A stretch of DNA of 64,000 nucleotides from Rhabdothermincola salaria (GTDB taxonomy: Bacteria; Actinomycetota; Acidimicrobiia; Acidimicrobiales; Acidimicrobilacustridaceae), in NCBI RefSeq assembly GCF_021246445.1, contig NZ_JAJQXW010000002.1, forward strand, positions 558,001 through 622,000, in the 5' to 3' direction. The notes under the pieces were generated by a model. The model saw only the letters and a program-made list of their open reading frames with translations. It did no database searches and was not told where the DNA came from. This document shows positions 1-64,000 of this stretch, piece by piece. How positions within the stretch are numbered: position 1 is the first letter of the stretch; every line of letters begins with the position of its first letter. Made by a program: the position numbers and the translations under genes.

Positions 1-952
1 TGTCGACCAGCTCTTGGAGGATGACGAGCACGGTCGGGGACGAGCAGTTGCCGTGGTCGCGGAGGACCCGGCGCGATGCGGCGAGGTCGTCCGGGTCCAG
101 ACCCAGCCGGTCGCCCACGACGTCGACGATCCTGGGCCCGCCGGGGTGGATGGCCCAGCCGGCGACGTCACCGACGGCCAGCGCGTGCGGTGACAGCAGC
201 TCGCTCACGACGTCGGCGACGTGGCGGGCCAGCGCCGCCGGGACCCGGGGGGAGAGGCCCATGCGGAAGCCGTGGTCGGTGACGTCCCAGGTCATCTGGT
301 CGGCCCGGGTGGAGTCGGTGCGGGCCACCACGTCGACCATCTCGAACCCGGAGCCTCCGGGCGTCACGGCGACGGCGGCGGCCGCATCGGCGAAGAGGGC
401 GTGGGCGACGACCTGATCGAGCTGGTCGGAAGGTGGTTGCACGTGGAGGCTGCACAGCTCGAGGCACAGCAGCACGGCCGTCTTGCCCCGTGCGGTGGCC
501 GCGTCGGCGACGGTGGCGAGTCCCGGGATGGCGGCGTAGCAGCCCATGTGGCCGATGTGGACCCTCTGGGTGGAGACGTCCATGCCGAGGGTGTCGGCCA
601 GCCTGATGTCGAGCCCGGGCGTGCCGTAGCCGGTGCAGGACACGACGGCGAACAGGTCGACGTCGGTCGGCTCGAGGCCGGCGTCGGCCAGGCAGCCCTG
701 CACCGCTTCGGCCCCGAGCGGCATCGCCTCCTCCATGAACCGTTCCATGCGGGCGCCGGTGCCCCAGGTGCTCACGTCGGTGTCGGTCGGTACGACGACG
801 CCGCCCCGGGCCTCGACCCCGGAGTTGGCCCAGACCTGCTCGGCCCCACGGCGCTCGCCGAAGCGAGCCGCGAAGAACCGGTCCCACAGCTCGCCCTGGT
901 CGGTCGACGGGGGGAACGCCGAACCGAAGCCGGTGACGGTGCCCCTCACCAC
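1..952 (-). CDS. Type III polyketide synthase (chalcone/stilbene synthase family), 3' end truncated by window edge
   Basis: Not in the ORF track; translated by hand from GTG at 952, which has GGAGG upstream and overlaps the stop of the upstream gene. Shows VSCTGY, HMGCYAA (catalytic Cys), LELCSLH, ALFADAAAA, WAIHPGG (His) and HGNCSSPTV (Asn), a complete Cys-His-Asn triad. Confidence 0.93.
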   Translation of the reverse strand, partial: MVRGTVTGFGSAFPPSTDQGELWDRFFAARFGERRGAEQVWANSGVEARGGVVVPTDTDVSTWGTGARMERFMEEAMPLGAEAVQGCLADAGLEPTDVDLFAVVSCTGYGTPGLDIRLADTLGMDVSTQRVHIGHMGCYAAIPGLATVADAATARGKTAVLLCLELCSLHVQPPSDQLDQVVAHALFADAAAAVAVTPGGSGFEMVDVVARTDSTRADQMTWDVTDHGFRMGLSPRVPAALARHVADVVSELLSPHALAVGDVAGWAIHPGGPRIVDVVGDRLGLDPDDLAASRRVLRDHGNCSSPTVLVILQELVD

Positions 953-2121
953 GGGGGATCCTCCAGCGTGGTGGCGGGATCCAGACCGAGAGCGAGGGTT
1001 CCCAGGTGGTCGGCGCAGACGTCGCTCCGGGGCGGCATGACGGCGCCGAGGCGGGCGTCGCGCAGCATCCGCTCGAGCGGGTGGCCCCGCTGCAGCACCC
1101 GGAGCCCGCAGGCCTCGGCCACCGATCCGGCCGCGTCCATGGCGGCATCGCCGGCGAGCAGCTTGGCCCGGTAGACCCAGCGGTTCGTCTCCGGCTCGCC
1201 GGGTGCCCGGTCGACGGCGAGCGCCGCTCGTTCGACGGCCAGGACGGCCGCCTGAGCCGAGGCATCGGCGCGGCCGAGTCGGGAGCGGACGGCGCTGCTG
1301 ACGCCGGGGCGGTCCGTCAGCTCCTCCGCGCCCAGGCGCACGGCGGCCAGCGCCACGCCGGCGTAGACGGCGGCATAGGACGCGACGAGCCACTGGGGCA
1401 TCAGGTGGGCCAGGGCCACGGCGACGCCCTCGACGCCGAGGAGCGCCTGACGCGGCACCACGGTGTCGAGGGTGACGGTGAGGCTCTCGGTGGCGCGCAT
1501 CCCATGCGGATCCCATACCCCTGCCACCTCCACCCCATCGCCGGCGGGGACCAGGAAGTACGAGATCTTCCGGGGCTCGTCGCTCCGGGATCTCGCTGCC
1601 ACGAGGTAGGCGTCGGCGTGCGACGCCCCCGACGACGGCGACTTCACCCCCTGCAGCAGGTAGCCGTCGGGGTGGGGTTCGTAGGTGGTGCGGACCTGCG
1701 ACAGCCGTGAGCCGATGCCCGGTTCGCTGATGGCGACGGCGTGGAAGGACCCGTCGGCGGCGCGCCGCAGGGCCTGCTCGCGTTGGTCGCTGAAGTGCTC
1801 GTCGGCACCCAAGGCGGCGGCCACCTCGGGCGTGAGCCCGGCGAGGCCACCGGTGACCGACACGTGCATGTTGAACAGCAGGGCCGTGGCCGGGCTGGCT
1901 TCGGCGAGGACCATGGCCACCGCGACGTACTGGGCGAACCCGGCGCCGAGCCCGCCCATCTCCGTGGGCACCATCAGCCCGAGGAGGCCGGCGGCTCGCA
2001 GGTCTTCGACGTCGTCGGCGGGGAAGCCGGCGGTGGCGTCGTGGTGTGCGGCTCGCTCCGCCAGCTGGCGGGCCACGGCTGCGGCCCGCTCGGCGAGCTC
2101 CTCGTCGGTCACCGCGGTCAC
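946..2121 (-). CDS. Acyl-CoA dehydrogenase-fold flavoprotein (possible flavin-dependent hydroxylase)
   Basis: C-terminal part of ORF 946..2757. GTG at 2121 overlaps the methyltransferase stop (GTGA). Motifs GLLGLMVPTEMGGLG, AISEPG, WDPHGMRATES, LERMLRDAR. The C-terminus lacks the usual YEG catalytic Glu. Confidence 0.85.
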   Translation of the reverse strand: MTAVTDEELAERAAAVARQLAERAAHHDATAGFPADDVEDLRAAGLLGLMVPTEMGGLGAGFAQYVAVAMVLAEASPATALLFNMHVSVTGGLAGLTPEVAAALGADEHFSDQREQALRRAADGSFHAVAISEPGIGSRLSQVRTTYEPHPDGYLLQGVKSPSSGASHADAYLVAARSRSDEPRKISYFLVPAGDGVEVAGVWDPHGMRATESLTVTLDTVVPRQALLGVEGVAVALAHLMPQWLVASYAAVYAGVALAAVRLGAEELTDRPGVSSAVRSRLGRADASAQAAVLAVERAALAVDRAPGEPETNRWVYRAKLLAGDAAMDAAGSVAEACGLRVLQRGHPLERMLRDARLGAVMPPRSDVCADHLGTLALGLDPATTLEDPPW

Positions 2122-2828
2122 CGTTTCCGCCCGGTCCCGGCGTAGACCCCGTTGAGCGACCTCGTTCGGACCATGGTCACCCGGCCTCGGCGTCGGACGA
2201 GGAAGCGCAGGTACTCGGGCACCGAGGGCCGCAAGCCGTGCATGGTGACGTCGACGCCGTGGTCGGCGAAGAGGGCGCGGAGTCGGTCGGGAGCGACGAA
2301 GAGGGCTGGGTCGTGGATGCGGGGCGGGGGCCCTCCCGGCAGGCGTTCGGCGACGGTGACCAGCGCCGTCCGGGCGAACCTGGTGTCGTTGAGGGTGTCG
2401 AACACGACGGTGCCGCCGGGGCGCAGCACGCGAGCGATCTCGGCGACGACCGGCTCGAGGGGCCGCACGTGCTCGAACAGCTCGCCGGCCAGGACCACGT
2501 CGGCGGAGGCGGTGGCGAGGGGCACGGCGCGCACGTCGGCCTGGGCCGCCATCACCCCCCTGCGTCGGGCGACGTGGAGCGCAGAACGGGTGAGGTCCAG
2601 GCCTATGTGGTGGTAGCCGTCGAGATGCGCGGCCATGAGGCCGCCGCCCGTGCCCAGGTCCACGGCCACCGCGCCGGGCTCGGGGGCGGGCACCAGGCGC
2701 CCACGGGCTTCGGCGAGCCAGTGCAGGGCCGCGAAGGGGCCGCCGCCGTCCCACCACGTCTCGGCCAGGTCGTCGTACTGGCGCAGGTCGTTGCGGGGTC
2801 GTACCGGTGCAGCTCTCGTCGAGCTCAT
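2118..2828 (-). CDS. SAM-dependent O-methyltransferase, UbiG-like
   Basis: YDDLAETWWDGGGPFAALH is a UbiG-like N-terminus; VDLGTGGG is SAM motif I; also ELFEHV and LRPGG. ATG at 2828. Confidence 0.88.
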   Translation of the reverse strand: MSSTRAAPVRPRNDLRQYDDLAETWWDGGGPFAALHWLAEARGRLVPAPEPGAVAVDLGTGGGLMAAHLDGYHHIGLDLTRSALHVARRRGVMAAQADVRAVPLATASADVVLAGELFEHVRPLEPVVAEIARVLRPGGTVVFDTLNDTRFARTALVTVAERLPGGPPPRIHDPALFVAPDRLRALFADHGVDVTMHGLRPSVPEYLRFLVRRRGRVTMVRTRSLNGVYAGTGRKR

Positions 2829-2928
2829 CCGCCGAGTATCACCGCCCCGCGTCGTCGGTGCCGGGCCGACGGCCCGATTCGGTCGGCGGGACCGCTCGCG
2901 CCGCCGGAGCTGGGGGATACTCGCCGGC

Positions 2929-3747
2929 GTGCGAGGCCTGCTGCGGGCGAGCCACTTCCAGCCCACCGTCGTCGTCACCGCCATTACCGCCACGCTGGCG
3001 TCCATCGTCGGACGGGGCGCTCCGGGTGTGGCGGCGGTGGTGGCTGCCGTGCTGGCGGGGCAGCTGTCGGTGGGGTGGAGCAACGACTGGGCCGACCGTG
3101 ACCGGGACCGCAGGGCCGGTCGCCGGGACAAGCCGATCGTGGCCGGTGCGGTGGCGTCCACCACGGTGGGACGAGCAGCGATCATCGCCCTCGTGCTCAC
3201 CGTGCCGTTGTCCATGCTCTCGGGGTGGCGGGCCGGTGTCGTGCACGTCGCCGCCGTCCTCGCCGCGTGGGCCTACAACCTGGGGCTGAAGCGGACGGTG
3301 GCCAGTGCCGCGTGCTACCTCGTGGCCTTCGGGCTCCTGCCCGCCTTCGTGACGCTCGGGCTGCCCGGCCACCCCTGGCCTCCCGCCTGGGCCACCGTCG
3401 CTGCCGCCCTCATGGGTGCCGGTGCCCACTTCGTCAACGGCCTGGCCGATCGGGAGTCCGACGCTCGCACGGGCGTCCGCGGCCTGCCCCAGCGGATCTC
3501 CTACCTCGGCGGGTTGCTCATCGGCGCCGGACTGCTCGGGGTGGCGCTGGCGCTGATCGCCGTCGGGCCCCCGGATGGCCCGTCGGCCGGCACCGCTGCG
3601 CTGCTGGCCGTGGGCTCCGTCGCTCTCGTCGCCGTCGTGGTCGCCGCCTTGACGGGACGTGAGCGCGCCGCATGGTCGCTCACGCTCGTCACCGCAGTCA
3701 GCGCGGTCGTGGCGCTCGTGCTCAACGGCGACGCGCTCGTCGTCTGA
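2929..3747 (+). CDS. UbiA-family prenyltransferase
   Basis: Multi-TM protein with Asp-rich motifs SNDWADRDRD...KPI and NGLADRESD, plus YNLGLK. Start chosen at GTG 2929 within ORF 2635..3747 (uncertain). Confidence 0.88.
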   Translation: MRGLLRASHFQPTVVVTAITATLASIVGRGAPGVAAVVAAVLAGQLSVGWSNDWADRDRDRRAGRRDKPIVAGAVASTTVGRAAIIALVLTVPLSMLSGWRAGVVHVAAVLAAWAYNLGLKRTVASAACYLVAFGLLPAFVTLGLPGHPWPPAWATVAAALMGAGAHFVNGLADRESDARTGVRGLPQRISYLGGLLIGAGLLGVALALIAVGPPDGPSAGTAALLAVGSVALVAVVVAALTGRERAAWSLTLVTAVSAVVALVLNGDALVV

Positions 3748-3813
3748 GGCTGGGGTCCGGGCGGAGCCCCACCGACTGCCCGTGAGAGCGGTGGTCCTGA
3801 CCGACGGCGGCCG

Positions 3814-4212
3814 CTAGAGCGAGCGGCGCCACGTGGACTCGCCGGGCCGACCGCGTTGCAGGATGGAGCTCACCTCGCCTTTGAGGCCACCGTCGAGGGC
3901 GACGAACTCGACGCCGTACCGAAGGATTCCTGACCGCTCGGTCTCCTGGGCGCGCCGGATCCGCACGACCGAGTCGCCACCACAGGCTCGAATCGTCACC
4001 TCGGCACCGGTGCGCAGACCTGATTCGGCCGGTCCTTCGATGGCCGCACCCGTGATGGAGACGTCGAGCACTCGCCCCGACTGCTCCCTGACGACGCGGC
4101 GGCGACGACCGAACCGTCCGGACTCCTCGGCGGGGACGAGCCAGGTGACCTCGATGGGCTCGATCGGAACGCGTTCTCCGATTCGTCGCTCGTAGGGTCC
4201 TGGCCTCTCCAT
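3814..4212 (-). CDS. Stand-alone PilZ-domain protein (c-di-GMP receptor candidate)
   Basis: ERRIGER (RxxxR) and DVSITG (DxSxxG) motifs, plus YGVEF; ATG at 4212. Confidence 0.82.
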   Translation of the reverse strand: MERPGPYERRIGERVPIEPIEVTWLVPAEESGRFGRRRRVVREQSGRVLDVSITGAAIEGPAESGLRTGAEVTIRACGGDSVVRIRRAQETERSGILRYGVEFVALDGGLKGEVSSILQRGRPGESTWRRSL

Positions 4213-4306
4213 GCAATGAGACGTCGGCGCGTTGCGCGCCATTCTGAAACACCGGCCCAGTCCAGGTCGTCGCAGATGTCGGGCACGGGCCCCGTGGGAC
4301 CGTGGC

Positions 4307-5767
4307 TCAGGCTCTGTTGGCGGCGACGCTGGCTTCGATCGCGGCGGCCACCTGCTCGCGGCGCTGGGCGGGTGTGCGCTCGGCGGGTGAGATCGTGGAA
4401 TCCTGCAGGAACGCCGGCATGGTGACGGGCCGCCGCGCCGACGCCGCCACGGGTATCTCGCCACCCCGGTCGTCGGTGTGGGTGAAGTACATGTGGGCGA
4501 TGCGGTTGATCATCTCGGCGTGCAGCTCGAGGGGCAGATCCTCGAAGCTGCAGATCGAGCTGAGGATCTTGCAGACCGCCGCCGGGAGGTAGGGCCGCAG
4601 GTCGCCGTCGCCGAGCTCGCGGCTGGTGCGGCGGAGGTGCTCGGCGGCGCCGGGGGCGAGCGTGACCCCGGTGTGGTCACAGACGCGGCGCAGGATCTCG
4701 TCGAACGCCTGGTCGTCGATGGACGGGATCAGCACCTTGGACTGGATGCGGCGGAAGAACGCCTCGTCGCCGAGCGTCTCGGGCTGGAGGTTGGTCGAGA
4801 ACACGATCTTGACGTCGAAGGGGATGTCGAACTTCACGCCGTGGTCGAGCATCAGGTGGTCGCGCTGGCGGTCGAGGGGGACGATCCAGCGGTTGAGCAG
4901 CGCCTCGGGGCTGAGGTGGGCCTGGCGGCCGAAGTCGTCGATCACCAGGATCCCGTTGTTGGCCTGCATCTGCACCGGCGCCACGTAGGTGCCGCTGTCG
5001 CGCTGGTACTTGAGGTCGAGCATCTCCGGTCCGAGCTCGCCTCCGAGGATGAGGCAGGGGCGGTGGCACAGGACCCAACGGGGGTCGATGCCGCTGGGCT
5101 GGGGATCGACCGGTGTGTGCACGACGGGATCGAGCACCGTGATGATCTGGCCGTCGACCTCGACGGCATGGGGGACGAGGACGAGGTCTCCGTAGATCCG
5201 CAGGAGACGCTCGGCGATGGACGACTTGCCGGTGCCGGGTGGGCCGTAGAGGAACATCGCCCCGCCGGCGATGGCGGCGGGTCCCAGCTCGCGCAGGAGG
5301 TCGTCGCTGATGACGAGGTCCGAGAAGGCTGTCCTCAACGCCGCCAGGTCCACCTTGGGGCTGGCGTGCTGCTTGCGGATCACGTCGGTGTAGGCCGCCA
5401 GGGGCACCGGGACGGGCCCGACGTAGCGCGAGAGCTGCATGCGGTCGTTGGCCTGCTGGCGACCGGCGATGGTCGGCGCGAGCAGGTAGTCGCGGCCGTC
5501 GATGCCCTGCACCTCGACGAACTGCAGGTCGCGCAGCTCCTCGACCACCTTGGTCATCAGCCAGGGCCCGATCCGCAGCTTGGCACTCAACCGGGTGGTG
5601 GAGGTCCGGCCCATGGCCACTGCTTGGCGGAGCACGATGTCGTGCACCAGCGCTTCCGGAACGCCCAGGTCCTCGAGCGTGCGCGGGTGGCCGACGTCGA
5701 TGTCGGCGGCCGGTTGCCAGTCCATCAAAAGGGGGCTCCTAAGGTCATGTGACGCGTTCCTTGACAT
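4307..5767 (-). CDS. AAA+ ATPase with N-terminal wHTH-like region, function unknown
   Basis: Walker A GPPGTGKS, Walker B ILVIDDFGRQ, sensor STN and FFRRI arginine finger; C-terminal part of ORF 4307..6811. Confidence 0.82.
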   Translation of the reverse strand: MSRNASHDLRSPLLMDWQPAADIDVGHPRTLEDLGVPEALVHDIVLRQAVAMGRTSTTRLSAKLRIGPWLMTKVVEELRDLQFVEVQGIDGRDYLLAPTIAGRQQANDRMQLSRYVGPVPVPLAAYTDVIRKQHASPKVDLAALRTAFSDLVISDDLLRELGPAAIAGGAMFLYGPPGTGKSSIAERLLRIYGDLVLVPHAVEVDGQIITVLDPVVHTPVDPQPSGIDPRWVLCHRPCLILGGELGPEMLDLKYQRDSGTYVAPVQMQANNGILVIDDFGRQAHLSPEALLNRWIVPLDRQRDHLMLDHGVKFDIPFDVKIVFSTNLQPETLGDEAFFRRIQSKVLIPSIDDQAFDEILRRVCDHTGVTLAPGAAEHLRRTSRELGDGDLRPYLPAAVCKILSSICSFEDLPLELHAEMINRIAHMYFTHTDDRGGEIPVAASARRPVTMPAFLQDSTISPAERTPAQRREQVAAAIEASVAANRA

Positions 5768-5899
5768 CGGCGCGCCGCGCCGCCGGGTTGAGTGCAGCCC
5801 CGGAGCGTGGCGGCGTCCCTGGTGGTCCTCGGCACAGCCGCCCGAGCTGGTTCGTCGTCGGTGCGTCGCAACGGGAAGCGTGTCTACGGTGTCGCACCC

Positions 5900-6721
5900 A
5901 TGAGCGCTGATCGCAACGACCTCGTCCTGATCGACAAGCCGCGGCCCCACACCACCGTCATCACGCTGAACCGGCCCGAGCGGATGAACTCGATGGCCTT
6001 CCAGCTGATGGTGCCCTTCGCCGAGGCGCTCGAGGAGGTGGGGGCCGACAACGACACCACCTGCGTGATCCTCACCGGTGCCGGTCGTGGCTTCTGCTCC
6101 GGAGCCGACACCAGCGACGACGGCGGCCCGCCCCCCAACATCGACGGCCTGACCCTCACCCGCATCGCCACCAAGTCGATGTCGCTGCTGGCCGACCTGG
6201 TGCCGGCCATGCAGCGCATGCAGCAGCCCGTGATCTGCGCGGTCAACGGCGCCGCCATCGGCGGGGGGATGTGCCTCACGCTGGGCGCCGACATCCGCCT
6301 CGCCGGCGAGTCCGCCTACTTCCGTGCGGCGGGCATCAACAACGGCCTGACCGCGACCGAGCTCGGTCTCAGCTTCTTGTTGCCCCGGGCCATCGGGTCG
6401 TCGCGGGCGTTCGAGTTCATGCTGTCCGGGCGTGACATCGACGCCCACGAGGCGGCCGAGATCGGTCTCGTGTCTCGGGTGGTCCCCGACGAGGACCTGA
6501 TGACCGAGGCGCTCGATCTCGCCGACCGGATCAACGGCTGGAGCACCCAGGGCATCTCGCTGACCAAGCGGGCCATGTGGGCCGGCCTCGAGATGGGCAG
6601 CCTGCGGGCCGCCATCGAGATGGAGACGCACACCCAGCTGTTCGTGCGCCTCACGACGAAGAACTTCGAGGAGGGCGTGCGGGCCCGCAAGGAAGGCCGC
6701 CCACCCGAGTTCCAGGACTGA
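5900..6721 (+). CDS. Enoyl-CoA hydratase/isomerase (crotonase) family protein
   Basis: ITLNRPERMN, GAGRGFCSGAD, QPVICAVNGAAIGGG, ADIRLA. Confidence 0.92.
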   Translation: MSADRNDLVLIDKPRPHTTVITLNRPERMNSMAFQLMVPFAEALEEVGADNDTTCVILTGAGRGFCSGADTSDDGGPPPNIDGLTLTRIATKSMSLLADLVPAMQRMQQPVICAVNGAAIGGGMCLTLGADIRLAGESAYFRAAGINNGLTATELGLSFLLPRAIGSSRAFEFMLSGRDIDAHEAAEIGLVSRVVPDEDLMTEALDLADRINGWSTQGISLTKRAMWAGLEMGSLRAAIEMETHTQLFVRLTTKNFEEGVRARKEGRPPEFQD

Positions 6722-6865
6722 TCTCGCGCTCGCCCCGCCGTGGTCGGGCCCCGCTGGGCGGCGGAACGAACGGGGTGCGGGCGCGTCAGGAGCCTTGCGC
6801 CACGGTGACACGGCGCGGCGTGACAGCGATCGGAGTCAAGAGGACTCGTTGGGTCGACCCGCTGC

Positions 6866-6922
6866 CAACAGCCCGGACCGTGATGCAGGTCCGGACTGTC
6901 CTCGATGTCTCGCGACATCACA
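6866..6922 (+). mobile_element. Putative orphan right end of an IS481-family element next to the tRNA-Gly 3' end
   Basis: Hairpin CCGGACC...GGTCCGG followed by GATGTCTCGCGACATCACA. This resembles, from memory, actinobacterial IS481 termini ending ...GACATCACA. No transposase ORF is adjacent. Confidence 0.45.
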
Positions 6923-6927
6923 ATGGA

Positions 6928-7001
6928 TGGAGCGGGTGACGGGAATCGAACCCGCGTTCTCAGCTTGGGAAGCTGATGTTCTGCCTCTGAACTACACCCG
7001 C
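6928..7001 (-). tRNA. tRNA-Gly (CCC)
   Basis: Reverse complement GCGGGTGTAGTTCAGAGGCAGAACATCAGCTTCCCAAGCTGAGAACGCGGGTTCGATTCCCGTCACCCGCTCCA: cloverleaf, anticodon CCC, encoded CCA. Confidence 0.97.
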
Positions 7002-7155
7002 GGGTGTCGCCGTGGCGACGACCTACGCCGCAACTCTAGACGACCCTCCTGTGGTCGGAGCCAGCGCCGCACCCGGTGACCGGGCGGGTCGTCGCTCCGC
7101 CACGATCCCTAGAGTGTCGCCACCGACCACACACACACCCGGGGGAAGCGCACCG

Positions 7156-7602
7156 ATGACCATGAGCCTGCAGGAGATCTCCGACCGCATGGAGATCCAG
7201 GACCTGTTGGTGGCCTACAGCTACGCCATCGACACCCGCGACTGGGACGCCCTCGACGGGATCTTCACCCCCGACGCCCACATCGACTACACGGCCTTCG
7301 GGGGCAGCGCCGGGAACGTGGCCGAGACCAAGGCGTTCCTGGCCGAGGCCATGCCGATGTTCAGCTCCTTCCAGCACATGGTGTCGACCTCCAAGATCGA
7401 GATCGACGGCGACACCGCCCACGTCAAGACCATCTGCCACAACCCGATGGTCATGAAGCTCGGCGACGACAAGGTGCAGGTCTTCTACTGCGGGCTCTGG
7501 TACGTCGACGAGATGGTGCGGACCTCCGACGGCTGGCGCATCAAGCACCGCGCCGAGGAGAAGTCCTACGTGCACAACATGCCCGGCGTCGGCGACTCCT
7601 GA
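7156..7602 (+). CDS. NTF2/SnoaL-like family protein
   Basis: DRMEIQDLLVAYSYAIDTRDWDAL...FTPDA...YVDEMVRTSDGWRI pattern. Confidence 0.87.
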   Translation: MTMSLQEISDRMEIQDLLVAYSYAIDTRDWDALDGIFTPDAHIDYTAFGGSAGNVAETKAFLAEAMPMFSSFQHMVSTSKIEIDGDTAHVKTICHNPMVMKLGDDKVQVFYCGLWYVDEMVRTSDGWRIKHRAEEKSYVHNMPGVGDS

Positions 7603-7674
7603 GCGGTCGCGGAGCCCGGCTGGGGGCCGACCCGTCAGGGTCGGCCGGGGGCCGGGGGAGCGCGACCGTCGAGC

Positions 7675-8511
7675 TCAGCGGATGCGGTCCCAGACCAGGT
7701 CGCTGGCCGTGTCGGGGTCCAGCCAGGTGGCCGGGTCGACCTGGTCGACGTGGCCGATCAGCCCCCGGTAGATCCCGTAGCCCACCATGCGCCGCAGCCG
7801 CGGCGGGAAGGCGGCCACCTGCTCGGGTGAGAGGGCCAGCAGCTGGTTCTCCTCGTGGCGCACCCAGCCGGCGCAGTAGTTCGACACGAGGCCCATGCGG
7901 CGGGCATCGGAGCGGTTCTCGCCGCCCCCGTGCCACACCGACCCGTTGTAGACGAGCACGCTGCCGGCCGGCATCGTCGCCTCCACCAGCTCGTCGGGCT
8001 GCTCACCCTTGCGGGGGATGCGGTCGGCCCGGTGCGAACCGGGCACCAGGCGGGTGGCCCCGTTCTCCTCGGTGAAGTCGGTGAGCGCCCAGATGGCCAC
8101 GCACGTGATCGGCACGTGCGGGCGGGGCAGCGGGATGGACCCGTCGTCGGCGTGGAACGGCTGGGGTGCCTGGCCCGGGTTCATCTCGATGGCGGTCATC
8201 GACGACACCAGCAGCCCCTCGTCGAGGACGCCGGAGGCCACGTCGAGCACCGGTTCGAACACCGGCACCCGGGCGAACGCCGGATCGCGGGCCAGCAGGT
8301 TGAACAGCCGCCGGGTGTGGTGGCCGAGGAAGGTGTTGGTGCCGTAGGCGGTGCCCTGGCGGGCCATGGCGACGTCCACCCGCTCCACCAGCTCGGCCAC
8401 CAGGTCGTCGGGCACCACCCGCTCGAGGATGGTGTAGCCGTCCCTGGTGATCTGCTCGACGGCCTCGGCCGTCGAGGGGCGGGTCGTGTCGCTGGTCGTC
8501 TCGTCGGTCAC
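7675..8511 (-). CDS. Phytanoyl-CoA dioxygenase (Fe(II)/2-OG) family protein
   Basis: RDGY near the N-terminus, HAD (HxD), [19 protein letters not shown]...RR; GTG start at 8511 within ORF 7675..9165. Confidence 0.9.
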
Positions 8512-8583
8512 GGTCGTGGTCCCCCTTCGTGGCCCCAGGGTGCCACGCCGCCGACCCGCCGACGGCGAGTAGCGTGCCCCAAC

Positions 8584-9144
8584 GTGATCCTCTCCGACCG
8601 CACCATCCGCGAGGAGCTCGCCGCCGGGCGCATCGAGATCGACCCGCTCGACGAGACGTGCATCCAGCCCTCCTCCGTCGACTTGCACATCGATCGCTAC
8701 TTCCGGGTGTTCCGGAACCACACGATGGGCTACATCGACGTCAAGGCCAACCTCGAGGACCTCACCGAGCTGGTCGAGATCAACGCCGAGGACGTCTTCA
8801 TCCTCCACCCCGGCGAGTTCGTGCTGGGCTCCACCAGCGAGCGGGTGCGCCTCCCCGCCGACCTGGTGGCCCGCCTCGAGGGCAAGTCCAGCCTCGGTCG
8901 CCTGGGTCTGCTCATCCACTCCACCGCCGGGTTCGTCGACGCCGGTTGGGACGGCCAGCTCACGCTCGAGCTCTCCAACGTGGCCAACCTGCCCATCACC
9001 CTCTACCCGGGCATGAAGATCGGCCAGATCAGCTTCATCCGCATGACCAGCGAGGCCGAGCACCCGTACGGCTCCAGTTCGGTCGGCTCGAAGTACCAGG
9101 GCCAGGTCGGCCCTCGGCCCAGCCGGTACTGGGAGAACTTCTAG
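8584..9144 (+). CDS. dcd: dCTP deaminase
   Basis: [52 protein letters not shown]. Confidence 0.97.
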
Positions 9145-9191
9145 GCCCACGCCTGCTCGGGCCATCCGTCGACCATCCGTCGAGCGGAGGG

Positions 9192-9647
9192 TCAGGCGGG
9201 GGCGTCGGGGACCGTGAGCCCGATCTGGCCCTGGCGATGGCCGTCGCGCTCGGCGGCGGGCCGGTCGACGGCGGCGCGCAGCTGCTCGATCAGGTCGTCG
9301 GCCCGGAAGGGCCGGGTGAGGAACCCGTCGGTGCCCGAGATCCAGGCCTGGGCCCGGATGTCGTCGCGCCAGCTGCAGATCACCAGCGGGGTGGCGCCGG
9401 CGGCGCCGGGGACACCCCGGGTGCGGTGCAGCATCTCGAGGTTGCCGGCGCCGGCGTCGGCGGCCATGTCGACCACGATGCCCACGTAGGCGGGCGAGGC
9501 GTCGGCCAGCTCCTCGACGGCGGCGTCGATGGAGAAGGCCAGGTCGGAGCGCCAGCCGGCCCGATCGATCAGCCGGGAGAGCAGCTCGCCGGCGTCTCGG
9601 TCGTCGGCGACGACCAGGACCTTGGGGGCCTCAGTCGTCCACGACAC
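9192..9647 (-). CDS. Single-domain response regulator (atypical receiver)
   Basis: VLVVADD, IVVD acceptor position, GFLTRPF (conserved Lys replaced by Arg). Overlaps the stop of the upstream Fe-S gene. Confidence 0.75.
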   Translation of the reverse strand: MSWTTEAPKVLVVADDRDAGELLSRLIDRAGWRSDLAFSIDAAVEELADASPAYVGIVVDMAADAGAGNLEMLHRTRGVPGAAGATPLVICSWRDDIRAQAWISGTDGFLTRPFRADDLIEQLRAAVDRPAAERDGHRQGQIGLTVPDAPA

Positions 9648-11844
9648 CGGCGGGGACCTCGGTCGTGGCCTTCTCCCCGGCCTCGATGGCGTCGAGGATG
9701 TGCATGGAGATGTCGGCCACCTCGACCTCGCCCTCTTCGAGGCCCTCGCCCTTCACGCCGTCGTCGATCATGATGTAGCAGAAGGGGCAGGCCACCGCGA
9801 TCTTGCTGGCGCCCGTGGCGATGAGCTCCTGGGAGCGCTCCACGTTCACCTGCTTGCCAGTGTGCTCCTCCATCCACATGCGGGCGCCGCCGGCGCCGCA
9901 GCACATGCCCTTGGTGCCGTTGCGCTCGGCCTCGACGATCTCGATGCCGGCCAGCGAACCGATGACGTTGCGCGGCGACATGTAGACGTCGTTGTGGCGG
10001 CCGAGGTAGCAGGAGTCGTGGTACACGATCCGCTCCTCGAGCTTGGCGGTCGACAGGTCGAGCTTGCCCTGGTCGATGAGCCACTCGAGGAACTGGCTGT
10101 GGTGCACGACCTCGTAGTGGCCGCCCAGGTCGGGGTACTCGTTGGCCAGCGTGTTGAAGCAGTGCGGGCACTGGGTGATGATCTTCTTGACGCCCATGCC
10201 GTTGAGGGTCTCGACGTTCTGCATGGCGAGCATCTGGAAGATGTACTCGTTGCCGGAGCGCCGGGCGGGGTCACCGGTGCACATCTCGGAGGGGCCGAGG
10301 ATGGCGAAGGAGACCTCGGCCCGCTGCAGCAGCTGGGCCATGGCCTGGGTGACCTTCTTGTTCTTGTCGTCGAACGACCCGGCGCAGCCCACCCAGTACA
10401 GATAGTCGGCTTCGAGGGGGCTGGTGCCGTCGAGGATCTCGATGCCCTCGATCTTGTCGGCCCAGTCGGCCCGCTCGTTCTGGCTCATGCCCCACGGGTT
10501 GCCGGAGTTCTCCATCGAGCGGTAGGCGTTGCCGAGCTCGGTGGGGAAGTTGGACTCCATGAGCGACAGGTAGCGGCGCATGTCGAGGATCTTGTCGAGG
10601 ATCTCGATGTTGACCGGGCAGTTCTCGTCGCAGGCCTTGCAGGAGGTGCAGGCCCAGATCTCCTCGGGGGTGATGCGCTCGAACACCGAGTTGGCCGAGA
10701 TGATGATGTCGGGGTCGGTGCCGATGGGGGGCGACACCTGCGGCGTGCCGGTGGCGGCCATGACCTCGCCCGTCTTGAGCACGATCTCGCGGGGATCGAG
10801 GGCCTTGCCCGTGTTCTGGGCGGGGCACACGGCGGTGCAGCGACCGCACATGGTGCAGGCGTCGGTGTCGAGGAGTTGCTTCCAGGTGAAGTCCTCGATG
10901 GTGGAGGCGCCGAAGCTCTCGAGCTCGGTCTCCATCAGGTTCGGCATGGGCTTCATGGCGCCCTTGGGCCGATCGCGGTCCTTCAGGTACATGTTCAGCG
11001 GCGAGGTGAACATGTGGCGCAGCATGGTGACGGGCAGGATCACGAGGAAGGCCACGAAGCTGAGCACGTGGACGATCCACCAGAACTGCTGCCAGCCGGC
11101 GATGTTCGACGACCCGTCCACCAGCAGCGCCAGCGGGTATCCGACGAACGACCACTTCTCGAAGTCGGGGGTGCCGTCGAGGGCGATGCGGTAGGCCTCG
11201 GCCAGGAAGCCGGTGACGGCCAGCGCCAGGAAGACGCCGAGGATGATGGCGTGCTCGGGCTTGGTCTTGATGCGGATGCGGTACGGGCGCTGCACGTAGC
11301 GGCGCACGATGGCCCACACCACGCCGACGAGCAGCATGAGGCCGGCGGCATCGCCGATGAAGGAGTAGCCCTGGTACACGCGGCCGTTGAGGAACTTCCA
11401 GCTCCCGGGGAGCTGGTGGTTGATCTCGAGGACGGTGGTGACGGCCAGCAGGATCAGGAACGAGAAGTAGATGAGCGAGTGCATGATGCCCGCGGCCGGG
11501 TCGCGCAGCAGCGTCTGCATGTAGACGCCGGCCCGGAAGTCGGCCAGGCGGCGCTTGACGTTCTTGGACGTGGTGCTGCGGTTGTCGGGCTTGCCCCGCG
11601 TCCAGTTCTGCACCCGGTGGCTGAACAGGACCGCCCCGTAGACCAACAGCACGGGGATGATCACGTAGAAGGTGATCTTCACCGCCGACGGGATGCCCCC
11701 GAAGACCTCACGGGTGACGGTGGAGTCGTCGTGTTGGTCGAACACCGCGGAGGCGATGCCCGAGATCCCGGTGACCGCCGCGAAGGCGATACCGATGATC
11801 AGGACGAGATGGGGGGCCTTGAGGCGGGTCTTCTTGGCGTCCAT
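9631..11844 (-). CDS. Membrane-bound Fe-S oxidoreductase, FadF/HdrD-like (TM region, 2x[4Fe-4S], CCG domains)
   Basis: CTMCGRCTAVCP and CTSCKACDENCP clusters; CCG domains WVGCAG, QCPHC, HDSCYLGR, CCGAGG, ACPFC. Confidence 0.92.
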   Translation of the reverse strand: MDAKKTRLKAPHLVLIIGIAFAAVTGISGIASAVFDQHDDSTVTREVFGGIPSAVKITFYVIIPVLLVYGAVLFSHRVQNWTRGKPDNRSTTSKNVKRRLADFRAGVYMQTLLRDPAAGIMHSLIYFSFLILLAVTTVLEINHQLPGSWKFLNGRVYQGYSFIGDAAGLMLLVGVVWAIVRRYVQRPYRIRIKTKPEHAIILGVFLALAVTGFLAEAYRIALDGTPDFEKWSFVGYPLALLVDGSSNIAGWQQFWWIVHVLSFVAFLVILPVTMLRHMFTSPLNMYLKDRDRPKGAMKPMPNLMETELESFGASTIEDFTWKQLLDTDACTMCGRCTAVCPAQNTGKALDPREIVLKTGEVMAATGTPQVSPPIGTDPDIIISANSVFERITPEEIWACTSCKACDENCPVNIEILDKILDMRRYLSLMESNFPTELGNAYRSMENSGNPWGMSQNERADWADKIEGIEILDGTSPLEADYLYWVGCAGSFDDKNKKVTQAMAQLLQRAEVSFAILGPSEMCTGDPARRSGNEYIFQMLAMQNVETLNGMGVKKIITQCPHCFNTLANEYPDLGGHYEVVHHSQFLEWLIDQGKLDLSTAKLEERIVYHDSCYLGRHNDVYMSPRNVIGSLAGIEIVEAERNGTKGMCCGAGGARMWMEEHTGKQVNVERSQELIATGASKIAVACPFCYIMIDDGVKGEGLEEGEVEVADISMHILDAIEAGEKATTEVPAGVVDD

Positions 11845-11937
11845 ACGGTCGCCCAACGTACTCGCGAGGGGCGAGCGGGGACCCAACCGGCTCGTCGGAG
11901 CCGCTCAGCGGAGCCCTGGGAGGGCACCGCGGCCGGG

Positions 11938-12360
11938 TCAGCCGTAGGCCTTCTCGTCGAGCTCGCGCATGCGCCCGGCGAGGTCGTGCAGCACCCGGTT
12001 GGCGAAGCCGGGGATCTCCTCGAGCAACCCGGCGAACTCGCGTTGGCCGATGACGAGCAGCTGGAGGGGTCCGACCGCGGTGACGCTGGCGGTGCGAGGC
12101 CCACCGGTGAGCGGGGCCAGCTCGCCCACGACGTCGCCTGGTCCGAGCACCGCGACCTGCTGGCCGTTGCGGACGACCTCGGCCTGGCCGTCGACGATGA
12201 TGAAGCACTCGTGGCCGGGCTCGCCCTCGCGGACCAGCACCTTGCCGTCGTTGACCTCCAGCTCGATGGTGGCCTGGGCCACCTGCTGGAGCTCCTTGTT
12301 CGAGCAGTGGGCGAACATCGGGACCTGGGCGAGGTGGGTGAGCCATGCGTCACGTGCCAT
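11938..12360 (-). CDS. Stand-alone cyclic-nucleotide-binding domain protein
   Basis: VPMF, REGEPG, phosphate-binding cassette GELAPLTGGPRTASV. Confidence 0.9.
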   Translation of the reverse strand: MARDAWLTHLAQVPMFAHCSNKELQQVAQATIELEVNDGKVLVREGEPGHECFIIVDGQAEVVRNGQQVAVLGPGDVVGELAPLTGGPRTASVTAVGPLQLLVIGQREFAGLLEEIPGFANRVLHDLAGRMRELDEKAYG

Positions 12361-12447
12361 GGCGGCAGCATAGGTTCGGCCGGCGGGCGGTGCTCGCGGT
12401 ACGGAGCGGCCGGTGCGGTGGTGTGGCCCCCGTCTCTTCACCACCGC

Positions 12448-12463
12448 GAAACAATCCGGTAAC
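12448..12463 (+). promoter_or_regulatory. GlnR-box-like site (GAAAC-n6-GTAAC)
   Basis: Two 5-mers matching the actinobacterial GlnR a/b half-sites, 11 bp apart, upstream of the wHTH regulator. Confidence 0.5.
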
Positions 12464-12486
12464 AGCCGGTTCCTACGGTCGCCGTC

Positions 12487-13008
12487 GTGGATGTCGAACT
12501 CCTGCGTTGGCCGCACGAGCAGGAGCGTCGGGAGGACCTGCGTTCCCAGGGGCTCCCGAGGTTGCTGCTCGTGGACCCGGACCAACCGCCCCCCGTGGTG
12601 ACCGACCCGGTCGAGGACTGGGTCCGCCTGCCGGCCAGCGACGACGACGTGCAAGCCCGGGTGCGGACCCTGCTGCACCGCAGCGGTCGTCCGCTCGAAG
12701 GTCGTCCCACCCTGGACCCCGACGGTGTGCTGCGCCACGGCGACGCGTGGGTCTCGCTGCCCCCGGTGGAGGCCCGTCTGATGTCGGCGCTCCTCGGCCG
12801 CTTCGGGGCGGTGGTGAGCCGGGAGCAGCTGGCCCGGGCCGGCTGGCCGCAGGGGGCCCCGGGCCGCAACGCCCTCGACGTGCACATGTTGCGGGTGCGG
12901 CGGCGCATCGCCCCGCTCGCACTGGTGATCCGCACCATCCGTTCTCGGGGCTACCTGCTCGAAGGCGTGGAGTCCGGGGCCGCCCTGGCGGCTCGGACCT
13001 CGGCGTGA
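12487..13008 (+). CDS. OmpR/PhoB-type winged-helix regulator with degenerate receiver (GlnR-like architecture)
   Basis: C-terminal VSREQL...RNALDVHMLRVRRRI...IRTIRSRGYLL; the short N-terminus has no phosphoacceptor pocket. Confidence 0.82.
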   Translation: MDVELLRWPHEQERREDLRSQGLPRLLLVDPDQPPPVVTDPVEDWVRLPASDDDVQARVRTLLHRSGRPLEGRPTLDPDGVLRHGDAWVSLPPVEARLMSALLGRFGAVVSREQLARAGWPQGAPGRNALDVHMLRVRRRIAPLALVIRTIRSRGYLLEGVESGAALAARTSA

Positions 13009-13042
13009 GGCGGGCGACGGCGGCTCCGAAACAGGCCCGACA

Positions 13043-13087
13043 CAAACGCGACGGCAACACGTAACAGTCAGCAAACAGTCGGGAAAC
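13043..13087 (+). promoter_or_regulatory. GlnR-box-like array upstream of amtB
   Basis: GTAAC (13061)-n6-CAAAC (13072)-n6-GAAAC (13083), plus CAAAC (13043)-n6-GCAAC (13054): 11-bp periodicity like the gTnAc-n6-GaAAc consensus. Confidence 0.7.
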
Positions 13088-13207
13088 GACTCGTCCGTAC
13101 GGTCATGAACGAGTCAGACAAGGAGCCCCCCGGTCGGCGTGGATCGGGTGGTCGACCGGTGGCTCCCCACCCAACAAGTGTCCGAAACACCCCCAACAGG
13201 AGGAAGC

Positions 13208-14650
13208 ATGCGCAGGAAATTGCTCACGGGAGGAGGTCTGGTCGCAGCGTTGCTCGTGCTCGCCGCCGTCCCGGCCCTCGCCCAGGAAGGATCCGGTCCC
13301 GACGTGGTCGTCGTCGAGGCCGAGTTGCTCGACCGGTTCACGGGCACCGCCCAGGACGTGGCCCAGACCGTGATCCTGGACAACATCTTCATCTTCATCT
13401 CCGGCGTGCTGGTCTTCTTCATGCAGCTGGGCTTCGCCCTGCTGGCCTCGGGGCTCACCCGGGCCAAGAACTCGGCCAACATGATGATGAAGAGCCTCAT
13501 GGACGCCGCCCTCGGCGTGCTGGTCTTCGCCCTCGTCGGCTGGGGCCTCGCCTACCCGGGCTTCGACGGCGGTGGCTTCATCGGCTTCGCCGGTTGGGGT
13601 GTGCCGGGGCTGATGGACCTGTCACCGGACCTCTCGGCCCTCGGTGACGGCTTCTATCCGTTGAGCGTGTCCACGGACTTCTTCTTCCAGGCTGCGTTCG
13701 CCGCCACCGCCGCCACCATCGTGGCCGGTGCGGTCGCCGAGCGGACCCGCTTCGTCGCCTACATCGTCTACACCATCGCCATCACCGGCTTCATCTACCC
13801 GGTGGTCGTCTCCTGGCAGTGGGGCGGCGGCTGGCTGGCCGAGCGGGGCTTCATGGACTTCGCCGGCTCCGGTCTGGTCCACATGACGGGTGGTGTCGCC
13901 GCCTTCATGGGTGCGCTCATCCTCGGTCCTCGCCTCGGCAAGTTCGGTCCGGACGGCAAGCCTCGGGCCATCCCGGCCCACAGCATCCCGCTGGCCCTCA
14001 CCGGTGTGCTGATCCTCTTCATCGGTTGGTTCGGCTTCAACCCCGGTTCGGCCCTCCAGGCCGACATGTCGGTGCCGATCGTGGCTGTCCTCACCCTCTT
14101 CGCCGCCTGTGCGGGTGCGGTGGGCGCCATGATCTCGGCCTGGCTCCTGCTCAAGAAGCCGGACGTCTCCATGGCCGGCAACGGCCTGCTGGCGGGCCTG
14201 GTGTCGATCTGCGCCATCGTCGGCAACGTCAACCCGGTCCCGGCCATCATCGTCGGCTTCGTCGCCGGGCTGGTCGTGGTCCCCGCCGCTCTCTTCATCG
14301 AGCGGGTCCTCAAGGTCGACGATCCGGTCGGTGCCGTGGCCGTGCACGCCGTGTCCGGCTTCTGGGGTCTGACCGCCGCCGGCCTGTTCGCCATCGAAGA
14401 CGGCCTCTTCGACGGCGGCGGGGCCAGCCTGCTCGGCACCCAGCTGCTCGGTGCCCTGGGCATCCTCGCCTGGGTGGCCGTCACGACCGGCATCCTGTTC
14501 GGCGTGCTCAAGGCCGCCGGCATCTTCCGGGTCTCGCCCGCCGAGGAGATCGAGGGTCTCGACCTCTCCGAGCACGGTTCCCCCGGTTACGCACCCGACT
14601 CCCTGGCCGGCATGAGCGAAGACATGCTCGTCGGCTCGGCCAAGAGCTAG
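13208..14650 (+). CDS. amtB: Ammonium transporter
   Basis: FFMQLGFALL, FFFQAAFA, DFAGSGLVH, GWFGFNPGS, VDDPVGAVAVH; N-terminal signal-like segment. Confidence 0.96.
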   Translation: MRRKLLTGGGLVAALLVLAAVPALAQEGSGPDVVVVEAELLDRFTGTAQDVAQTVILDNIFIFISGVLVFFMQLGFALLASGLTRAKNSANMMMKSLMDAALGVLVFALVGWGLAYPGFDGGGFIGFAGWGVPGLMDLSPDLSALGDGFYPLSVSTDFFFQAAFAATAATIVAGAVAERTRFVAYIVYTIAITGFIYPVVVSWQWGGGWLAERGFMDFAGSGLVHMTGGVAAFMGALILGPRLGKFGPDGKPRAIPAHSIPLALTGVLILFIGWFGFNPGSALQADMSVPIVAVLTLFAACAGAVGAMISAWLLLKKPDVSMAGNGLLAGLVSICAIVGNVNPVPAIIVGFVAGLVVVPAALFIERVLKVDDPVGAVAVHAVSGFWGLTAAGLFAIEDGLFDGGGASLLGTQLLGALGILAWVAVTTGILFGVLKAAGIFRVSPAEEIEGLDLSEHGSPGYAPDSLAGMSEDMLVGSAKS

Positions 14651-14662
14651 GAGATCGATCAC

Positions 14663-15004
14663 ATGGCAACACTCGTGACCGCAGTCATCCGTCCCCACGC
14701 CCTCGACACGGTGAAGGCCGCCCTCATCGACAGCGGCATCACCGGCATCACCATCACCGAGGTGAAGGGCCACGGCCGCCAAGGCGGCCACACCGAGACC
14801 TACCGAGGAGCGGAGTACACCGTCGATCTGCTCCCCAAGGTGAAGGTGGAGGTCATCGTCGCCGAGGCCCAGACCGCGGCGGTGGTGGAGGTCATCTCCG
14901 CCGCCGCCCAGTCCGGCAAGATCGGTGACGGCAAGATCTGGACCACGGCCGTCGGGTCGGTCCAGCGCATCCGTACCGGAGAGCTCGGCGACGACGCTCT
15001 CTGA
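14663..15004 (+). CDS. glnK: P-II nitrogen regulatory protein
   Basis: GHGRQGG, YRGAEY (Tyr51 present), GKIGDGKIW, RIRTGE; directly downstream of amtB. Confidence 0.95.
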   Translation: MATLVTAVIRPHALDTVKAALIDSGITGITITEVKGHGRQGGHTETYRGAEYTVDLLPKVKVEVIVAEAQTAAVVEVISAAAQSGKIGDGKIWTTAVGSVQRIRTGELGDDAL

Positions 15005-15038
15005 GCCACCGGGCCGTCCATCGGCCCCCTGGACACGC

Positions 15039-15070
15039 AGGAGGGCCCGGCCGTCAGGCCGGGCCCTCCT
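15039..15070. terminator. Strong hairpin between convergent glnK and gpmA
   Basis: AGGAGGGCCCGGCC-GTCA-GGCCGGGCCCTCCT, a perfect 14-bp stem. Confidence 0.7.
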
Positions 15071-15109
15071 CGCGTCCGGGCGGTGGTGCCCCTCGAGCGG
15101 TCGGTGGTG

Positions 15110-15868
15110 TCAGCCGGCCTGGCGGGCCACGGCGTCGGCGGCGGCCTTGGCCGCCTCGGCGTCGCCGAGGTAGCGGTCGGGGAGGGCCTTGGCCTCGGCG
15201 GGCATCATGGCGTCGTCGAGCTCGTAGAGCATGGGGACGCCCGTGGGCAGGTTGACCTCGGCGATGTCGGCGTCGGAGATGCCGTCGAGGTGCTTGATGA
15301 GGGCTCGCAGGCTGTTGCCGTGGGCCACGACGAGCACGGTGTGGCCGGCCCGCAGGTCGGGCACGATGCCGTCGTACCAGTAGGGCAGCATGCGGGCCAC
15401 GACGTCTTCGAGGCACTCGGATCGAGGGAGCACGTCCGGGGGGAGGTCGGCGTAGCGGGGATCGAAGCGAGGGTGGCGCTCGTCGTCCATGTCGAGGGGC
15501 TCGGGCGGGGTGTCGTAGCTGCGGCGCCACTCGAAGACCTGCTCCTTGCCGAACTGCTCGGTGGCCTCCTTCTTGTTCTGGCCCTGGAGCTGGCCGTAGT
15601 GCCGTTCGTTCAGGCGCCACGAGCGCCGCACCGGCAGCCAGAGCAGGCCCATGGCGTCGAGGGCCAGGTTGGCGGTGCGGATGGCCCGCACCTGCAGCGA
15701 GGTGTGCAGCACCGTCGGCGTGATCCCGGCGTCGGCCATGGCCGGCCCGGCGGCCTCGGCCTCGGCGCGGCCCTGGTCGGTGAGGTCGGCGTCGTACCAG
15801 CCGGTGAAGAGGTTCTCGAGGTTCCACGTGCTCTGGCCGTGGCGGAGCAGGACGAGGCGTGCGGTCAT
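15110..15868 (-). CDS. gpmA: 2,3-BPG-dependent phosphoglycerate mutase
   Basis: [31 protein letters not shown]. Confidence 0.97.
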
Positions 15869-16005
15869 GGCGACAGTCTGCCCGACGCTGCCGGCGCGCT
15901 CCGACCTCTCTGGCGGTGACGCCGGGTCGCCTCGGACGTGGCCGATGTCACCGCCGAGGTGCGGTGGGTGGGCCCGCCCCGGGGAATGTTGGAACGGCCG
16001 GAGAA

Positions 16006-16026
16006 GTTGTTACGATCACACTCAAG
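16006..16026 (+). promoter_or_regulatory. Degenerate HAIR (HspR-binding) site upstream of dnaK
   Basis: gTTGtta-N7-ACTCAAG; the right arm matches consensus CTTGAGT-N7-ACTCAAG perfectly, and hspR is in the operon. Confidence 0.65.
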
Positions 16027-16110
16027 TTTCCTGGTGGTGTCGTGTGGCAGTGCTGCTGGCGCCCCGGAACCGTCCCTGAACCACACCCCCGAACCCCAGG
16101 AGCAACGCTC

Positions 16111-17948
<1,838 letters not shown>

Positions 17949-17952
<4 letters not shown>

Positions 17953-18506
17953 GCTCCTCCGAGGGCGGTGCCGCCGGGCCTGACCCGGCGGCCACCTCCG
18001 ACGACGACCACCTCGAAGACGATCTGCTCGAGGCGGCCGCGGCTGCCGAGAGCGGCTTCGACGGCCCGCAGGCCGGCGACGACGACCTGGTCGACGTCGC
18101 CGCCCTGGTCGCCGAGCGCGACGAGTACCGCGACACGCTCCTGCGCCTGAAGGCCGATTTCGACAACTTCAAGAAGCGCTCCGCCCGCGAGGCCGGCGAC
18201 GTGCGCGAGCGAGCCGCCGAGTCCCTCGTGGAGAAGCTGCTCGTGGTGCTCGACGCCTGCGACGCGGCCATGGGCCACGGCGCACCCGATGTCGAGCCCA
18301 TCGCCAAGATGCTGCTCGAGGTGCTCGGGCGCGACGGCCTGGAGCGCATGGAACCCGAAGGCCAGCCCTTCGATCCCAACCAGCACGAGGCGGTGCTCCA
18401 CGAGCCCGGCGACGACGGCGAGTCCATCGTCGTCGACGTGCTCCGCACCGGCTACGTGCTCAAGGGTCGGGTCCTGCGACCCGCCATGGTGAAGGTGCGG
18501 GGCTGA
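17949..18506 (+). CDS. grpE: Nucleotide exchange factor GrpE
   Basis: [34 protein letters not shown]. Confidence 0.96.
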
Positions 18507-18555
18507 CCCCGCCCGTCCACCCCCACGACGACGAGGAAGGCAACGGTAGGAACCG

Positions 18556-19707
18556 GTGACAGCGCAGCGTGAGTGGTTCGAGAAGGACTACTACAAGGTC
18601 CTCGGCGTCTCGGAGACGGCGACGGCCAAGGAGATCACGCGCGCCTACCGCAAGCTGGCCCGGGAGCTCCACCCCGACGCCAACCCCGGCGACGAGGCGG
18701 CCGAGGAGCGCTTCAAGGAGATCTCGGCCGCCTACGACGTGGTGGGCGACGAGGCCAAGCGCAAGGAGTACGACGAGGTCCGCCGGCTCGGTCCCATGGG
18801 GGGCATGGGCTTCGGCGGGCCGGGCGGCGGGTCCGGGTCCGGTCCGGGTCCCGGCGCCGGTGGCGCCCCGTTCGGCTTCGACGGCGGCGACCTGGGCGAC
18901 ATCCTCGGCGGGCTCTTCGGCCGCCGGGGACGCCCGGGCGGCGGCGCCTCCCGAGGTCCTGGTCCCCAACGTGGCGCCGACCTCGAAGCCGAGCTGCACC
19001 TGCCCTTCCGTGAGGCCGTCACCGGTGTCACCACCAGCCTGCACCTGACCTCCGACGCGGCGTGCTCCACCTGCCACGGCAGCGGGGCCAAGCCCGGCAC
19101 CGTGCCCACCACCTGTGGGCAGTGCCAGGGCCGGGGCGTGCTCGACGACAACCAGGGCCTGTTCTCGTTCTCCACGCCGTGCGCCAACTGCGGGGGCACC
19201 GGCACCGTGGTCACCGATCCGTGCCCCACCTGTCGTGGCGCCGGCGTCGAGCGGCGGGCCCGCGAGGTCAAGGTGCGCATCCCGGCCGGCGTCGACGACG
19301 GCCAGCGCATCCGCCTCAAGGGACGAGGCGGTGCCGGCCGCCACGGAGGCCCCGCAGGCGACCTGTTCGTGCTGGTGCACGTCGACCCGGACCCGGTGTT
19401 CGGACGCGACGGCACCAACCTCACGATCACCGTGCCGGTCACCTTCACCGAGGCCGCCCTCGGCACCAACCTCACCGTGCCCACCCTCGACGGCTCCACG
19501 GTCACCCTCAAGCTCCCCGGCGGCACCCCGTCGGGCAAGGTGATGCGGGTGCGGGGTCGCGGGGTCGAGACCAAGAAGACCACGGGCGACCTGTTGGTCA
19601 CGGTGCAGGTCGCCGTCCCCGACACCCTCACCGACGAGCAGCGCCAGGCCGTCGAGGCGCTGGCCGCGGTGTTCCCCGACACGCCACGCACGCACCTGGG
19701 GGTCTGA
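18556..19707 (+). CDS. dnaJ: Chaperone DnaJ
   Basis: J-domain HPD, G/F-rich linker, four CxxCxGxG repeats. Confidence 0.97.
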   Translation: MTAQREWFEKDYYKVLGVSETATAKEITRAYRKLARELHPDANPGDEAAEERFKEISAAYDVVGDEAKRKEYDEVRRLGPMGGMGFGGPGGGSGSGPGPGAGGAPFGFDGGDLGDILGGLFGRRGRPGGGASRGPGPQRGADLEAELHLPFREAVTGVTTSLHLTSDAACSTCHGSGAKPGTVPTTCGQCQGRGVLDDNQGLFSFSTPCANCGGTGTVVTDPCPTCRGAGVERRAREVKVRIPAGVDDGQRIRLKGRGGAGRHGGPAGDLFVLVHVDPDPVFGRDGTNLTITVPVTFTEAALGTNLTVPTLDGSTVTLKLPGGTPSGKVMRVRGRGVETKKTTGDLLVTVQVAVPDTLTDEQRQAVEALAAVFPDTPRTHLGV

Positions 19708-19714
19708 TCCGCTC

Positions 19715-20140
19715 ATGGCCGACGCGCACAGCTCCGAGACCGACCCGAGGCGCCAGCGGGCGGTGTACGTCATCTCGGTGGCGGCCGAGCTGGCCGGCGT
19801 CCATCCCCAGACCCTGCGCATCTACGAGCGCAAGGGGTTGGTCGAGCCGGCGCGCACCGTGGGCGGGAGCCGCCGCTACAGCGACGACGACATCCACCTG
19901 TTGCAGCGCATCCAGACCCTCACCGACGAGGGCCTCAACCTGGCCGGGGTGAAGCGGGTGCTCGAGCTCGAGGGTCGCATCGCCGACCTGGAGGCACGGC
20001 TGGCCCAGGCCCGCCACGAGGCCAGCGCGGCGGTCGACGCCACCCATCGCACCTATCGGCGCGATCTGGTGCCCATGCGCCAGGCCATGGTCCGCTACGG
20101 CGAGACGGCCAGCGTGCTGCGCCATCTGCTCGAGCAGTAG
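19715..20140 (+). CDS. hspR: Heat-shock repressor HspR (MerR family)
   Basis: VYVISVAAELAGVHPQTLRIYERKGL, GLNLAGVKRV; canonical position after dnaJ. Confidence 0.95.
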   Translation: MADAHSSETDPRRQRAVYVISVAAELAGVHPQTLRIYERKGLVEPARTVGGSRRYSDDDIHLLQRIQTLTDEGLNLAGVKRVLELEGRIADLEARLAQARHEASAAVDATHRTYRRDLVPMRQAMVRYGETASVLRHLLEQ

Positions 20141-20164
20141 CGGCGAAGGCCCGGTCGTCGGAAC

Positions 20165-20191
20165 AAAGTTGACAATGCCGTTGTTAGGTTT
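20165..20191 (+). promoter_or_regulatory. HAIR-like imperfect inverted repeat / promoter upstream of clpB
   Basis: AT-rich AAAGTTGACA-N7-TGTTAGGTTT; contains TTGACA; clpB is a known HspR target. Confidence 0.5.
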
Positions 20192-20243
20192 TGTGACTGC
20201 CGAGCGGCAGGTCTGAACGACTGTCAGGAGAACGACACCCCCC

Positions 20244-22724
<2,481 letters not shown>

Positions 22725-22760
22725 CCCGGCCCGGCAACGGCCGCCGAGCCCCAACCCCAT

Positions 22761-22788
22761 CCGTCGTCCGGGTCCGCCCGGGCGACGG
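22761..22788 (+). terminator. Hairpin downstream of clpB
   Basis: CCGTCGTCCGGG-TCCG-CCCGGGCGACGG; no U-tract. Confidence 0.45.
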
Positions 22789-22922
22789 GCGCGTCCGGGG
22801 CACGGGCTCCACGGTCATGGGTCGAACGGTTCATTGTGGACGCAGAGTGGTGATTCCGCTTCCCCTACGTGAGATCCGTTGGTACGGTGCTCGTGGGTTT
22901 CGTGACCTGGACCGATCGAAAC

Positions 22923-22996
22923 CTGGGGAAGCAACGATCCGCCGGACGTCATTGGTCGCTTAGGCCGGCGAGGAGCTAGAGCGAACCCGGCCCCGA
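22923..22996 (+). ncRNA. c-di-GMP-II-type riboswitch aptamer (possible variant)
   Basis: P1 TGGGG/CCCCG; GGAAGCAACGA...GGAGCTAG k-turn with AGC/GCT pairing; P3 CGCCGG/CCGGCG; pseudoknot TCGCT (22956)/AGCGA (22980) covarying relative to canonical GCACT/AGTGC. Lies in the 5' leader of the adhesin gene. Confidence 0.8.
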
Positions 22997-23060
22997 CGCA
23001 CCTGGACGTGCGCGCGGGCATTTCGTCGCCCGCGTGCACCATGCAACGGGAGACGAGCGG

Positions 23061-26000
23061 ATGTCACAGTTGGACGCGAGGCACAAGCGACGGGCGGGAG
23101 CGATCTTCGCCCTGTTCGCCTTGTTGGCCTCATTGATGGTCGGGTTCGCCAGCCCGGCCTCGGCGAACTCCGAGGTGGTGCCCAAGGGCGTCTCCGTCGG
23201 AGGCAACGTGTTCGGCACGTGGAACGGCCAGCAGCGCACGTTCTACGCCGGGCTGATCGGTGTCGACACCGACAACAACGGTTCGGTCGACGCCTACGCG
23301 TACTGCATCGACCTCGGTACGAACCTGGCCAACAACAAGACCTACACCGAGGGCACCTGGAACCAGGCGACCGTGCCGAACCTCGGCAAGATCACCTGGA
23401 TCCTCCAGAACTACGACCCGAGCGTGCCGGCCAACCGCACCGAGGACGTGGCCAAGGCCGTGCAGGCCGCCATCTGGCACTTCAGCGACGGGTTCAACCT
23501 CGACCTGGGCAACCAGTCGGGCAACAACCAGGCCGTGCGCGACCTCTACAGCTCGATCCTGGCCAACGCCCAGGACGTGCCCGAGCCCTCCCCGACGCTG
23601 TCCATCGCGCCGGCCGACCAGAGCGAGGAAGCCGGCACCGGACTCGTCTACAACGTCTCGTCCACCGCCCCCGGCCCCGTCGCGCTGTCGCTCGGCGGCA
23701 GCATCCCGGCCGGCACCAAGATCGTCCCTGCCGCCGGCGGCGTCTGCGACGCCGGTGCCGCACCCATCACCTCGGTCACCCTCACCGGGGGCAACGCCCA
23801 GGTGTGCGTCTACTCCGACCAGCCCGGCGGACCCGCCGAGCTCACGGGCACGGTCAGCCAAGCCACGGCCAGCGGCCGCGTCTTCCTGCGCCCCAACGCC
23901 CAGAAGCTGATCTTCGCCGGCGGTGGCACGGTCTCCGCCAACGCCAAGGCCAAGGGCTCCTGGTCCGACTACTCCACGTTCACGATCGACGTCACCTGCG
24001 ACACGGTGACCATCACCTCCAACGGCAAGGACCTGTCCAACATCGTCTGGCAGGGCGTCACCGGTCCGTCCGAGAAGGCCGACGGCCTCAGCGGCAAGAC
24101 CTACGTCATCCCCAACGATCCGGCCAACCCCGTGGCCGAGGTCTGGATCAAGGCCGGCAACAACAAGAACGAGGGGCCGCAGCCGCGTCCCCCGCACAAC
24201 GGCAACAACGGGCTCGGTGCCTACTTCACCGTCGCCGCCCCTGAGGGCTGCGTCCCCGATCCCGGCGCCAGTGCCGCGGTCGAGTGCGTCGACAACGACG
24301 GCACCATCACCGTCACCCTGAACAACACCGGCTACGGCGAGGTCACCTTCGACGTGACCAACCCCGTCACCAGTGAGGTGACGTCCAAGGTCGTCGGGGC
24401 CAAGGGCACCGACACCGTCGTCTTCACCGACGTGCCCGACGGCACCTACGACGTGCCCGTCACCGCCAAGGTGGCCGGCCAGCCCGACGAGGACCTGACC
24501 ATCGAGGGACTCACCGTCTCCTGTGACGCCCCGGGCACGCCCGAGGTGCTCCAGGACGTCGAGTGCGTCGACTTCGACGGCACCGTCACGCTGACCCTGG
24601 CCAACACCGGCACGCCGGGCAAGGCCAAGCCGATCCACTACGTGGTGAAGGACCTCGGCGACAACGTCGTGTTCGACGGCCCGGTCGCCCCCGGCGCCCA
24701 GCAGGTCGTCACCATCGACGACGTGCCCGACGGCGTCCATGTCTTCCCGGTCACCGCTGACGGCGTCGACAAGAACCAGACCGTCACCGTCGACTGCGAC
24801 GCCGACGGCACCGCCGAGGTCACCGAGAAGGTGGAGTGCGTCGACTTCGACGGCACCGTCACGCTGACCCTGGCCAACACCGGCACGCCGGGCAAGGCCA
24901 AGCCGGTCCACTACGTGGTGAAGGACCTCGGCGGCGCCGTGGTCTACGACGGCAACGTCGCCGCCGGTGACTCCGTCCCCGTCGTCATCAACGGCGTGCC
25001 CGACGGCGAGTGGACCTTCCCGGTCACCGCCGACGGCACCGACAAGAGCCAGACCGTCACCGTCGACTGCGACGGCCCGGGCACCCCGGTGGTCGAGAAG
25101 CTCGTCGAGTGCGTCGACTTCGACGGCACGGTCACGCTGACCCTGAAGAACACCGGCATCCCGGGCAAGGCCGAGCCGGTGGCCTTCGTGGTGGAGAACA
25201 CCGACGGCTCCCCGAAGTGGGAGGGCACCGTCGCCGCCGGCCAGCAGGAGGTCGTCACCTTCACCGGCGTCGCCGACGGTGAGCACACCTATCCGGTGTC
25301 CGCCGACGGCGAGGACATGGACCAGACGGTCACCGTCGACTGCGATGCCCCCGGCACCCCGTCGGTGGCCGGTGACGTCGAGTGCATCGACTTCGACGGC
25401 ACCATCACCGTCACCCTGGCCAACACCGGCACCCCGGGCAAGGCCAAGCCGGTCGCCTTCGTGGTGAAGGACCCGGTCACCGACGCGGTCGTCTTCGACG
25501 GCTCGCTCGAGGCCGGCGAGACGAAGATCATCGAGTTCGACGGGCTGGCCGACGGCGACTACACGGTCCCCGTCACCGCCAACGGTGACGACGAGAGCCT
25601 CGCCCTCACCGTCGACTGCGACGGCCCGGGCACCCCGGTGGTCGAGAAGCTCGTCGAGTGCGTCGACTTCGACGGCACGGTCACGCTGACCCTGAAGAAC
25701 ACCGGCATCCCGGGCAAGGCCGAGCCGGTGGCCTTCGTGGTGAAGAACACCGACGGCTCCCCGAAGTGGGAGGGCACCGTCGCCGCCGGCCAGCAGGAGG
25801 TCGTCACCTTCGCCGACGTGGCCGATGGCGTGCACGCCTACCCGGTGTCCGCCGACGGCGAGGACATGGACCAGACGGTCACCGTCGACTGCGACGGGCC
25901 CGGCACCCCGGTCATCGAGGACTCGGTGGAGTGCGTCGACTTCGACGGCACCGTCACCCTCACCCTGAAGAACACCGGCACGCCGGGCAAGGCCAAGCCG

Positions 26001-27167
26001 GTCGCCTACGTGGTCCGCGACCTCGATGGTGAGATCGCCTGGGCCGGCAACGTGGCCCCGGGGGCCGAGCACGTGGTCACCTTCGACGGCATCGCCGATG
26101 GCACCTGGACCTTCCCGGTCCTCGCCGACGGTGAGCCCGACGACGTCACCGTGACCGTCGACTGCGACGGCCCGGGCACCGCCCAGGTCACCTCCGCAGT
26201 GGAGTGCGCCGACAACGACGGCACGGTCACGCTGACCCTGGCCAACACCGGCACGCCGGGCAAGGCCAAGCCGGTCGCCTACGTGGTCCGTGACCTCGAT
26301 GGTGAGATCGCCTGGGAAGGCGATGTCGCCGCCGGTGACGAGAAGCTCGTCACCTTCGAGTCCGTGCCCGACGGCACCCACACCTACCCCGTCACCGCCG
26401 ACGGCGAGGACGTCGACCAGACCGTCACCGTCGCCTGCGACGCCCCCGGCATCCCCGAGGTCGACAGCGTGGTCGAGTGCACCGCCGCCGGCGGTGAGGT
26501 GACCATCGTGCTCGGCAACGAGGGCGTCGACGCCAAGAACCTCCCGATCACCTACCGGGTGACCGACCCCCGCGACGGCACCTCCCAGGACGTGACCGTC
26601 GAGCCGGGCGAGTCCCTCGAGGTGGTCTACGACGACGTCGCCGACGGCGAGTACACCTTCGGTGTCGACGTCATCGAGGGTGACGAGGTGGTCGAGTCCT
26701 TCGACCAGACCGTCACCGTCCTCTGCGCCGAGCCCGAGGTCCTGGGCATCAGCGTCGAGTGCGCCGAGGGTGGCGTGGTCGTGGTCCTCGGCAACCCGGG
26801 CACCAACCCCACGGAGATGACCGTCCGCAAGGGCGACACCGTCATCGCCACCGAGGTCGTCGCTCCCGGCGACGAGGTGCGGGTGCTCGTCCCCATGGAG
26901 GAAGGCGAGACCGCGACCATCACCGTCTCCGACGGCGATGAGGTCCTGAGCTCGCAGACCATCACCCTGGACTGCGAGGACCCGGCCCCGCCCACCACCC
27001 CCAGCACGGCCCAGGTGGCCGGCGTCACCCAGACGCCGACCGCGGTGAGCCCCACCGGGGCGCTGCCGTACACCGGTGGCGACGTGGTGCGCACGCTGGG
27101 CCTCGGCCTGCTCCTGGCCGCCGCCGGCTTCGGTCTGGTGCTGGCCACCCGGCGCCGCCGCTCGTAG
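23061..27167 (+). CDS. Sortase-anchored (LPYTG) surface adhesin with N-terminal Cys-Gln thioester domain and about 10 Cys-bracketed beta-rich repeats
   Basis: Signal peptide ending ASA; YCID (Cys codon 23304), QAAIWHF and AQKLI (Gln codon 23901) are TED motifs; about 91-aa repeats VECVDFDGTVTLTLxNTG...VDCD; LPYTG + TM + RRRRS. Confidence 0.9.
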   Translation: MSQLDARHKRRAGAIFALFALLASLMVGFASPASANSEVVPKGVSVGGNVFGTWNGQQRTFYAGLIGVDTDNNGSVDAYAYCIDLGTNLANNKTYTEGTWNQATVPNLGKITWILQNYDPSVPANRTEDVAKAVQAAIWHFSDGFNLDLGNQSGNNQAVRDLYSSILANAQDVPEPSPTLSIAPADQSEEAGTGLVYNVSSTAPGPVALSLGGSIPAGTKIVPAAGGVCDAGAAPITSVTLTGGNAQVCVYSDQPGGPAELTGTVSQATASGRVFLRPNAQKLIFAGGGTVSANAKAKGSWSDYSTFTIDVTCDTVTITSNGKDLSNIVWQGVTGPSEKADGLSGKTYVIPNDPANPVAEVWIKAGNNKNEGPQPRPPHNGNNGLGAYFTVAAPEGCVPDPGASAAVECVDNDGTITVTLNNTGYGEVTFDVTNPVTSEVTSKVVGAKGTDTVVFTDVPDGTYDVPVTAKVAGQPDEDLTIEGLTVSCDAPGTPEVLQDVECVDFDGTVTLTLANTGTPGKAKPIHYVVKDLGDNVVFDGPVAPGAQQVVTIDDVPDGVHVFPVTADGVDKNQTVTVDCDADGTAEVTEKVECVDFDGTVTLTLANTGTPGKAKPVHYVVKDLGGAVVYDGNVAAGDSVPVVINGVPDGEWTFPVTADGTDKSQTVTVDCDGPGTPVVEKLVECVDFDGTVTLTLKNTGIPGKAEPVAFVVENTDGSPKWEGTVAAGQQEVVTFTGVADGEHTYPVSADGEDMDQTVTVDCDAPGTPSVAGDVECIDFDGTITVTLANTGTPGKAKPVAFVVKDPVTDAVVFDGSLEAGETKIIEFDGLADGDYTVPVTANGDDESLALTVDCDGPGTPVVEKLVECVDFDGTVTLTLKNTGIPGKAEPVAFVVKNTDGSPKWEGTVAAGQQEVVTFADVADGVHAYPVSADGEDMDQTVTVDCDGPGTPVIEDSVECVDFDGTVTLTLKNTGTPGKAKPVAYVVRDLDGEIAWAGNVAPGAEHVVTFDGIADGTWTFPVLADGEPDDVTVTVDCDGPGTAQVTSAVECADNDGTVTLTLANTGTPGKAKPVAYVVRDLDGEIAWEGDVAAGDEKLVTFESVPDGTHTYPVTADGEDVDQTVTVACDAPGIPEVDSVVECTAAGGEVTIVLGNEGVDAKNLPITYRVTDPRDGTSQDVTVEPGESLEVVYDDVADGEYTFGVDVIEGDEVVESFDQTVTVLCAEPEVLGISVECAEGGVVVVLGNPGTNPTEMTVRKGDTVIATEVVAPGDEVRVLVPMEEGETATITVSDGDEVLSSQTITLDCEDPAPPTTPSTAQVAGVTQTPTAVSPTGALPYTGGDVVRTLGLGLLLAAAGFGLVLATRRRRS
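24278..26980 (+). repeat. Ten tandem ~273-bp coding repeats in the adhesin stalk
   Basis: VEC...xxC units begin near 24280, 24558, 24831, 25104, 25377, 25653, 25926, 26199, 26472 and 26754. Units 4 and 6 are nearly identical at DNA level. Confidence 0.9.
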
Positions 27168-27182
27168 CGCCGGCCGGCACCG

Positions 27183-27250
27183 CACCGGTCGGGGGGCCAG
27201 CCCCGACCGGTGAACCGTGACAGGAGGGGAGCCCGAGAGGGCTCCCCTCC
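27183..27250 (+). terminator. Tandem hairpins after the adhesin gene
   Basis: CACCGGTCGGGG-n6-CCCCGACCGGTG and GGAGGGGAGCCC-GAGA-GGGCTCCCCTCC. Confidence 0.65.
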
Positions 27251-27355
27251 GTCGCGTCCGGGCCGTTCGCCGGGTCCCGGCAGGGGTGCGCAACCTCGTC
27301 CGCGCCGCCGCAGTACCGTCTCGCCTCGGTCGTCCACCGGGGGGAGAGCGGTCAG

Positions 27356-29470
27356 ATGGGGCAGTCCACGGCGCCTGGCGCACCGGTCGCCGCGGGTCCG
27401 GGCCGGGTCCACCTGTCCGGTCTCGACGGTCTGCGCGGCCTGGCCGTGGTGCTCGTGGTGGTCTTCCACTTCTGGCCCGAGGTCCTGCCCGGTGGGTTCC
27501 TCGGCGTCTCGCTGTTCTTCACCCTCTCCGGGTACCTGATCACCGGCTTGTTGCTGGCCGAGCACGAGCGCCACGGCCGCGTCGACCTGCGGGCCTTCTG
27601 GGGCCGCCGGTTCCGGCGGCTGCTCCCCGCCGCCCTCGTCACCCTCGCGGGGGTGGCGGTGCTGGCCATCTGGCTCACCAGCCCCGCGGACCTCGCCGAC
27701 GAGATCGTCGCCGCGCTGGCCTACGTCTACAACTGGTACCTCATCGCCACCGGAGGCGACTACGGGGCGCTGTTCAGCCAGCCGTCGCCCATCGAGCACT
27801 TCTGGTCGCTCGCCATCGAAGAGCAGTTCTACGTCGTGTTCCCGGCCGTGGCCGTGGTGGCCCTGCGGGCGGGGCGACGTGGCCTGGGCGTCGTCGTCGG
27901 GGTCCTGCTCGCCGGGTCGGTGGCGCTGAACCTGAGCGGCGCCCTCGCCCCCGCCGAGGCCTACCTGTCGACCCTGACCCGAGCGGCGGAGATCCTGGTC
28001 GGCGCCCTCCTCGCCGTGGTGGTGCCGGTCGACCGCGTGCGGGCCGCGGTCGAGGGCCGGGTGGTGCGCTGGGTGGCCGCGACGATGGGCGCGGTCGCCG
28101 TCGTCGCCGTCGTGGCGTCGTCGCGGTGGTTCGACTACGACGAGGTCGTGGCCCAGCGGGGCTTCCTCGTGATGTTCGCCTGCGTGTCGGCGGTGGCCAT
28201 CGTCGGGGCGGCGTCGGTGCCCGTCACCCGGGTGCTGGGCACCGCCGTGCCCCGATGGCTGGGACAGCGCTCCTACGGCATCTACCTCGTCCACTGGCCG
28301 ATCGAGGTATGGATGCCCGCGCCCGGCGCGGTGAAGGTGGTCGTCACGCTCGCCCTCGCCGAGCTCTCCTATCGCCTGGTCGAGACGCCGATCCGGTCGC
28401 GTCGGGTCCTGGTCGCGACCCCTCGGGCCCTCGTCGCGGGGGTGGTCGCCGTGTCGTTGGTCGCCGTGGTGGCGATCGCGCCCGTCGGGTTCGGCGCCGG
28501 TGACGCATCGAGCGCCTCGTCGGTCGTCACGGTTCCTCCGAGGGACCTCGAGTCGCCGGCCCCGTCGACCGCGGGGGGCGCGGTCGACCCGGGGGCTCCT
28601 CCGCCGAGCGCGGTGCTCGGGGCGGTCGAGGAGGCGGCCGCGGCGGCGTCGCTTCCGGAGTCAGCTGCACCCCCGGCGCCCGCCGCGCCCGCTGCGGTTG
28701 CCGGACCATCCGTGGTGTGGGTGTTGGGGGACTCCCAGGCCCACGGGCTGCTCGACTGGGTGACGGGCCGGCGCGACCCGCAGCACGAGCTGCTGTGGGG
28801 TCGAGAGGCGCCCACCGCCGCCTACCCCCAGGCGGGCTCCGACGGGGAGATGGTCGTCGTGGACCTGGCCATGCCCGCCTGCGAGGGCGGCCGCGGCGTG
28901 GTGAAGCTGCGCTACGAGGGTCGCGCCGTCGACGAGAACCCCCGTTGCCAGGACTGGCCGACGAGGTGGGGCGAGGCCCTGGCCGCCTACGGCGCGCCCG
29001 ACGTGGTCGTGTGGATCGTCGGTGGGGCGACCGTCTGGATCCCCCGCTCCTTCGATGCCGCCCCCGAGGAATTCGCCGTGCCGACCGACGAGGCGTGGCA
29101 GCGCTGGTGGCCCGGTTCGGTCCACGAACGACTCGACTGGATCACCGTTCACGCCCCCGACGCCCGGGTGGTGTGGACCACGCCGGTGCTCCCGACGCGC
29201 TCGGAGTACGTCGGCGCCGGGAGTCCCGACGACGAAGCCTGGCACCGGATCGTCGTCGCGACCGATGTGGTGGCCGACCTCCAACGACGCATCGCCCGCG
29301 ATCGGCTGCGGGTGGTCGTCGCTGACCTCGGGGGCTGGGCCGAGACGGCGGGGAGCGACGGCGGGCCGCTCGGTGGCACCTTCGACGGTGTGCACTGGGA
29401 CCGTCGGACGTCGGTCGAGCGGATCTGGCCGTGGCTGCTCGATCAGGTGTCGACGTCGCGAGGCCGCTGA
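27356..29470 (+). CDS. AT3 acyltransferase fused to SGNH domain (OatA/OafA-like)
   Basis: LDGLRGLAV, GVSLFFTLSGYLIT, HFWSLAIEEQFY, SYGIYLVHWP; SGNH GDSQ and DGVH. Confidence 0.9.
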   Translation: MGQSTAPGAPVAAGPGRVHLSGLDGLRGLAVVLVVVFHFWPEVLPGGFLGVSLFFTLSGYLITGLLLAEHERHGRVDLRAFWGRRFRRLLPAALVTLAGVAVLAIWLTSPADLADEIVAALAYVYNWYLIATGGDYGALFSQPSPIEHFWSLAIEEQFYVVFPAVAVVALRAGRRGLGVVVGVLLAGSVALNLSGALAPAEAYLSTLTRAAEILVGALLAVVVPVDRVRAAVEGRVVRWVAATMGAVAVVAVVASSRWFDYDEVVAQRGFLVMFACVSAVAIVGAASVPVTRVLGTAVPRWLGQRSYGIYLVHWPIEVWMPAPGAVKVVVTLALAELSYRLVETPIRSRRVLVATPRALVAGVVAVSLVAVVAIAPVGFGAGDASSASSVVTVPPRDLESPAPSTAGGAVDPGAPPPSAVLGAVEEAAAAASLPESAAPPAPAAPAAVAGPSVVWVLGDSQAHGLLDWVTGRRDPQHELLWGREAPTAAYPQAGSDGEMVVVDLAMPACEGGRGVVKLRYEGRAVDENPRCQDWPTRWGEALAAYGAPDVVVWIVGGATVWIPRSFDAAPEEFAVPTDEAWQRWWPGSVHERLDWITVHAPDARVVWTTPVLPTRSEYVGAGSPDDEAWHRIVVATDVVADLQRRIARDRLRVVVADLGGWAETAGSDGGPLGGTFDGVHWDRRTSVERIWPWLLDQVSTSRGR

Positions 29471-29483
29471 CCCGTTCGGGGGT

Positions 29484-30923
29484 TCAGTGGCTGATGGGTT
29501 CGCCGGTTGGGTCGTCGTCGGCGTCGGCCGGGGCCGAGGTCGCCCGCCGGCTCCTCCACCGCCACCACAACGCCTCGATGGCGACGGCGGCCATGAGGGC
29601 GATGGCCCCCTCGGCGACGGCGCGGTAGCGGGCCTGACCGAAGAACATGGTGACCACCACGGCCACCACCAGCACCGGACCGAGCACGGGTGAGATCGGC
29701 ACCCGTCGCCGGCGCAGGATCACGGCTCCGGCGATGGCGAGGCCGGCGACCGGATACCAGGTGACGGCCGCGGATTGGATGACCCACGGGGTCATGCGCT
29801 CGTTGAACTCGTCGAGCTCGACCTGCTGGGTCGGCTTCCACAGCCCGGTGATGCGACCCCAGCGGGCCAGCACCACGACCGGGAGCCGATCGAGGTTGTC
29901 GCCCATGAAGTCGAGCGTCTCGCGGCGCAGGATCTCGGCACGCACGGACTGGTCGCCGGTGGCCTCGTCGAACCCATTGCGTTCGAGGTAGTCGAGGGAG
30001 CACTGCAGGCTCCAGTACCCGGTGGTCGGCCCGTAGAACGTGTACTCGCAGTTGGACGTGGCCAGGGTGATCTCGAAGCCGTTGGACAACAGCACGGGCT
30101 GCTCGAAGCGGGTCATGTTGTAGGTGACCCATGGGGCGAGGACCACGATGCAGGCCAGGGCCGCCGCGCCCAGCCGCAGGATCCGGTCGCGCCAGGGGGT
30201 CGTGCCGGCGAGCAGGCACAGCGGCACGATCACGAACACGCTCAGCAGCAGCAGCTCGGCGCGGCTCAGCGCGGCGAGGGCCACCGCGGCACCGACCGCG
30301 GCCGCCGGCCACAGCCCGGGCGCCCGCCAGAAGCGGTAGGCCAGCCAGATGGTGAGGGCGGTGGTGAAGATGGCCATCGTCTCCGACAGCAACAGCCCGT
30401 CCCAGTTCCACACGCCGGGGTAGACCGCCACCACGCCGGCGCCCACCAGCCCGAGGCGCCAACCGCCGATCTGGCGGCCGGCGAGGCCCGAGAGGAACAC
30501 CGAACCGGCCCCGATGACGGTGGAGGCCAGCAGGTGGGAGGTCACCCCGGTGCGGCCCAACCACGAGAAGCCGCCGAGGTAGAGGATGTAGAGCGGTGGG
30601 TGGTCGGCGGCCTGGTTCACCGAGTCGCGCAGGAAGTACGCGAACGGGTTGATCCAGCCCTGGCCGCCGGCGAGGAGGTTGGCGGCGTGGTGGTAGAAGT
30701 AGCCGTCGCCCCACACGACCATGTCGCGACGCCAGATCCACACGTAGGCCACCCGCAGGACGAGCCCGGCCAGGGTGATGCCGATCAGCCAGGCGTAGAA
30801 GCGGCGGTCGCGAGCGACGATGGGCTCGCGCAGGCCACGGGTGGCCGGTGGTTCGGTGGTCGGGTCGGCCTCCACCGGGGTGCCGGCCGTCGCCGGGTCG
30901 GGGGGCGCGGTGGTCTCAGACAT
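29484..30923 (-). CDS. GT-C (GT39/ArnT/PMT-like) membrane glycosyltransferase
   Basis: GDGYFYHHAANLL, ADHPPLY, LLSET, SRAE, RYR; multi-TM; ATG at 30923. Confidence 0.82.
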   Translation of the reverse strand: MSETTAPPDPATAGTPVEADPTTEPPATRGLREPIVARDRRFYAWLIGITLAGLVLRVAYVWIWRRDMVVWGDGYFYHHAANLLAGGQGWINPFAYFLRDSVNQAADHPPLYILYLGGFSWLGRTGVTSHLLASTVIGAGSVFLSGLAGRQIGGWRLGLVGAGVVAVYPGVWNWDGLLLSETMAIFTTALTIWLAYRFWRAPGLWPAAAVGAAVALAALSRAELLLLSVFVIVPLCLLAGTTPWRDRILRLGAAALACIVVLAPWVTYNMTRFEQPVLLSNGFEITLATSNCEYTFYGPTTGYWSLQCSLDYLERNGFDEATGDQSVRAEILRRETLDFMGDNLDRLPVVVLARWGRITGLWKPTQQVELDEFNERMTPWVIQSAAVTWYPVAGLAIAGAVILRRRRVPISPVLGPVLVVAVVVTMFFGQARYRAVAEGAIALMAAVAIEALWWRWRSRRATSAPADADDDPTGEPISH

Positions 30924-32340
30924 GGTCGCTGGTCTCTGGGCTCGGATCGGGGCCGGCGCCGACGGTGGCTCCGGAGAGGGGTGGGGCGGCGGGAGGTGGG
31001 GGCGCGTCGCCGTCGGGGGTGGCGTCACCGCCGGCCGTGCGCCGGCGGATGGCCGCGACGATGGCGACCAGGCCCACGGCGGCGAGGACGGCGAGCGGCC
31101 CCTCGGCCAGGGCGCGGTAGCGGGGTTGGCCGAAGGTGACGGTGGCGGTGAACCACACGGTGAGGAACGGTGCGGCCAGGGGGTACACCAGCTTCCCTCT
31201 GCGCCGCAGCGCCAGGCCACCGACCACGGCCAGCGGGGCCATGACGAGGAAGGAGACGGCCCCCGCCCAGGCCACCCAGAGGGTGCGGCCGGCGTCGAAG
31301 CTGTCGAGTTGCACGCTCTGCTCGAAGTTCCACAGGCCCAGGGCCCGACCCCAGCGGGCCACGATGACGGTGGGGAGGCGATCGAGGTTCTCCTGGATGT
31401 AGTCGATCGACTCGTCGCGGAGCACCTGGCCCCGCTGGGACTCGTCGCTGTTGAGCGGGTTCAGGCCGGTCGGCTCCAGGTAGCCGAAGACGCACTCGAG
31501 GCTCCAGTAGCCGGTGAGCTCGCCGTAGTAGGTCTTGTCGCAGCTCACCGTGGCCAGGGTGATCTCGAAGCCGGACGACAGGTACACCGGTTCGTCGAAG
31601 CGGGTGGCGTTGAACGCCACCCACGGGGCCAGCACGGCGAGGCAGGCGGCACCCGACGCGGCCAGCCAGCCGATGCGGGAGCGCCAGCTCGTGAGGTTCG
31701 ACCGGCGCAGCACCAGCGGCACCACGATGAAGACGGCCAGCAGGCCGAGCTCGGCCCGGCTGAGCGTGGCCAGGCCCACGGCGGCACCCAGCAGCACGAT
31801 GCGGACCAGGCTGGGATCGTCGACGAAGCGGTAGGCCAGGAAGGCGGTGAGCATCACTGCGAACAGCGCCATCGGCTCGGACAGCAACATGCCGTCCCAG
31901 GAGAAGGTGTTGGGGTAGAAGGCCACCAGCACGGCGGCGACGATGCCGGTGGTGTTGCCGGCGATGCGTCGTCCGATCAGGCCGGCCAGCACCACCGACG
32001 CCGTGCCGACCAGGGCGGTGGCCAGCATGTGGCCGGTGGGGGATCGCACCCCGAGGGTGGAGAAGAGGAACAGGTAGACGGTGTAGACGGGAGGGTGGTC
32101 GGCGGCCTGTTGGATCAGGCCGTCGATGAGGAACCGGAACGGGTTCACGAAGCCGTACCCGTCGGCCAGCAGGTTGGCCCCGTGGTGGTAGAAGTACGCG
32201 TCGCCCCACACCTGGTGGTCCCGACGCCAGACGAGGATGTAGACGGCCCGCCACGCGAAGGCGGCGGCGGCGACCGCGGCCAGCCCGAACCACCAGCGAC
32301 GATCGACGCGCGGCGATGCCTCGGTGCGGGTGGTGGTCAA
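30916..32340 (-). CDS. GT-C (GT39/ArnT/PMT-like) membrane glycosyltransferase, paralogue
   Basis: GDAYFYHHGANLL, ADHPPVY, LLSEP, SRAE, PRYR; TTG start with GGAGG RBS. Confidence 0.82.
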   Translation of the reverse strand: MTTTRTEASPRVDRRWWFGLAAVAAAAFAWRAVYILVWRRDHQVWGDAYFYHHGANLLADGYGFVNPFRFLIDGLIQQAADHPPVYTVYLFLFSTLGVRSPTGHMLATALVGTASVVLAGLIGRRIAGNTTGIVAAVLVAFYPNTFSWDGMLLSEPMALFAVMLTAFLAYRFVDDPSLVRIVLLGAAVGLATLSRAELGLLAVFIVVPLVLRRSNLTSWRSRIGWLAASGAACLAVLAPWVAFNATRFDEPVYLSSGFEITLATVSCDKTYYGELTGYWSLECVFGYLEPTGLNPLNSDESQRGQVLRDESIDYIQENLDRLPTVIVARWGRALGLWNFEQSVQLDSFDAGRTLWVAWAGAVSFLVMAPLAVVGGLALRRRGKLVYPLAAPFLTVWFTATVTFGQPRYRALAEGPLAVLAAVGLVAIVAAIRRRTAGGDATPDGDAPPPPAAPPLSGATVGAGPDPSPETSDHV

Positions 32341-32434
32341 CGCTGCTCCTCCGGTGCGGGACCCCACGCGCGCCGGCGTTCGCCCCGGGTGATCGTAGCC
32401 CTCGGCGGCGCCAGGACCCGACCGCCCCGGGTGG

Positions 32435-35975
<3,541 letters not shown>

Positions 35976-36006
35976 ACCACCGATCCCCCAGGAAGGTCCC
36001 CCAGCC

Positions 36007-37221
36007 ATGAAGGTCTGCGTCGTCGGTTCCGGCGGCCGGGAGCACGCGCTCGCCGCCGTCCTCGGTCGCCATCACGAGGTGGTCGTCACCCCGGGCAGCC
36101 CGGGCATCCCCGGCTCGGTGGGCACGCCTCCGGAGCAGATCGACGCCGACCTGTTCGTGATCGGACCAGAGGCGCCGCTCGTCGACGGGCTGGCCGACCG
36201 CCTGCGGGCGGCCGGGCGCCTGGTGTTCGGCCCCGGCGCCGACGGGGCCCGCCTCGAGGGCTCCAAGGCCTGGATGAAGGAGGTGCTCGTCGAGGCCGGC
36301 GTGCCCACCGCCGCGCACGGCACCTTCACCGATCTCGACCCCGCCCTGGCCTTCCTCGCCACGATGGCGCCGCCGTTCGTGGTCAAGACCGACGGTCTGG
36401 CCGCCGGCAAGGGCGTCGTCGTCACCGACTCCCTCGACGAGGCCCGCGCCGCGGTGGGCGACTACCTCTCGGGCGAGGCGTTCGGCGACGCCGGTCGCAC
36501 CGTGGTCATCGAAGAGGGGCTCACCGGGCCGGAGCTGTCGATCCTCGCCGTCTGCGACGGGACCCGGGCGGTGGCCCTCGCCCCCGCCCAGGACTTCAAG
36601 CGGGTCGGCGACGGCGACGCCGGCCCCAACACCGGCGGGATGGGCGCCTACTCACCGGTGCCCGTGGCCGGCGACGACGTGGTCGAGATGGTGATGCGCG
36701 ACGCGGTCGAGCCCACCCTGGCCGCCCTGCGGGCCCGGGGCATCGACTACCGGGGGGTCCTGTACGCGGGGCTGATGCTCACCCCGGCGGGCCCCAAGGT
36801 CCTCGAGTACAACGTGCGCTTCGGTGACCCCGAGACCCAGGTCGTGCTGCCCCGGATGACCAGCGACCTCGGGGCCCTCCTGGCCGCCGCGGCTGCTGGT
36901 GCGATCGAGGAGGCCCCCACCTTCGACGACGGGGCCGCGGTCACCGTGGTGTGCGCCGCCGAGGGCTACCCCCGCCAGGTCCGCAGCGGCGACGCCATCG
37001 AGGGGCTCGACGAGGCGAGGGCCCTCGAGGGTGTCAGCGTGTTCTGCGCCGGCGTGGGTGCCGGTGCCGACGGTCGGCTGGTGACGGCCGGCGGTCGGGT
37101 GTTGGCGGTCACCGGGCAGGCGGCCACGATCGCCGAGGCCCGGGCCCGGGCCTACGAGGGCGTGGCCCGGCTGTCCTGGCCGGGCCTGCACCACCGCACC
37201 GACATCGCCGCCGGGCAGTAG
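36007..37221 (+). CDS. purD: Phosphoribosylamine-glycine ligase
   Basis: GSGGREHAL, GPEAPL, DGLAAGKGV, GPNTGGMGAY, RFGDPETQ. Confidence 0.97.
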   Translation: MKVCVVGSGGREHALAAVLGRHHEVVVTPGSPGIPGSVGTPPEQIDADLFVIGPEAPLVDGLADRLRAAGRLVFGPGADGARLEGSKAWMKEVLVEAGVPTAAHGTFTDLDPALAFLATMAPPFVVKTDGLAAGKGVVVTDSLDEARAAVGDYLSGEAFGDAGRTVVIEEGLTGPELSILAVCDGTRAVALAPAQDFKRVGDGDAGPNTGGMGAYSPVPVAGDDVVEMVMRDAVEPTLAALRARGIDYRGVLYAGLMLTPAGPKVLEYNVRFGDPETQVVLPRMTSDLGALLAAAAAGAIEEAPTFDDGAAVTVVCAAEGYPRQVRSGDAIEGLDEARALEGVSVFCAGVGAGADGRLVTAGGRVLAVTGQAATIAEARARAYEGVARLSWPGLHHRTDIAAGQ

Positions 37222-37351
37222 CCACCCCGAGCCCGCAGCACCCCGCCTGAGCCCGCCCGCGGCCCGCCCCGCGTAGCTGTCGGACTTGGGCGCTGGGGGG
37301 TGGCGCTCCAGTCCGACAGGTTCGTTCTCTTCGGCGTGGGGGTGGGGGTGC

Positions 37352-39502
37352 TCAGCCGCCGACGTCGGCGGTGGCGCGCACGGTGGCCGGGACCGACAGC
37401 ACCGACGGGGGCACGACGGGCGGCGGCTGGGTCACGACCCCGCCCACGTCGGCGCAGGCGTCGGCCGACGCGGTCGCGGCGATCGGGACGTCGCGCTGGA
37501 TCTCGGCCCACGCCGTCTGCACGTCGTTGCGGGTGATCTCGGCGAGGATGCGCTCGCCCTGGGGGGTGAAGTGCAGCCCGTCGGCGGAGCGCACCTCCAC
37601 CTCGGCGCCGGTGGCGTCGGGCAGCGTGCGGGTGAAGACCCCGTCGGGTGTCATGGGCCCCCAGTCGACGAAGCCGCTCCCCGGACGGCACTCCACCACG
37701 TGGCGGTAGAAGTCGCGGAGGTAGCGGACCCGGTCCTCGATGGGGCCGTAGAAGCCGTTGGTGGCGGCGTCGGGGGCGAGGATCCACAAGGTGAGAGCAC
37801 CGGCCTCGCGGGCGATGTCGGTGGCCGCGACGGCCCGCTGGGTCCACAGGGCGGCGTCCTCGGTGGCGGGCCAGTCGGTGACGGGATCGGAGTTGCCGCG
37901 CCGCAGGTCGCTGCCGCAGCACGCCTCGAGCACGACGACGTCGGGGTCGAACGCCTCGATGCCCTGTCGCAGGTCGTCGAGCCAGGCGCCGTCGTCGGTG
38001 AGGAAGTTCTCGCCGGGGCCGCCGATGGCCATGGATGCGATGCCGCTGTCGGCGAGGACCTGCTCGATGGTGGGGAAGCCCTGGTGGACGAGGGAGTCGC
38101 CGAGGAAGAGGACCCGTTCGAGGGGCACCAGCGGACCGGGGACCGGTGCCGCCGCTTCGGGGGCCACCGCCTCCAGGAGGTCGGGCTGCTCGGCGACGAC
38201 GTCGCGTGATGCCGCCAGGGAGTTGGCCCAGAAGCCGCCGACGAGGAGGGCGGAGATGGTGACGACGAGCGCCGGAGCCACCCGCCACGGGGTGAGCTTC
38301 CAGCGTCCCTGGCGGATCGGTTGCTCGAGCAGCCAGTAGGACGCCAGGGCCAGGGTGAGCGTGGCCGCGGCCCGCGCCGCGAAGAGCCCGAACCCCTCGA
38401 GCCCGGTGCGATCGGTGTCGATGAGGCCCATGAGCGGCCAGTGGTACAGGTAGACCCCGTAGCTGATCAGGCCGAGCCCGACGAGCGGGGGCCACGACAG
38501 GGCCCGGGCCAGCGGACCTCGGCCGAGGATGGACAACAGCACGGTGGCGGTGAGGGCGGCCGCGAGGGGGAGCCCGCCCCGCACGAGCAGGATCGACCGG
38601 TCGTCGACGGTGAACATGGCCACCACCAGCGCGGTGAGGCCCACGGCGCCGAGGACGGTGACCAGCAACCGGCTGTGGCCCGTGCTGTCGGGCTCGCCGT
38701 CGCCGTCGGGGTCGGCGTCCGCGTCGGCGTGTCGGCGCCGCAGGCGCGACGGCAACGTGGCACCGACGGCGAGGGCCAGCGCCATGCCGGCCGCCAGCTC
38801 GAACGAGCGCGTGTCGGTGCCGAAGTAGACCCGGTCGATGTCGTCGTTCCAGCTGAACCAGACCGTGGAGACGACCGAGAGGGCCACGATGGCGCCGGTG
38901 AGGATCCACCAGGCCCGCTTGCGTCGGGCCCGGCGGGCGATGAGCCAGGCCGCCGTGCCCAGCACCAGGTAGAACTGCTCCTCGATCGCCAGCGACCAGA
39001 AGTGCAACAGCAGCGACGGGCTCTCGAAGCTGGCGCCGTACTCCTGGCCCTGGGCGATGAAGTGCCAGTTGGCCACGTAGGCGAGGGCGCTGGTGACGTC
39101 GCCGCCGAGGGTGCGCAGCTGGTGCCCGTCGCCGGCGACGATGGTGATGGCGATGGCCACCGCGATGCCGGCGAAGGCGGCGGGGAGCAGGCGTTTGGCC
39201 CGCCGGGCCCAGAAGCGCCGGGCGTCGATGGAGCTGGTGGCGGTCCACTCCGACACCAGGAGGTTGGTGATCAAGAAGCCCGAGAGGGTGAAGAAGATGG
39301 AGACGCCGAGGTAGCCGCCCGGGACCAGCTCGGGCTCGAAGTGGTACACGACCACTGCGAGCACGGCGAGGCCGCGCAGGCCGTCGAGGGCCCGGTTGCG
39401 GGGCAGGTGACCGCCCGTCCCGGCGGGCCGGGGAGGGGGGTCGGCCGCCACGTCCTGTGGGGCGCTTCGAGTGCCCTCGTCGATCACGGACGGCATTGAC
39501 AT
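37352..39502 (-). CDS. AT3 acyltransferase fused to SGNH domain
   Basis: LDGLRGLAV, FFTLSGFLIT, HFWSLAIEEQFY; GDSL and DGLH. Confidence 0.9.
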   Translation of the reverse strand: MSMPSVIDEGTRSAPQDVAADPPPRPAGTGGHLPRNRALDGLRGLAVLAVVVYHFEPELVPGGYLGVSIFFTLSGFLITNLLVSEWTATSSIDARRFWARRAKRLLPAAFAGIAVAIAITIVAGDGHQLRTLGGDVTSALAYVANWHFIAQGQEYGASFESPSLLLHFWSLAIEEQFYLVLGTAAWLIARRARRKRAWWILTGAIVALSVVSTVWFSWNDDIDRVYFGTDTRSFELAAGMALALAVGATLPSRLRRRHADADADPDGDGEPDSTGHSRLLVTVLGAVGLTALVVAMFTVDDRSILLVRGGLPLAAALTATVLLSILGRGPLARALSWPPLVGLGLISYGVYLYHWPLMGLIDTDRTGLEGFGLFAARAAATLTLALASYWLLEQPIRQGRWKLTPWRVAPALVVTISALLVGGFWANSLAASRDVVAEQPDLLEAVAPEAAAPVPGPLVPLERVLFLGDSLVHQGFPTIEQVLADSGIASMAIGGPGENFLTDDGAWLDDLRQGIEAFDPDVVVLEACCGSDLRRGNSDPVTDWPATEDAALWTQRAVAATDIAREAGALTLWILAPDAATNGFYGPIEDRVRYLRDFYRHVVECRPGSGFVDWGPMTPDGVFTRTLPDATGAEVEVRSADGLHFTPQGERILAEITRNDVQTAWAEIQRDVPIAATASADACADVGGVVTQPPPVVPPSVLSVPATVRATADVGG

Positions 39503-39606
39503 GGGGTGAGGATCGTAGCGCTGAGGGTGGCCCGGCCCACCCCCGGGCGGTGCCCTCGGCAGCACGGAACCGAGCTCCGGTGAGGCCGCTGGCTACGTTG
39601 GCGGCC

Positions 39607-40950
39607 ATGGCGACGAACCCCGAGACGCTCGGGTCCCGGGCCACGCCGCCACCACGGTGGACGCCGGCCACCCGACGCTTCGCGATGGGGCTGGGGCTGC
39701 TGGCGTTCGCCGGCGCCGTGCTGCGCTGGGCCTACATCTGGTTCGATCGTCGCCACGCCGAGGTCTTCAACGACGGCTTCTACTACCACCACGGCGCCAA
39801 CCTCCTCGCGCAGGGGGAGGGCTTCGTGAACCCGTTCGCCCTGCTGCTGGAGGGTCGGGCGGTGGAGACCGCCGACCACCCCCCGCTCTACCTGCTCTAC
39901 CTGGCGCTCTTCTCGCTCGTCGGGCTGACCTCGGTCACGGCCCACCTGTTCGCCGGATCGCTCCTGGGCATCGGCTCCATCGTGGTCGGGGGGCTGGCCG
40001 GCCGGCGCATCGCCGGCGACCGGGCCGGCCTGCTCGGCGCCGCGCTCATCGCCTTCGCGCCCAACACGTGGCGCTACGACGGCGCCCTGTTGTCGGAGGT
40101 GGCGGTGATCTTGTTGGTGCTGGTCGTGGTGGCCCTGGCCTACCGCGGTTGGGATCTGCACCAGCCTTGGCTGTTGGTGGCGATCGGCGTGGTGATCGGG
40201 GCCGCCACCCTGGCCCGCCCCGAGCTGTTGTTGCTGCTGCCCCTGCTGGTCGCCCCGCTGGCCTGGTGGTCGACGGGGCCGTCGATGTGGCGCCGACTCG
40301 GCTGGATGGCCGCGTCGGGGGCCGCGGCGCTGCTGGTGATCGCCCCCTGGGTGATCTTCAACCTGGCCCGGTTCGACGAACCGGTGCTGCTCTCCCAGAA
40401 CCTGGGCGGAACCCTGGCGGGGTCGTACTGCGAGACGACCCTCGAGGGCACCTACATCGGGTACTGGGACTTCAACTGCGCGCCTCGGGTCCTCGACGCC
40501 GCCGGCATCACCGAGCTCGGCGACGAGCGCATGGACGCGGTGGCCCGTGACGAGGGCCTGCGGGTGGCCCGGGAGAACCTCGACCGGCTCCCCGTCGTGG
40601 TCGCCGCCCGCCTCGGTCGGGTGGCCGGGGTCTTCCGTCCGGGGCAGCAGCGCGACCTCGACGCCGAGACCGAGGGCGTCAGCTCGTGGGTGGCGACCGT
40701 CGGCATCGTCACCGTGCCGGTCACCCTGGCGGCCGCCGCCGCCGGGGCCGTCGTCCTGCGCCGGCGGGGTCGGCTGGTCCTGCCCCTGCTGGCGCCGGTG
40801 GTGGTCGTCGTGGTGACCGTCGTGGTGTTCTACGGTGCCACCCGCTTCCGCTCCACGGCCGAAGGCCCCCTGTACCTCCTGGTGGCGGTGGCCGTCGACG
40901 CCGCCTGGCGGAGGTGGGGCCGGGGTCGCGAGGAGAAGGTGGTCACGTGA
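39607..40950 (+). CDS. GT-C (GT39/ArnT/PMT-like) membrane glycosyltransferase, third paralogue
   Basis: NDGFYYHHGANLL, ADHPPLY, LLSEV, ARPE, TRFR. Confidence 0.82.
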   Translation: MATNPETLGSRATPPPRWTPATRRFAMGLGLLAFAGAVLRWAYIWFDRRHAEVFNDGFYYHHGANLLAQGEGFVNPFALLLEGRAVETADHPPLYLLYLALFSLVGLTSVTAHLFAGSLLGIGSIVVGGLAGRRIAGDRAGLLGAALIAFAPNTWRYDGALLSEVAVILLVLVVVALAYRGWDLHQPWLLVAIGVVIGAATLARPELLLLLPLLVAPLAWWSTGPSMWRRLGWMAASGAAALLVIAPWVIFNLARFDEPVLLSQNLGGTLAGSYCETTLEGTYIGYWDFNCAPRVLDAAGITELGDERMDAVARDEGLRVARENLDRLPVVVAARLGRVAGVFRPGQQRDLDAETEGVSSWVATVGIVTVPVTLAAAAAGAVVLRRRGRLVLPLLAPVVVVVVTVVVFYGATRFRSTAEGPLYLLVAVAVDAAWRRWGRGREEKVVT

Positions 40951-41741
40951 GCAGCACGCCAGGCGAACGGACGGGTCGGGCCACCGGTCGGGCACCGTCG
41001 TCGGGAGCGACGGGCGACCCGCCGCGGTGCCTCAGCGTGGTGGTGCCCTGCTTCGACGAGGTGGCCACGGTCGCCCAGTGCCTGGCCGCGGTCGTGGCCA
41101 GCCCGTACACGGCCGAGGTGGTCATCGTCGACGACGGCTCCACCGACGGCACCCGTGACGTGCTCGAGGAGCTGGCGGGCGCCGACGATCGGATCCGGGT
41201 GCTGCTCCAACCCGTGAACCAGGGCAAGGGTGCGGCGCTGCGCCGGGGGTTCGCCGAGGCCCGGTCGGAGCTCGTCATCGTGCAGGACGCCGACCTCGAG
41301 TACGACCCGGCCGACTACGGCGCAGTGCTCGGCCCGCTGCTGGACGGCCGGGCCGACGTGGTGTTCGGCTCTCGTTTCAGCGGCGGGGAGGCCCATCGCG
41401 TCCTGTACTTCTGGCACACGGTCGGGAACCGCTTCCTCACTCTGCTCTCCAACGCCTTCACCGACTTGAACCTCACCGACATGGAGACCTGCTACAAGGC
41501 CTTCCGCCGCGAGGTCCTCGACGACCTGGTGCTCGAGGAGGACCGCTTCGGCATCGAGCCCGAGCTCACCGCCAAGGTCGCCGCCGGGGGCTGGCGCATC
41601 TACGAGGTCGGCATCTCCTACTCGGGGCGGACCTACGACGAGGGCAAGAAGATCGGCTGGCGCGACGGGGTGCGGGCCGTGGTCTGCATCGTGCGGTACT
41701 CGTCGTGGGGCCGACGGTTCCGGGCCGTACGCCGGCCCTGA
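40947..41741 (+). CDS. GT2 glycosyltransferase (polyprenol-phosphate glycosyltransferase/DPM1-like)
   Basis: VVVPCFDE, VDDGSTDGT, NQGKGAA, QDADLEY, TDMETCYK, GKKIGWRDG; GTGA overlap with the upstream gene. Confidence 0.9.
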   Translation: MSSTPGERTGRATGRAPSSGATGDPPRCLSVVVPCFDEVATVAQCLAAVVASPYTAEVVIVDDGSTDGTRDVLEELAGADDRIRVLLQPVNQGKGAALRRGFAEARSELVIVQDADLEYDPADYGAVLGPLLDGRADVVFGSRFSGGEAHRVLYFWHTVGNRFLTLLSNAFTDLNLTDMETCYKAFRREVLDDLVLEEDRFGIEPELTAKVAAGGWRIYEVGISYSGRTYDEGKKIGWRDGVRAVVCIVRYSSWGRRFRAVRRP

Positions 41742-41760
41742 GACGGGCCGGGCCGGGCGC

Positions 41761-42159
41761 TCACCTGGGGTCGTCGTCGGACGAGCCGAAGGGCTCGTCG
41801 AAGAAGGAGAAGGAGTCGGCCGACCCTTCCTCGGCGCCGGGGAACGACCAGTCGATCGGGGGCTGCGGTGGGCTCTCGGCCTCGGCCTTGGCCCGAGCGG
41901 CGGCTTCCTTCTCGCGGCGGCGCAGCTCGCGCCGCGACACCTTCGCCGGTCGGGCACCGCGGACTCGGACCCCGGCGGCGGAGAGCGCGCAGTTGAGGCA
42001 GTAGGGCGGATGTTCGGCGCCGAAGGCGAAGACGAGGCACTCGCCGCAGAACGGCTCGTCGCAGACCCGGCACCGGTCGATCGCCTCTTCGAACTGGTGC
42101 CGCACGCAATGGGTGTCGATCAGCGTGGGTCGGGTCGGCGTGGAGCGGCGTAGCGGCAT
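41761..42159 (-). CDS. Small B-box-like zinc-finger protein
   Basis: CxxH-x8-CxxC-x4-CxxC...CxxC pattern, followed by a basic helix and an acidic tail. Confidence 0.65.
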   Translation of the reverse strand: MPLRRSTPTRPTLIDTHCVRHQFEEAIDRCRVCDEPFCGECLVFAFGAEHPPYCLNCALSAAGVRVRGARPAKVSRRELRRREKEAAARAKAEAESPPQPPIDWSFPGAEEGSADSFSFFDEPFGSSDDDPR

Positions 42160-42300
42160 GGGGTGCTCGATCGACGGAGGCGGCGCGACGAAGGTGTCGC
42201 GATGCTCCTCTCCTACTCAACGGCGGGGGGAGCCCGTTGCTTTACCCTGGAGCACGGTATCGGCCCAGGATTGAGCCGAACGGCCCATCCCAGGAGAACG

Positions 42301-43731
42301 ATGTCACCCACCACCGTGCCCAACGTCCTCGCGGCCCGCTACGCCAGCGACGAGATGGCCCGGTTGTGGTCGCCCGAGCACAAGGTGGTGCTGGAGCGCG
42401 AGCTGTGGCTGGCGGTCATGGACGCCCAGCGCGACCTCGGCATCGAGGTGCCCGACGAGGCGCGGTCGGCCTACCGGGCGGTGCTCCACCAGGTCGACCT
42501 GGCCTCGATCGATGCCCGTGAGCGGGTGACCCGCCACGACGTGAAGGCCCGCATCGACGAGTTCTGCGCCCTCGCCGGCCACGAGCACATCCACAAGGGC
42601 ATGACCTCGCGCGACCTCACCGAGAACGTCGAGCAGCTGCAGGTGCGGCGCGCGCTCGAGGTGGTGCGCGGCCGCATGCTGGCGGCCGCGGCCCGCCTGG
42701 CCCAGTTGGCGGCCGAGCACGCCGAGACGGTGCTGACGGGGCGCACCCACAACGTGCCGGCCCAGGCCACCACCCTCGGCAAGCGCTTCGCCAGCGCAGC
42801 CGAGGAGCTCCTCGGCGCGCTCCAGCGGGTCGACGAGTTGCTGGCTCGCTACCCGCTGCGGGGCATCAAGGGCCCGGTCGGCACCCAACAGGACATGCTC
42901 GACCTGCTCGACGGCGACGAGGAGCGCCTCGACGCCCTCGAGGCCCGTGTCGCCGAGCACCTGGGCTTCGGTGCGGTGCTGACCAGCGTCGGCCAGGTCT
43001 ATCCCCGGTCGCTCGACCTCGACGTGGTGTCGGCCCTGGTGCAGGCCGCCGCCGGTCCGGCCAGCCTGGCCCTCACCATCCGGTTGATGGCCGGCCAGGA
43101 GTTGGCCACCGAGGGCTTCCGGCCCGGCCAGGTCGGCTCGTCGGCCATGCCCCACAAGATGAACAGCCGCAGCTGTGAGCGCATCGCCGGCTTCACGGCC
43201 ATCCTGCGCGGCCACCTCACGATGGTGGCCGGCCTCGCCGGCGACCAGTGGAACGAGGGCGACGTGAGCTGCTCGGTGGTGCGCCGGGTCGCGCTCCCCG
43301 ACGCCTTCCTCGCCATCGACGGGCTGTTCGAGACCTTCCTGACGGTCCTCGAGGACTTCGGCGCCTACCCGGCGGTCATCGCCCGCGAGCTCGATCGCTA
43401 CCTCCCGTTCCTCGCCACCACGAAGGTGCTCATGGCCGCCGTCCGCCACGGGGTCGGGCGGGAGCAGGCCCACGAGGCCATCAAGGAGCACGCCGTGGCC
43501 GCCGCCCTGCGGTTGCGCGAGGAGGGGGCGGAGGGCAACGACCTGCTCGACCGGCTCGCCGCCGATCCCCGCTTGGGGCTGGCCCCCGACGAGCTGGCCG
43601 GCGTGATGGCCCGCCCCCTCGACTTCGTGGGGGCCGCTCCCCGGCAGGTGGGGGCGGTCGTCGCTGCCGTCGAGGCGCTAGTCGTGGCCGACCCCGATGC
43701 CGCCGCCTACCGGCCCGCCGACATCCTCTGA
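42301..43731 (+). CDS. purB: Adenylosuccinate lyase
   Basis: TRHDVKA, GRTHNVPAQ, GSSAMPHKMN signature. Confidence 0.97.
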   Translation: MSPTTVPNVLAARYASDEMARLWSPEHKVVLERELWLAVMDAQRDLGIEVPDEARSAYRAVLHQVDLASIDARERVTRHDVKARIDEFCALAGHEHIHKGMTSRDLTENVEQLQVRRALEVVRGRMLAAAARLAQLAAEHAETVLTGRTHNVPAQATTLGKRFASAAEELLGALQRVDELLARYPLRGIKGPVGTQQDMLDLLDGDEERLDALEARVAEHLGFGAVLTSVGQVYPRSLDLDVVSALVQAAAGPASLALTIRLMAGQELATEGFRPGQVGSSAMPHKMNSRSCERIAGFTAILRGHLTMVAGLAGDQWNEGDVSCSVVRRVALPDAFLAIDGLFETFLTVLEDFGAYPAVIARELDRYLPFLATTKVLMAAVRHGVGREQAHEAIKEHAVAAALRLREEGAEGNDLLDRLAADPRLGLAPDELAGVMARPLDFVGAAPRQVGAVVAAVEALVVADPDAAAYRPADIL

Positions 43732-43756
43732 CCCCACCGAGACCTCTGGAGCCTGC

Positions 43757-44635
43757 GTGAGCACCATCGAGCTGCCCCACCTCTACTCGGGGAAGGTCCG
43801 CGACATCTACGACGCCGGCGACGACCGGTTGCTGCTCGTCACCTCCGACCGCCTCTCGGCCTTCGACGTCGTGATGGGTGAGCCCATCCCCCACAAGGGG
43901 CGGGTGCTCACCGCCATGTCGGCCTTCTGGTTCGAGCACCTGGCCGACGTGGTGGGCAACCACCTCCTCTCCACCCGGCTCGACGACCTCCCCCCGGCTG
44001 CCCGGCTGGCGCAGTGGGAGGGCCGGATCATGCTCTGCCGGCGGGCCGAGATGCTGCCCATCGAGTGCATCGTGCGGGGCTACCTCACCGGGTCGGCGTG
44101 GAAGGAGTACCGCGCCGACGGCACCATGCACGGCCAGGCCCTCCCGCCCGGTCTCCTGGAGGCCGCTCGGCTCCCCGAGCCGGTGTTCACGCCGTCCACC
44201 AAGGCCGACGCCGGCCACGACGAGAACATCTCCTTCGCGGCCGCGGTCGACCTCGTCGGCGCCGAGATGGCCGAGCGGGCCCGGGCGGTGTCCCTCGAGC
44301 TCTACCGGCGGGGCGCGGCGTGGGCGGCCGAGCGGGGCATCCTCATCGCCGACACCAAGTTCGAGCTCGGTGTCGTCGACGGCGAGCTCGTGCTGGCCGA
44401 CGAGGTGCTGACCCCGGACTCGTCGCGGTTCTGGCCGGCCGACGCCTGGGCGCCCGGTGCCACGCCGCCGTCGTTCGACAAGCAGCCGGTGCGCGACTAC
44501 CTCGACGGGCTCGACTGGGACAAGCAGCCGCCCCCGCCGCCCCTGCCCGCCGAGGTCGTCGAGGCCACGTCCGAGCGCTACGTGCGGGCCTACGAGTGGA
44601 TCACCGGTCGGCAGCTGTCGGACTGGCGGGGCTGA
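43757..44635 (+). CDS. purC: SAICAR synthetase
   Basis: YSGKVRDIY, SDRLSAFD, DTKFELG, DEVLTPDSSRFW, FDKQ. Confidence 0.97.
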   Translation: MSTIELPHLYSGKVRDIYDAGDDRLLLVTSDRLSAFDVVMGEPIPHKGRVLTAMSAFWFEHLADVVGNHLLSTRLDDLPPAARLAQWEGRIMLCRRAEMLPIECIVRGYLTGSAWKEYRADGTMHGQALPPGLLEAARLPEPVFTPSTKADAGHDENISFAAAVDLVGAEMAERARAVSLELYRRGAAWAAERGILIADTKFELGVVDGELVLADEVLTPDSSRFWPADAWAPGATPPSFDKQPVRDYLDGLDWDKQPPPPPLPAEVVEATSERYVRAYEWITGRQLSDWRG

Positions 44636-44653
44636 GAAGCTACGGTTCTGCCA

Positions 44654-44926
44654 ATGATCTTCTCGGTGCACGTCGAGGTCCGGCTCCGGCCCGGGATCGC
44701 CGATCCGCAGGGCTCCACCATCGAACGGGCCCTGCCCACCCTGGGCTTCGACGGGGTGAGCGGCGTCCGGGTGGGCAAGAGCATCCGTCTGACCGTCGAG
44801 GCCGCCGACGAGGCCGCGGCGCGCGCCGAGGTCGACGACCTGTGCCGCCGCTTCCTCACCAACCCGGTGATCGAGGACGCCGTGGTCGAGCTCGAGGCCG
44901 TCGACACCGCCGGGACGGGCTCGTGA
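44654..44926 (+). CDS. purS: FGAM synthase subunit PurS
   Basis: DPQG, VRVGK, LTNPVIE. Confidence 0.96.
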   Translation: MIFSVHVEVRLRPGIADPQGSTIERALPTLGFDGVSGVRVGKSIRLTVEAADEAAARAEVDDLCRRFLTNPVIEDAVVELEAVDTAGTGS

Positions 44927-45579
44927 GCCGCCGGGTCGGGGTCGTCCTGTTCCCCGGCTCGAACTGCGAGCAGGACATGGTCGAGGCCGTCGCCCTCGTC
45001 GGCGGCGAGCCCGAGGTGCTGTGGCACGGCGACGCCACGGTCAACGGGGTCGATGCGGTGGTCGTGCCGGGTGGTTTCGCCCACGGCGACTACCTGCGTC
45101 CCGGGGCCATCGCCCGCTTCTCGCCGGTGATGCCGGCGGTGGCCGACTTCGCCCGCGACGGCGGTGCCGTGGTGGGCATCTGCAACGGGTTCCAGGTGCT
45201 CACCGAGGCGGGCCTCCTCCCCGGTGCGCTGCAGAAGAACCGTGGTCTCAAGTTCGTGTGCGACACCGTCGAACTGCGTGTCGACCGGTACGGCACCGCT
45301 CTGACCGAAGGGGTCCATGTCGGCACCACGCTGCGCATCCCGATCAACCACTTCGAGGGAAATTACACCTGTGACGAGGACACCCTCGCCCAGTTGATCG
45401 ACGAGGACCGGGTGGTGTTCCGCTACGTGGACAACCCCAACGGGTCCGTCGACGACATCGCCGGGATCTGCTCGACCGACGGCAACGTGGTGGGGCTCAT
45501 GCCGCACCCGGAGCGGGCGTCGAGCGAGCTACTGGGCAGCGCCGACGGCCTGCCCCTGCTGCGCTCCCTCGTGGGCTGA
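44923..45579 (+). CDS. purQ: FGAM synthase glutaminase subunit PurQ
   Basis: [30 protein letters not shown]. Confidence 0.97.
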
Positions 45580-45631
45580 ACCCCACGGCGGCGGCGGGCA
45601 GGGGCCCGGCCTCGTTGCGGTGCGGGCGGCC

Positions 45632-46048
45632 TCAGCTGCTGCGGCTGATGCCGGCCGCCTTGAGGGTGGTGGCGGGCACGCCGAGCTCGCGCCAGGCGTC
45701 GTAGGAGATGCCCTTGCGCTCGCCGTAGCCCTTGGCGGCGGCGACGAACTCGGTCTCGAGGGCGTCGAGGTCGACGGTCTCCTCCGAGGCCGACAGGTCG
45801 CGCTGCAGGTCCAGTCGTTGCTGGATCAGCTGCAGGCGCTTCAACGGATCTGCGGTGGGGATCTCCGACTCGATGCGGTCCAATTGCTTGCGCATCGACT
45901 CCGGGGTCCGCTTGCGGCCTCGTTTGGGTTTGTGGGCTTCGAGCGCCTCGAGATATCGACGCACTGCTCGCCCCTGTGCACGACCTTCCGCCAAGGCCGC
46001 TTTGTGCTCTTCGGACATCCCGTCACTGCCACGTTTGGTGGTAGCCAT
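45632..46048 (-). CDS. Hypothetical helical protein with a basic KRGRKR motif, possibly DNA-binding
   Basis: Natural-looking helical protein ([22 protein letters not shown], coiled-coil, [13 protein letters not shown]) inverted between purQ and purL. Confidence 0.75.
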
Positions 46049-46270
46049 GCCCGGCACTCCATCACACATCTCATCGCGATGCAATCAGGGGTGTCGCCCC
46101 CGCTTGTCAGAGGTGAATGCCGACGGGGCCATTTCCGAATCGCCCGCGGCGCCATTTCGCGTTCTCGTGGCGTCGCGGCGAACCCATTCACCGAGACGCG
46201 TCGCGACACCGGCGCGACACGGCCGCCGCGCCGGATCGGCAGGTTGCCGCGGCCGGGTAGCGTCGGCGCC

Positions 46271-48514
46271 ATGGAGGACGGCATCCACCGCTCACTGGGA
46301 CTCACCGACGACGAGTACGCCGCCATCGAGCGCATCGTCGGGCGAGCCCCGAACCACCTCGAGCTGGCCATGTACGCGGTGATGTGGTCGGAGCACTGCT
46401 CCTACAAGTCGTCGCGGATCCACCTCAAGCGCCTCCCCACCGAGGCCCCCTGGGTGCTGGTGGGTCCGGGCGAGAACGCCGGCGTGGTCGACGTGGGCGA
46501 CGGCATCGCCGCCGCCATCCGCATCGAGAGCCACAACCACCCGTCGGCCATCGAGCCCTACCAGGGCGCGGCCACCGGGGTGGGAGGCATCCTCCGCGAC
46601 ATCTTCACCATGGGCGCCCGGCCCATCGCCTTGATGGACCCGCTGCGCTTCGGGCCCCTCGACGACGCCCGCAGCCGCTGGATCGCCGAGGGCGTGGTCA
46701 GCGGGGTGTCCGGCTACGGCAACTCGGTCGGCGTGCCCAACGTCGGCGGCGAGACCGTCTTCGACGAGACCTACAAGGGCAACCCGCTCGTCAACGTGCT
46801 GTGCCTCGGCCTGTTGCCCACCGAACGGCTGGTGCTCGGACAGGCCACCGGCGTCGGCAACCTGGCGGTGCTGCTCGGCTCCACCACCGGCCGCGACGGC
46901 ATCGGCGGCGTGAGCGTGCTGGCCTCGGCCGGGTTCTCCGACGAGGAGTCCGACGCCGAGAAGCGCCCCAGCGTGCAGGTCGGCGACCCCTTCGAGGAGA
47001 AGCGGCTCATCGAGGCGTGCCTCGAGCTGCTCGACGCCGGCCTGGTGGTCGGCATCCAGGACCTCGGCGGGGCCGGGCTCACCTGCGCCACCAGCGAGAC
47101 CGCCAGCCGCGGCGGCATGGGCATGGACGTCGACGTCACCGCGGTGCCCCTGCGCGAGCAGGGCATGGAGCCCTTCGAGACGATGACCTCCGAGAGCCAG
47201 GAGCGCATGCTCGCCATCGTCGAGCCGGCCGACCTCGACCGCGTGCTCGAGATCTGCGAGCGCTGGGAGGTGCGGGCCTCGGTCATCGGCAAGGTCACCC
47301 CGGGCCCGGCCACCGGCGACCCCGACGGCGGCCGGCTGCGCATCCTCGACGGGTGGGAGGGCGACGTGCTCGCCGACATCCCCGCGGCGTCGCTCCACGA
47401 GGACGCCCCGCTCTACGACCGGCCCTGCGTGTGCCCCACGAACTTCGACGAGGTCACCCGCGTCTCCGCCGTCGACGCCGAGCCCATGCCGGCCAGCGCC
47501 GACGCCGGCGCCGAGCTGCTCGACCTCCTCGGCGACAGCCGCTGGGTGTGGTCCCAGTACGACCACCAGCTGTTCCTCAACACGGTCGAGGGCCCGGGGG
47601 GCGACGCCGCCGTGCTGCGCCTCAAGCACCCCGCCACCGGCGCCGACACCGGCCGGGGCCTGGCCCTCACGACCGACGGCAACCACCGGTGGTGCGCCGT
47701 CGATCCCCGTCAGGGCACCGCCCTGACCGTCGCCGAGTCCGTCATGAACCTGGCCTGCGTGGGGGCCCGTCCCCTGGCGGTCGTCAACTGCCTCAACTTC
47801 GGCAACCCCGAGCACGCCGAGGTGATGTGGCAGCTGTCGGAGTCCATCGACGGCATGGCCGAGGCGTGCAAGGCCTTCGACGTGCCCGTCATCGGCGGCA
47901 ATGTCAGCCTCTACAACGAGGCCCAGGGCGCCAACATCGATCCGACACCGGTCATCGGCCTGCTGGGCGTCGTCGACCGGCTCGACCGACGTCCGCCCGG
48001 GGTCGGCCTCGTCGACGGCGGTCGTCTGATCCTCATCGGGGTCACCCAGCCCGAGCTGTCCGGTTCTCGCTGGGCGCGGGCCCGCGGCCACCGGGGCGGC
48101 AAGCTCCCCGGCCTCGACCACGCCCACCACCTGGCCGTGGCCGACGTGGTGCGCACCCTCGTGGCCGGTGGCCTGCTGGCCGGCGCCCACGACGTGTCCG
48201 GGGGCGGCCTGGGCCTGGCCCTCGCCGAGATGGCGGTGCGGTCCGGGCTGGGCGTCAACGTGGCCCGCGTCGCCGATGCCGCCGAGCTGTTCAGCGAGAG
48301 CCCGTCACGCGTCGTCGTGTGCGTCGCCCCCGACGACGTCACCACCGTGCTCAACGTCTGCGAGCAGGCGGGCGTCCCCACCAGCCGCATCGGCGTGGCC
48401 GGTGGCGACCGCATCGCCGTCAAGGGCCTCCTCGACATCGCCCTGGCCGAGGCCGAGGCGACCTGGGCGAACCGCCTCCCCGATGCCCTGGGCGCCGGCA
48501 CCACCCAGGGGTGA
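46271..48514 (+). CDS. purL: FGAM synthase synthetase subunit PurL
   Basis: [45 protein letters not shown]. Confidence 0.97.
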
Positions 48515-48582
48515 CACGCCCGTCACACCCCGACGGCCCGCCCTCCCGGCACCGCTACGCTGACGCGGTGAGCTCCGAGGGC

Positions 48583-50226
48583 ATGAGCGTTCCGTCGTCC
48601 ACGTCGCCGTCGACAGCCGTCGAGGCCGACGGCGACCCCGACGCCGACACCCCCAAGGAGGCCTGCGGGGTCTTCGGGGTCTACGCCCCCGGCCAGCCGG
48701 TCTCCCACCTCACCTACCTCGGCCTCTACGCCCTTCAGCACCGCGGCCAGGAGGCCGCCGGCATGGCGGTGAGCGACGGCAACACCATCACCGTGGTCAA
48801 GGACATGGGCCTCGTGTCCAACGCCTTCGACGACCGCACGCTCGCCGCCCTCAACGGTCACCTCGCCATCGGCCACACCCGCTACTCGACCACCGGGTCG
48901 AGCACGTGGCGCAACGCCCAGCCCGTCTACCGCGACATGGGCGACCACACCGTCGCCCTGGGCCACAACGGCAACCTGGTCAACACCGAGGAGCTGGCCG
49001 AGGAGGCCGGCATGCTGCCGGGCACCGTCACCAGCGACAGCGACCTCATGGCCGAGCTCATCGCCGCCGAGCTGGGCAAGCACCCGGACTCCTCCTCCGA
49101 CGGCCGGGCCCTCGAGCGGGCCATGTTGGCCGTGCTGGGTCGCCTGAAGGGCGCCTTCTCCGTGGTGGCCATGGACGAGGGCCACGTCATCGGGGTGCGC
49201 GATCCCCACGGGTTCCGACCGCTGTGCCTGGGCAAGCTCGACCAGGGCTGGGTGCTGGCCTCGGAGAGCCCGGCGCTCGACGTGCTCGGGGCCCACTTCG
49301 TGCGCGAGCTCGAGCCGGGCGAGATGATCGTCATCGACGCCACCGGCTACCGGTCGGTGCGGGTCTTCCCGGCCGGGCAGGTCGATCCTCGCCTCTGCCT
49401 GTTCGAGTTCGTCTACTTCGCCCGGCCCGACACCCGCCTCTACGGGCGCAGCGTGCACGGCGCCCGGGTGCGCATGGGCGAGCAGCTGGCCGAGCAGGCC
49501 CCGGTCGAGGCCGACCTGGTGATGGGCGTGCCCGAGTCGGGCATCCCCGCGGCCGAGGGCTACGCCCGCCGCAGCGGCATCTCCTACGGCCAGGGGCTGG
49601 TCAAGAACCGCTACATCGGCCGTACCTTCATCGCACCCAACCAGGAGATGCGGGCCCTCGGCGTGCGCATGAAGCTCAACCCGCTGCGCGACAACATCGC
49701 CGGCAAGCGCTTGGTGGTCGTCGACGACTCCATCGTGCGGGGCACCACCACGCGGGGCATGGTGTCGATGCTGCGTGAGGCCGGGGCGCTCGAGGTGCAC
49801 CTGCGCATCTCGTCGCCGCCCTACAAGTGGCCGTGCTTCTACGGCATGGACACCGGTGCCCGCTCCGAGCTGCTGGCCGCCCACATGAGCGTGGACGAGA
49901 TCCGTGAGTACCTCAACGTCGACTCCATCGCCTACCTGAACCTCGATCGCCTCATCACGGCCACGGGGGCGGTGGGGGCCGGGTTCTGCGACGCCTGCCT
50001 CACCGGCGAGTACCCCGTCGAGGTCCCGGTCAGCCTCACCAAGGGCGTGCTCGAGGTGGCGGCCCCGGCGGCGGCGGAGGTGTCCGAGTCCACGTTCTCG
50101 GCGTTGCTGCGGGGCGAGGGCGAGCTCCCGGCCGACCGGGCCCGCGCCCATCGAGACGGTGGCGACGGCGTCGAGGTCATCTCCGACGGATCCGGTGGGT
50201 TCGACGACGGGCCCGCCCGTGGCTGA
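48583..50226 (+). CDS. purF: Amidophosphoribosyltransferase
   Basis: Propeptide then CGVFG, QHRGQE, GHTRYST, VDDSIVRGTT. Confidence 0.97.
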   Translation: MSVPSSTSPSTAVEADGDPDADTPKEACGVFGVYAPGQPVSHLTYLGLYALQHRGQEAAGMAVSDGNTITVVKDMGLVSNAFDDRTLAALNGHLAIGHTRYSTTGSSTWRNAQPVYRDMGDHTVALGHNGNLVNTEELAEEAGMLPGTVTSDSDLMAELIAAELGKHPDSSSDGRALERAMLAVLGRLKGAFSVVAMDEGHVIGVRDPHGFRPLCLGKLDQGWVLASESPALDVLGAHFVRELEPGEMIVIDATGYRSVRVFPAGQVDPRLCLFEFVYFARPDTRLYGRSVHGARVRMGEQLAEQAPVEADLVMGVPESGIPAAEGYARRSGISYGQGLVKNRYIGRTFIAPNQEMRALGVRMKLNPLRDNIAGKRLVVVDDSIVRGTTTRGMVSMLREAGALEVHLRISSPPYKWPCFYGMDTGARSELLAAHMSVDEIREYLNVDSIAYLNLDRLITATGAVGAGFCDACLTGEYPVEVPVSLTKGVLEVAAPAAAEVSESTFSALLRGEGELPADRARAHRDGGDGVEVISDGSGGFDDGPARG

Positions 50227-51262
50227 CCCCACCGGGGAGACCTACGCCGCGGCCGGTGTCAGCATCGACGCCGGCGAGGAAGCCGTCTCGCGCATCAAGG
50301 ACAAGGTCCGCTCCACCTTCCGGCCCGAGGTCATCGGCGACATCGGTGGGTTCGGCGGGCTCTTCGAGCTCGACCTGGCCCGTTACCGCCGACCGGTGCT
50401 GGTGTCCTCCACCGACGGTGTCGGCACCAAAGCGCTGGTGGCGCAGGCCACCGACCGCTTCACCACCATCGGCATCGACCTGGTGGCCATGTGCGTCGAC
50501 GACCTGGTGTGTCAGGGGGCCGAGCCGCTGTTCTTCCTCGACTACATCGCGGTGGGGCGCCTCGACCCCGACCACATCGAGCAGCTGGTCGAAGGGGTGG
50601 CCGAGGGCTGCCGCCAGGCCGGGTGCGCGCTCGTCGGTGGCGAGATGGCCGAGCACCCCGGCGCCATGGAGCCCGGCGAGTTCGACCTCGTCGGCTTCGC
50701 CGTCGGCGTGGCCGAGCGCGATCGCCTCGTCACCGGGCAGACCGTCAGCGTGGGCGACGTGCTCATCGGCCTGCCCTCGCCGAACCTGCGCTCCAACGGG
50801 TACTCGCTGGCGCGGCGGGTGCTGCTCGAGCGGGCCGGACTGCCCCTCGACGGTCCGGCCTACGACGGCGCCCACCACTCCCTCGCCGACGAGCTGTTGG
50901 CCCCCTCGGTCATCTACTCGCCCACCGTCACCGCGCTGCTCGAGGCGGTCGACGTGCGAGCGGTGGCCCACATCACCGGTGGTGGCATCCCCGGCAACCT
51001 CAACCGGGTCCTGGCGCCGGGCACCGCCGCCGAGGTCGACCGGGGCTCGTGGGAGTCGCCGCGCATCTTCGGCGAGATCCAGCGTCTCGGCCAGGTGTCC
51101 GACGACGAGATGGCCAAGGTGTTCAACCTCGGCATCGGCATGGTCGTCGTGGTGCCCCCCGACGACGCCTACAAGGCGCTCGACCTGGCCCGCGCCCGGG
51201 GCCACCGGGCCATGGAGCTGGGTCGCATCATCGAAGGCGACGGCACCGTCCGCCTGATCTGA
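50219..51262 (+). CDS. purM: AIR synthetase
   Basis: YAAAGVSID, TDGVGTK, GGEMAEHPG, HITGGG, FNLGIG. Confidence 0.97.
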   Translation: MADPTGETYAAAGVSIDAGEEAVSRIKDKVRSTFRPEVIGDIGGFGGLFELDLARYRRPVLVSSTDGVGTKALVAQATDRFTTIGIDLVAMCVDDLVCQGAEPLFFLDYIAVGRLDPDHIEQLVEGVAEGCRQAGCALVGGEMAEHPGAMEPGEFDLVGFAVGVAERDRLVTGQTVSVGDVLIGLPSPNLRSNGYSLARRVLLERAGLPLDGPAYDGAHHSLADELLAPSVIYSPTVTALLEAVDVRAVAHITGGGIPGNLNRVLAPGTAAEVDRGSWESPRIFGEIQRLGQVSDDEMAKVFNLGIGMVVVVPPDDAYKALDLARARGHRAMELGRIIEGDGTVRLI

Positions 51263-51352
51263 CCGGCTGGTCCGGCCGCCGGGACTGAGGTCCGTCGGGT
51301 CGCGCCGGTGCCTCGGGAGGCCGCACCCGGCCCTCCGGTACGGTCGTTGGCC

Positions 51353-51916
51353 GTGACCGAGACAGTTGATCCCAAGCAGGCCCTCGTCGACCACCTCCTG
51401 CGCCACTCCGTGCGCACCGGGGACTTCACGTTGAAGTCGGGCCGCAAGAGCAGCTGGTTCATCGACTCCAAGCAGACGGCCTGTCGTCCCGACGGCCTGT
51501 TGCTCATGGCCGACGTGGGTCTGGACCTGGTGCCCGACGACGTCACCGCGGTGGGTGGGCTCACCGTCGGCGCCGATCCGGTGGCCTACGGCCTGGCGGC
51601 CGTGGCCGCCACCCGGGGTCGGGCGCTGAAGTCCTTCACCATCCGCAAGGAGGCCAAGGACCACGGGGTGGCCGGGCGCCTGGCCGGCGCCCTCGAGCCG
51701 GGCGACAAGGTGGTGATCACCGAGGACACCGTCACCCGCGGCACCTCCTCGATCGAGGCGCTCCGGGTGGTGCGCGAGCTGGGCGCCGAACCGGTGATGG
51801 TCCTCGTGCTCGTCGATCGGGGCGGCACCTGTGCCGCCATGGCCGACGCCGAAGGGGTGGCCTTCCGGGCCATGGTCACCGCCCCCGAGCTGGGCTTCGA
51901 CTACGAGGGCGTCTGA
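51353..51916 (+). CDS. pyrE: Orotate phosphoribosyltransferase
   Basis: GDFTLKSGRKS, IRKEAKDHG, EDTVTRGTS, LVDR. Confidence 0.88.
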   Translation: MTETVDPKQALVDHLLRHSVRTGDFTLKSGRKSSWFIDSKQTACRPDGLLLMADVGLDLVPDDVTAVGGLTVGADPVAYGLAAVAATRGRALKSFTIRKEAKDHGVAGRLAGALEPGDKVVITEDTVTRGTSSIEALRVVRELGAEPVMVLVLVDRGGTCAAMADAEGVAFRAMVTAPELGFDYEGV

Positions 51917-52003
51917 CCGCCGACCTGACGCCGACCTGACGCGCCGCCGCGGCGGCCGATCGCTTCGCCCCGCTGCGGCGAGGCCGGTAGCGTCTGGGTC
52001 CCT

Positions 52004-53407
<1,404 letters not shown>

Positions 53408-53577
53408 AGGCACCGCGGCGCTCCGCCCGGGGGGGGGTCGGCACCGGGGTGCCGTCTGGTGGCGAGGGGAAGCGCAGCGACCGAGCCACATCGCGGCGCT
53501 CCGCGACGCCATGAACATGGCAGAGTGAACGGCGGCCGGGGGATCCCGGCCGCCGTTTCGCTTCCAGGGGGACAGAC

Positions 53578-54498
53578 GTGCCGTTGCATCCGCAGGCTCA
53601 GATGGTGATCGATTTCCTCGGCTCCACGGGGTTCTCGTTCTCGGGCGACCTCTCGCCCGACGAGCTGAGGAACCTCGGGGGTGCGTCCATCCCCAGCCCC
53701 GTCGAGCTGGCCAGCATCGTCGACCGCACCATCCCCGGACCGGGGGGAGAGCTCCCGGTGCGCATCTACCGGCCCAACGACGACCAGTCGCTGCCGGTGG
53801 TGGTGTTCTTCCACGGTGGCGGGTGGGTCATCGGTGGTCTCGACTCCCACGACCACCTGGCGCGGGTGCTGGCCAACAAGGCCGACTGCGTGGTGGTGGC
53901 CGTCGACTACCGGTTGGCTCCCGAGGCCAAGTTCCCGGCGGCGGCCGACGATGCGGTGGCCGCCTTCGAGTGGGTGCTCGACAACGCCGCCGAGCTCGGT
54001 GTCGACACCGACCGGGTGGCCGTCGCCGGCGACAGCGCCGGTGGGAACCTGGCCGCGGTGGTGGCGGTGCACGCCCGTGACACCGACCGGGTGGAGGTCG
54101 TCCAGCAGGTCCTCATCTACCCGGTCACCGACGGCACCTGCGACCGACCGTCGATGACCGACAACGCCGAGGGCTACTTCCTCACCCGTGACGGCATGGA
54201 GTGGTTCCACGGCCACTACGCCAACGACGACGCCGACCGCACCCATCCCCGCTACTCGCCCATCCTGGCCGACCTGAAGGGCGTCGCCCCGGCCGTGGTG
54301 GTGACCGCCGAGTACGACCCGTTGCGCGACCAGGGGCGGGCGTTCGCCGAGGCCCTCACCGAGGCGGGCGTCGAGGCCGAGTACCACGAGTTCGAGGGCA
54401 TGTTCCACGGCTTCTTCTCCATGGATGCCGGCATCGACGCCGCCGGCGACGCCCAGGACAAGGTGGCCGCCGCCCTGCGCGAGGCCTTCTCGGCCTGA
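53578..54498 (+). CDS. HSL-family alpha/beta hydrolase (esterase/lipase)
   Basis: HGGGW, GDSAGG, DPLRD, HGF. Confidence 0.94.
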
Positions 54499-54616
54499 CG
54501 CACGCCGCGAGCCGGCCGTACCTGGGGACGGGCTCAAACGGCCGGCGCGCGGCTCCATCGTTGGCGTGGGAACGCAGAGTCCGGGGAGAGACGGGAGCAA
54601 GCGTTGTCCACGTCGG

Positions 54617-54795
54617 TCAGTGATCGAGCGGGTTGGCCACGTGGATGCCTCGTCGATGAGGTCCTCGGTGATCTCGACCAGGCTCATCTCCTCGACGAGC
54701 TCAGTGAGGTCGGCCTTGGCTCGCTTCAGTTGCCCTGGTGTGAGGCGGCCGTTCCGTTCGGCGGCTGCGAGCACGGCCCGACCCTCGACGACGAC
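54617..54795 (-). pseudogene. Fragment of a PIN-domain (VapC-like) toxin gene with an internal deletion
   Basis: One frame reads VVVEGRAVLAAAERNGRLT...VEITEDLIDEA; a shifted frame continues GIHVANPLDH*. The N-terminus and the central LRxxDAxH segment are missing. Confidence 0.55.
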
Positions 54796-54823
54796 GGGCG
54801 AATCGGGCGCCGGAGGTGGTCGG

Positions 54824-54860
54824 CGAAAACGAACGAAACCCCTGCGGAGCAGGGGTTTCG
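54824..54860 (-). terminator. Intrinsic terminator of the tRNA operon
   Basis: CGAAACCCCTGC-TCC-GCAGGGGTTTCG followed by TTCGTTTT on the minus strand, immediately after tRNA-Phe. Confidence 0.8.
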
Positions 54861-54864
54861 CAGG

Positions 54865-54937
54865 TGGTCGGGACCGGCGTCGATCCGGTGACCTATCGCT
54901 TTTCAGGCGATCGCTCTGCCAACTGAGCTACCCGACC
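54865..54937 (-). tRNA. tRNA-Phe (GAA)
   Basis: GGTCGGGTAGCTCAGTTGGCAGAGCGATCGCCTGAAAAGCGATAGGTCACCGGATCGACGCCGGTCCCGACCA; CCA not encoded; T-loop reads ATCGACG. Confidence 0.93.
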
Positions 54938-54973
54938 CGGTGTCGCCACACGCCTCGTGAGTTGTGTGGCAAC

Positions 54974-55051
54974 TGGCGGTCCCGACGGGATTTGAACCCG
55001 CGACCTCCGGCTTGACAGGCCGGCGTGCACTCCAAACTGCACCACGGGACC
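54974..55051 (-). tRNA. tRNA-Asp (GTC)
   Basis: GGTCCCGTGGTGCAGTTTGGAGTGCACGCCGGCCTGTCAAGCCGGAGGTCGCGGGTTCAAATCCCGTCGGGACCGCCA. Confidence 0.96.
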
Positions 55052-55086
55052 ACTGTTGCAACCCGACCTCGCGGCCGGGGACTGCG

Positions 55087-55159
55087 TACCCCCAACGGGA
55101 TTCGAACCCGTGTTACCGCCTTGAAAGGGCGGCGTCCTAGGCCACTGGACGATGGGGGC
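55087..55159 (-). tRNA. tRNA-Glu (TTC)
   Basis: GCCCCCATCGTCCAGTGGCCTAGGACGCCGCCCTTTCAAGGCGGTAACACGGGTTCGAATCCCGTTGGGGGTA. Confidence 0.96.
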
Positions 55160-55270
55160 TCTCTGCCGTGAGGGCTCGGTCACCATAGCAGCACGCCCCC
55201 CGGCCTTCGCCAGACGAGCCCGTCGCCCGCCCGACCCCGGAGGTCCCCGGCGCGTCGGTACGGTGAACCC

Positions 55271-56797
55271 ATGACCGCGACGTACCCGCCCGGGCCACCG
55301 TCCCCGGTGGGTGCCTCGCCCAGCGGGCCTCCTGGTCGAGATCCCGACCGGGGCCCGCGGGTCGTCACCACGCTGGCCGTGGCCGCGGGTGCGCTCCTCC
55401 TCGTGGTCGCCGGCGCCGTGTCGGTGCTGGCCCTGCGCGCCGACGGGGGCCCACCCCCCGAGGTCGTGGCCCGGGGGGTCGACGAGGGCACCGACGCCGG
55501 CGCCGACGGCTGGGATCCCCGCCTCGAGGTCTTCGCCGAGTTCGTCGCCGAGTTCCGGGGCCGGCCCTTCCTCGAGCCCGTTCCCGTGGAGTTCCTCGAT
55601 GACGACGACTTTCGAGCCGCCGTCACCGACGCCAGCGGCGACCTCGACGACGAGGACCGTGCCGCGCTCGACGTGAGCACCGCCCAGCTCCGGGCGCTCG
55701 GCCTCATCACCGCGGAAGAGGACCTCCTCGACCAGTACGACCAGCTCATGGGCGAGGGCACCCTGGCCTTCTACGACACCGAGACCGACGCCGTCACCGT
55801 GCGGGGCACCGAGATCGACGCCGCCACCGGGGTCACCCTCGTCCACGAGCTCACCCACGCCTGGCAGGACCAGCACCTCGGGCTCGACCGCCTCGACGAC
55901 CTCGACGACCAGCCCGCGGCCAACCTGCGCACCCTCGCCGAGGGCGACGCCAGCCGGGTCGAAGACGCCTACGTGGCCACCCTCGACTCGGCCGAGCGCC
56001 GCGACTACGAGGCGCGCATGTCCCAGATGGGGTCGGCGGCGATGGGCGCCCTGGCCGGTGTGCCCGACGTGCTCCAGGCCGGCTTCGCCCTGCCCTACGC
56101 GGTCGGGCCCCCGTTCGTGGCCATCCTCGCCGACGAAGGCGGCAACGGCGCCGTCGACGACGCCCTGGCCGACCCACCCACCACCGACGCCGAGCTGCTC
56201 GACCCCGCCGTCTTCTTCGGTGGCTTCGAGCCGGTCGAGGTCACCAACCCTGCTCCCCTCGACGGCCAGGAGATCCTCGACGAGGGGCCCTTCGGCGCCA
56301 TCTCGTTGCTGATGGCGCTGTCCGAGCGCCTCGACCCCCGCGAGGTGCTCGTCGGGCTCGAGGGGTGGGCCGGCGACGCCTCCACCACGTACCGCCTCGA
56401 CGACCGACCGTGCACCGAGATCGTGGCCACCGGCACCGACGAGGCCGCCACCGCGGAGCTGGCCGAGCTGTTCACCGCCTGGGCCGATGCCGGCCCGCCC
56501 GGAGCGGCCTCCGCCGGGCTCGAAGGCGACCGGGCCTCGCTGCGGTCCTGCGAGCCCGACGGTGGCACCACGCCGTCAGGGGAGCGGGTCATGCTGGGCG
56601 TGCAGTACGCCGCCCTGCGCCTCACGCTCGTCCAGCAGGCCCTCGGCGAGGCCCACCTCGACATCGACGAGGCCACCTGCTTCGCCAGCGAGCTCACCAC
56701 CCAGATCAGCCCCGACGAGCTGACGGGCGGCGGGACGCTCTCCGAGGCCGAAGCCCAACGACGAGGCACCCAAGCGGCCATCACCTGCTTCCGCTGA
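55271..56797 (+). CDS. Membrane-anchored putative zinc metallopeptidase
   Basis: N-terminal TM; LVHELTHAWQDQH (HExxH) with downstream AEGDA; acidic extracellular domain. Confidence 0.75.
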   Translation: MTATYPPGPPSPVGASPSGPPGRDPDRGPRVVTTLAVAAGALLLVVAGAVSVLALRADGGPPPEVVARGVDEGTDAGADGWDPRLEVFAEFVAEFRGRPFLEPVPVEFLDDDDFRAAVTDASGDLDDEDRAALDVSTAQLRALGLITAEEDLLDQYDQLMGEGTLAFYDTETDAVTVRGTEIDAATGVTLVHELTHAWQDQHLGLDRLDDLDDQPAANLRTLAEGDASRVEDAYVATLDSAERRDYEARMSQMGSAAMGALAGVPDVLQAGFALPYAVGPPFVAILADEGGNGAVDDALADPPTTDAELLDPAVFFGGFEPVEVTNPAPLDGQEILDEGPFGAISLLMALSERLDPREVLVGLEGWAGDASTTYRLDDRPCTEIVATGTDEAATAELAELFTAWADAGPPGAASAGLEGDRASLRSCEPDGGTTPSGERVMLGVQYAALRLTLVQQALGEAHLDIDEATCFASELTTQISPDELTGGGTLSEAEAQRRGTQAAITCFR

Positions 56798-56833
56798 CCA
56801 GCCGCCCGACCGACGGTCGCCGCCGGGCACGGG

Positions 56834-57313
56834 TCAGAGGGTCTCGCCGAGGGCCTCTACGATGTCCTGCAGCAGGGCGCCGAGGAAGTGGTACACGATC
56901 AGCGCCGGGGTCTCGGGGTCTTCGGGGTCGAGGGCGTCCGGCTCCTCCTCCCCGACGTCGAGGGTGGTGCCGAACACCAGGCGCACGGCGTTGATGGCCG
57001 TCATCCACTGCTCGAGCGCCTCGCGGTCGAGCTGGGTGGCCTGGGCCCCGTCGATCAAGGTGGTGAGGTCGGCGAGGCGCTTGGTGCGCAGGTCGTCGTG
57101 CACCATCTCCTGGTACTGCGCCTCCTGCTCGGCGTCGGAGGCATGGGCCATGGGGAACAGCCGGCGCAGGGCGGGGGTGGCGTCGTCGTGCTCGATCGCC
57201 ACCCGGAGCTGCTCGCACACGTCGGACAGCACGGCCCGTTCGGTGTCGTCGAGACGGATGGTGAAGGTGTCAGAGTCGACGGCACGCACCCGCCGTCGGG
57301 AGAACAGGCCCAC
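56834..57313 (-). CDS. DUF2017-like protein (clpS partner gene)
   Basis: PALRRLFP...WMTAINAVRLVFGTTLDV; directly downstream of clpS, as is typical in actinobacteria. Confidence 0.82.
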   Translation of the reverse strand: MGLFSRRRVRAVDSDTFTIRLDDTERAVLSDVCEQLRVAIEHDDATPALRRLFPMAHASDAEQEAQYQEMVHDDLRTKRLADLTTLIDGAQATQLDREALEQWMTAINAVRLVFGTTLDVGEEEPDALDPEDPETPALIVYHFLGALLQDIVEALGETL

Positions 57314-57314
57314 G

Positions 57315-57641
57315 TCAGTCCTTCTGCATGGTGGCCCACAGGCCGTGCTCGTGGAGGCGGAAGACGTCGAGCTCGGCCTTCTCCTTGGTGCCGGTGGACA
57401 CCACCGCCCGACCCTTCTCGTGCACGTCGAGCATGAGCGACTCGGCGTGCTCGCGGCTGTAGCCGAAGAGCTTCTGCAGCACGAAGGTGACGTAGCTCAT
57501 CAAGTTGATGGGGTCGTTCCAGACCAGCACCACCCACGGCTGGTCGAGCTCGGCGAGGTCGTCGGGCGTGGCCTCCTCGACCTCGACGGGGCTCTCCACC
57601 GGAGCCGCGCCGGCGAGACGGAGCGACGAGAGGGGTGACAT
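57315..57641 (-). CDS. clpS: Clp protease adaptor ClpS
   Basis: [38 protein letters not shown]. Confidence 0.94.
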
Positions 57642-57687
57642 CACCGACGATCTTCCCCCAGCCGCGACGCTCGGGCCAGGCCTGCGC

Positions 57688-58635
57688 TCACCCGGTGGGA
57701 GCGACAAGGCTGTCGGTCGGGGGAGTGACGGTGGTGGGGCGGTGGCCCTCGGGCGGCTCGAGCGGGTGGGCGGTGAGCCCCAGGTGGAAGCGCAGCACGG
57801 CCACCCACACCACGATGCTGCCCACGATGTGCAGGGCCACGACGAGCGGCGGGACGCCCCCGAAGTACTGCACGTAGCCGATCGCCCCCTGCACCACGAT
57901 GGCGCCGACCAGCACCTTGGCCCGACGGTCGACCCCGAGCGGCGCGCCGCTGCGGTGCAGCTCCCACAAGGTCCACAGCGCGAGAGCCAGGAACGCCCAC
58001 ACCAGCAGCGAGTGGATGCGGGCCACCTCCATGAGGTCGAAGGGCAGGCGCTCGACGGTCTCGTCGCCGCCGTGGGGACCGGTGCCGGTGACGATGGTGC
58101 CCGACACCAGCACCACGGCGGCAGCCGCCACCAGCGTCCGCCCGAGCATGCGGACGCGCCGCGGGACGAGCGGGAGGCCCTTGGAACCGTCGTGGCCGGC
58201 CCGCTCGTGCAGCACCACCGCGTTCCACATGAGCACCATCGACAGCAGGAAGTGGCCGATGACGAACGGCGGCGAGAGGTGGAACAGCACCGTGAGGCCA
58301 CCGAGCACGATCTGGGCGAGCACCCCGGCCACCAGGCCCAGCGACCACCAGGTCAGGTCCCGGCGGCGCGGGGTGCGCAGCAGCGAGCCGAGCACGGCGA
58401 GGGCCACCGCCGCCGACACCAGGCCGGTGATGAGCCTGTTCACGAACTCCACGAGGGCGTGGTACTCGAGCGGGGCGACGAACTGCGTCTCCTCGCACTT
58501 GGGCCACGTGGAGCAGCCGAGGCCCGAGCCCGTCAGGCGCACACCCGCGCCGGTGACGATGATGAAGGCCAGAGCCAGCGCCGCCAGCAGGGTGATGCGC
58601 TGGTAGGCCCGGGGGGAGAGACGCGGCAGGCGCAC
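57688..58635 (-). CDS. ctaA: Heme A synthase (COX15/CtaA)
   Basis: [27 protein letters not shown], and conserved His residues in TM helices. Confidence 0.92.
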
Positions 58636-58746
58636 GCCCGAGATGGTACGGGAGGGCCCCTGGGGCTCCCCAATCAGGCCGGGCTCACCTCGCCGCGCCG
58701 CCGCGATTGTCGGCCCGAGAGGGGGGCGACCTACCATCGGTGTGCG

Positions 58747-59643
58747 ATGAAGACTGCGGCGCGAGCCTCATTCCGTACGCGTCTGCAGGGCTATGTGGCG
58801 CTCACCAAGCCCCGCATCATCGAACTGCTCCTCATCACCACCGTCCCCACCATGATCGTGGCCGAGGAGGGGCTCCCGTCGGTGTGGCTGATGGCGGCCA
58901 CCGTCATCGGCGGCACCTTCTCCGCCGGCGGGGCCAACGCCATCAACATGTACGTCGACCGCGACATCGACGCGTTGATGAAGCGCACCGCGAAGCGCCC
59001 CCTCGTCACCGGGGTGCTCACCCCCCGGGCCGCCCTCACCTTCGCCGTCGGGCTCGAGGTGGTCGCCTTCGCCTGGCTCTGGCTGTTCGTGAACCTGCTG
59101 AGCGCGGTGCTGGCCGTGGCCGCCTGCCTGTTCTACGTGTTCGTCTACACGCTCTGGCTCAAGCGCCGCTCGACCAGCAACATCGTCATCGGCGGCGCCG
59201 CCGGCGCGGCACCGGTGCTCATCGGGTGGTCCGCCGTCACCGACTCGCTGGCGTGGCCCCCCGTGGTGCTGTTCGCCATCATCTTCTTCTGGACCCCGCC
59301 GCACTTCTGGGCCCTCGCCATCCGCTACAAGGACGACTACTCCGCCGCGGACGTGCCCATGCTGCCGTCGGTCGCCACCTTCCGGGACACCTCGATCCAG
59401 ATCCTGGCCTACACGGTGCTCGTCTGGGCCCTGACGCTCGTCTTCGCGCCCGTCGCCGGCGTGGGGTGGATCTACGTCGTGTCCGCCGTCGTGCTCGGTG
59501 CGGTGTTCACCGCCCTCGCCGTGCAGCTGCTGCGCACCGGCTCGAGCGCGGTCGCCATGCGCCTGTTCACCTTCTCCATCACCTACGTGACCTTGCTGTT
59601 CGGGGCCATGGCCCTCGACGTGCTGGTTCGCAACGGCCTGTGA
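58747..59643 (+). CDS. ctaB: Protoheme IX farnesyltransferase (heme O synthase)
   Basis: LTKPRII, DRDIDALMKRTAKRP, NIVIGGAAG, WTPPHFWAL. Confidence 0.96.
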   Translation: MKTAARASFRTRLQGYVALTKPRIIELLLITTVPTMIVAEEGLPSVWLMAATVIGGTFSAGGANAINMYVDRDIDALMKRTAKRPLVTGVLTPRAALTFAVGLEVVAFAWLWLFVNLLSAVLAVAACLFYVFVYTLWLKRRSTSNIVIGGAAGAAPVLIGWSAVTDSLAWPPVVLFAIIFFWTPPHFWALAIRYKDDYSAADVPMLPSVATFRDTSIQILAYTVLVWALTLVFAPVAGVGWIYVVSAVVLGAVFTALAVQLLRTGSSAVAMRLFTFSITYVTLLFGAMALDVLVRNGL

Positions 59644-59791
59644 GCCCCATCGGGTGCTCCCAGGCGTTTTCGATCGCCCTTATCCCCGTGTGTAGAGTCC
59701 ATCGCCGTACCGCGTCCTCGGACGCTCGGTCTGGTGCCGCCGGTCCCCGAACCGGCCCGAGTGCAGTCGCTCGAGCGAGGTCCCCACAGCT

Positions 59792-61351
59792 ATGGCCATA
59801 ACCGACACGAGACCCGAGGTCGCACCCGAGGCGGAAGCGTCGGCGATCACGACATCGCCGAACACGGTGTTCGGCACCGGCGACCACACGACCCTCGGGC
59901 GCATGTGGATCGGTGCCGCCCTCCTGCTCGGCATCGCCGGCTGGGTCCTCACCGCCCTCGTCGGCGTCCACGAGATCGGCGACGCCGACGTGTTCAGCGC
60001 GGATGCCGCCTTCACCATGTTCACCCTCGGCCGCGTCGGCCTGGTGCTGCTGGTCGTCGTGCCCCTCCTGCTCGGCATCGCCACCCTGGTGGTCCCGCTG
60101 CAGGTCGGCGCCAACACCCTCGCCTTCCCCCGAGCCGCAGCCATGGCCTTCTGGACCTGGCTGATCTCGGCCGGCGTCCTCGTCGTGGCCAACACCATCG
60201 ACGGCGGCTTCGGCGGGGGGCGCATCGAAGCCAACGACATGATGCTCGCCTCGCTGCTGGGCCTCGTCTTCGCCTTGATGGTCGCCACCATCTGCCTGCT
60301 CACCACCGCCATCACGCTGCGCACCCCCGGCATGAGCCTCGACCGGGTCCCCGCCACCACCTGGGCCACCCTCGTCGGTGGATCGCTCTGGCTGCTCACC
60401 CTCCCGGTGCTGGCCGCCAACGTGCTGCTCATCTACATCGACCACCGCTACGGCGGGCCCAGCGAGTTCGGCCTCGCCGACAACCAGTGGGCCCAGGTCT
60501 CCTGGCTCGTCGGCCAGCCCCAGATCTACGCCTTCGTCATCCCCGTGCTCGGCATGACCACCGACGTGTTCACCACGCTCGGCGGCGTCCGCCAGGCCAA
60601 CCGGGGCTTCGTGCTCTTCGGCATCGGTGCCTTCGGGGCGCTCAGCTTCGGCGCCTACGCCCAGCCGTTCTTCTACCCGGACGTCGCCGACCAGGCCCTC
60701 TGGGCCGGCATGTCGCTGCTGATCGTGCTGCCCACCCTGTTGCTGGTGGGTGGCTGGGCCGCCACCCTCAAGGGCGCCCGTCCCCCCGCCAAGGCCGCGG
60801 TGGGCGCCGCCGGCGTGGCCGTGCTGTTGCTCCTCCTCGCCGTGGTGGCCGGGGCCCTCTACGTCATCACCCCGCTCGAGCTGCGCCAGTCCGGCGCCTT
60901 CTCCGCCGGCCACTTCGCCCTCGTCGTGGCGGCCGGCCTGGCCGGCGGCATGGCCGGCATCTACTACTGGTCGCCCAAGCTCCGCGGGCGCTTCGCCAAC
61001 GAGGCGCTGGCCAAGCTGTCGGTCCTCGCCGTGCTCGGCGGCGGCGCCCTCGCCGGCCTGCCCTTGCTGGTACTCGGCTTCGCCAACCGCTTCGACGGCC
61101 TGGCCGACGCCTCCGACGCCCTCAACGGCATCGCCGTTGCCGGCGCCGCCCTCATGGCCCTGGCCCTGCTCGCCACCATCGGCGCCCTGCTCACCGCATC
61201 CGGCGACACCCCCGCCGACGATGCCTGGGGCACCGGCCAGACCCTCGAGTGGGCCACCGCCTCACCCCCCGTGCCCGGCAACTTCGGTGAGCTGGCCGTC
61301 GTCCGATCCTCCGAGCCGCTGCTCGACGCGCCCGAGACCCAGGAGGCCTGA
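59792..61351 (+). CDS. Cytochrome c oxidase subunit I-like protein lacking most metal ligands (pseudo-enzyme)
   Basis: COX1 scaffold motifs present (DHTTLG, VPLQVGA..LAFPR, LRTPGM, YYWSPK, WG.GQTLEWATASPP..NF). Ligand sites altered: GHPEVY to GQPQIY, WAHH to YAQP, HFH to HFA, and the helix II His is absent. Confidence 0.85.
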   Translation: MAITDTRPEVAPEAEASAITTSPNTVFGTGDHTTLGRMWIGAALLLGIAGWVLTALVGVHEIGDADVFSADAAFTMFTLGRVGLVLLVVVPLLLGIATLVVPLQVGANTLAFPRAAAMAFWTWLISAGVLVVANTIDGGFGGGRIEANDMMLASLLGLVFALMVATICLLTTAITLRTPGMSLDRVPATTWATLVGGSLWLLTLPVLAANVLLIYIDHRYGGPSEFGLADNQWAQVSWLVGQPQIYAFVIPVLGMTTDVFTTLGGVRQANRGFVLFGIGAFGALSFGAYAQPFFYPDVADQALWAGMSLLIVLPTLLLVGGWAATLKGARPPAKAAVGAAGVAVLLLLLAVVAGALYVITPLELRQSGAFSAGHFALVVAAGLAGGMAGIYYWSPKLRGRFANEALAKLSVLAVLGGGALAGLPLLVLGFANRFDGLADASDALNGIAVAGAALMALALLATIGALLTASGDTPADDAWGTGQTLEWATASPPVPGNFGELAVVRSSEPLLDAPETQEA

Positions 61352-61353
61352 GC

Positions 61354-61950
61354 ATGGAAGCCGCCACCCACGCCCTTCCCCCGGCCCCGCCCCTGCAGCG
61401 GCCCCGGGTGCTGATGGTGGGCACCGCCTTCGCCTCGGCCGCCGCCATCATGGTGCTGCTGGGGATGCTCGGCGTCTACCTCACCCAGCGCGGCGCCGTG
61501 CTGGCCGCCGGCGACACCTGGCTCCCCGACGGCGTCACCATCCCGCTGAGCCAGCCCAACATCATGCTGTCCACCCTGCTCATGGGGTCGGTGGCGGTGC
61601 AGTGGGCGGTCTACGCCATCGCCCGCGACGACCGGATCAACGCCTACATGGCGCTCGGCCTCACCATGCTCTTCGGGTTCATGGTCATCGTGATGACCAC
61701 CTACCTCTACAGCATCATGGAGCTCGAGATCGCCGCCAGCCCCCAGGGCGTGCTGCTCTACGCCATCACCGGCGGCCACCTGGCGTTCCTCATCGGCACC
61801 ATGGTCTTCCTGGCGCTGATGTCCTTCCGGGCCCTGGCCGGCCAGTACACCAGCCGCCAGCACGACGGCGTGTCCGCCGCCGCCCTGGCCTGGCACGCAC
61901 AGGTCGCCATCTTCTTCGTCATCTGGCTCGCCATCTACATCACCAAGTAG
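61354..61950 (+). CDS. Divergent cytochrome c oxidase subunit III-like protein
   Basis: Five-TM CtaE-size protein; YAITGGH and AWH echo TGFHGLH and YWHFVD but are degenerate. Confidence 0.78.
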   Translation: MEAATHALPPAPPLQRPRVLMVGTAFASAAAIMVLLGMLGVYLTQRGAVLAAGDTWLPDGVTIPLSQPNIMLSTLLMGSVAVQWAVYAIARDDRINAYMALGLTMLFGFMVIVMTTYLYSIMELEIAASPQGVLLYAITGGHLAFLIGTMVFLALMSFRALAGQYTSRQHDGVSAAALAWHAQVAIFFVIWLAIYITK

Positions 61951-61957
61951 GCCACTG

Positions 61958-62812
61958 ATGCTCCGATCCCGCGCCTTCACCCCTGCCTTCCGGTTCTTCG
62001 CCGGCCTGGCGGTCTTCTCGCTGGTCGCCGCCTTCGTGGTCGGCTTCTCCAGCGAGGCCCAAGCCCCCATCGACCGGGTGCTCGGCCCGCTCACCATGGG
62101 CTGGAAGGGCGGCGTCGGCAACCACGTCGCCTACACCCTCTTCGTCGGCCTGTTCGGGGTCTCCGCCGGGCTCGCCGGCATCCTCGTGGCCTTCCGCGAC
62201 GCCGACCCCGAGGCCGACGCCGAAGTCTTGAGGGCCGAGAGCGTGCCCCTCACCCGGGCTCCGGCCGGCATGAACTACCTCCCGGCCATCGCCGCGGTCG
62301 CCGTCGTCGTGGCGCTCATCGGCACCAGCACGGCCAACACCGGCCTGGCCCTGGCCGCCGTCGCCACCCTCGTGGCCGTCGGCCTCACCTGGATGCTGCG
62401 GGCCTGGGCCGAGCGGGCCACCGGCGACGACACCACCAACGCCGAGCTCTACCACCGCTTCATCGACCCGCTGCGCCTCCCGATCGTGTCCGTCGTCGCC
62501 ATCGCCATCGTCGTGCTCGGCGTCTCCCGGGTGCTGCTGGCGGTCTCCAAGACCGGCTCGGTGATCGTGTTCTCGGTCATCGCCACCGTGATCTTCGGCA
62601 TCACCATCCTGCTCGCTCTCGTGCCGAAGTCGGGCCGCTACGTGGTCACCGGCCTCGTGGTTGCCGGAGCGCTGCTGGTCATCGCCGGGGGTGTCATCGG
62701 AGCCGTCGCCGGAGAGCGCGACTTCGAGCACCACGGCGGCGAGCACGGCGCCGAGGAGACCGGCGGCGCCACCGAATCCGGCTTGGCTCCGCTGGTGGTC
62801 GGCCCCTCATGA
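61958..62812 (+). CDS. Membrane protein; N-terminal half resembles actinobacterial oxidase subunit IV (CtaF), with extra TM helices and a His-rich tail
   Basis: TM pair, then RDADPEADAEV...NYLP, then a TM pair, echoing CtaF PEDxxDAEI...SWWP (by eye); ends ERDFEHHGGEH. Confidence 0.6.
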   Translation: MLRSRAFTPAFRFFAGLAVFSLVAAFVVGFSSEAQAPIDRVLGPLTMGWKGGVGNHVAYTLFVGLFGVSAGLAGILVAFRDADPEADAEVLRAESVPLTRAPAGMNYLPAIAAVAVVVALIGTSTANTGLALAAVATLVAVGLTWMLRAWAERATGDDTTNAELYHRFIDPLRLPIVSVVAIAIVVLGVSRVLLAVSKTGSVIVFSVIATVIFGITILLALVPKSGRYVVTGLVVAGALLVIAGGVIGAVAGERDFEHHGGEHGAEETGGATESGLAPLVVGPS

Positions 62813-62994
62813 CCGTCCTCGCGGCAACCCCTTCGCTCTGCGTCCGCGGACCCGTGCCCGGAATGGCGCGGCAGTCGGCCCGTGGGCGACACTTCAACTG
62901 CGTCATCGCCGGTCGTACTCGTGTCGAGGTCGTTGGTTCGGGCCCGATCCCCTCGTCCCACGTCGAGGCCGTCACCGCCCTCGGAGGAGAGTAA

Positions 62995-64000
62995 ATGCCC
63001 CGCCGTTCCGTCCTCGTCCGGATCCTGCAGGTCGTGACCCTCGTGGTCGTGACCGTGCTCTTCGTGGTGCTGATCATCGACAGCTTCCTCAACGATGGCA
63101 AGCCGCTCACCACGCTGCGCCCGGAGGGACCGGCCGCCCAGGACATCCAGAACCTGGTGTGGCCCGTCTTCCTCGTGGCCGGCATCGTGTTCGTCGGGGT
63201 CTTCGGGGCGATCGGCTTCATCATCATGAAGTTCCGCCAGCGCGACGACGACGATCCCGAGCAGTTCCCCGAGCAGGTCCACGGGCGCACCGGCCTCGAG
63301 ATCGGCTGGACCATCCTCCCGGCCCTCATCCTCGCCGGCGTGGCCGTGGGCACGGTCATCACCATCATCAACCTCGACAAGCGCGCCGACGACGCCATCC
63401 CGGTCAAGGTCGTCGGCCAGCAGTTCTGGTGGAGCTTCCACTACGACCTGAACAACGACGGCAACTTCGAGGGCCCCGAGGACCTCACCACCGCCGGTGA
63501 GCTGGTGGTGCCCGTCGGCCGCGAGATCGAGATCGTCACCACCTCCAACGACGTCATCCACTCGTTCTGGATCCCGGGCCTCAACGGCAAGAAGGACGCC
63601 GTGCCCAACCTCTTGAACCCCATCAAGCTCGAGGCCGACGTCGAAGGCGTCTTCCTGGGCCAGTGCACCGAGTTCTGCGGTCTGTCGCACGCCAACATGC
63701 GGATGCTGGTGCGCTCGGTGTCCCAGGACACCTACGACGCCTGGCTCGAGAACCAGCTCACCGACAAGTCGGCGGAGCCGACCGATCCCGACGCTGCCGA
63801 GGGGCGTGAGATCTTCACCCAGCAGTGCGCCGCCTGCCACCTCGTCGACGGGGTCAGCGATCCCGAGGACGTGCCCTTGGTGGCGGGTGTGGCGCCCGAC
63901 CTCACCCACCTCATGACCCGAGGCACCTTCGCCGGGTCGATCTTCAACCTCTACGCCCCCGACGGTGAGCCCATCGGCGGCAACCCCGAAGAGGTGGCCA
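62995..64000 (+). CDS. ctaC: Cytochrome c oxidase subunit II with fused cytochrome c (caa3-type), truncated by window edge
   Basis: Not in the ORF track; translated by hand from ATG 62995 (GGAGG RBS). Shows LEIGWT, QFWW, DVIHSFW, CuA motif CTEFCGLSHANM and heme c motif CAACH. Confidence 0.95.
   Translation, partial: MPRRSVLVRILQVVTLVVVTVLFVVLIIDSFLNDGKPLTTLRPEGPAAQDIQNLVWPVFLVAGIVFVGVFGAIGFIIMKFRQRDDDDPEQFPEQVHGRTGLEIGWTILPALILAGVAVGTVITIINLDKRADDAIPVKVVGQQFWWSFHYDLNNDGNFEGPEDLTTAGELVVPVGREIEIVTTSNDVIHSFWIPGLNGKKDAVPNLLNPIKLEADVEGVFLGQCTEFCGLSHANMRMLVRSVSQDTYDAWLENQLTDKSAEPTDPDAAEGREIFTQQCAACHLVDGVSDPEDVPLVAGVAPDLTHLMTRGTFAGSIFNLYAPDGEPIGGNPEEVA

Follow-up and report, generated by a model that had tools for sequence, protein, structure and literature searches.

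What does a cytochrome oxidase subunit I do once almost all of its metal ligands are gone, within an operon that also encodes a real oxidase? The question is raised by a stretch of 64,000 nucleotides of the Rhabdothermincola salaria genome, hereafter the window. Three genes, referred to as sCOX1, sCOX3 and X, lie there between the haem O synthase gene ctaB and the caa3 oxidase gene ctaC (Table 1). An initial annotation had described them as a 'shadow' oxidase, i.e. a maintained pseudo-enzyme module.

Table 1. Genes of the oxidase locus. Positions are those of the window, except in the last three rows, which lie right of it and carry positions on locus L003.
Gene	Position	Strand	Product and matches
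ctaA-like	57688..58737	-	haem A synthase; PF02628 (COX15-CtaA) 73.2 bits; divergent from the operon; start uncertain
ctaB	58747..59643	+	haem O synthase, first operon gene; NF003349 375.9 bits, PF01040 216.7 bits on 58816-59640; probable ATG start at 58747
sCOX1	59792..61351	+	subunit I paralogue, 519 aa, lacking the residues of CuB, haem a and the D- and K-channels; sole ligand left, His374
sCOX3	61354..61950	+	198-aa subunit III paralogue; starts 2 nt past the sCOX1 stop
X	61958..62812	+	284-aa, ~7-helix membrane protein; N-terminal four helices PF12270-like at family level, then three-helix anchor
ctaC	62995..64000	+	canonical CuA-containing subunit II fused to a cytochrome c domain; 401 aa, continues past the window end
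ctaD	L003 6271-8310		canonical subunit I; TIGR02891 687.2 bits (over cut-off)
ctaE	L003 8303-8935		canonical
ctaF	L003 8946-9326		canonical subunit IV, COX4_pro

The canonical oxidase genes

The oxidase genes that adjoin the module are canonical. The subunit II gene ctaC had been called fully normal, which holds: its product scores 189.6 bits with TIGR02866, over the cut-off, and its CuA and CxxCH motifs are intact (CTEFCGLSHANM and CAACH). The initial annotation also proposed to look right of the window for a canonical ctaD and ctaE. A ctaD-ctaE-ctaF set was found there, just past the end, whose ctaD codes for the full ligand set. The single COX2 gene of the genome is part of this canonical set. 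The assembly factors SURF1 and Caa3_CtaG are encoded elsewhere in the genome, and none of sCOX1, sCOX3 and X has a Pfam or NCBIfam match to either of them.

Among 16 loci of the same order, the Acidimicrobiales, ctaB lies directly upstream of sCOX1 in 15, and the ctaA-like gene is divergent from ctaB in nine. A scan for promoters and terminators returned two terminator-like sites where 0.9 were expected, both within coding sequence, which is no evidence either way. A candidate reading frame downstream of ctaF, 'orf298', was discarded as an artefact of the wrong frame or strand: it is rich in Arg, Ser and Pro and is interrupted in relatives by in-frame TAG and TGA stops.

A subunit I without its cofactor sites

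The gene sCOX1 is an intact open reading frame on a COX1 scaffold, as first described. Its product matches PF00115 with 136.9 bits (E=1.1e-39, cut-off 34.8), and the Mycobacterium smegmatis CtaD chain 6hwh_V aligns with residues 28-512 (E=1.7e-41); these scores argue for COX1 homology far beyond chance. Codon usage is normal, since the GC3 of sCOX1 (0.956) is close to those of ctaB (0.982) and ctaC (0.955). The AF2 model (pLDDT 83.9, pTM 0.87) has 12 long helices and was matched by Foldseek to A-family chains with TM 0.75-0.81, C. glutamicum CtaD 7qhm_D reaching 0.80. The COX1 fold is thus predicted to be kept.

COX1 proteins carry six invariant His, two of which bind the low-spin haem, one the high-spin haem and three CuB. 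In NO reductases (cNOR, qNOR and the newer NOR families), the same His positions bind haems and FeB. Alignment of sCOX1 to 6hwh_V and to the CtaD of its own operon leaves one ligand His of six, His374 (60911-60913, inside GHFA). The helix-II His is replaced by Gly (FTLGR, 60020-60034), GHPEVY reads GQPQIY (60512-60529), the HH pair reads QP (60662-60667) and HFH reads HFA. In these alignments the ligands are replaced and not shifted, and the original reading of five lost His, a lost pump Glu and a retained Tyr was borne out. The pump Glu has become Gln, the D-channel Asp Thr and the K-channel Lys Leu. Tyr246, at the position of the cross-linked Tyr, is present, in a column that is Tyr or Phe across the family.

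With respect to A-family subunits I, sCOX1 has the homology and the 12-helix fold but neither the six His nor the pump and channel residues, and its equivalog scores are far under the cut-offs (TIGR02891, 179.9 vs 670.75; NF050116, 171.2 vs 880). It does not belong to the cNOR, qNOR or newer NOR families either, since their ligand columns are those lost in sCOX1. NOR families differ from O2 reductases at the active-site Tyr, and gNOR also has Asp for His at one metal ligand, as described in excerpts of one study (PMC11214002). A complex built from sCOX1, sCOX3 and X could neither reduce O2 nor pump protons.

Ligand loss across the family

Ligand loss is a family trait. Across 102 locus-derived members, the three CuB columns hold 0, 1 and 0 His, a single His occurring in 1/102. 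None of the ligand columns is conserved as His among 120 close database homologues; by comparison, 22 of 22 canonical CtaD sequences keep every site. Even the column of the retained His374 is His in only 12/102 locus-derived members and 14/120 close homologues. The initial annotation had suggested a haem A chaperone acting through this single His; as the residue is not conserved and the genome encodes its own SURF1 and Caa3_CtaG, that idea finds no support.

Gln occupies the former CuB1, pump-Glu and CuB2 positions in 104, 119 and 118 of the 120 homologues of the closer clade, and in 11-14 of 17 divergent members. These three Gln could mean a residual polar site with some function. Thirty-six positions are invariant or nearly so across divergent shadow proteins; 30 of them are identical in canonical CtaD and the other six are Gly, Val, Ala, Leu, Leu and Pro. 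Judged from these alignments, the family would have acquired no new active site.

In three loci (L171, L172 and L173), none of the three haem His is missing and X has a type-1 Cu motif, a combination seen in 3/3 of these and 0/19 other loci; in the tree, they are placed either at the base of the ligand-less clade or below it. Since no member keeps the CuB site while early-branching members keep haem His and the copper motif, the sCOX1 family records a stepwise loss of cofactors.

The partner subunits

The description of a degenerate CtaE-like gene placed tightly behind sCOX1 proved accurate. The product of sCOX3 is a COX3 homologue by its PF00510 score (54.2 bits, cut-off 23.8) and matches its own CtaE family with an hhalign probability of 99.6%. 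Its best-scoring model, NF050119 (aa3_CtaE_Actin), gives 55.7 bits, under the equivalog cut-off of 190.

The claim that the third gene is CtaF-like stood in part. It stood at the level of the family: PF12270 matches were obtained for 20 of 40 X relatives at E<=0.01, three of them over the cut-off, and the X family profile matches three PDB sequences of solved CtaF (E 0.016-0.037, 110 aligned positions). It did not stand for X itself, which matches no Pfam or NCBIfam model; a Pfam search with 23 members of the X alignment A3 also returned nothing relevant. The likeness to CtaF thus appears limited to the N-terminal four helices and is seen only in longer relatives. X is unrelated to the operon's own 126-aa subunit IV (COX4_pro, PF03626), with an hhalign probability of 0.4%. 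The cupredoxin domain (PF00127, PF13473) present in 15 of 40 long relatives is absent here, and the type-1 Cu motif with its His, Cys, His and Met ligands is retained in 8/76. When X was modelled with AF2 on the basis of 23 close sequences, the result (pLDDT 58.7) was too poor for a fold search. The Protein Atlas offers automatic names only for X ('Cytochrome c oxidase polypeptide IV', TM <=0.64), to be taken as a lead only.

The complex prediction of X(1-255) with sCOX1 and sCOX3 gave an ipSAE of 0.68 (runs 0.69, 0.62, 0.68), against 0.00 for the best of three controls. The mark used is reached by 116/157 solved complexes and 2/215 mismatched pairs. At least 56% of contacts agree between runs, with a partner pLDDT of at least 58. 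The model suggests that sCOX1, sCOX3 and X may bind one another. Solved CtaD-CtaE-CtaF complexes exist, and the pass may reflect likeness to them, not binding.

Conservation, selection and origin

The order sCOX1-sCOX3-X-ctaC-ctaD-ctaE-ctaF recurs in all 20 complete loci of the Acidimicrobiales (16/16, then 4/4 further), and the module frames are intact in all 21 loci examined, one of which is cut at a contig end. X was found in 42/49 sampled genomes of the order and 228/401 of a wider sample, and 243 species-level genomes encode a relative of sCOX1. A class-wide HMM search does not split shadow proteins from canonical CtaD (the operon's own ctaD scores 226 bits), and its tally of 190/201 was set aside.

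The three genes are under purifying selection. In the closest pair of loci, L017/L018, dN/dS (NG86) is 0.089 for sCOX1, 0.011 for sCOX3 and 0.097 for X, compared with 0.050 for ctaD and 0.057 for ctaC. In the pair L019/L020, the values are 0.194, 0.073 and 0.170, with 0.065 for ctaD. Between R. salaria (G000) and family members, protein identity is 55-61% for the module and 83% for ctaD, so the module evolves 2-3 times faster. In its main family groupings, the shadow clade branches like the linked ctaD. The gene order and the two dN/dS comparisons, both of which the initial annotation had named as checks, accord with its view of a maintained module beside a canonical oxidase.

Other orders of the class have the same caa3 operon without the module, which is thus not generally required for caa3 function. 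Within the order, a link of the module to caa3 is seen in the five tested genomes without it, where every CtaD is of a kind just 45-47% identical to the caa3-type CtaD.

The tree joining the shadow proteins to the caa3 CtaD of the same order is 51.3 log-likelihood units worse (p-AU 0.045), a marginal rejection for a group named after the tree was seen; the shadow proteins are on this ground no recent tandem copy. A clade with all caa3-like CtaD is unrejected (p 0.36), and one with aa3-type sequences improves on the free tree by 0.99 log-likelihood units (p 0.52). With basal members in the tree, the shadow proteins fall outside the whole set of 16 canonical rows and join it at an open fork.

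Possible roles of the module

The reading that we favor, at about even odds (roughly 0.5), is that of an old separate lineage turned into a metal-free structural complex that partners the caa3 oxidase or its supercomplex. The three proteins would be products of an old heme-copper-oxidase lineage of its own, in which sCOX1 lost the CuB site first. The haem ligands and the blue-copper domain of the partner would have gone later, in most Acidimicrobiales including R. salaria. The products of the module would assemble into a complex with the shape of subunits I, III and IV, co-transcribed with the haem O synthase gene and the real oxidase (ctaCDEF). The task left to it would most likely be structural: it would accompany the caa3 oxidase, or a supercomplex including this oxidase, without taking part in catalysis. 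We infer both the structural role and the association with caa3, and among the functions first proposed, the scaffold or spacer is probably the best reading. Several observations count against it: the faster evolution of the module fits an accessory factor as well as a stoichiometric subunit, its place in one operon with ctaB would suit an assembly role no less, other orders of the class have caa3 without it, the three conserved Gln could mark a residual polar site, and the complex model passes for proteins whose canonical counterparts have a solved complex.

A bolder version is tentative. It posits a series that starts with a two-haem subunit I devoid of CuB and supplied with electrons by a subunit IV fused to a blue-copper domain, continues with forms that have the low-spin haem ligands only, and ends with a metal-free complex that has become obligatory, as a structural subunit, for the caa3 oxidase or supercomplex of the Acidimicrobiales. 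On this view, the basal forms would be an undescribed kind of redox enzyme derived from heme-copper oxidases.

Alternatively, the module could be an assembly factor, a transient template or chaperone that holds CtaC, CtaE or haem A while the oxidase is being made and is absent from the mature enzyme. This is rather unlikely. Its position between ctaB and ctaC in 15 of the 16 loci and its faster evolution than the catalytic subunits would suit such a role, and bacterial haem A insertion is described as unsettled in excerpts of a review of oxidase assembly factors (PMC9145763). However, the candidate haem ligand is not conserved, the genome already has dedicated factors, sister orders assemble the oxidase of the same caa3 operon without the module, and a set of three co-evolving subunits, extended by a cupredoxin in many lineages, is an elaborate design for a chaperone.

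It is still less probable that the 12-helix scaffold was neofunctionalised for a non-redox task, such as transport, the passage of protons or ions through a leak or channel, or a regulation of the oxidase that is insensitive to O2/NO. The strong purifying selection could be read in this way, as could the three conserved Gln that the closer clade has around its one-time binuclear centre, but those Gln vary in divergent members, the D- and K-channel residues are gone and no shadow-specific polar or charged residue is invariant family-wide.

That sCOX1 remains redox-active, binding haem or metal through non-His ligands or His374 alone and exchanging electrons with CtaC, is very improbable. In its favour, three haem His and a type-1 Cu partner persist in basal relatives, and His374 and Tyr246 are present in sCOX1, but the protein has only four His in 519 residues, His374 varies even among close relatives, X lacks the cupredoxin domain here and the only COX2 is that of the canonical set. 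Recent decay of a duplicate or a sequencing or assembly artefact, for which nothing speaks beyond the missing ligands, is refuted by the 21 intact loci, the relatives in 243 species genomes, dN/dS of 0.01-0.19 in the two closest pairs and the branching that follows the linked ctaD.

Implications and comparison with known systems

In databases, the proteins of this module are named as functional subunits of cytochrome oxidase. Metabolic reconstructions of Acidimicrobiales, which are abundant in freshwater, soil, the sea and wastewater, thus count an oxidase that cannot exist. Searches of openly available full texts brought up no description of a ligand-less A-family subunit I. If the module is a structural part of caa3, it would be the first dead A-family oxidase to serve as a subunit, and would offer a natural series in which to ask what the COX1 and COX3 scaffolds do apart from their chemistry. 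In the basal members, three haem His and a type-1 copper partner occur without CuB, a combination that suggests an uncharacterised redox enzyme.

Both by sequence and by fold, sCOX1 is best matched by the actinobacterial aa3 core CtaD-CtaE-CtaF of the bcc-aa3 supercomplex (M. smegmatis 6HWH/6ADQ, C. glutamicum 7QHM), with which the module shares the subunit set I, III and IV. Unlike this core, the shadow family is without CuB in every member and without haem ligands in most, its proton channels are gone, and the module has no dedicated CuA subunit II. Its subunit IV continues into three additional helices and is, in many lineages, also joined to a cupredoxin. The caa3-type CtaCDEF of this genome, a kind of oxidase with a solved example from T. 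thermophilus (2YEV), is encoded in the same operon as the module, is co-inherited with it and has the same COX1 and COX3 folds, but its real subunit IV is COX4_pro and not related to X. A parallel is found in mitochondrial complex III, whose peptidase-derived core proteins are dead paralogues retained as structural subunits. A catalytic fold is kept there in a respiratory complex after catalysis was lost, which is the role that we propose for the module, itself known from sequence and models.

Organization of the locus

The initial annotation described a cofactor-less copy of oxidase subunit I with divergent subunit III- and IV-like partners, and every coordinate that it gave was correct on rechecking. 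In the window (G000:C2:558001-622000, in a genome of ~70% G+C), these three shadow genes, sCOX1, sCOX3 and X, are separated by gaps of 2 and 7 nt, and GC3 is 0.95-0.985 across all genes of the locus. A search to the right of the window for a canonical ctaD and ctaE, as the initial annotation had suggested, found both on locus L003. PF00115 matches just two genes of the genome, sCOX1 and canonical ctaD, and there is a single COX2 gene.

The canonical CtaD (679 aa) carries a C-terminal extension with two extra hydrophobic helices, which starts with a SYWP motif resembling the one in CtaF and X and closes with an acidic tail. The Arg/Ser/Pro-rich 298-aa ORF located 3' of ctaF is not a gene: in relatives it is interrupted in frame by TAG and TGA stops whose positions vary, and it probably represents a real gene read in the wrong frame or on the wrong strand. 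An ORF of ~160 aa near the cta genes resembles, by eye only, one in L044, a locus from a genome of the same order (Acidimicrobiales) without the module. The sole cytochrome b match of the genome is located where contig C2 ends and contains one in-frame TGA; no actinobacterial-type QcrC scored above cut-off in the genome.

Coordinates of the features in the window and in related loci
Feature	Location	Strand	Remarks
ctaA-like	window 57688-58737	-	
ctaB (haem O synthase)	window about 58747-59643	+	NF003349, 375.9 bits
sCOX1	window 59792-61351	+	519 aa
sCOX3	window 61354-61950	+	198 aa
X	window 61958-62812	+	284 aa
ctaC	window 62995 onwards	+	CuA plus cytochrome c
Canonical ctaD	L003 6271-8310		just beyond window; TIGR02891, 687.2 bits, above cut-off
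ctaE	L003 8303-8935		just beyond window
COX4_pro subunit IV	L003 8946-9326		just beyond window; 126 aa
298-aa ORF	L003 9504-10400		outside window
Three-haem-His module	L171 5746-9073		genome G490
Three-haem-His module	L172 5429-8614		genome G338
Three-haem-His module	L173 5202-8523		genome G403
aa3-type ctaC-ctaD, CtaF-like ORF	L044 1955-5123		same order, module absent
'LRRLFP...' ORF	window 56834-57313	-	
'LRRLFP...' ORF	L044 7321-7848		
ctaCDEF, Caa3_CtaG, three-helix protein	L038 6001-7687		other order
Cupredoxin/plastocyanin-family domain	G000:C2:529646-529903		~28 kb left of window
Cupredoxin/plastocyanin-family domain	G000:C4:180797-181081		
Cytochrome b match	G000:C2:866745-867134		
tRNA-Phe, tRNA-Asp, tRNA-Glu cluster	window 54863-55159	-	
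tRNA-Gly	window 6928-7001		

Loss of the cofactor ligands

sCOX1 is a genuine COX1 homologue. It matches PF00115 (E=1.1e-39) and, over residues 28-512, M. smegmatis CtaD (6hwh_V; phmmer, E=1.7e-41), and its AF2 model (pLDDT 83.9, pTM 0.87) superposes on A-family subunit I chains with TM 0.75-0.81. The losses of functional residues initially proposed were recovered in two alignments, with the PDB chain and with the CtaD of the same genome. The helix-II His is replaced by Gly, GHPEVY by GQPQIY, HH by QP and HFH by HFA. In addition to these initially listed changes, the D-channel Asp and K-channel Lys have become Thr and Leu; four His are present in total. sCOX1 is unable to hold CuB or the low-spin haem in the known way, and the proton channels are absent.

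The family was sampled with 102 locus-derived sequences, 22 from loci of the fetched genomes and 80 from a pattern scan of species-representative genomes. His occupies the CuB ligand 1, 2 and 3 columns in 0, 1 and 0 of them, the helix II column in 11, the high-spin (a3) haem column in 12 and the helix X column in 6. Since His is so rare in each ligand column, the one retained in the sCOX1 of the window is incidental. Among 120 close homologues no ligand column is conserved as His, the a3-His column containing Gln (69), Leu (15), His (14), Val (11) and others; in canonical CtaD, all ten functional residues tested are kept in 22/22 sequences. It is CuB whose loss defines the shadow family. Gln stands at the former CuB1, pump-Glu and CuB2 positions in 104, 119 and 118 of the 120 sequences of this closer clade, and these positions are variable in divergent members. 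A set of 16 divergent shadows shares 36 invariant or near-invariant positions. Thirty are the same as in canonical CtaD (Gly, Pro, Trp, DH, PLQ.G, FPR motifs, LEW), the other six are Gly, Val, Ala, Leu, Leu and Pro, and no newly evolved polar site is apparent among the 36. It is the scaffold that the family conserves.

Conservation, selection and distribution

In a word-indexed search with sCOX1, 8000 candidates were scored, of which 658 proteins reached E<=1e-10. Identity among the top 120 ranges from 47 to 95%, almost all of them are similar in length, and their source names include Acidimicrobiales and Rhabdothermincola. The pattern scan of species-representative genomes found relatives encoded in 243 stretches, whose record titles include Iamiaceae, Microthrixaceae, Rhabdothermincola and Acidimicrobiales MAGs. 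The initial annotation took the module to be maintained, and this is borne out by synteny and selection. The order sCOX1-sCOX3-X-ctaC-ctaD-ctaE-ctaF recurs in 16/16 loci fetched from other members of the order, with ctaB immediately 5' in 15 and a divergent ctaA in 9. Four further complete loci have the identical seven-gene order; a fifth is truncated where its contig ends. Nei-Gojobori dN/dS for the closest pair of loci (L017/L018, dS about 0.2-0.35) is 0.089 for sCOX1, 0.011 for sCOX3, 0.097 for X, 0.050 for ctaD and 0.057 for ctaC; for L019/L020 it is 0.194, 0.073, 0.170 and 0.065 for sCOX1, sCOX3, X and ctaD. More distant pairs were set aside because dS is compressed in these GC-rich genomes. 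The module is not decaying: all three of its genes are conserved and under selection, and they are inherited together with ctaB and ctaCDEF.

Full-length matches to the X profile occur in 42/49 sampled genomes of the order; matches in other orders (22 genomes) are partial and C-terminal only, making 64/201 genomes overall. With a single protein as query, X was detected in 228/401 genomes of a broader sampling of the order, a tally that includes three flagged unpublished. Seven same-order genomes lack X; in the five of these that were tested, the best CtaD is only 45-47% identical to caa3-type CtaD, i.e. of aa3 type, so that within this sample the module travels with the caa3 operon. Caa3 operons without the module are present in other orders. 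In L044, an aa3-type ctaC-ctaD pair with all ligands is followed by a 130-aa CtaF-like ORF and adjoins ctaB.

The third gene and the predicted complex

No Pfam or NCBIfam match was found for the X of the window, and X bears no relation to the COX4_pro subunit IV encoded in the operon (hhalign 0.4%). X is nonetheless a well-conserved protein: homologues number 443 at E<=0.001 among scored candidates, none with a precomputed Pfam domain, and the family profile matches 339 clusters at E<=1e-30, rising to 1504 at E<=0.001 (50% identity representatives). In many other families of the order X is 340-420 aa long. Forty of 76 long representatives were scanned for domains: PF12270 (actinobacterial subunit IV, CtaF) matched 20 at residues about 5-125 (E<=0.01; 3 above cut-off) and Cupredoxin_1 matched 15 at the C-terminus (6 above cut-off). 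The profile also aligned with solved mycobacterial CtaF chains over ~110 positions (E 0.016-0.037). These matches suggest that the X family consists of a subunit-IV-like four-helix domain, three more helices and, in many lineages, a cupredoxin domain. The Cys-His-Met type-1 copper motif is kept in 8/76 long representatives, and the cupredoxin is absent from the X of the window and its whole family group.

Proteins weakly homologous to the three-helix part occur elsewhere in the class, in other orders. In L038 and also L039-L042, ctaCDEF and Caa3_CtaG are followed by a protein whose three-helix anchor shares homology with X helices 5-7 and whose plastocyanin-like domain (PF00127) has intact ligands. 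Two cupredoxin/plastocyanin-family domains are encoded elsewhere in G000, hence a blue-copper carrier separate from X may still exist there.

X(1-255) folded with sCOX1 and sCOX3 gave an ipSAE of 0.68 (runs 0.69, 0.62 and 0.68), the best of three controls scoring 0.00; in calibration the ipSAE mark was reached by 116/157 solved complexes and 2/215 mismatched pairs. At least 56% of contacts agreed between runs and partner pLDDT was at least 58. X helices 1-4 are predicted to contact sCOX1 residues 114-307 and sCOX3 residues 18-47. The models support a complex like that of subunits I, III and IV. As CtaD-CtaE-CtaF complexes have been solved, this pass demonstrates resemblance to those structures and may reflect their memorization by the model.

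Origin and stepwise loss of cofactors

After removal of 6 near-duplicate rows and 3 loci belonging to unpublished genomes, a 65-row tree groups the shadows in a single clade (SH-aLRT 100) whose stem measures ~1.5 changes per site, and branching within the clade mirrors the linked ctaD in the main family groupings. Joining the shadows to same-order caa3 CtaD, a group named after the tree was seen, worsened the log-likelihood by 51.3 (p-AU 0.045). Joining them to all caa3-like CtaD worsened it by 10.2 (p-AU 0.36), and to aa3-type CtaD improved it by 0.99 (p-AU 0.52). The module did not arise by recent tandem duplication of the neighbouring ctaD. Three observations hint at an aa3-type ancestry: the top-scoring model for sCOX3 is aa3_CtaE_Actin, X resembles CtaF, and the closest PDB matches come from actinobacteria.

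The sCOX1 of three loci (L171, L172, L173) keeps all three haem His (helix II; H-x-H in helix X) and lacks the CuB His and channel residues. Their X proteins have an intact type-1 copper motif in the C-terminal cupredoxin (CDVHPDQM, CDFHPSM and CDFHANM, respectively), against 0/19 other loci with both genes read. Two further members, L024 and L105, keep the low-spin His pair alone. A 63-row tree (28 of the 80 pattern-scan rows, 3 near-duplicates dropped, 16 canonical rows) places L172 and L173 between the canonical clade and all other shadows, with L171 and L024 basal in the main shadow clade; the rest are 42 rows without haem ligand sets, L105 among them. Midpoint rooting and the lower divergence of the basal rows call for caution with these placements. 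On the simplest reading, CuB would have been lost first, and the haems and the partner's copper later, together.

Function and relation to known oxidases

Selection has outlasted every cofactor, and no new polar site has arisen; the function retained by sCOX1-sCOX3-X would therefore be structural. The module is best read as a non-catalytic partner of the caa3 oxidase or its supercomplex (probability about 0.5). A role as a biogenesis factor is distinctly less probable, and a new non-redox membrane function would be rather surprising. Residual redox activity, or decay, deserves little credence.

In the parts of the literature accessible through full-text searches, no published description of such a protein was found. 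The module is a pseudo-enzyme module derived from heme-copper oxidases. Its basal relatives, with two haems and blue copper as judged from their motifs, are possibly a new enzyme type and may represent an undescribed redox enzyme.
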